Source of the DNA: Thelocarpon superellum
Lineage: Eukaryota
Direction: 5' to 3'
DNA: 38,176 nt
Assembly (NCBI GenBank): GCA_026025795.1
Contig: JAPEUG010000140.1
Span: forward strand, 1 to 38,176
A program made the translations under genes and the position numbers. The notes beneath the pieces were generated by a model. The model worked only from the letters and a program-made list of their open reading frames with translations. It searched no databases and had not been told where the DNA came from. Shown one piece after another: positions 1 to 38,176 of the stretch (within the stretch, counting starts at the first letter, position 1; each line of letters starts with the position of its first letter).

Positions 1-174
1 AGATTCTGTCGAATAGATAGCTAAGACCAGCCCTTGCGATATTCTCACCGGCGTGCGTCAACGCATGGCCTGTACCAGTACCGATCTACGGCGAAGGCGA
101 CGCCGCCCGTATTGGCGCAACCCAATTAGCCCCAAGTCTAACCTAGGCCATACCACTGACTAGGGCACAACAAT

Positions 175-504
175 GGCCCTCCCAAACATGATGCAGAGGG
201 TCCTCCCGAACAGGATGCAGAGGGCCCTCCCAAACATGATGCAGAGCATTGGCTGGTTGAAACGAGATGTTTCACCAGCTCCCATGAACATGATGCTACT
301 AACTCGGGATGCGAGGAAATGCCCTTACTCGCCTTCTTTCCCCAATGCAAGAAGACCGCCGTGGGCCCTCCCAAACATGATGCAGAGCATTGGCTGGTTG
401 AAACGAGATGTTTCACCAGCTCCCATGAACATGATGCTACTAACTCGGGATGCGAGGAAATGCCCTTTCTCGCCTTCTTTCCCCAATACAAGAAGACCGC
501 CGTG
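175..504. repeat. Compound tandem repeat: three 24-bp units (175-246) overlapping two 141-bp units (222-362, 363-503)
   Basis: GGCCCTCCCAAACATGATGCAGAG-type unit at 175, 199 and 223. The 141-bp block is repeated with 2 substitutions (cccttactc/ccctttctc; caatgcaa/caatacaa). Confidence 0.95.
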
Positions 505-634
505 TCTCCTTCTCCTACCCTTCTCTTCTGCTCCTGTGATCTCTTCCCGTCGTCCGTATAGACTTCTCCCTCTTCATGACCCTTCATCCTCCCATTCATC
601 CCACCAGTGACGAAACACTACCAACGTACCAAAG

Positions 635-1821
635 ATGCGCTCCCCATCGAGCCTCCTGGCGCTGTGTGCTCTCTCGCACCTGGCCAGCACGGCACTCGCC
701 GTGCTGCAAAGCGGGAGCGGGAAGGTTGCCACGCAGCCTGGTCTTCCTCCAAGTCAAGGTCCGCAGGGGGCTTCGGGACAGGGCGCGGCGCAGGGTGCAA
801 CACCGTCTGCGTCCAATTCTACTTTTGCCACTACTTCGCCGGCGTTTCCGCTTGCCAATGACTCCTTTCAGCTGTTTGCAGTCAGCGAGAGTGCATCTAA
901 AGTGATTCAACTATTCGGTGAGGGAGTCCATACTTGCGCCACCCGTCCTCCTCGGCATGCGCTGACGAACTTCATACAGACGCAAATAGCTTCAGCAGTG
1001 ACCCCAGCGCCAAGGGTACCAACTCCTCAGCAGTACCGTACAATCCGATTCAGGGGGTAGAAGTGCGCCAACAGATGGACCCCACGACCTTCCGCATCCA
1101 GAATGGCAGCATCACTGGCCCCCGGAACGAGACCTTCGACTTGAACTTGGTCCAAAGTGGCCCCAAGAACGGCACCACGTCGCTTGTCCCGTCGGGCAAC
1201 GGTACTAGTGGGTGAGTCACTACCACCTGGGGAGGAGAGAGGGAGAGAAGACTCTTCCCTGATCTCTCTCATCTCCTATCCTGTCCTCTCTCTTGAGACA
1301 GGTGGGAGTCTTCCGAGCCAGAGTGATTTGACTAACAGCTTGACCGTGCGACTGTGCAGATGGAGTTTCACGGCTGTACCGGGCGATAACAAGACACTTG
1401 ACATCCACCTGGTAGACGGACAGGGTCTGTTGCACGAACTTCAAAACAATGCGCTGGGAGCGCAACTGAACTGGACCTGTAAGCCATCTCCTCTTTCCCA
1501 TCCCTTCACGGGCCCGTGGAAGGGTCGATTATGTCTGTAGCGCAACACGCGCAAGGCATGCCCGACCCAGTTGGATCGAACCGAGGGACTGATCCTGTTG
1601 AAACAGACTGCCAATGGGACGAATTCAGCGACGGCCCCAACGTACTGTACTGGAACAGCGCGCCGATGGGATGGAAGAACCAGAAACACACCGAGGCCGC
1701 CATAGATGGAGAACAGGGCTACAACATATCCGTGAACGGAAAAGACGTGTGTACGTCCTCGTTGCGGCTTTTCGCCCTGCCTGCTACCTTCAACTACTTT
1801 GAGGATAGCTCGTTCGCATAG
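635..1821 (+). CDS. Secreted, probably N-glycosylated protein of unknown function (~304 aa, 4 exons: 635-917, 980-1211, 1360-1478, 1541-1821)
   Basis: Signal-peptide-like N-terminus MRSPSSLLALCALSHLASTALA. Three GT-AG introns (918-979, 1212-1359, 1479-1540) join four ORF-track fragments in frame. Many NxS/T sequons (NST, NDS, NSS, NGS, NET, NGT, NKT, NWT, NIS). Confidence 0.75.
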
Positions 1822-2114
1822 GTGGCAGTGGTAGTAGCAGTAGTACTCCTGTTGTTACTTCACTTTGCTTCACCTGCTTCGTTCGCCTGTTACAGCGTGC
1901 GTCTGCGAGTCTGGTTTGCTGGCGTCGTTTGGAGAGGGGGTTCCCCACTACAGCGTGCTTTGTTTCAGCATCAGAGGTGTCACTCCGTCTAGCATTTCAA
2001 ATTCAATGGAAAAAGGGACAAATACAGGGATATCTCTTCGACGACGAGCAATCACTTCGAAGCGGGGGCACGCCCAAGATAATAGACGTGGGTGGCGTAG
2101 GAGTGTTATTCACT

Positions 2115-4612
2115 TTATGAATTCTCTTCCGCCACCGGTGCCAAGATAGGAGAGAGGGTAGGAGGAGGCGGGAGGTAGAGTTGTGGAAAGGTAGGGTCCG
2201 CGTCGGTATATGAAGCGGATGAGGATGAGAACGAGGACGAATAGGTCGAGGCGGGTTCGGGAGGCGAGGGGAGGATGAGCGAGGTAGAAGTCGATGTAGA
2301 TGTAGCTGAGGACGAGGACGTGGAAGAGGTCGAGGTGGACGAGGTGGAAGAAGAAGTCGACGAAAAAGACGTCCCCGCCTTTTTCAGTGCAGGCACTGGA
2401 TCCACTGCGTTCTCCTTCGCCTTGGCCGGGGCTGGTTGCACGGTCTCCTCTTCTCCCTCCACATCTTCCCGATCCAAACAAAACAGATCGTCTGTTTTCA
2501 TGAGAAAGCGTGAGTCGCGCGCACTCGCGCGAGAGGTTGATTCACAGCCTCCCACATCCGTGGCAAAGACCCTGGCATATGCTTCGGCCGCGTCCACGAT
2601 CCTTGACACCGACGTCACCTGTTCGCCGTCGTAGGATAAGATCGGCATGAATTCGATCTCGGGGAGGTCGCCGTCGAAGGGGAGGAGAGAGATGAGGGAC
2701 GATGGGCTAGATGCCAAGACCGGCTCCGTCTTTCGCGAAGCCATCAGATACGTCGTGTGGTGGTCGCGATCTTCGCCCTCCTTGAGTGGCGTGTCCGCAA
2801 ATTCTTCCGGTCGTCGCCACAGCTCTCCATGCACCGTGGCCATGCTGACGCCAGTTTCGAAATTCGGGTAGAGCATGTAATAGCCCCGCACGCGAAACAG
2901 CTCCAGGAGGAACTCCATCCACGACGGCTGGTCCTTGGTCACGAGTTTCCTGGCCGGGGGCAATTTGCGCAGCTCTTGCGCCTCGAGTCGTCGGCTCATG
3001 AAATCGTGAAACTCCACCCACTTGTCCCCGAAGAAGAGCGCCGCGTTGCTGTTGGGCGCTTGCCACAGAAAAGACATGAGTTGCGGAACGGGCGCGTCCG
3101 TATCGTCCGAGTCATCCTCTCCAATGGGCGGCGTGAACTCCGCGGTGCCGTTGAGATGACTCGTGGGTAGCTCCAGGCTGATGCCGAACATGTCGCTGGC
3201 CGCCGGTCCGCTGTAGGAAGAGTATTTGTACTCCAGTAGGTGGTACTTGGCAAAGTGGTAGAACAAAGGCGAGACCTTGGTCTGCGACGACAGGACCAAC
3301 AGGTGCGCATGTTTTGGGTCGTTGGGATAGAACAATTCCACAAAGCGAAGTGACGCCTCTTCGCTGGAGACGCCTCGACGGTGGATGCGGTGCCGCAGCA
3401 ACAGCTTCTCGTTGGCTTGGTGCTCATCGCGACGCTTTGGCGGCCATTTGAAGTTGTCGAGAAATTGTTGCGTCGCCGTGTCGATCACCGGAGGTAGTTC
3501 GATCGTCAGGCGTGGGATATTTGACAGGAAGAATTCCACCCGTTCCAGCGACTTCAATAGCTGGATGACGGCGCCAGACGACTTCGGGTCGACATGAACG
3601 ACGATATCAATCGACGCTTTGTTCCACGCTGCGGCCATCAGCATGATGATCTCATCGCGACACCCCACACCCCCCAGCCTACATACCCTTCAGCGACTGA
3701 CTGTCCAGCCGGGTGATCCACATCATGTTTTCCGCCACATCGCTCGGCAATCCGATGAGTGGCGCGGGCGTGCCCAGGTCATTCAGCTTTTCCTGCATCG
3801 AGTTCACAAAGTGATGTTCCTCCTGCCCCGACGCATCGACGAGGACGGCTTGAGGGTGGATAAACTCGTTGATATGGAACAGGGCACCTTGGATGGCCAC
3901 CTGCAGGCGGAGGTCGGTGCTGTACGAGGAGTAATCGGGCCGTGCATCTACGTCCATCTTAGTACCTTTCTCGAAGGGAGCTACGATGCCACATACCATG
4001 CCAAGTCACCTTGCAGGACTCGTCGACCCCGTTGATGCTGAGAATCTCCTGCAAGGGAAGATCATCGCGGCCCATCAGGGCAAAATGGACCACGCTCCGC
4101 CTCCAGCGCGCCATCTCGCACGCAATTGGGATCAAGACCGCGGCGCTTTTCAAGCTGGCTGCGGCGAACAGCACATGTCGGTTCCGCTCCCCCCAGGACC
4201 GGCCTTTGCCGATGGCTTGGAGCGACGTCGCGAGCTGGAACAGCTTGATCGGTCCATTGTAGTAGTGCTTCAGGGTCTCGGCCCCAGTCTCGGGCACCGG
4301 AGGCGGTTCCAGCGGCACCGACGCTTGTGGCCGCGGCCGGCTAATGCCGGGTCCGGAGAGGGGCGTCCACGGGGTGAAGGTGACGTTCGAGAGAGCCGGG
4401 CTCAAGCCGTGCTCGGATTGCTGTCGGCGGTAGAGAAGCACGACAAACAGGAGGAAGAGGACGATGGGAAGCGCCCGTTTCCGTCGAAAGCGAAAAGTCG
4501 ATCGCCAGACGGACGGGGCCAAGGGCAGGGCACTCCGCTCGCCCGGTCGGTGGTCATCGTCTCGTTTACCCAGCTCCTCATCGCCGGGGAAGATGCGCGC
4601 CGGTAGGGGCAT
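2115..4612 (-). CDS. Conserved fungal type II membrane glycosyltransferase-2-like protein (exons 4612-3997, 3947-3687, 3628-2115)
   Basis: Starts MPLPARIFPGDEELGKRDDDH, then a basic patch and one TM helix (ALPIVLFLLFVVLL). Family-like blocks WHDARPDY, LLKSLERVEF, FLWQAPNSNAALFFGDKWVEFHDF, DDLFC. Introns 3948-3996 and 3629-3686 have gtatgt donors and restore frame. Confidence 0.8.
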
Positions 4613-5311
4613 CTTGCCGTCGGTCGTGATGGAGGTGCTCTCTAGGAGCCGAAAGGAGGGTGAGCGGCATGCAATGGGTCGGTTGGTGGCATCGGCGGAC
4701 AATGGATGCCCAGACACGGCGGGCTCAGGGTAGTAATCTGCGCGAGAAGAGATCCTATCAGTGCGGGTCATGGTCAACGGGTCTGATGACAGACATACGG
4801 TCGCATTCGCAGAGTCAACAGGCACCAGGATCACATCCTTCTGATAGAGGGATGGCCGCCGTTGGGACAGATGGCTCTGTGCAGCTTGGGCCAAGTGAGG
4901 GACGATCACTGACGATCACTGAGGAACACGCCTACTTTGACGAAGCGCGAGCTCGATGCCTGGCGCCGGGTCGGCGGCCCCTTTGGAACCGTCGGTGTTC
5001 CGCATCGCCCTGCCTTGCTCTCTGACCCTGCATACGACCTGGACTTCGTGTAGATGAAACTCTAAGGGACAAGACCCATCGCTCCTCTTATCAAGGCTAC
5101 CCTACGAGGTGGCATTCTTGCTGACATCGGTGGAGCGTGTCGACCAATCCATTCGATCTACGCCCCTCACGTCGCGTGCTCTGGGGGCGCCCCGGACATT
5201 CGTCCGATGACGGGTCGAGACCTGCACGAGCACAACCACTAAACCCTTTGTCATCATTGCACAGTCTCCCCAACGCACACTTTTACGACGAGGCGAGGCA
5301 CAGAACTGGGT

Positions 5312-7815
5312 ATGGATGTAGATGGGGACGGTCCCAGAGGGACCAAACGAAAGATAGATGAGGCTCTCCTGTCTGTCCCAGAGGCGCCGCGTAGAATCAA
5401 GGCATGACCAGGTCCCCTTGCCTGCGGGACGCTGCTGATCGTGGCAAGCCAGGCCTTGGACCAGGACGTAGTCAACAAGATTGCTGCCGGGGAGATCATC
5501 GTCGCGCCGGTCCATGCTCTCAAAGAGCTCATGGAGAATGCGGTCGACGCTGGGTCTACTTCGCTGGAGATCCTGGTCAAAGACGGCGGCTTGAAATTGC
5601 TTCAGATCACCGACAACGGCCATGGGATAGAGGTCAGTAAACACCTCGTCTCCAATTGCTCAAGCCCTGGCTCATGAGATCGATTTGATCAGCGCGAAGA
5701 TCTTCCCATTTTGTGCGAACGATTTACGACGTCCAAATTGAAGACCTTTGAAGACCTCACGTCCATTGGAACCTATGGCTTTAGAGGAGAGGCGCTGGCG
5801 AGCATCAGCCATATCGCCCACCTCACCGTCACCACCAAAACGACGGGCTCTAGTTGTGCGTGGAGAGCCCATTACTCTGATGGGCATCTCGTCCCAGCAA
5901 AGCCAGGGCAAAGCTCCGACCCCAAAGCCACGGCGGGTCGTGGCGGCACCCAGATCACGGTATGAGACATATGGCGCCCGTTGTGGACACCAAGCTCAAC
6001 GGAGCAGGTCGAAGATCTCTTCTACAATGTCCCAACGCGTCGGCGAGCTTTTCGCTCCGCGTCTGAGGAGTATGCCAAGATCCTGGACATGGTCGGCCGT
6101 TACGCTGTGCACTGCGCCGGCGTCGCCTTTTCCTGCAAGAAGCACGGCGAATCCAGTACGGGCATATCAGTACCCGGCCACGCCACCACGATTGATCGCA
6201 TTCGCCAGGTCCATGGCAGTACTGTGGCGAATGAGCTGGTGACCTTTGACCTCGCCGACGACCGGCTCGGCTTCAAGGTCACAGGCATGGCAAGCAATGC
6301 CAATTACCACGTCAAGCGGACGACGATGCTCCTCTTCATCAACCATCGCGCCGTGGAGTCTTCGGCGATGAAAAAGGCGGTGGAGCAATGCTATGCTACC
6401 TTTCTCCCCAAAGGCGGCCATCCGTTTGTGTACTTGAGCCTGGACATCGAGCCAGAGCGGGTGGATGTCAATGTGCATCCGACAAAGCGGGAAGTCAACT
6501 TTCTCAACGAGGACGACATCATCGACATGTTGTGCAACGAGATCCGCACCAAGCTGGCAGACGTCGATACCAGTCGGACGTTCATGACGCAGTCCCTCCT
6601 GCCAGGTGTCAAAGTCCCCACGGCTCCAGAGACACCGGGAAATATCAATGGCAGTCCGTTTGGCGCGGTGTCCACGAGAAAATCCACACAGAGGCCCTAC
6701 GAGAACAACTTGGTCCGAACAGACTCCAAGAGCAGAAAGATAACGTCGATGCTTCCACAGCTTGACCCGCCAAGACGAGGCGGCGAGATGTCCGAAATTC
6801 GTCCGATCGAGGAGCCCGAATACGAGTACATCGACAAGGAGCCCGTGCTGTGCCGATTGACGACAGTGAAGGAGCTGCGGGCAGAAGTTCGCGAGAACAC
6901 GCACAACGAGCTGACGGAGGTCTTTGCCACCCACAGCTTCGTGGGCGTAGTCGACGAGACGAGAAGACTAGTGGCGATGCAAGGGGGCGTGAAGCTCTAT
7001 CTAGTCGACTACGGCATGGTGTGGTACGATGCAAGAAATCAGACCAACGAAGAACATGGACCTGGGCTGACCGAAACAGCAAGGAATACTTCTACCAAGT
7101 CGGTCTCACGGACTTTGGCAACTTCGGACGGATATGTTTCGATCCACCACTCTCTCTACGCGCTCTGCTCGAAATAGCCATCAAGCACGAGCAAAACCCC
7201 ACTGCCACCGTCGACCCCGACCAAATGGACACGACCGCCAGCGCCAAAGACACGATGGACTGGAGCAGCGTAGCCAGCAAAGTCGAAGGCCAGCTCATGC
7301 GGCAGCGCGAGATGCTGGACGAGTATTTCTCCTTATCCATCTCCGCCGCTGGAACGCTCGACGGCATCCCGCTCCTCCTGAAAGGCTACCTGCCCAGTCT
7401 CGCCAAACTACCGCGCTTCCTCCTGCGGCTCGGCCCAGCCGTCGACTGGTCGATGGAGAAGAAATGCTTTCAGGATTTCTTGCGCGAGCTTGCGGACTTT
7501 TACGTCCCTGAGCGCTTACCGCCGCCGCCACCGCCGCCGCCGTCTTCCGCTGTACCTCCGACCACAGCTCCAGCAGCGGGAGGAGAAGAAGAAGAAGAAG
7601 AAGAACTAGCCATTGGAGCGCGGGATGAGGCAGCGGGAGGAAAAGGGGAGGAAGCACTCGCAACCCGCCGAGCCCAGGTCCAAGCCTCGCTCGAGCACGC
7701 GCTCTTCCCGGCCTTCAAGGCCAAGCTCGTGGCCACGAGGACCCTAGCTACCAGTGGCGCGGTCGTCGAGGTCGCTAATCTAAAGGGCTTATATCGTGTC
7801 TTTGAGCGCTGTTAG
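5312..7815 (+). CDS. MLH1: DNA mismatch repair protein MutL homolog 1 (exons 5312-5401, 5453-5632, 5693-5959, 6008-7023, 7080-7815)
   Basis: [44 protein letters not shown] (GHKL ATPase), [11 protein letters not shown], and the MLH1-diagnostic C-terminus LYRVFERC. Intron 1 is GC-AG. Confidence 0.97.
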
Positions 7816-8037
7816 CTATCGACCTACCTATCCACCCAACTGGCTCTGCCATGTGCACTCTGCCGTGTTTTGTCGATGCGGATGCATGGCAAAAGTTTGT
7901 GGATCAACATCATAGTGGCTCATAGAGGTTCCATTCCTCATCTACTGAGCCTGACATACCGTACCATCTAACAGCTTTCCAATCGTATTCTCTCCACCGA
8001 CCTTTGCCGTCTCTTTTTCACGTTTTGAAAAGAAAGC

Positions 8038-9031
8038 TCAAGCGGCGGCCAGGGCGGACACACCCATTTGGCCGAGACCGCCCTCCTCGTCCGCGTTGCT
8101 TTGCCCATCATCCTCATTGACCGTGGCCGCGGTCGTCTTGACGATGGATGCCGAAGGGACGTCAAGGGGCGACATGGATTTAACCTCGTAGCATAGGCTG
8201 GTAAGGGGAAGATGCGTTGCCGGGGACAGCTTAGGCTCGCGTACCATGATGTCTAATGCGATGGGCGCCTTGTACGGGTTCAGGTGAATCGTTCTCTTGT
8301 ACACGAACCCTCGTGCCGTGTACATGTCCGTATTCTTGGAACCGGTGCTCTCGAGGTAGCATACGCGGTTCTCGAAGTCGGCCTGTTGTTCCCGAAGATC
8401 AGCTTCAAGTCGAAAGATGAGCTGACTTTAGAAGCGATGGCTTGCCTTCTTCGTCATATGCTCAATCAACGCCGTGGCGTACCCTTTCCGCTGCTCTTTG
8501 CGTTTCGTCCCCAGATATACCAGATAGTATGACTCGTCATCGCGTTCGCCCAGCACTTCCTGCTTGGTGTCTTGGAGCAGAGGGAGGAACTCGTCAAAAA
8601 ACCGCTGCCGACCTTGTCGAGACAGTCGGAAGTACATCCGCCAGAGTCCGCTGCGCACAATCGTGAGCCAATTGTCAATGTCCCGACCTGGAGGAAGCCT
8701 GATATTCTAAGTTAGATGAAGTACAGCTAGACAACATATGCTCATACCAGATGGCGACGCTGGCATAACTCGGTCCCACGGTCGTCACCAGGCCATTGAA
8801 GATATGCGCTGCCGTCAGGTACTCCATCATCTCATTGTGAAGCTTCCGCTTGTACTCATTGGTATGTTGAGTCATGTCGGCAGCGGTGAACGGGTACAGA
8901 ATAGCCTCGTCGTCCGCAAAAGCTTCCGCAAGACACGCCGCGGCTTCCTTGTGTTCGTTGATAGCCACGACTCGCACGTCATCCAGACCCACGTAGGGCT
9001 CGATCGTTATGCTACTTTTCATGATGCCCAT
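8038..9031 (-). CDS. GNAT-family N-acetyltransferase (exons 9031-8748, 8698-8446, 8382-8038; start uncertain)
   Basis: EAAACLAEAFADD, VAIWLPPG, YLVYLGTK.EQRKGYATALI (acetyl-CoA motif A), CYLEST, MYTARGF. Introns are 8699-8747 (GT-AG) and 8383-8445 (GC-AG). Confidence 0.88.
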
Positions 9032-10235
9032 GCGCTCAGTTGTTTCTGGACGTATTGCCGGAGGAAACGATGATCCAGGATATGAGGGGCGGTGGTGATA
9101 TGTCCTGGTGAGTTATCAGGATTGGCCAGTCTGACCAAGGTCCCCGTGTGAACCCGGGACAGTTTTGATCGGAGAATCTGGCCTAGGAAGGAAAAGAGAC
9201 GCAAGCATGCAGCAGGCAACATCAGTGTCGATTGTGGAGTTTGTGGAGCGGCGACAAGGCACGAGAGACATGAAAGAGGGATGTGATGTGCGCTCCACGT
9301 CCTCGAGGGAACATCATCGGCCAACGCTCGTGGTGGTAGTGGTGGTGGTGGACGTAATTCCATCTCGCACGTCCGTGGCGACATCGTTCCCTATACTTGT
9401 ACTCGTACGCCAACCAAGTGTCACGGCTTGCCCGCGAGTCACACGACCTGTGATTCGGAGAGAGAGGCTTTGCATCGTCTCATCCGCATCCGAACGTATC
9501 GTACAGCTTCATCCTGGGGGGCTCGGGGTCACAGGGGGAAAGGTGGTACAGCCAATGAGTGAAAGACAGCCAACACGACGGCTGGCTGGTCGATGAAGAA
9601 AAGGAAACATGAGTGCTCGGACCCTTTTACGTCCCACTCAAGGACGGCCACAGCGGCGAGGCGGCGGGCACGCGGGCACTAGGTGACAGAGCCGTGGCAC
9701 AGTTGCCCGACGATGCCGAAATGGGAGAAAGGCGGACATCGAACGGCAGGGGTGTGGGAGGGTGAGCAAGACCAGTCGGTGGCTCGCTGGCCCCACCATC
9801 TTCGTGGCACGATGCGGTTGAGTTGTCAATTCCGAGGATCCGGGTAGCCCGTGGCGTGTCCACCAAGAGCTCACCCCACACTAACGCCGGGACCGAGGAC
9901 GCGGTATGTCCTCCTACGAGGCTGTCGAGCCAATCGATGGCGGGAGGGTCCTCCAAGGTCCCGAGCGATTGCTCACGTGGAGACAAGTACGGCTCTCCGG
10001 CAGCAGATGCAGCCTGACGACTTCATCTGGTGGCGTTGGCGACCGGCCGGGTGTCGTTGAACGTCCCTCGGCTACGTAGACATCTCAACCTCCATTTCGG
10101 TAGGCCAGATTCCTTGTTACCCCTCCCACTAGGACTTGTATGCAAGTGGCCTGACGACCAAGCGGTTCCTTGCCGAGATTCTACGGGGATCTCCGCGCAT
10201 GGAAGAGCTGCTAATGTACCCACCCCACAATCGCT

Positions 10236-11199
<964 letters not shown>

Positions 11200-11554
11200 G
11201 AGTGAAGTCGTCGATGGACCTTTCCAGGTGTAAATGCCTGCCAATCGCCAAGGGTTGGAAGAAAGTCGAGCGAGGAATAATGTGATGAGGGGCCGATCAC
11301 GGCGATTGCCGAAAGGGCTGGCGAGCTTCGCTCATTCGGCTGGCAATCGGATCGCTCGGTCTTCGGATGGGATACTCCTCGCAGTGCTCTTCTACATTGA
11401 CCGGGACGGCTGACCACTACAGAGGTCCACAGGCCGAGATAGATCTATGTTCTAGGAGAGACTCTACGCATCTCATGAACCGAGAAAATGACGCCCAAGC
11501 TCCGGTTAGCATCAAACTCTCGTCTCGTCAAGATACAACCCCTTGCTGCCGCAA

Positions 11555-13703
11555 TCATAAGAGTAAGTTCCGTTTCCGTGCCTCCTCAACCACCTCCTCA
11601 CCTTTGGTCCGATAGATGAACCAGCCTTCGACGGTAGCGACGACAGCCAGCGCGATGGCGGGACCTGTCCAGAGACCAGCCAACTCCCAATGAAGGCCGA
11701 AGCCGGTCCCGAACGAGATTGGCATCGCAATCTGTCACGGTAAAAGATTAGCAGGCGACACGGCGAGAGGGGGCAAGTTCCGAGAGCATACGGCGTAGTA
11801 GGCAAACAGATTGACCCAGCCACCGATGCTTTGCCGGCCCAGGCCCCGGAGAACGCCATTGCAGCACGCCGCAAGCGCGTCAAACAGCTGGAATGTTGCC
11901 CCGATGGGGAGAATGCGGGCCACGAGTGCAATGACGGCGGGATCATTCGTATACAGACGTGGGATGTATGAGCGGAGAAGGAAGAGGAGCGAGGCATTCA
12001 GCAGCCCCACAATACCGGACGCCACAAGGGACACACGGATCGACGTCTTGGCCGCGTTCGAGAGTGCGGCACCGATAAGATTGGCGATTCGCGTCGAGGC
12101 GGCGATGGAGATGGGAAAGGGGACCATATACATCAGCGCTAACACGTTGCTGATGATTGACTGTGCAGCGAGATGGGTGTTGCTGAAGTAGCTTGCAGCC
12201 AGCGTGAGAATCTCGAAAGCTAGCCACTCTGCTTCCACCATCAACAGGCCCGGCAGGGCGAGGCGAATCATTGGGCCCCAGTTATTCATGGCACGCCAGG
12301 TGAAGCCGGGCCAACATTCGCGACCGCCGACCACGACAACATAGAGCAAGAGACCGAGAGGAAGCAGATTCTCCGTGACGACGATGGCGATGGGCGCGCC
12401 GACAAATCCCCATTGAAATTTCTACGCACCCTCACGTACGTCAGATTGTCGGATGCGGAGCGACTAGAACGGCAGAGATGGGGAGTCAACGTACCCACAC
12501 AAAGAGCCAGCTCAGGAAGGCATTGAGCGGCGCGCAGACGAGAAGAACGTATAACGTCGCGCTGAAGAGGCCCTGAGCTTGCAAGAATCTCTTTCCAGCT
12601 TCAAATGCTGCGTAGCCAGGCGCTCCGAGCACGAGGATCCTCAACGACAAGCCGGCAAGGTCTGCCAGCGCGGGATCTGGTATGATGCGTCGAAGGATCG
12701 CAGCCGAGCAGAGCCAGAGCGCAGCGATGGGGATAGTGGCCAACCACAGGAAGTAGATCATCCGTTGCATCTGGAGCCCCACGAGGTCCTTGCGCCCAGA
12801 TCCATAAGCCTGCGCGCACAGCGTATCCAGGCTGGTGGCAAGGCCTTGATAGACGGCATAGCCCGTGATGTTGGCCGTCATGTTCGCCAAGCTCGCCGCG
12901 CCCAGTTCCATCGTGCCCAGATGCCCCACGGCGACGATACCGGCAATAAGGAGGGAGTAGTGTAGGAGAAAGGTCACGACCAGCGGCCGAGAATACCTGA
13001 CCAGGATTTGGGTCTCTCGCCGCCACGTCGTCTGGATCTTGCCGGATAATACGGCCGCCTCCCAGGACTCTTCTCCGGCAAGACTGGTTGCGCCGCTGGT
13101 ACGGGAGGATAGGCGATCGGGTAAGAGCGCGGTAGTCTCTGAGGGCTCGTCGGCCTGCACGGCCGACCCATCAGGCGGATCGTCCGCCGTAATTGGGGGT
13201 GGCGAGGTACTCAGATATCGCCGAAGAAAACCTTCCACGGCACCCATGTTTTCATCCACGGTATTGGAGTCGCTTGGCGGAAGCACATGGTCATCTCTCA
13301 TCAGATTATATTCTTCGCGCAGGACCTCTTCGCGCTCGGGGGTGGTCAGATATTCATTGTCCGGTAGATGGAGGGCCGGGACGATGGACATTCTGGGCCC
13401 AGCCGCAACGAAACTTGCCCGCCGGTAGGAGCTTTTCCCCGAGAGGTCGAGCATGTCGGAGTCGGTGCGACGCATAGGCGGCTGGACCGTTGAGGTCTCA
13501 GACTGAACGTCATCAGCCTGAGCGTCATCGCTCGATCCCTCTCGCTCGGTCGAGGACGACCCGCGTGGAATCTGGGAGGTCAAGACACCCGGTGGATAAT
13601 GGGCGAACGAGCGCTTCAGGGGAGATTCTGTAGGTAGACTATTAGACGGAGCCATTGAATGTGCAACCTGTGTCGGCGGCGGGTGCGGGACGTATTCGTG
13701 CAT
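11555..13703 (-). CDS. MATE-family efflux transporter with long hydrophilic N-terminus (introns 12422-12494, 11732-11791; start uncertain)
   Basis: VGHLGTMELGAASLANMTANITG, GLATSLDTLCAQAYG, KRFLQAQG, EWLAFEILTL, STRIANLIGA, FQLFDALAA, GVLRGLGRQ. A further upstream exon (13847-13767) is possible. Confidence 0.93.
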
Positions 13704-14413
13704 CTGCAATCAAAGGAGAGATGTTTACATGATCGGCGGACAATGCATTCCTCCGAGAGCACCGACGTGCACAGGGCAGCTGTGCTTCATATCAGGTTGC
13801 ATCTCTGGAGAGCCTTGACGGCTTCGGGTGTGCCTTGTCCATGGCATTGTAAATCGTCGACCCACTAGGGTAAGTGCAGGAAATCCTTTCCAAAAGTGTG
13901 GTGGAGCTACAGCTGCGGCAGCGGTGCGGTAGGCGAGGAAACCAAGTTTGGTCCGATATGACTCAGGATAAGGGCTACGGCCCTGCCCCTCCCCCGCCAC
14001 ATGTCTCGCGTAACCAGTGCACGGCGGTGTAGGGAATGAAGTTCCGAAGTTGAGGTCAGTCCGCCCGGTGAGATGTCCTCAGAACGCAGCAGTCGTTCGA
14101 TGTCTGGGCCAAGAGTCGAACTACGCCGATGTGTACGAAGTCTGATACGGTGTCCATGTCTGGATATGCAACAGGGCCCAAACTCTCGGTAGTAGTGGGG
14201 CCGTCTAGTCTCGTCATCCACGTACGAGCAACATGGTCATGGACTTCGCTACGACATCGGGAGCTGGTAAAAGCCTCAAAGAGCGCCGCCGAGATGGTAC
14301 TTCATAGTAGTGGTCACATCTCTATGCGCGTCCAGTGACCGCGTGAAATCCCGGCCTCATGAAATGGTGGTTCTCGCAGAACCACTTTTTCATTGTCCCC
14401 ATCGACCGCCATC

Positions 14414-15098
14414 ATGACGCACATCATCACGACCGATGAGGAGACCGTTCGGAATACCTTCAGTTCCTTGGGTGACCGCATTGGTGCGAGACCGGTGCTT
14501 GTTGAGCAGTAAGTAATACGTCCCGTGCCTCGCCGGCGACGACGGGTAGGAGACTGAGCAGGCAAAGACACCACACCGGATATCTTTTCCTGGCCCGGCC
14601 CCTTCTCGGTCCGCTGCTCTTTGAGAACAGTGACTCGGATGCGCGGGACCACTGCGCGTGTGAGCGAAGTAAAGATGCCCACTCCTCCTGTCTCGTCAAG
14701 ACCGACACCGCTCACCGTCTCAAGCGTTTCTGTCATGGCTGCGGTTGGCCGTGTACATGGCCATCGTGTCCATGGCCATCGTCATGTCCTTTCACTTGAA
14801 GCGGCAGCCGTCACCGATGGAGCGGCGCATGGCCCTCCCGCTGGGCTTGATCTTTTGGGGCCTCGCGTTAGTGTGCCTGGCCCTGGGCTTTGCCAACTAC
14901 ATCAATGCCGTGACGAAGTATAGTCGGCGGCAGGCCTTGGTGCAAACTGGTTGGAAGACACAGCTTGTGGGAACACCAATCTGGCTCTGTCGTTGCGAGT
15001 GGTCGCTAACAGTGGCGCAGGTTTCTACCATTGTCGCAGCGGCTATCGTCGCCGTTTGCATCCTCTTCCTGGCTACGGATTCCCAGCAGGCCCGGTGA
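14414..15098 (+). CDS. DUF202-type small membrane protein (exons 14414-14508, 14562-14668, 14725-14966, 15021-15098)
   Basis: The spliced product contains LLFENSDSDARDHCACERTFLSWLRL (DUF202-like ARDHxAxERTFLxWLR motif) followed by three hydrophobic helices. Confidence 0.85.
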
Positions 15099-15308
15099 GT
15101 CTTCGGACGCGGGACAGCACGGACAGCCGATGACCTTCGTGTGAGCGAAGGAACAATGGAAGCCGGAGAAGTTTTCGAGGCAACAATTACACGATGGTAA
15201 ATATTGAAGACACTAGCCGTAGTCCATTCCACATTTCCCCACACCGTGCAGGCATTTGCATCGTCAACGCCAATAGATCCTGTCTCGAGCGAGCGACGGT
15301 CACGCCTG

Positions 15309-16316
15309 TCAGAATTCCAACACTGCCCAGGTCTCATCATCCACCGTGGTGAAGATGATCCCATGCCCCAACAGCTCATCCCCGGCTTTCATGGCATCGG
15401 CGATCTGCATGCCCAACTGCGCCGCCAAGTTCTGCACGTGGAGCCCCTCGTTATTCTGCGGGGATGCCCGGAGCGCCGAGTAGATCTTCTTGGCATTGTT
15501 GGACATCGGGGGTAGGGTCCTCCCAGCGACTTCCATGGCGGTCTCTGCGTTGCCGCCATCCTGACCGTAAGCGCCATTGCTCTGCAGTCCATCCTTGCCC
15601 TTGATCAACTGCTCGGGCGGGCCGCGGGTGAAGTAGCAGTGGACCAGGGTCGCCTCAAGCAGATGGTACTGCACTTCATTGAAATCCTCCACCTTGCGGA
15701 TGACGTGGGCGCCGACGTGGACCTTGTTGGCAAACGACTTCATCGTGCCCCACACCCGCGCGTAATTTCCCTCCGACACCTTGGAACAATCGTCTTCCGA
15801 CATGTCCATCTCGTTGGCATCCGAGTCAATCCACGACTTGACTTCGACAATGGCCGTCCCGTCGTCGACTTTATAGGTGACGTTGGTCGTCTGTCGCGAT
15901 ACGTTTCGGATCTGCCCTACAAAGGTAATCTGGTCACGGGTCAGACTGGAGGCACCACAACATGCCTACCCGGAGCTTACTTGAGTGATCTCCGAGCCGT
16001 CGATCCGGAACTTGGCATCTGGGTGGGGTTGCTGCGCTTCCAACACCTGTCGGATCGTGACCGGCCGCAAGGTATCATTTCCATACTACATGGATGGTCT
16101 TCAGCACAGGTACCGTCCAGCTTTTTGCACGCTTCCTACCTTCGACCCGCTTGGGCTTGCTTGGCTTCCACCTTGTGAGCCGGCCTGGTTGACGAAGCCG
16201 CCACCGGACGCCCCGCCTTGGGCCCCGTAGGTGGTGGTCGAGTATCCATTACTGTAGTCGTAACCTGCCTATGTCAGTCTGAGCGTCGTGATACCAGGAG
16301 GACGCGCCTTACTCAT
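15309..16316 (-). CDS. RFA2: Replication protein A 32-kDa subunit (exons 16316-16313, 16264-16140, 16085-15981, 15929-15309)
   Basis: Gly/Ser-rich N-terminus with GGGF, DTLRPVTIRQ, OB fold ITFVGQIRNV..TYKVDDGT, DFNEVQYHLLE, and a C-terminal winged helix ending GIIFTTVDDETW. Confidence 0.95.
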
Positions 16317-16637
16317 CTTGACAGAAGTGTATTGCTTGGCTTTCTCTTGGGAGGATGAAAGTGTTGATAGGAGTGGCGGTGCGACACGTCCCAGGCCAGG
16401 ACGACGCGACGGAAATGCTGACTTTGCCTCTGCAGGTTGCCGTAGTATCGTGCCCCCACCTTAGGCGAACACCTCGACACCGCGAGTCGGGCGGTGGCGG
16501 TGTAACGGGGATTCGATTGCGAACCTTTCCGGCAAACCGATATTCTGGGTCAGATTTCCGCCGCACTTTCCAATGCATCGTGCAGTCCGAGAACCTACCA
16601 ACGGCCAGATCCATGAACGACCGGCAGCTACACGAAG

Positions 16638-19388
16638 ATGCCTCACCGGGCCTTTTCACCCGCTGCCTTGGAAAATGAGCTCGACATTTCCCAAGCCCTG
16701 GCTGAGATGGATGATGGCGCCTCAGGAACAGATCCTACGGCAGCATCGGCATCGGCACCGGCACGGCGAAACGGCGGGCGTACTGTCGCCGAGACTGATG
16801 AGATCCTAAATCTCCTCGCCGAGCCTATCGATGCCGATGAGGACGATGAAGGGTATCTGGCGGCCCAGCAAGCAGCATTCTTCCGCAAAAGTGCCAACAT
16901 CAAAGGACGCAGCGTGAAGAAGGGTGGGGGTTTCCAGGCCATGGGACTGAATCTCAATCTCCTCAAGGCCATCACACGCAAGGGATATGCCGTGCCCACG
17001 CCTATTCAACGCAAGACCATTCCTTTGGTCTTGGATGGCCAGGACGTCGTGGGTATGGCACGGACCGGATCGGGCAAGACAGCCGCTTTTGTGATTCCCA
17101 TGATCCAGAAGCTCAAGGCTCACAGTGCGCGGGTTGGCGCCCGAGCCATCGTCCTCTCACCGTCAAGGGAGCTAGCGCTCCAAACGCTGAAGGTGGTCAA
17201 GGAACTTGCACGAGGAGCGGATCTCCGTTGCATCCTGCTTGTGGGAGGAGACAGTCTCGAGGATCAGTTCGCCGCCTTGGCTTCAAATCCCGACATCATT
17301 ATCGCCACCCCAGGGAGGTTCCTCCACCTGCAAGTGGAGATGAGCCTTGATCTCTCGTCGGTCCGATATGCCGTCTTCGACGAAGCCGATCGCCTGTTCG
17401 AGATGGGCTTCGCCGCGCAGTTGGCGGAGATTCTCCACGCCTTGCCCGCTTCTCGGCAAACCCTACTCTTTTCCGCCACGCTCCCCAAATCCTTGGTCGA
17501 ATTTGCCCGCGCCGGCCTGCAAGAACCGAATCTCGTCCGACTCGACGCGGAGAGTAAGATCTCACCCGATTTGCAGAGTGCTTTCTTCACCGTCAAGAGC
17601 TCGGAGAAGGAGGGCGCCCTGTTGCACGTCATCGGACACATCATCAATATCCCCACCGGCCCTCCAGTCCTGGCTGTGAGTGAGACGACCCCCCGGAAAC
17701 GTAAACGGGCGCCGGAAGGTGCGAACCCTACGGACACACCCACCGAGTTTTCTACCGTCGTCTTCACCGCCACCAAGCACCATGTCGAGTACGTGGCGGC
17801 GCTCTTACGCGTCGCCGGATTTGCCGTTTCCTATGCCTACGGCTCTCTCGACCAAACCGCGCGCCGCATGCAGGTGCAAAACTTTCGCTCGGGTCTGACC
17901 CATGTCCTCGTGGTGACCGACGTGGCGGCGCGTGGCATCGATATCCCCATCCTTGCCAACGTGGTCAACTACGACTTTCCCGCGCAGCCCAAGATCTTTG
18001 TGCATCGGGTGGGGAGAACTGCGCGTGCCGGACAACAAGGATGGAGTTATAGCCTAGTCACCGAGGCCGATGCGCCTTACCTGCTCGACCTTCAACTCTT
18101 CCTTGGACGACGACTCGTGTGTGGAGATCAGAGTGATGGCGATGAACGTGCCAGCTTCGCGCAGGACGTTGTCGTTGGCGGCTTTCCGCGAGACGCATTG
18201 GAACGCGGCTGCGAGGAAGCCTTCAAATTTCTGCAGGACGAATCTGACCTAGCGGTGCTTCGTTCCGTGGCTGGCAAGGGAGAGAAGCTCTACATCCGAA
18301 CTCGAAATGCAGCCTCATCCGAAAGTGCCAAGCGATCGAAGACTGTCGTCACGGGCCGAGGCTGGGAGGGCCTGCACCCGTTGTTCGCCGACGCTTCAGA
18401 TAGGCGAGAGCGGGCGCGAAGGGACATGGTAGCCCGTGTCAGTGGCTTTCGGCCGCATGAAACGGTCTTTGAGATTGGCAACCGTGGACGTGGCGAGGCC
18501 GCAGAGATCATGAGAAGACGACGGCAGAAGATCACTCCACGGGGCCCGCCGAGCGGGCGGGCCCAATCGAGAGCGCAAGACTCCGCCGGGACGATGAGTT
18601 TCGCCGACACCCTGGACAAGGCGTCCCACCTAGACGACCTTTCCGCAAATGGTGCAGATGGTGAGAGCGACTCGGCGTCCGAAGAGCTCGAGGTGACCGC
18701 GTCGCAAGCCAACGCGCGAGCGGGTGGCGCTTCCGATGCCGCATGGACAGACTCCGAACATTTTATGTCATACGTCCCAACGTCCACCAACCTGGCGGAG
18801 GATCGCGGATATGGAGTGCACTCTGGTGCTACTCATCGTGCGTCGGATGGTGGAAACTTCGTGCAGGCTGCACAAGGTGTTAGCATGGACCTCACCAACG
18901 ATGAGGGTTCAAAGTCCTTTGCCGAACCGAGCCGAGCGAGGGGCATGCGGTGGGACAAGAAGCAAAAGAAATTCGTCGCTCGTGCCAACGACGAAGATGG
19001 CAGCAAGGGGGCCAAGTTCATCAAAGGCGAGAGCGGTCAGAAGATTGCGGCGAGCTTCCGAAGCGGGCGCTTTGACGCTTGGCGCAGATTGAACAAGATC
19101 GATCGGATGCCACGTACCGGCGAAGCGGAGACTACATCGACGCTCGCGAAACCCGTACGATTCAAGCACCGACAGCAGAAGGCGCCCAAAGAGGCTGACA
19201 AATTCCGCGATGACTACCACAAGCGGAAGAAACGGGTGGAGGAGGCCAAGGAGCAGGGGGGTGCAAAATCCCGCCACGGTGGGGTGAAGTCCGAGATACG
19301 CAGCGTCGACGACGTCCGGAAGCAACGCACGATGAAGACCCAGCGGCGCGAGAAGAACGCTCGACCATCGAAGCGGCGAAAGGGGTGA
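16638..19388 (+). CDS. DBP10: DEAD-box RNA helicase Dbp10 (60S biogenesis), intronless, 916 aa
   Basis: [51 protein letters not shown], and the DBP10 C-terminal signature [31 protein letters not shown]. Confidence 0.97.
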
Positions 19389-19730
19389 ACAAGCGTAACG
19401 ATGAGGCTGCTGGCGTACCACAAGGATGGCGGTGATATTATAATGCTTATGTAAGCACGACTGAACCGAGGTAACTCTCACGCATGGGCGACGCGGGACT
19501 CGCGCGATGGACGAGGCGAGTCTAGTCGAGGCGTCGACGGAGGGGAGTACGAGTAGATGACGAGATATGAAGATGGCGAGGTGTAGAAGGCGAGGGATCC
19601 ACCTGTGCTTAGGCGCCTCAATCCCCTTCCGCCTTTCCTACCTCTCCGACACATCCTCTTCTCTCAATCACATCTCAATCGCCCCGGACTCTTGAAGTAG
19701 TCTCTCTCTGGCATTCACGCACGTGCCACG

Positions 19731-22637
19731 ATGGGTGTGCCGGATCCCCGGACTCTGCCCCTGGTCCCCCTCGCCAACGATGCCGTTCTCCTTCCCGGCA
19801 TCATGTTGCGGATTCCGGTCGCCGATCGGCCCGATATCATCGCCGTATTATCCAACCTCTACGGTCGCGCAGCGACCGCCAAGTCGCGAATCTCCCGAGC
19901 GCTGTCGACCATCGGCTGTGTCCCGCTCAACTCGTCGCTGCTTAGCCCGGACGGGCAAAACCTCATAACCGAGTCGTCAGACAAGCCCTCAATCAGTGGT
20001 GACAGCACGCCCGTCGATGCCGCACACGCAACGGCTCACGATCTATTCCGTTATGGCGCAGTCGCGAAGATTTCGGGGGTGGAAGGCAAGGGAACAGGCG
20101 AGGTGGCCCTCCTGGTGGAAGGCATTGGTCGATTCCACATCGACAAGTTCACGCGAGAAACGCCCTTTTTCGAGGCCGTGGTGAGCGACCTCGCAGATTC
20201 AGGTACGTAGGCCAGGACGCTGTGGCATTGTGGAACGGTGTAAGCAACTGATCACGCCGGCAGTGATCGAGGCTTCCGACATCACCTCCCAGGGGCTGTT
20301 CGCCCACCTCAAGCAACTATCGAGAGAATTGCTCGCGCTCCTGCGCCTGGCCTCGCTCCTCCCACGAGTCTCGTCATCTAATCTGTCGCCGATGATGGCG
20401 AAGCGCCTTGAGGCCTTCGTTGCGAACAAGAATCTCGATCAAGCCGGAATCCTAGCTGACTTTATGGCCAACCTCGTCGAAGCCACCAAAGAGGAAAAGC
20501 TGCAGGTTCTAGCGGCCGCAGAGATCAAGGTACGACTGGAGCGGGTCATCGAGCTGCTCGCGCGACAAGTCAATAGCATCAAGAGCAGCGTCAAGATCAC
20601 GTCCATCACGAGTACTAGCTTCCCTGCTGGCATCGATCTGGATAAGCTCAACAAGCGGCAGCGCGATGCTCTCACTCGCCGGGGCATGGGAGCGATCGTA
20701 CCGTCGCAGGTGTCTGGGTCGCATGGTGATGAGGCCGACGACGAAGTGGACGAGCTGGACGAGCTGAAGAAGAAGCTCCACGAGGCCAAGTTAACACCGG
20801 ATGCGCAAAAGGTGGCGGACCGGGAACTCCGGCGGCTCAAGAAGATGAGTCCCGCCCAGGCCGAATATCAAGTGTGTCGGAACTATCTGGAGAACCTGGC
20901 CGAGATCCCTTGGAGCAAGACGACCGAAGACCAATTGGGTGCCGAGACCCTGGCGCGTGCGCGCAAGCAGCTGGATGACGACCATTACGGGCTTGACAAG
21001 ATCAAAAAGCGCTTGCTCGAGTATCTAGCTGTGCTCAGGCTCAAGCAGGCCGTCAACGCCGACCTCGACGCGCAGATCGCCGAGGCCACCAACGACGCCC
21101 GGGCTATCAGCCCCCCGGCGCCCTCCGACTTGAGCCCCGACGCCGACCCTTATATGGCGGACGGCAAGGTGCAGATTCTTCAGAGCAAGCGCATGGTGGA
21201 CAAATCGCCGATCCTACTGCTCGTGGGGCCCCCCGGCACGGGCAAGACGAGTCTAGCCAAATCCGTGGCGACTGCCTTGGGTCGAAAGTTCCATCGGATC
21301 TCCTTGGGCGGCGTGCGCGATGAGGCGGAGATCCGTGGACACCGGCGGACGTACGTGGCGGCGATGCCGGGCCTTATCGTTAATGGGCTCAAGAAGGTCG
21401 GTGTGTCGAACCCCGTCTTTCTCCTCGACGAGATTGACAAGGTGGGCACCTCCAACTTCCACGGCGACCCGTCGGCAGCCATGCTCGAGGTTCTGGACCC
21501 TGAACAGAACTACACCTTCATCGATCACTACGTGAATATCCCTATCGACTTGAGCAAGGTTCTCTTCATCGCGACCGCCAATACTCTTGACACGATCCCA
21601 CCACCCCTACTCGACCGCATGGAGACCATTTCCTTGTCCGGGTACACAACGCTCGAGAAGCGGCACATTGCGAGTCGGCACCTGATCCCCAAGCAGATCG
21701 GCACCAACGGGCTCCAGGAGGCGCAAGTCCGTTTCGACGACGCAGTCTTGGATCAGATCATCACCGCCTACACACGCGAATCGGGTGTACGCAACCTGGA
21801 ACGCGAGATTGGGTCCGTGTGTCGAGCGAAAGCGGTACAATTTGCCGAGGCGCAAGACAGTGGTCACCTAGAGACATACCGGCCGCAGGTCACGGTCGCG
21901 GAAGTCGAGGACATTCTGGGCGTTGAAAAGTTTGACGAGGAGATCGCCGAGACAACGAGCCGGCCGGGCGTCGTGACGGGACTGGTGGCGTACAGCAGCG
22001 GGGGCAATGGCAGTATCCTCTTCATTGAGGTGGCCGACATGCCCGGCAGCGGACGCGTGCAGCTGACGGGCAAGCTCGGAGACGTGCTGAAGGAGAGCGT
22101 CGAGGTCGCCCTGACCTGGGTCAAGGCGCATGCCTTTGATCTCGGCCTCACCCTCGACCCCCGCGAGGACATCATGAAGAATCGCAGCGTGCATGTGCAT
22201 TGCCCGTCGGGCGCCGTTCCCAAGGATGGACCGTCGGCCGGTCTGGCGCACACCGTGGCCTTGATCTCGCTCTTTTCCGGCAAGGCAGTGTCGCCGACGC
22301 TGGCCATGACGGGCGAGGTCTCGCTCCGTGGGCGTGTCACCGCTGTCGGAGGCATCAAGGAGAAGCTGATCGGTGCTCTGCGGGCCGGAGTCAAGACCGT
22401 CTTACTGCCCGCACAGAACCGCAAAGACGTCAAGGACCTCCCAGACGAGGTCAAAGAGGGATTGGAGATCATCCCTGTGGCGTATGTGAACTCTTGGCAC
22501 TGAGCCTTCTCGTCCGAAAAACAACGACTGACTCTGCTGTGGCATCTAGGCACATCTGGGAAGGATTGAGGCAAGTGTGGCCCGACACCCACTGGCGCGG
22601 CGAGGCGCATCTAGCTGGCATTGAATCAAGGCTCTGA
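19731..22637 (+). CDS. LONP2: Peroxisomal Lon protease (LONP2-type; exons 19731-20202, 20264-22481, 22550-22637)
   Basis: LON N-domain (LPLVPL..VLLPG), Walker A GPPGTGKT, Walker B LLDEIDK, catalytic PKDGPSAG and GGIKEK, C-terminal PTS1 -SRL. Confidence 0.95.
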
Positions 22638-22951
22638 GGTGCGAGGTGCAAGGTGCATGGCAAGCGGAGTTTTTCAGCACAAGGGCGCCTTCAAGATCTT
22701 TTGCTGTGAGAGATGACGTGCTGCTCTTTGACATGTCTTGTCGCTTGAAAACTACCAAGCATATGAATTCAACGTTATACATTGAACGGCGTACCATTCT
22801 ATCCTCTGGGTCTGATAGTCCACTTGAACGTCGATGCATTGCTCGTGGCCAGCCAGGTCCAATCACAAGACAATGCACGTGACCTGACTGTTCGGACACG
22901 GACGCTTTGGTCGCCCAGACCTTGGGGTGAACTCCTCGTTTAGCCATGGTA

Positions 22952-23094
22952 CTGTGGAGGCTCCATACGGGAGCTCAAGGCTTCTGAGTAAGCCGCTTCA
23001 CGTGACCCACAATAGCTGTATATCAGAACAACGGATAGCTTCCGTAGAATAGACCACCCATCTCCAGTGGAATAACCGGGGTGCGTCAGTACGA
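22952..23094 (+). repeat. Dispersed ~143-bp element, copy 1 (candidate structured ncRNA or non-autonomous element)
   Basis: Aligns to 28517-28662 with about 120 of 146 identities by hand, including perfect blocks of 25, 12, 24 and 18 nt. Flanks are unrelated. Confidence 0.9.
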
Positions 23095-23712
23095 TTACGG
23101 GCGGGCCGTCACCGCCAACTTGCCTTTCGGAGAATGAGCTATTTTCTTGTCAGGCTCTTACTCATGCCTGCTGCTGGGAGGAGCGTCAGCGGGCACATCA
23201 CCTTCCTCGACAGGTCGACCGGTGGGTAGTACCGCCCGCCGTGCATAAGCGAGAAGCCTCACCCACCGCCTGCATGGTGCTAGAATACATCCTCACCTGC
23301 ACCTTTGCTCGCGCCTTCGTTGCAGACACAAGGAGCCCCACAGTCTTGCATCGGAGATCATGGTAGGTCCCTGCACTTTACAATGGCTGGCTGCTCGACG
23401 TCTTCATCCGGCTGGACCCCCGAATCGTTGCATCTGCTTCAATTTGAGGCAGCAGGCGATACCGCGCGCGCTGACCTCTGCATCTCCACACGTCATGGTG
23501 GAAGTGGCCTTTGCTCCCTCTATCAAGCCGTTCCCGCGCCGAGTCATGCAAGCACTTCGCTTCGTCCTATGACAAGGATCTCCTCCGTTGCACGGGTCCC
23601 GTGCATTCTCACCCCTCCCACAGCAGGTCAGATTCTCATCTACTCTCCACTCTTCTCCTCCTTCTCTGCCGCTTTCGACTATCTTCTCTTGAGCTTCGGC
23701 ACAACGTGAAAC

Positions 23713-25457
23713 ATGATCCTCCACTTATGCCTGATCATCGTGTGCGTGCTACTGCTCTGTCTGCGCCAGAGCCTGACCGAGACGTGCAAATGTGGTCCCA
23801 GAGACGCGTGTTGGCCGGACAAACAGGCGTGGGATGAGCTGAGCCAGGACGTCGGCGGCCGCTTGATCCCCACCGTCCCCATCGGCCATGTCTGCCATAG
23901 CCCTACTTACAACGCGACCGCCTGTGTCCAGCTCCAGCAGGCCTGGGACCTATCCGATACACACGAGACCTCCTCCTCCTCGGTGATGCAGCGGTGGTGG
24001 GCCAATTTTTCCTGCAACCCCTTCGATCCACCATCCAAGCCCTGCAGGATCGGTGACTATGTTCGCTATGCCATTGATGTTGCGACCGAGGATCACATCA
24101 TCAAGGGGATCCAATTCGCTCAGCGTCACAATATCCGACTGGTCATCAGGAACACGGGCCATGAGTACGCAACCCCACTCTGTGCGAAGATTCCTCCCAA
24201 CTAACTGGAGACAGTTTTCTCGGCCGATCCACGGGCTACGGGTCGCTGGCATTATGGATGCACCATGTCACCGGTCCGCAATTCATAGCGAACTACACCA
24301 GTCCGCAGTACCGGGGACCCGCGGTCAAGGTCATGGCCGGAGACCAGGTCGACGACCTGTTAGCCTATCTGCAGAGGCAGGGCCACGTCGCTGTCGCTGG
24401 AACCTGCCCGTCCGTTGGTATGGCCGGCGGCTACACTTCAGGGGGAGGGCATGGGACTCTCATCAGCCTCTTCGGCTTGTCTGCCGACAACACCCTAGAA
24501 TTCGAGGTCATCACCGCCGCGGGCGAAAAGATCACGGCCTCCCCTAACCAGAACCAAGATCTCTACTGGGCCCTGAGTGGCGGTGGGCCGGGCAACTACG
24601 CCGTAGTCTGGTCCATGACTCTGAAGGTCTTTCCTGATTTTCCCGTCGCCAACGCGATCCTATCTTTTGATATTGGCAACCACACGGAAGATACGTTCTG
24701 GCGCGTCATCGACACTTGGCACACCCTCGTGCCCGCCATCAACGACGCTGGGGCTTACGCCTATGCCTACTACCAGCAGGGCCACTTCCAGCTCTTCCCA
24801 CTGCTCGCCTTCAACATGAGCACGATCCAAGCCGCGGATATGCTCGCTCCACTGCGGCAACAGCTCGAGCGTCTCGGCTTCCAATACAACTTCACCACGC
24901 AGGCCTTTCCCAACTATATCACGGCCTACCACGCCTCCTTTCCCGAATGGTTTGTCGGGACCTTCACGGTAGCCAGCCGACTGATCCCGCTCGATGTGGT
25001 GCAGCACAATGCGAGCGGCCTATCGAGCACGGTGCGGGGCATCTTCGACGACGGCGCGCTCATCATCGAGCAGGTCATGGCGCCCACCTTGCGCGCCGCC
25101 GGTCATCCGGATAACGCTGTCCTACCCGCATGGCGTTCCACCTCTATCGACCTCGTCGTCGGCAGCCCGTGGAATGATACAGCACCCGTGGCGGAAGACG
25201 TGGCACAGCAGAAGCTTTTCACTGACACCTGGATGCCCGCTCTGCAGGCCCTCACCCCGAGTAGTGGGGTGTACATGAACGAGGGCGACCCGAATGATCC
25301 TGAGTGGCAGAGCAACTTCTTTGGCGTGAATTATGGGCGTTTGGCCGCGATCAAGCGGAAGTGGGATCCCACCTCTTTCTTTTACGCCCGACAGGCCGTT
25401 GGGAGCGAGGCGTGGGCGGAGAATGATGAGCAAGTTCTCTGCCGCACAGCCGGATAG
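23713..25457 (+). CDS. Secreted FAD-linked oxidoreductase, berberine-bridge-enzyme-like (VAO/PCMH, AA7-like); intron 24165-24214
   Basis: Signal peptide, CKCGPRDACWP, spliced RNTGHDFLGRSTG (FAD-linked His), AGTCPSVGMAGGYTSGGGHG (second FAD-link Cys), and BBE motif YMNEGD...FFGVNYGRL..IKRKWDP. Confidence 0.93.
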
Positions 25458-27320
25458 GAGAATATCGCCTATGGTGATGATGAAGAAGACCTTGATCTCG
25501 GACGAAAGTGATGGCAGAAGCGAAGGCGCATTCCTTCTGGGTAAGCGTGAGCGTCCGTTTGCACCGAGAGCGGTGTAGCCTCAGTTTCGCGCCGAATGCA
25601 AACATTATACGGCCGCACAACTTATGTGGAGAGGTGAGCAAGTCCGCATTGATCGCCCAGGCCCGATGACAGGGGCGTGGCTAGGAGCATTGAGAGGGTG
25701 GTGTAACAGAACTCGGACGAGTGTCGAACGCGTTGTCCATTGTTCACAGAGTCGCAAGCGATCGTCTCAGTTGGCGAGTAAAGTTTCCCCGGCCTCCATT
25801 AAGCTCGCAGGTGTCGTCGCAGGTGCCCCCGTAGCACAGCCTCAGCAGCCCCCACGTGTTCATGCCTCGGTCGTTAGGACTTGGTGATCACAGAACCAGT
25901 CTTTAGTCACAAACAACCCATGCCCACACCGGTATGATGGTGCCCGACAAGAGTCCTGGGTGTGTCACACGTCGAGCGTCACGAATCAGGCTCGCCGTCT
26001 CAGGAGAGTGAGCCGGCCTCTGCAGAGTGCTTCCTCGCGCATCAATCTTTGGTGGTCGGTCCTCCGTCTGCAGGCATGCCCTTTGGGCCATCGCCTCCCT
26101 CACTTGAGCCTCCGAGAGGTACGCGCCTTGTGCCTCGTGGGGGATGTCTACCTTGCTCAGAATGGCATGGGGCACCTGCTCCGTTTGCTCCTGCCACTCG
26201 CGACCGAATCGTGAGATGTGACAGTTTCGCTAGAGGCTCGATCAGGAATCACAGCCGCCACACTGGAGTGAGCAGTCTCTTACGATCGATGGACGCAAGT
26301 CTGTCCAACTCCGGGCCCAGCACGGCTGCGCAGGTAGGTGGGGGTACCCTGTCCATTACCTTCGGTGCACAGAGTGCTTGGAAGGCATAGAGGGTTTGCA
26401 ACTTGATGGTGGAGCTGGAGGTATGCAGACTCGTGTCTGGCAATTGTTACATTCGGGTTACTCGCGAGCACTTTAATCGGTGGCAGACATCTGCCTAGAA
26501 CGCTCTGGACATCGCCATGCAGACCTCTGCTCGGAAATTTCGAAAGGAAGTCGTTGCCGAGAGGCCTCGCATGGCCGTGGAGTCCCTGGTCGATGTTTCT
26601 GACACTGGGCTCGAGACCTCTTCGTGGCTTGGGCGAGCTTGGACGAGGGCACGCAACCTTAATTAGGTGGCGGGCGTGTGCCGAAGCTCCGACGCGGCCA
26701 CAGTAATCTCTACCTCTTAGCGAGTTTGGTTGTAAGCCCGGTCCACCCTAGCACATCGCACGGTCATTGCGCGTGCGTGGAGTAGCGATCATCATCTCCC
26801 CACCAAGAGCTAATGTGTCCAGAAATGCTCGAATTCCAAGTCAGAGACATGTTCTTGCAATGCGAGAGGGAACCATTGTTCTTCAGAACGTGGCATTGAC
26901 GCATGGACGTCATGAAGTGCTGGGCTCGCGCGTGCCCGTCACAGCAGAAGGCCTTTGTTTTGCCTCCCGCCTGAGACAACATCACTTATGCTGCCCCTCA
27001 ACCACTCGCTATGCAGGCATTTCTCGTCGCCAACCACCTTGCCGTGATAGTGACTAGGACCAGAGACTCGCTCTGACACCATGTGAAACGGAGGTATATG
27101 TGAGGTGTTTGAAGCACCTCCCGATACTCTTTCCCACTCAATGCCACCCCCGTCTCCTGCACGTGTCCCAGCTCCACGATCCAATGCCGCCCCTTTGAAA
27201 CGCCGCAGTCCAGCGTTCCATCACCAGCCTACCCACGATGACACGATCGTCCAAACACCGAGGGCTCTTGAAACCGATTGGAACGCGGACATATCAATCA
27301 TGCTAACCGCCGCCCGGTGG

Positions 27321-27328
27321 ATATAAGA
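27321..27328 (+). promoter_or_regulatory. Probable TATA box of the CFEM gene
   Basis: ATATAAGA about 140 nt upstream of ATG 27464, followed by a pyrimidine/CATCA-rich leader. Confidence 0.45.
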
Positions 27329-27463
27329 AGGACACCAGCCGTCGGCCGCAAGGAACTAGATCACGCCTCGCACTCTTCTCTTCGGACTGCCATCACATCA
27401 TCACATCATCGCGTTATCGCATTGTCGAATTTTTGAATTGTCAAACTCATCACTCCACTCGCG

Positions 27464-28044
27464 ATGGCTTGTTCTATTGTCTTCAAATTTGCCGCCTTGG
27501 TACTTTTGGCCTCAACGGCGACAGCGCAGCTATTGACGGCCATGGAAGGTATCCCCTTCTGCGGCATGAGCTGTTTTACAAGCGCTCTCCAATCCGACGG
27601 CTGCCCTAGCCTGCAATCCTATGCGTGTCATTGCCAGGACACCGCTATCCAGCAAGGAATCATCAACTGCGTTGTAGGGGATTGCGACTCGATCCAAGAC
27701 GTGCAAAGTAAGATCCCAGCCTTGCTATCGCCGTTCCAAGGTCTAATGCCCCCCTCTCAGAGACCCGCACGACTGTCGTGAACATCTGTAATCAGGCAGG
27801 CGTCAGCATCACGCTTCCCCCAGTCCCGGCCACCCTTGCAGAGGCTCGGGCTGAGGTGGCCGGTACGGCAGGCTCTACTACGGGCGGTACGGCAGGCTCT
27901 ACTACGGGCGGTACGGCAGGCTCTGCTGCGGGCGGTACGGCAGGCTCTGCTGTGGGCGGTACGGCAGGCTCTGCTGCGGGCGGTACCGCGGCCGCTCCGG
28001 TTGGCCGTCGTTCGAACAGGCGCCATCGGCCTCGCGCCGAATAA
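27464..28044 (+). CDS. Secreted CFEM-domain protein with GTAGS repeats and Arg-rich tail (exons 27464-27707, 27761-28044)
   Basis: Signal peptide and eight Cys in CFEM spacing (PFCGMSC..GC..ACHC..NCVVGDC..NIC). The eighth Cys is supplied after intron 27708-27760. Confidence 0.88.
27862..27981 (+). repeat. Coding minisatellite, 5 x 24 bp (GTAGSTTG / GTAGSAAG)
   Basis: GGTACGGCAGGCTCTRCTRYGGGC repeated five times in CFEM exon 2. Confidence 0.95.
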
Positions 28045-28516
28045 GCAGGACATTCGCACAGTTTCTACCCGGGCGTTGTTTGTGGCCGTATAGCTTTCAC
28101 CGAATGGAACGAGCATTGTGCATGGATGCGGGGGTGAGAGTTTACTGTCAGGAACGGTGTTGACGGTGGCAAGCACAAGCTCGAGGGCGGGCAGGTCTCT
28201 CCTTGGCTCTTTCTTTTATTATATGTTTGACTTCATACGTTTGGTCAGGCAATGCATTCATCGAAACGCTGGGCCCCCTGTAGCACCATCAACTGTCGCC
28301 CCCGTGCGTCCACAGCGTGGCGGCAGCAGACAGTCCGCGGAAATCTAGGCGCCTGGCGGTTCTCGCACACGACGGATATGCAGCCTTCTTTAACAGGCCT
28401 CATGGCTCCAGGGACTCGTGAAAGCCTTCATCTAGAATCCGAATAATGGACTCATTGCCACATCTCAATACTGGCAGATGCCACCACAAGCGCTTACACT
28501 GTTGATCGGAGACGTT

Positions 28517-28662
28517 CTGTGGAGGCTCCATACGGGAGCTCGAGGCTTTGGATGAAGCTGCGGCACGTGACCCACCATCGCTGTATATTATTAGAATGAC
28601 AAATAGCTTCCGTAGAATAGACCACCTATCTCCAGTCCATCTTTCGGGGTGCGTCAGTACGA
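28517..28662 (+). repeat. Dispersed ~146-bp element, copy 2
   Basis: Direct-orientation homolog of 22952-23094. Confidence 0.9.
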
Positions 28663-31600
28663 ACCCTACTCGAACTGCTCGGTGTAGCGTCATTTCGAGA
28701 TCTACCGAGGCTTACCAAGAGGTGTGCGTGACAGGGACGAATCTGTCGGAAGCCCTACCGAGCTCCGGGCTAGTTATTGCACGGGCGCCGGGCTCGTCCC
28801 GCCTGCGCTACGGCGTGCCCCTCACCCATCCGGGCAGTCGTATCCCCCTCCCCACCTCCAACGTCTACGCTACAGCGGAGTGCCTGACAAACTTCCCGCC
28901 GATCATGCCGCGCTGCAGGGACACGGGATGGGCGCACCTACTTTGTACGAGTAGAAAGCTGTCATGGCCAACCACCAGCCATCATCCAGGATGAATAAGA
29001 ATCCCCGTCTCACCTTCTCGCCGCAGATAGCGACCACGGTAGGAGGATGCGCAGGCGCACCCGCAGATGGCACGGACGACACGGCGAACTAAGTGGGCCG
29101 ATGGGCGAAAAAGCTCCACTACCGCTCAAAGACGTCCTAGCCGACCACCGCCAATAACCTCGCTTGCCGGGGAAGGATTCGTTCCGCGACGCGGGCCCGT
29201 TGCGGCTGCACTGGCCATGCAGCTCCACATTCTCCGACGTCGGCCGGCCTGCAGCTGATCGGTACCTGCATCTCACCGATGTACTTTGCCTTGACTACTA
29301 GTCCTATACATCCCGTCCACTACGACTGCGGAAGTGCCTCGGATGAGTATGTCGCCTAGTTCCTCGTACGCGACAAGGAGCATGCCCAAATTGTTTTGTA
29401 GTACGTCACATCAGTAACATAGTGTGTAGCGAAGCTATTGGGGTCATGGCCATCCACAGAGCAACGGAGCGACGGACGAGTACTTGAATGGCGCGGACGG
29501 TGCAGACAAGGATGTCTGGAGAGGCGCGCGGCCCTGCCGAGCCGAACCCAATTCAAGGGTGCACCACCACTACGACGCTCCCGATCCACCCTCCCATCAC
29601 GCCATCAGTGACATTCGTCGGCTCCTTACCCGGGAACGAGGAGAGGTCCTCGTGTCTCGTGTCAGGCGAAAACGGTGGCATGTCAAAGTCGCGGGCCGTT
29701 ACCGCACGAATCTCCCTTCACCGGCACCCAACATTATTCTTATTCCGCCGCGGTAAGGTATGGAGTGCGCTAAGTCGGGACTTCGGGGCACAGTACAGTC
29801 GTCCTCCTGCCATGCTGTGACTAGTATCGTAGGTGGCAATTTCCCTCTATTCCATTGGAATTGTGCCCGCCGTCACGCTGCATTAGCTCTCGCTGCAGAG
29901 GGTCACACGCTGCAGATGTGAGGGCGTTTGGTGGAGCCAGCCGAACGGCAGCTGTCACGATGCCGTAGCATACAATTGTCACAATCTCACCTCCCTGCAA
30001 TCCGATGGTCTTTCATCCCGGATTTGTACCCCACCCCACCATGCAGCTGGTGTGACCGGCTTGCGATCGTGGAGGCCTAAGCTGAGGGTAGGGGGGCGCC
30101 AGGGGAGGAGCCGGGGTGAGGCGGGTGAGCAGCGTCCGCCCTATGGAGTCGGACCTCTGCTTTCTCCGAGGACGATAAGAGCTCGTATCCTTAAATGGCG
30201 ATGTCTTGGCTGGCTCGGACCTGAGAACACCTCCCTGGTATAGTTGACGTGCCGTTCACCATCATTTCCGTACAGTAGTCCGGCGTACTGCCTGTGCAAC
30301 TACCAGATGAATTTGGTTGAAGGCTCATCGCGAAAAGAAAGATGTAAGATCTAAGAAACAAAGAATACTACACCGTAATCCCGGGGGTGCTCGCAGATAT
30401 GATTTGAAGGGCTTACATCATTCCTTAATGGCGGCCTATGTGACGCCTGGGCCGTTAAGCCACCAATGTCGGGAATGCGAGGGTCTGATCCCACCCAGCT
30501 AGGATCTGAATTCTCCACCCCGAGCTGGTGGCCGGATTCATCAAGTACTTATAGCTCGGGATAACTATAGCGCGGAGGCGACCCTAGACTAACTGGTGCA
30601 AGACCGACTGCAAATGCCAAGGCGCCCTTTTCCATAATTCTGCGGAGAACGTCTTGCAGAGGAAAGGAGACGTCTTGCACCCTGAACAGGACGGCGCGTG
30701 GCTGATCAACGCTTGTATAGCCACTACGGTACCGCCTGAAAAGCTCCGAGTGTGACGTGGTGACTGGTACGGGTACGGTGCGAGAAACTAGGATCGGTTT
30801 CGTCGGTCAGCTTACCGAATAGCCCGCTTGGATTACAGATCTACCCTGGGACTCGCCGGCGCGACTTCGGCCTCTGACAAGCGGGAGAAGAGGGATTTGT
30901 TTTCAACTTCAGTTCGGTGGGAGCTAATTCTCGATTTGTTCTCCCAATTGAAAGATGCAGTCCGGGAATCAAACATTATCCGTTGAGCGTAAAGAGCGGG
31001 CAACATCGAAGACTCTGCCCATGACCCACGCAGCGTCATCTATCTTCCCTTTTCCAACCGATCCGTGGACAAAAACAATACCCGTGGCGCGCCTTTCGAA
31101 AAGCCCCTGCGCCATTGCTCCAGGTAGAGACAGCTGGGCGGCACGAGGGTCTGCAGATAGCACGGCTGACGTGAAAAGCATGCATCTTCCCGGCAGAGAC
31201 CAGTACCGGCTGGTCATGTCTGGAAGCATATCAGCGGATTTCATCATCCCGCTTTAGCCATCTTCCAAGAGCCGTGCAGGGATGATTGTAGAGCGGATCG
31301 GCATGATCGTGTTCGAACCAAAGTTGAAGAGTCGTTTACCCGGGAAGACAAAGCTTGCCAACGCGTTTCCTCATCCCAATCCGCACCACCTTGATTTCGG
31401 GTTGCCATTTCGCAAAATCGTCGGTAGCTGGCCACGCTATCAGCGACGATGACACGCCGTCTGTAGGCACTCGTTTGACAAGCTGGAGGCTAGGCCAACA
31501 TGAATCTCGATCCTTGTGGCGGCACGAGTACTCACGTAACCACAGCCGAGGAAAGCCCGCGACAGGCATACAGCACAGTTACGACTCGCGACGAGGATAC

Positions 31601-34060
31601 GCTGCAAATACAAGTACTTCGTACATGGAACCCAGGATCCATCGAAGGAGCGCCCGATTAGAATCCGCCGCACTGTGCTCAACAGCACAGCAGCCGAAGG
31701 GCTGCCGCATCCTCCCCGGACCTATGACCAGTGGCTCCGTAGCAGCACTACTAGTATTCACAGTGGTAGTGATTGTAGGTGTGTGGACGAGGACAAAGTG
31801 CGGTATTTATGGTGGTGGTAGAGGACACCCACCGGGCTCGTTGACACTTCACGCTGGGGCCTGCCCACGTTGTGAGCCGGGTGAATTGCTGCTCGTGCCG
31901 CGATCAGGTTTGCCTGTAGGCGATAGCTTCCCACTCCCTCCGACACGCAGGCACGGGAAATTGTCTCTACGCTACGCGACGCTCGGGGAACGGAATGGAC
32001 AGGTGCCCAAGCGCTACATTGTTGCATGCAGGTGAGTTGGCTAACTGCATCCTGTCGTAGTCGTCCACCCTTGTCCCTCCCACCGACGGCACAAACTATG
32101 TTAGCACAAAGAATGTCGTTGCTAATACTAGATGCACGCTGGGGCAAACGGAGGGCGTCGCTAGGCTCAATGGCCCCTCCCTGGCCTCCTGCCACGCGGT
32201 TTACCGGGAACACCCCTGTAGCTTCGCCGTCGATCCCCCAACGCGAAGGCCGAGGGAGCTCCTACCCTTCCTCCAGACGTGTTTGAACTCGCACCAGCAC
32301 GTTTCGTCCGGGCTACAAGTACGTTCTGCAGGCGCGGAGGCCTGCCCAGGGGAGCGTTGGACCCGCTCGACTCTGCTACCACGCAAGTACGAAGTACAAA
32401 TCGGTGCTGACGGCTCGTCTCCATCGGAGCAGCGTCCTGGCCGCGCCAGCGGTCCACGAGCATTAATGCACGCATAATAATTGGCCTCTGCCTACGCCAC
32501 CTGGAGTCAGACGGCCACACTCTGCCCGAGCAGGCGAGCCACGAGGCCGAGGTACAATGAGACGCGGCCTGTGTGCCACTCTGTGAGGCACTCTGTGGGA
32601 GTACCCGGGCCATTTCGATTTTCTTTGCTGCGTGGGCGCTGTGGCCGTGGGATAATTGTCCCGTACGAGTACCCGGACAAGTAGCCGACCAGATCAGCCA
32701 AGATGGCATGACTACTCGGATTCATCGTATTCGTCTACGCGGAGCGACGCAAGGCCAGCCCTGACGTGCGACAGGAGGGAAGGCCGTGACCCAGGTTTGG
32801 AGATGTCCGCTACACCTTGGGGGGGGGTCGGTCGAATCTTATCTCCCTTCCCGTGAGCTTCGCCGGCCAGACCGCTCCATGTCCTACGACGGCCTGGTCC
32901 TCGACCAGGTGAGCGCGTGGTGTACTAACCAGAGACGGACGGATGTGCTGAAGCGCGCTTCAGCGGTGGAAAATAGCTGAAGAGCGTGCAAGGGTTCCCT
33001 CCCACCACAGCACCGTAACGCCGGCCCGTCAACATGGGCGCCATGGTGTGATCTCCGATCTTCAATCGATCCATCGCTGAGTCCAGCCGGCGTCGAATAG
33101 TGGCCGTGCTGACAATTAGACGACCGCGCCGGCATGGCGGTTGGACGGCACCCGTGACCTCTGCCACCCTGCCACCCTGCCACCGTCGCCCTCCTCTCAG
33201 TGGTATGCTCGCCTGCTGCTGGGGCGAGGGCGAAGTGCGTAAGTGCGTGGGTGCGTGGGCGTGTGGCGCCTTCGGTCCCACCTGCCACCTATGTTACCCT
33301 CGGCTGCAAAGGGTAAGAACAAACCACGGCCTCGCAGACTCGAGCACCCTTGCAGATTCGAGCACGGTCGCAGCCTAGATGATCGTGGTCGATCACCCTA
33401 CACTGCCCCCTGGTATCTATCGTCCGGCACCCGGGGCCCCGTCCCCCGGACACCCGGCACCACGTGGTGCAGGCCTGTTTGGGCCGCCACGGCGGCTTCA
33501 TCTCGACCGCCCTGGCGGCCATGACCGGACAGAGCTGCGGGCCTCTCAAGCGACATGACTTATCGATTGCCCCCGATGCGAGATGGCTTCGTCGTCCTCG
33601 ATATTGGCTGGGGCATGTCCCCACCGGGGCCACCTCGCGCCCCGACTCCCTGTCAATCCTTTCGGGCGCCCCGACCGTGCAACGGTTGCAGCCAGCACGC
33701 GGTGGGAGATGTGCCGTGCCCGCCTGTGGTCCGTGAGCTGCCATACGTTTCTCCGGAGCGGCGGTAGCCGGAGCCGATGCGGCGCTTTTCAGGCCAAATC
33801 GGCTTGCGTGCGGCTGCGTGCGCCGTACCTGCCGCACATTCGCGTGTCATCGCGCGGGACGATCGGCGGCTGACCGTCCAAGCGGCGGGACAAGACGTCC
33901 CTGAGCCACCTATCCCTGCTCTTCCAGAACACGGCCAATCTCAACGCGCTCCCGGATTCGTTGCGCGCTCTGTGAATAATTGGGGCGCTGGCTTGGCCAA
34001 TGGCTCCGCCCTGGTCCTCCTCCCCTAGCTACCAGCGGCGGCCTCGTGGCGCGGCTCCGA

Positions 34061-34133
34061 CCCTCCTCCACCCCCCCCCCTCCCCCAACTTCCCAACCCT
34101 ACCCACCCTCCCACACCCCCTCCATCCCCCCCG
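34061..34133. other. C-rich tract (G-quadruplex-capable on the minus strand) upstream of the Zn2Cys6 gene
   Basis: More than eight runs of CCC or longer, separated by short spacers. Confidence 0.6.
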
Positions 34134-34780
34134 CGCTCCACTGACGCGCTCGCAAACGAGATGGCCCGATCGCAGGTGACGGGTGCTTGCTGTGCCGGGC
34201 GCGAGCTGCTGCTGCCCGCTGTCCTGATCAGCCCCAGAGGATCCTCGGTTAGACCAAGCTTGCACACGTCTCTTCGACGGCACTCTCATCTCGCCGCCGT
34301 TGCCCGCCGTTGCGGGGTGACGATGCTCTTACTCTCTCTCCATCTCTTCTCTCGTTCATCTCTAGCTCCCTCACCGTTGACGGGATCCATGGGTACGCAT
34401 TAAGTGTCAGGCACGCTCGAAGCGCCCACGCCACTCGCCCTGTGCTCGATTGACCCCGGACCGCGGCTCCCGAGGCGCCTCCGAGCCGTACCTCTGGTCG
34501 AGCCCGCTGTGGCCAATGCGACCTCGCGCCACATTCGAGCTCGCTCCCACCGGTCGCGCACACCGCGGCGCTCCCCCGGCCAAGCCATATGCACTCGCCC
34601 TCGTCCGGTGGGGCCCTTCGTCAGTGGACCAGGATCCATTCCTGCTCCTAGCCACGTGGTGGACTGGGCTCGACGCATCAATCCCGGCAGCCTTCACGTC
34701 ATCTACTTTGCTTCTTCTTCCACACACCCTTCTCAACTCATCTGAAGCACGTCGGCCCAGGGGTCGCCAGAGCCTTGCCC

Positions 34781-37259
34781 ATGATTGGGACCAAGACTCT
34801 CGTTGCAGCGCCGCGGTCGACCGTCGGTGCCCGGCCTCCGTCCAGACTTAAACTGGACCACACCTCGACGGGCCCGCACGAGCACCGGCACCTCTACTCG
34901 AGGTCCTATCCCTCTCCTCCCATGTCTGCATCGCCACAGCGCCCTGATGCCCGACGTGACGATCACCATGGTCTCCATCCCCGCCGGGGGGACCAACCGC
35001 CGTCGCAAGAGCTCGCCCTGACCGCTCTGCATGGACGAGCCGGCCGTGATGCCGTACCAGCGCGGCCTCCGGTCGGCCCGTCGGACACCACGCAATCGCC
35101 GTCGACCTCAGGATTCATCTGCTCGTCCGAGCAAGGCGATTCGTCTGGACCTTCCCACGGGCTTTCGTACACCACGAGAGCGCCGTTGACTGCGTCCTTT
35201 CCATCGGGCTCTCTCCAAGAGGAGCCGTCCAACGCTACCTCCTCCAAGGGCACCCGCCGAGCCAAGGCCCACGTCGCGTCGGCGTGCGTCAACTGCAAGA
35301 AGGCACATCTTGCCTGCGACGGTGAGTACGACGATGCGTTCTCAACTGATTGTGTTCTGCGTGGCATTGGCCATTCGTCTCGGGTGCTACACCACGCTAT
35401 CTTCCGAGGCTGGAATGCCATCGCCAGCTGCCTCTCCTCTTCTCTCTCCTCGTCTCTTCCCTCAATTGGTCACGCACACATCAGCTCTATTGTTCTATTG
35501 TCAGCGTGCTCGCTTCGCCTGTCTCGCCCACTCTGTCGGTCTCTCATTTCCCAGTGCGGTACCGCCCTGGGTGCCGCGCCACCGATCCTGCGGCCTTCGC
35601 ATCCCGCTGTTACTCTTTGCTTTATCCATCTCCGCTCTTGGGCAAGGCTGGGCGCACGACCGCGGCAACGACGGCCACCGAGGGTTCGTCCGTGCGCGTT
35701 GGTGGCGTTCTGACTTTTCCCACGTGGTCGAAAAACAAACTTTCGGCTGCTGAAACTTACCCCTGTCGCCACGTTGTTTCGTGCCAACCGGACTTCTTCC
35801 CGTATCTCGCCCTGCTCTCATGTCTGATCTACCCTATCATTGTCGTGTGGCTATCTTTCCTCCACGTGGCAACAGGAGACTAATGGACCGGGGTGTCGCG
35901 TGTTACAGCCGATCGACCTTGCCGAAGATGTTTGGGTTCCGGCAAGCAGGTAGGATGCCTGGCCAGCCAAACCTCGTCACCGCGTGCTAATGTCCGTGCC
36001 AGGATTCCTGCCTCGACGTGCAGCACCGGAAACGTGGACGGCCGCGCCTGCACGATGAGCGCGAAGCCTCCTATGCCGCTCCTGGGCCTGCTATGTTTGG
36101 TCCGGACGGCACGGCACGACCGCCACTGGATCCATCCGCCCCGTCGGCGCCGTCGCGCGGTGATCCTGGTCCGCGACACGCGCAGAGCGCCCTTCGTGTG
36201 GCCCCCGGGTCCGGCGGCGCACTCAATCCCGGCACGCGTGCTCGGCACCTTCACCATCCATCCCTGCCAGAGGCGCAGGGGACGGCACGGCCGGCACCTT
36301 CAGCGCGTGTCGATCCCACGCAGAGCCTGGCCGTGGCGTATCTCCACCCGGACTTGGTCTTTGCCAAAGCCAGCGCGAGCTTTTGCGACGCCCTGCACGC
36401 CCGGGACTTGGGGCTGGATGGCCGTAGCTTGCAAGACGTGGTCCAGCCGTCCGACTGGCCTAAGCTCGATCGTCTACGACGGGACCTCCACTTCGAGCGC
36501 GAGGCGCACCGCTCGCACCGCCTCCCGCCCATCTCTGGGCGGCGAGAAGACGAGGCGATCATGGCGGTGCGAGACGAGGATCTCGCTGAGGTCACCAGCG
36601 ACTTCATCGAGCGATCCGACGAGCTCGCCTTCCTCGTGGACGGTCACATCATCAAGTGCACCGTTCGTCTCCGCTTGGCTCAGACGTCCGTCTACTTTGT
36701 CGTCATGCTTTTGCCGGTGAACACGTCGCGCGGCCAGCTCGGTCGCGGGTCACTCTCGCCCTTTCCTCCGCCCCCATACGTAGGGCTGGCGACGCCGGGA
36801 CCCCCGCCCCTCATCTTCCCAGCGCATCCGCTCCCCGGCCGTCCTGTCGCACGTGGCTATTCGGACCCAAGTCCACATTCGTCTCGGGTGCCCTGGCGAG
36901 GGCGTACGGCGGGACTGCCATGGGGTGACTTTCACGGCCGGGTGGAATCGCCTGCCGGACCCCCCGGAGACCCGGTCCCGGGCGAGCCTTACCAGTCGAG
37001 CCCCGCCTTATCGTCTGCGCCCTCCCACCGCAGCGGGCCGTCGCTCCCACCCTCGGGGGTGACGACTCCTCGACGGCTCAGTGTGGCGTATGAAGCGCCG
37101 GGGCTGGCGCTCCAGTGGGACGTGCAGCTGGCTCCTATCCGAGGCCCTGTGCCTGGCTCCTCCGAATACCCGCCGCGCAGCCGGCCTCCCGCAACGGAGG
37201 CGACGGCGGCATCGCCACGCAAACGAAGTAGGGTGTCGGTTGAGGAGATGCTCGAGTGA
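34781..37259 (+). CDS. Zn(II)2Cys6 transcription factor with probable PAS-like C-terminal region (exons to 35321, 35909-35949, 36003-37259; true start may be 34323 or 34389)
   Basis: Spliced cluster HVASACVNCKKAHLACDADRPCRRCLGSGKQDSCLDVQHRKRGRPRL. N-terminal SYPSPPMS motif. Segment AVAYLHPDLVFAKASASFCDAL..GRSLQDVV is PAS-like by inference. Confidence 0.9.
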
Positions 37260-37823
37260 GTCAAAGTCGGTCGCATGGGTCCAAAGCAGGACATGATGCT
37301 CCCAACGAAGGAGCGAAGCGATGGCGTCGGTGCTCTATCCACGTTTTGATCTCCTCCCCGTTGCTGTCCGACAACCAAGCTATCCGTGTGCAACATTGGA
37401 AGGAGGATGTTGGCATCACGAGAGATTTTGTAAAGATACCCTCCACGTCTTTGTTTGAAGGGTCTTGACTGTTTCGCGTTGGGAAAACATGGTAGGGAAG
37501 GGCCGTTTCACTGCGTTGAATGTCTCCGGCGCGGGTCAGATCGATCGGTACGGGAGGGGGAAGGGGGATTTGCAGACAGAAAAGACCGGACGCGGTAGAT
37601 AGTTGACTGCGACTTTCTCCGCCGAACTATCAACGGACAGTATTCTACGCGCCCCGTCGCAACGCATCCCATCATAACCCAATCCTTTGTACGTCCTCGG
37701 TGGCCCTGGATCGATGGCCGCGCTCCGACAATTGGATATCGGGCACGCTGCAAGATCGGTGGGAGCGCTACCTGATGGACCTTCTTGACTACCGCGTCTG
37801 GTCAGTCCTGCACCCGCCCTCCC

Positions 37824-38058
37824 GTAGGAGGTAGATAGGAGGTAGATAGGAGGTAGATAGGAGGTAGGTAGGTAGGAGGTAGGCAGGTAGGAGGTCGATA
37901 AGTAGGGAGGAGGGAGGTAGGAGGTAGGTAGGTAGGAGGTAGATGGGTAGGAGGTAGGTAGGTAGGAGGTAGATAAGTAGGAGGTAGGTAGGTAGGAGGT
38001 AGGCCGGTAGGAGGTCGATAAGTAGGGAGGAGGGAGGTAGGTAGGTAGGAGGTAGGTA
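37824..38058. repeat. Purine-rich compound satellite (GGAGGTAGATA 11-mers, then ~15-bp GGAGGTAGGTAGGTA units with a 120-bp higher-order period)
   Basis: Directly visible. The block GGAGGTCGATAAGTAGGGAGGAGGGAGGTAG occurs at ~37890 and ~38010. Confidence 0.95.
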
Positions 38059-38176
38059 TCATACATGGATGCTGCACCCTAGCTGCCGGATAGATAGAAC
38101 CAAGAGACGCCGCCATGGGACAAAGCGAGCGAGCGAGCATCAATCAGCCCAACGGCTTCTGCTTCTTCTTCTTCTT

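Follow-up and report, generated by a model that had tools for sequence, protein, structure and literature searches.

The window (the whole 38,176-nucleotide stretch of DNA analyzed) contains two copies of a short repeat, both on the + strand and both intergenic, each lying past the stop of a + strand gene (Table 1). From the end of the CFEM-domain gene to position 31328 there is no open reading frame of at least 130 amino acids other than 28506-28994, which runs through copy B and has no Pfam match. Reading frames across copies A and B likewise gave no Pfam match, and no homologue of the translated element was found. The repeat unit is 144-149 bp long and, with neither a Pfam match nor a protein homologue, has the size and non-coding character of a MITE. 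MITEs are shorter than about 800 bp and have no coding capacity. No transposase domain or autonomous partner was seen within the window in an ORF and Pfam scan.

Table 1. Genes, repeat copies and internal parts of the repeat (positions in the window; internal parts are given for copy A unless otherwise stated).
Feature	Position	Strand	Description
Lon protease gene	20185-22637	+	66-nt intron, then last exon; stop 22635-22637, 311 nt upstream of copy A
Copy A	22949-23094	+	Core 22949-23092, GTACTG...CAGTAC; extra GA (23093-94) common to copy B
Left terminus GTACTG	22949-22954		Inverted repeat of right terminus; family alignments listed start at 22947-22949
Left subterminal palindrome/mini-hairpin	22954-22966		5 bp, 3-nt loop; invariant between A and B
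Long-range stem	22967-23045		9-10 bp, 22967-75 with 23037-45; invariant between A and B; encloses variable middle
CACGTG palindrome	22999-23004 (A); 28564-28569 (B)		Invariant in both copies
Right subterminal hairpin	23052-23087		Imperfect 7-8 bp stem, 23052-59 with 23079-87; loop of about 19 nt
Right terminus CAGTAC	23087-23092		Family alignments end at 23092 or 23094 among those listed
FAD/BBE oxidase gene	23713-25457	+	ATG at 23713, 620 nt downstream of copy A
CFEM-domain gene	27464-28044	+	Apparent stop 28042-28044, 469 nt upstream of copy B
Copy B	28514-28662	+	GTTCTG...CAGTAC plus GA; 82% identical to copy A

The two copies were delimited by blastn and alignment within the window. Across 149 aligned columns their identity is 81.9% (blastn E 7.6e-38); the differences are 24 substitutions (11 transitions and 13 transversions) and one 3-nt indel. 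Identity drops sharply at both ends and the flanks are unrelated, so that the pair of about 145 nt, with about 82% identity and sharp ends, was described correctly by the first-pass annotation. The same annotation called the element two-copy, which holds inside the window only: blastn with a word size of 7 found no third copy there (next matches at most 25 nt, E at least 0.64), but the contigs of sequencing run X1 show a high-copy family.

Contigs of run X1, which probably represent the source genome, contain 95% of the words sampled from 22000-29500. To survey the family, X1 contigs were aligned to the element region at a likeness of at least 80%, which placed 346 contig pieces on the stretch. 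In those bins of 22964-23073 that were covered completely, depth summed to 29,000-40,600, as against 109-138 in the single-contig flanks. The element thus stands at approximately 230-330 times the depth of single-copy flanks, over exactly 22949-23094; note that this estimate of abundance is a summed k-mer depth of contigs and not a direct copy number. The source genome is fungal and contains a few hundred copies of the repeat. Among the loose ends listed, alignments started at 22947-22949 and ended at 23092 (12 ends) or 23094 (8 ends), and consensus agreement beyond the ends was only 0.40-0.59; therefore, the flanks of family copies are unrelated. Many copies with common ends and unrelated flanks, as judged from summed depth and not by direct counting, are the dispersal pattern of MITEs. 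The family also occurs in moss metagenomes (runs X2-X5). In run X2, the one examined by contig depth, the pattern was the same at low depth (flanks 1.9-3.9, element 18-188).

Copy A differs from the family majority at only three listed positions (22997, 23024 and 23030), which suggests that it is a young or recent insertion. At 23024 and 23030 copy B agrees with the family majority, but it has about 25 other differences and for this reason appears to be old and decayed.

Inverted termini are short. In copy A, 22946-22954 matches 23087-23095 in inverted orientation over 9 nt with one mismatch; an inverted-repeat search detected none in copy B, and the inverted ends common to the family comprise only 6 bp. 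GTAC stands on either side of copy A; around copy B the left-hand word is GTTC and the right-hand one GTAC. Because GTAC is constant in all copies, a target duplication and a part of the element itself are inseparable here. Three junctions between copies were recovered. In one X1 contig 23088 is linked back to 22949 through four common letters, which is a head-to-tail dimer with a single GTAC, and at one X2 loose end the 3' end of another copy runs directly into G22949. In a further X1 contig, an inverted copy adjoins another copy at position 23059, a place at which GTAC is missing from copy A; GTAC therefore fits element sequence better than it fits target sequence.

The same termini were considered as those of a solo LTR left by a very small (TRIM-like) LTR retrotransposon, in which the core would be 22953-23088 and the flanking duplication 4 bp. 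The core does begin with TG and end with CA, and the four bases on both sides of copy A are identical. These four bases are GTAC across the family, however, rather than specific to each site, and no conserved internal sequence continues beyond either end among the loose ends listed (agreement as given above). In addition, 136 bp is at the very low end of LTR lengths. We regard this origin as very improbable.

The first-pass annotation had proposed that both copies share one fold preserved by selection on RNA or single-stranded DNA structure, marking a new non-coding RNA or ribozyme. The named stems are present: each of the 32 pairs proposed is a standard pair in copy A and copy B alike, and RNAalifold applied to the two sequences recovered them in a nearly identical structure (33 pairs, -33.9 kcal/mol). 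Between A and B a single pair is altered on both sides (T22997-A23014 versus G-C), and another four changes, each one-sided, yield G.U. The absolute folding energy is -40 to -45 kcal/mol. The folding of single copies is ordinary and no better than that of shuffled sequences: on the + strand the MFE z values of the two copies were -1.96 and +0.24, and on the - strand they were -0.50 and -0.82. When the 24 substitutions were placed at random, a consensus-fold energy as good as that observed arose in 2.25% (+) and 3.75% (-) of trials, and the consensus-fold signal therefore has no strand preference. Under a circular-shift null, which keeps the clustering of differences, the corresponding values were 17% (+) and 8% (-), so that the variation described as structure-preserving is within chance. 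Differences between A and B fall in 6 of 64 paired columns and 21 of 85 unpaired columns (Fisher p=0.018). Stems are thus nominally depleted of differences, and hairpins may be under some constraint at the DNA or RNA level.

Variants in the X1 contigs were mapped onto this fold. Position 22997 is C in 77% of family depth and A23014 has no variant at 10% or more; consequently, the pair reported as compensatory, which does covary between A and B, is a C.A mismatch in most copies. The closing pair of the 3' hairpin is broken by a G23052 to A change at 29% of depth, and within the long-range stem C23043 is T at 22%. No variants at 10% of depth or more are listed within 22954-22966, the left mini-hairpin. 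The loop of the right hairpin is hypervariable, differing among A, B and three more family variants at loose ends. Three common family transitions give G.U on the + strand. The changes at 22997 (T to C, 77%) and 23052 (G to A, 29%), however, give G.U on the - strand only, and the earlier use of G.U pairs as a sign of + strand RNA fails across the family.

Known RNA families do not account for the repeat. In the window, no Rfam match reached the gathering score and ARAGORN found no tRNA genes; relaxing the Rfam threshold to E of at most 10 around the copies yielded a single 18-nt chance match (9.7 bits) near A and none near B. The first-pass reading, which saw no tRNA T-loop, 5S, U-snRNA or hammerhead core, therefore stands. 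Its preferred interpretation, a functional multicopy structured RNA gene or ribozyme, could draw on the retention of 32 pairs despite 18% divergence, the one two-sided change and the recovery of the fold by RNAalifold. Against these must be set the ordinary z-scores and the failure to reach significance under the circular-shift null, the mismatch of the covarying pair in 77% of family depth, the absence of any Rfam match (ribozyme families included), and the absence of a T-run terminator after both copies. A few hundred diverged copies with unrelated flanks are also unlike a gene family under selection. We consider an RNA gene extremely improbable. Evidence for selection on structure is weak, and the shared fold is best explained by built-in palindromes and patchy decay, not by RNA selection.

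A retroposed small RNA (a SINE-like or other RNA-mediated element whose fold is needed for recognition by reverse transcriptase) would have the high copy number and unrelated flanks seen here, and the common fold of both copies and nominal depletion of differences in stems would also suit it. The repeat, however, resembles no tRNA, 5S RNA, 7SL RNA or Rfam family and so lacks the head of a SINE; neither copy has an A-rich or simple-repeat tail or a flanking duplication of variable length, and the fold signal shows no strand preference. In this family the 5' and 3' ends are both sharp, whereas 5' truncation is common among retroposed copies. The SINE-like reading put forward earlier is disfavored on these grounds, and retroposition of an RNA in general appears quite unlikely.

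We also considered an introner-like element (ILE), a multicopy spliceosomal intron spreading through genes, in which case the window copies would be 3' UTR introns or strays outside genes. On either strand the element opens with GT, and an AG is found three bases short of its end; the resulting GT...AG interval is 141 nt in copy A and 144 nt in copy B. Each copy runs in the same direction as the gene that precedes it. Fungal ILEs, as described in the available part of one source (PMC3609843), likewise number in the hundreds, are much longer than ordinary introns and have low absolute folding energies, and TSDs and TIRs are reported absent from ascomycete introners in the part available of another (PMC9860276). 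More broadly, the Pezizomycotina ILEs (PMC3609843; PMC4457414; PMC9860276, as excerpted) resemble this repeat in their hundreds of copies, lengths of about 100-150 nt, stable predicted fold, availability of GT...AG, lack of clear TSD or TIR, and fungal host. They differ in carrying canonical donor, branch and acceptor signals and in residing in genes. The real introns read in the window, six in number, measure 53-75 nt, and all of them have G at +5 and CTRAY shortly upstream of the acceptor. The donor of the element is GTACTG (GTTCTG in copy B), with T at +5. CTRAY is absent from its + strand, where the expected branch-site region is the hypervariable loop, and the nearest on the - strand is 71-74 nt from the acceptor; thus, alongside GT and AG, neither strand has CTRAY within 70 nt of the acceptor. 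Family homology continues 3-5 nt beyond the AG. Neither of the two window copies interrupts a reading frame and both are intergenic, in contrast to the strong gene bias of published ILEs (PMC9860276, in the portion available). The description of ILEs therefore sets this element apart from them, and an introner is distinctly unlikely.

Copies A and B are probably independent insertions of a dispersed, non-coding repeat of about 144 bp, GTACTG...CAGTAC, which would make the repeat a MITE-like mobile element, miniature and non-autonomous. Its occurrence a few hundred times over in the genome makes such an element likelier than a new structured RNA gene. The suggestion of a mobile element or structured transposon end, also made by the first-pass annotation, is supported by the dispersed family, its sharp common ends and its depth relative to single-copy sequence. 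Under the mechanism we propose, an enzyme encoded elsewhere in the genome would act in trans, recognizing the short inverted ends together with the palindrome or hairpin next to each of them on the inner side. The element would have moved as DNA and integrated at GTAC sites. The GTAC on its flanks would then either belong to the terminal inverted repeat or be the duplication of a palindromic target site, with a fixed length of 4 bp.

Fungal MITEs, of which the mimp elements of Fusarium oxysporum are an example, are alike in being small non-coding units with hundreds of dispersed copies, gene-proximal intergenic sites, short inverted ends and the capacity to fold back. Classical MITEs have inverted repeats of at least 10 bp and a recognizable duplication (TA, TWA, 8 bp and others), whereas here the inverted repeat is 6 bp and the sole candidate duplication is the constant GTAC. 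To our knowledge, no transposon superfamily has a GTAC target or GTAC-bounded, hairpin-flanked ends. A literature search for a family with a GTAC target found none, as judged by title and abstract. We therefore classify the repeat as a new MITE-like family, set apart from known families by their descriptions, and no superfamily was assigned. MITEs near genes are described in Epichloe festucae in the part available of one report (PMC6218096).

A narrower alternative is that the repeat is the non-autonomous form of an undescribed fungal DNA element, whose ends are recognized as hairpins beside a fixed GTAC, and not as long inverted repeats, by a single-strand (HUH-type) enzyme or a tyrosine recombinase, with integration at GTAC and no variable duplication. 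This would explain the hairpin inside each end, the dimers with one GTAC and the mild avoidance of stems on both strands. Helitrons and Helentrons have non-autonomous derivatives such as DINE-1, according to the excerpted source (PMC4067079). These elements and the prokaryotic IS200/IS605 elements share with the repeat a short conserved word at each end, with a palindrome or hairpin in the subterminal position, the lack of a variable duplication and dimers sharing the terminal word, and the likeness is one of resemblance only. Canonical Helitrons have 5' TC and 3' CTRR ends and insert between A and T; such ends are absent from either strand of copies A and B by reading of the sequence. We know of no HUH enzyme associated with the element, and consider this alternative unlikely.

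Interpreted as a MITE-like family, the repeat is removed as a candidate new structured RNA, and it illustrates that covariation can be mimicked when two copies of one repeat are compared and the repeat has built-in palindromes. Unless copies elsewhere turn out to be introns, the result has no bearing on any long-standing open question. What it adds is the record of a fungal repeat family, short and high in copy number, that is found also in moss metagenomes. The CACGTG palindrome may be a protein-binding site and, given the closeness of the copies to gene ends and the invariance of this palindrome, the family could spread regulatory sequence.

Copies A (22949-23094) and B (28514-28662) of the repeat lie on the same strand. 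Their alignment spans 149 columns with 81.9% identity (blastn E 7.6e-38) and 24 substitutions (11 transitions and 13 transversions). Identity ends sharply at each side and the flanks share nothing, in agreement with the first-pass annotation, which had described a pair of similar stretches with sharp borders and unlike surroundings. The two copies are the sole long dispersed direct repeat of the window. A sensitive blastn search with both as queries gave no third copy there, the next matches being at most 25 nt long with E values of at least 0.64. The description "two-copy" therefore holds within the window but fails in the contigs of the public sequencing run X1, where the family is high-copy. 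Note that the sole indel between A and B is 3 nt, that the GT...AG interval is divisible by three in each (141 nt in A, 22949-23089; 144 nt in B, 28514-28657), and that a - strand frame is open across both copies, possibly by chance. No protein homologue of the - strand translation through the copies was found at 85-2000 or 26-84 residues.

Run X1 contains 95% of the words sampled from 22000-29500 and probably represents the source genome. Its contigs were aligned to 22700-23350 at a likeness of at least 80%, and 346 pieces were placed. Summed X1 depth was 109-138 on the single-contig flanks versus 29,000-40,600 in those element bins that were completely covered. Because summed contig depth is not copy number, this ∼230-330-fold excess is taken as "a few hundred copies". 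Depth rises and drops exactly at the borders originally drawn for the repeat, and loose ends of contigs collect there, left ends at 22947 (7), 22948 (4) and 22949 (11) and right ends at 23092 (12) and 23094 (8), these tallies being of the ends listed, with 36 further ends beyond them. Consensus agreement outside the ends was just 0.40-0.59, so the flanks of family members are unrelated. An organellar or rDNA source of the high depth was ruled out, since the flanks of the aligned pieces differ among themselves. A moss-metagenome run (X2) gave a matching depth pattern at low depth. For X6 and X7, runs of two other organisms sequenced in the same study, 0 contig pieces matched the element region, which is not proof of absence. 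Exact matches to two 20-mers conserved in the element numbered 0 in metagenome contigs, and one of the two also returned 0 loci in genome contigs and viral contigs. Among the positions listed, copy A departs from the family majority at three (22997, 23024 and 23030); copy B has the majority letter at two of these three and ∼25 other differences. Judged from these differences, copy A is young and copy B old.

The family is delimited by a left GTACTG and a right CAGTAC. The ends of copy A match in inverted orientation over 9 nt, one position being mismatched, and the left end of copy B is GTTCTG. A palindrome or hairpin lies immediately inside each end (left, 22954-22966; right, 23052-59 with 23079-87). 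In one X1 contig 23088 is joined back to 22949, with four letters fitting either side; this is a head-to-tail dimer with one common GTAC, and one X2 loose end has the same dimer-type arrangement. About 40% of the right ends among those listed run on through GA, and the largest group of left flanks has a consensus ending in AC, like copy B. These low-agreement consensus strings hint at a palindromic context, C-GTAC-G. The GTAC would either belong to the terminal repeat or be a constant 4-bp duplication of the target. One X1 contig of single-copy depth has an inverted copy adjoining position 23059 of another copy (23059/23092), a nested or head-to-head arrangement elsewhere in the genome; an inverted copy abutting 23059 favors GTAC as element sequence. 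A literature search for a GTAC target-site duplication gave two papers, neither of which, judged by title and abstract, concerns a family of that kind. Neither canonical Helitron ends nor a Tc1/mariner-type TA with long TIR could be recognized in the sequence, and both were ruled out.

The window is nuclear fungal DNA with genes for MLH1, a MatE transporter, RPA2, a DBP10-type helicase, Lon protease, a BBE/FAD oxidase and a protein with a CFEM domain, an established fungal domain. Both copies are intergenic, and neither interrupts a recognizable reading frame (0/2). The Lon stop codon (22635-22637) precedes copy A by 311 nt, and the oxidase ATG (23713) follows it by 620 nt. Copy B is found 469 nt downstream of the apparent CFEM stop codon and opens a ∼3.3-kb stretch in which the sole ORF of at least 130 aa (28506-28994) crosses copy B and has no Pfam match. 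The CFEM frame as read ends at 28044 with a basic tail and no hydrophobic C-terminus, and a last intron or exon may have gone unrecognized; its Gly/Thr/Ala/Ser-rich 8-residue repeat is encoded by 5.2 copies (96%) of a 24-nt unit at 27861-27986. Tandem repeats are also present at 222-504 (141-nt unit, 2.0 copies, 98% matches, with a 24-nt sub-repeat at 175-246) and, near the right end, at 37824-38056 (purine-rich, ∼15.6 copies of a 15-nt unit, 77% matches). The region 33000-37300 is G+C-rich (60-68% vs ∼57-60% elsewhere), and its long + strand ORFs (34652-35713, 35884-36720 and 35991-37259) have no Pfam match. The - strand ORFs 2115-3689 (524 aa) and 3959-4915 (318 aa) match no Pfam family at E≤0.001.

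Since, on either strand, the element begins with GT and an AG stands three bases short of its end, it was assessed as an introner-like element (ILE). Fungal ILEs are described (PMC3609843, PMC9860276) as having canonical splice signals, strong gene bias, hundreds of copies and stable folds; passages of PMC4457414 held nothing on these four points. Window genes have short GT-AG introns. Six of these are 53-75 nt long, with donors GTATGT, GTACGC, GTAAGA, GTACGT, GTACGT and GTACGA, so that all six have G at +5, and all six have a CTRAY motif shortly upstream of the acceptor. In the element +5 is T, and CTRAY is absent from the + strand; the nearest - strand CTRAY lies 71-74 nt from the acceptor. 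The element thus resembles ILEs as described in copy number and length, but departs from that description in its splice signals and in the positions of both window copies, and an introner is improbable.

The first-pass annotation found no tRNA T-loop, 5S, U-snRNA, hammerhead core or ACA box in the copies, and the database searches agree: Rfam gave nothing at gathering score and, at E≤10, one 18-nt chance match near copy A and none near B; ARAGORN gave no tRNA. All 32 pairs of the fold proposed from the + strand are standard in both copies, with one pair changed on both sides and four one-sided changes to G.U. RNAalifold arrived unaided at nearly the same structure (33 pairs, -33.9 kcal/mol). 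Variation across the family was set against this fold as follows.

Variants of the family at positions where at least 10% of depth was taken to differ from copy A, with their effect on the proposed + strand structure
Position	Change	Share of depth	Effect
22994	C>T	9%	G.U kept
22997	T>C	77%	pair broken (C.A)
22998	T>G	11%	position unpaired
23024	C>T	92%	position unpaired
23030	A>G	86%	G.U kept
23043	C>T	22%	G.U kept
23052	G>A	29%	pair broken (A.C)

As 22997 is mostly C and A23014 has no listed variant, the pair formerly read as compensatory is a C.A mismatch across most of the family. The change at 23052 disrupts the closing pair of the 3' hairpin. Both pair-breaking changes would be G.U on the - strand, so that three family changes give G.U on + and two on -. 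Such a 3:2 split is the expectation for neutral transitions in a DNA palindrome, and the G.U argument for a + strand RNA accordingly does not favor that strand.

Nor does the fold itself stand out. MFE z-scores against dinucleotide shuffles were ordinary (-1.96 and +0.24 on the + strand; -0.50 and -0.82 on the - strand). A pair-count shuffle control with two sequences was uninformative (240/500), and the consensus fold of A and B was therefore compared with that of A and randomly mutated A. When the same 24 substitutions were scattered randomly along A (400 simulations), the energy seen for A and B was reached in 2.25% (+) and 3.75% (-), a nominal signal equal on both strands. With circular shifts that keep the patchy difference pattern (290 simulations), it was reached in 17% (+) and 8% (-). 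Differences between A and B fall in 6 of 64 paired columns versus 21 of 85 unpaired columns (Fisher p=0.018). This apparent avoidance of stems comes largely from differences clustering in a few hypervariable patches, chiefly the 3' hairpin loop. A functional structured RNA, for all its standard pairs, is therefore given very little credence.

The best reading of the two stretches is a new MITE-like family of miniature non-autonomous mobile element, with its superfamily unassigned. The multicopy dispersed family with common sharp ends fits the mobile-element branch of the options first put forward, and from it we infer mobility. Most likely the element would move at the DNA level through an enzyme whose gene lies elsewhere and which would recognize the GTACTG termini and subterminal hairpins; insertion may be targeted to GTAC. 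RNA-mediated movement of a SINE-like element is quite unlikely, and a solo LTR is very improbable. That the MITE-like family belongs to a kind of fungal DNA element not yet described, hairpin-recognizing and GTAC-specific, is a long shot. An invariant CACGTG palindrome is present in both copies (22999-23004 and 28564-28569), with no family variant listed there at 10% or more. The repeat family could spread a putative CACGTG-type binding site close to genes.
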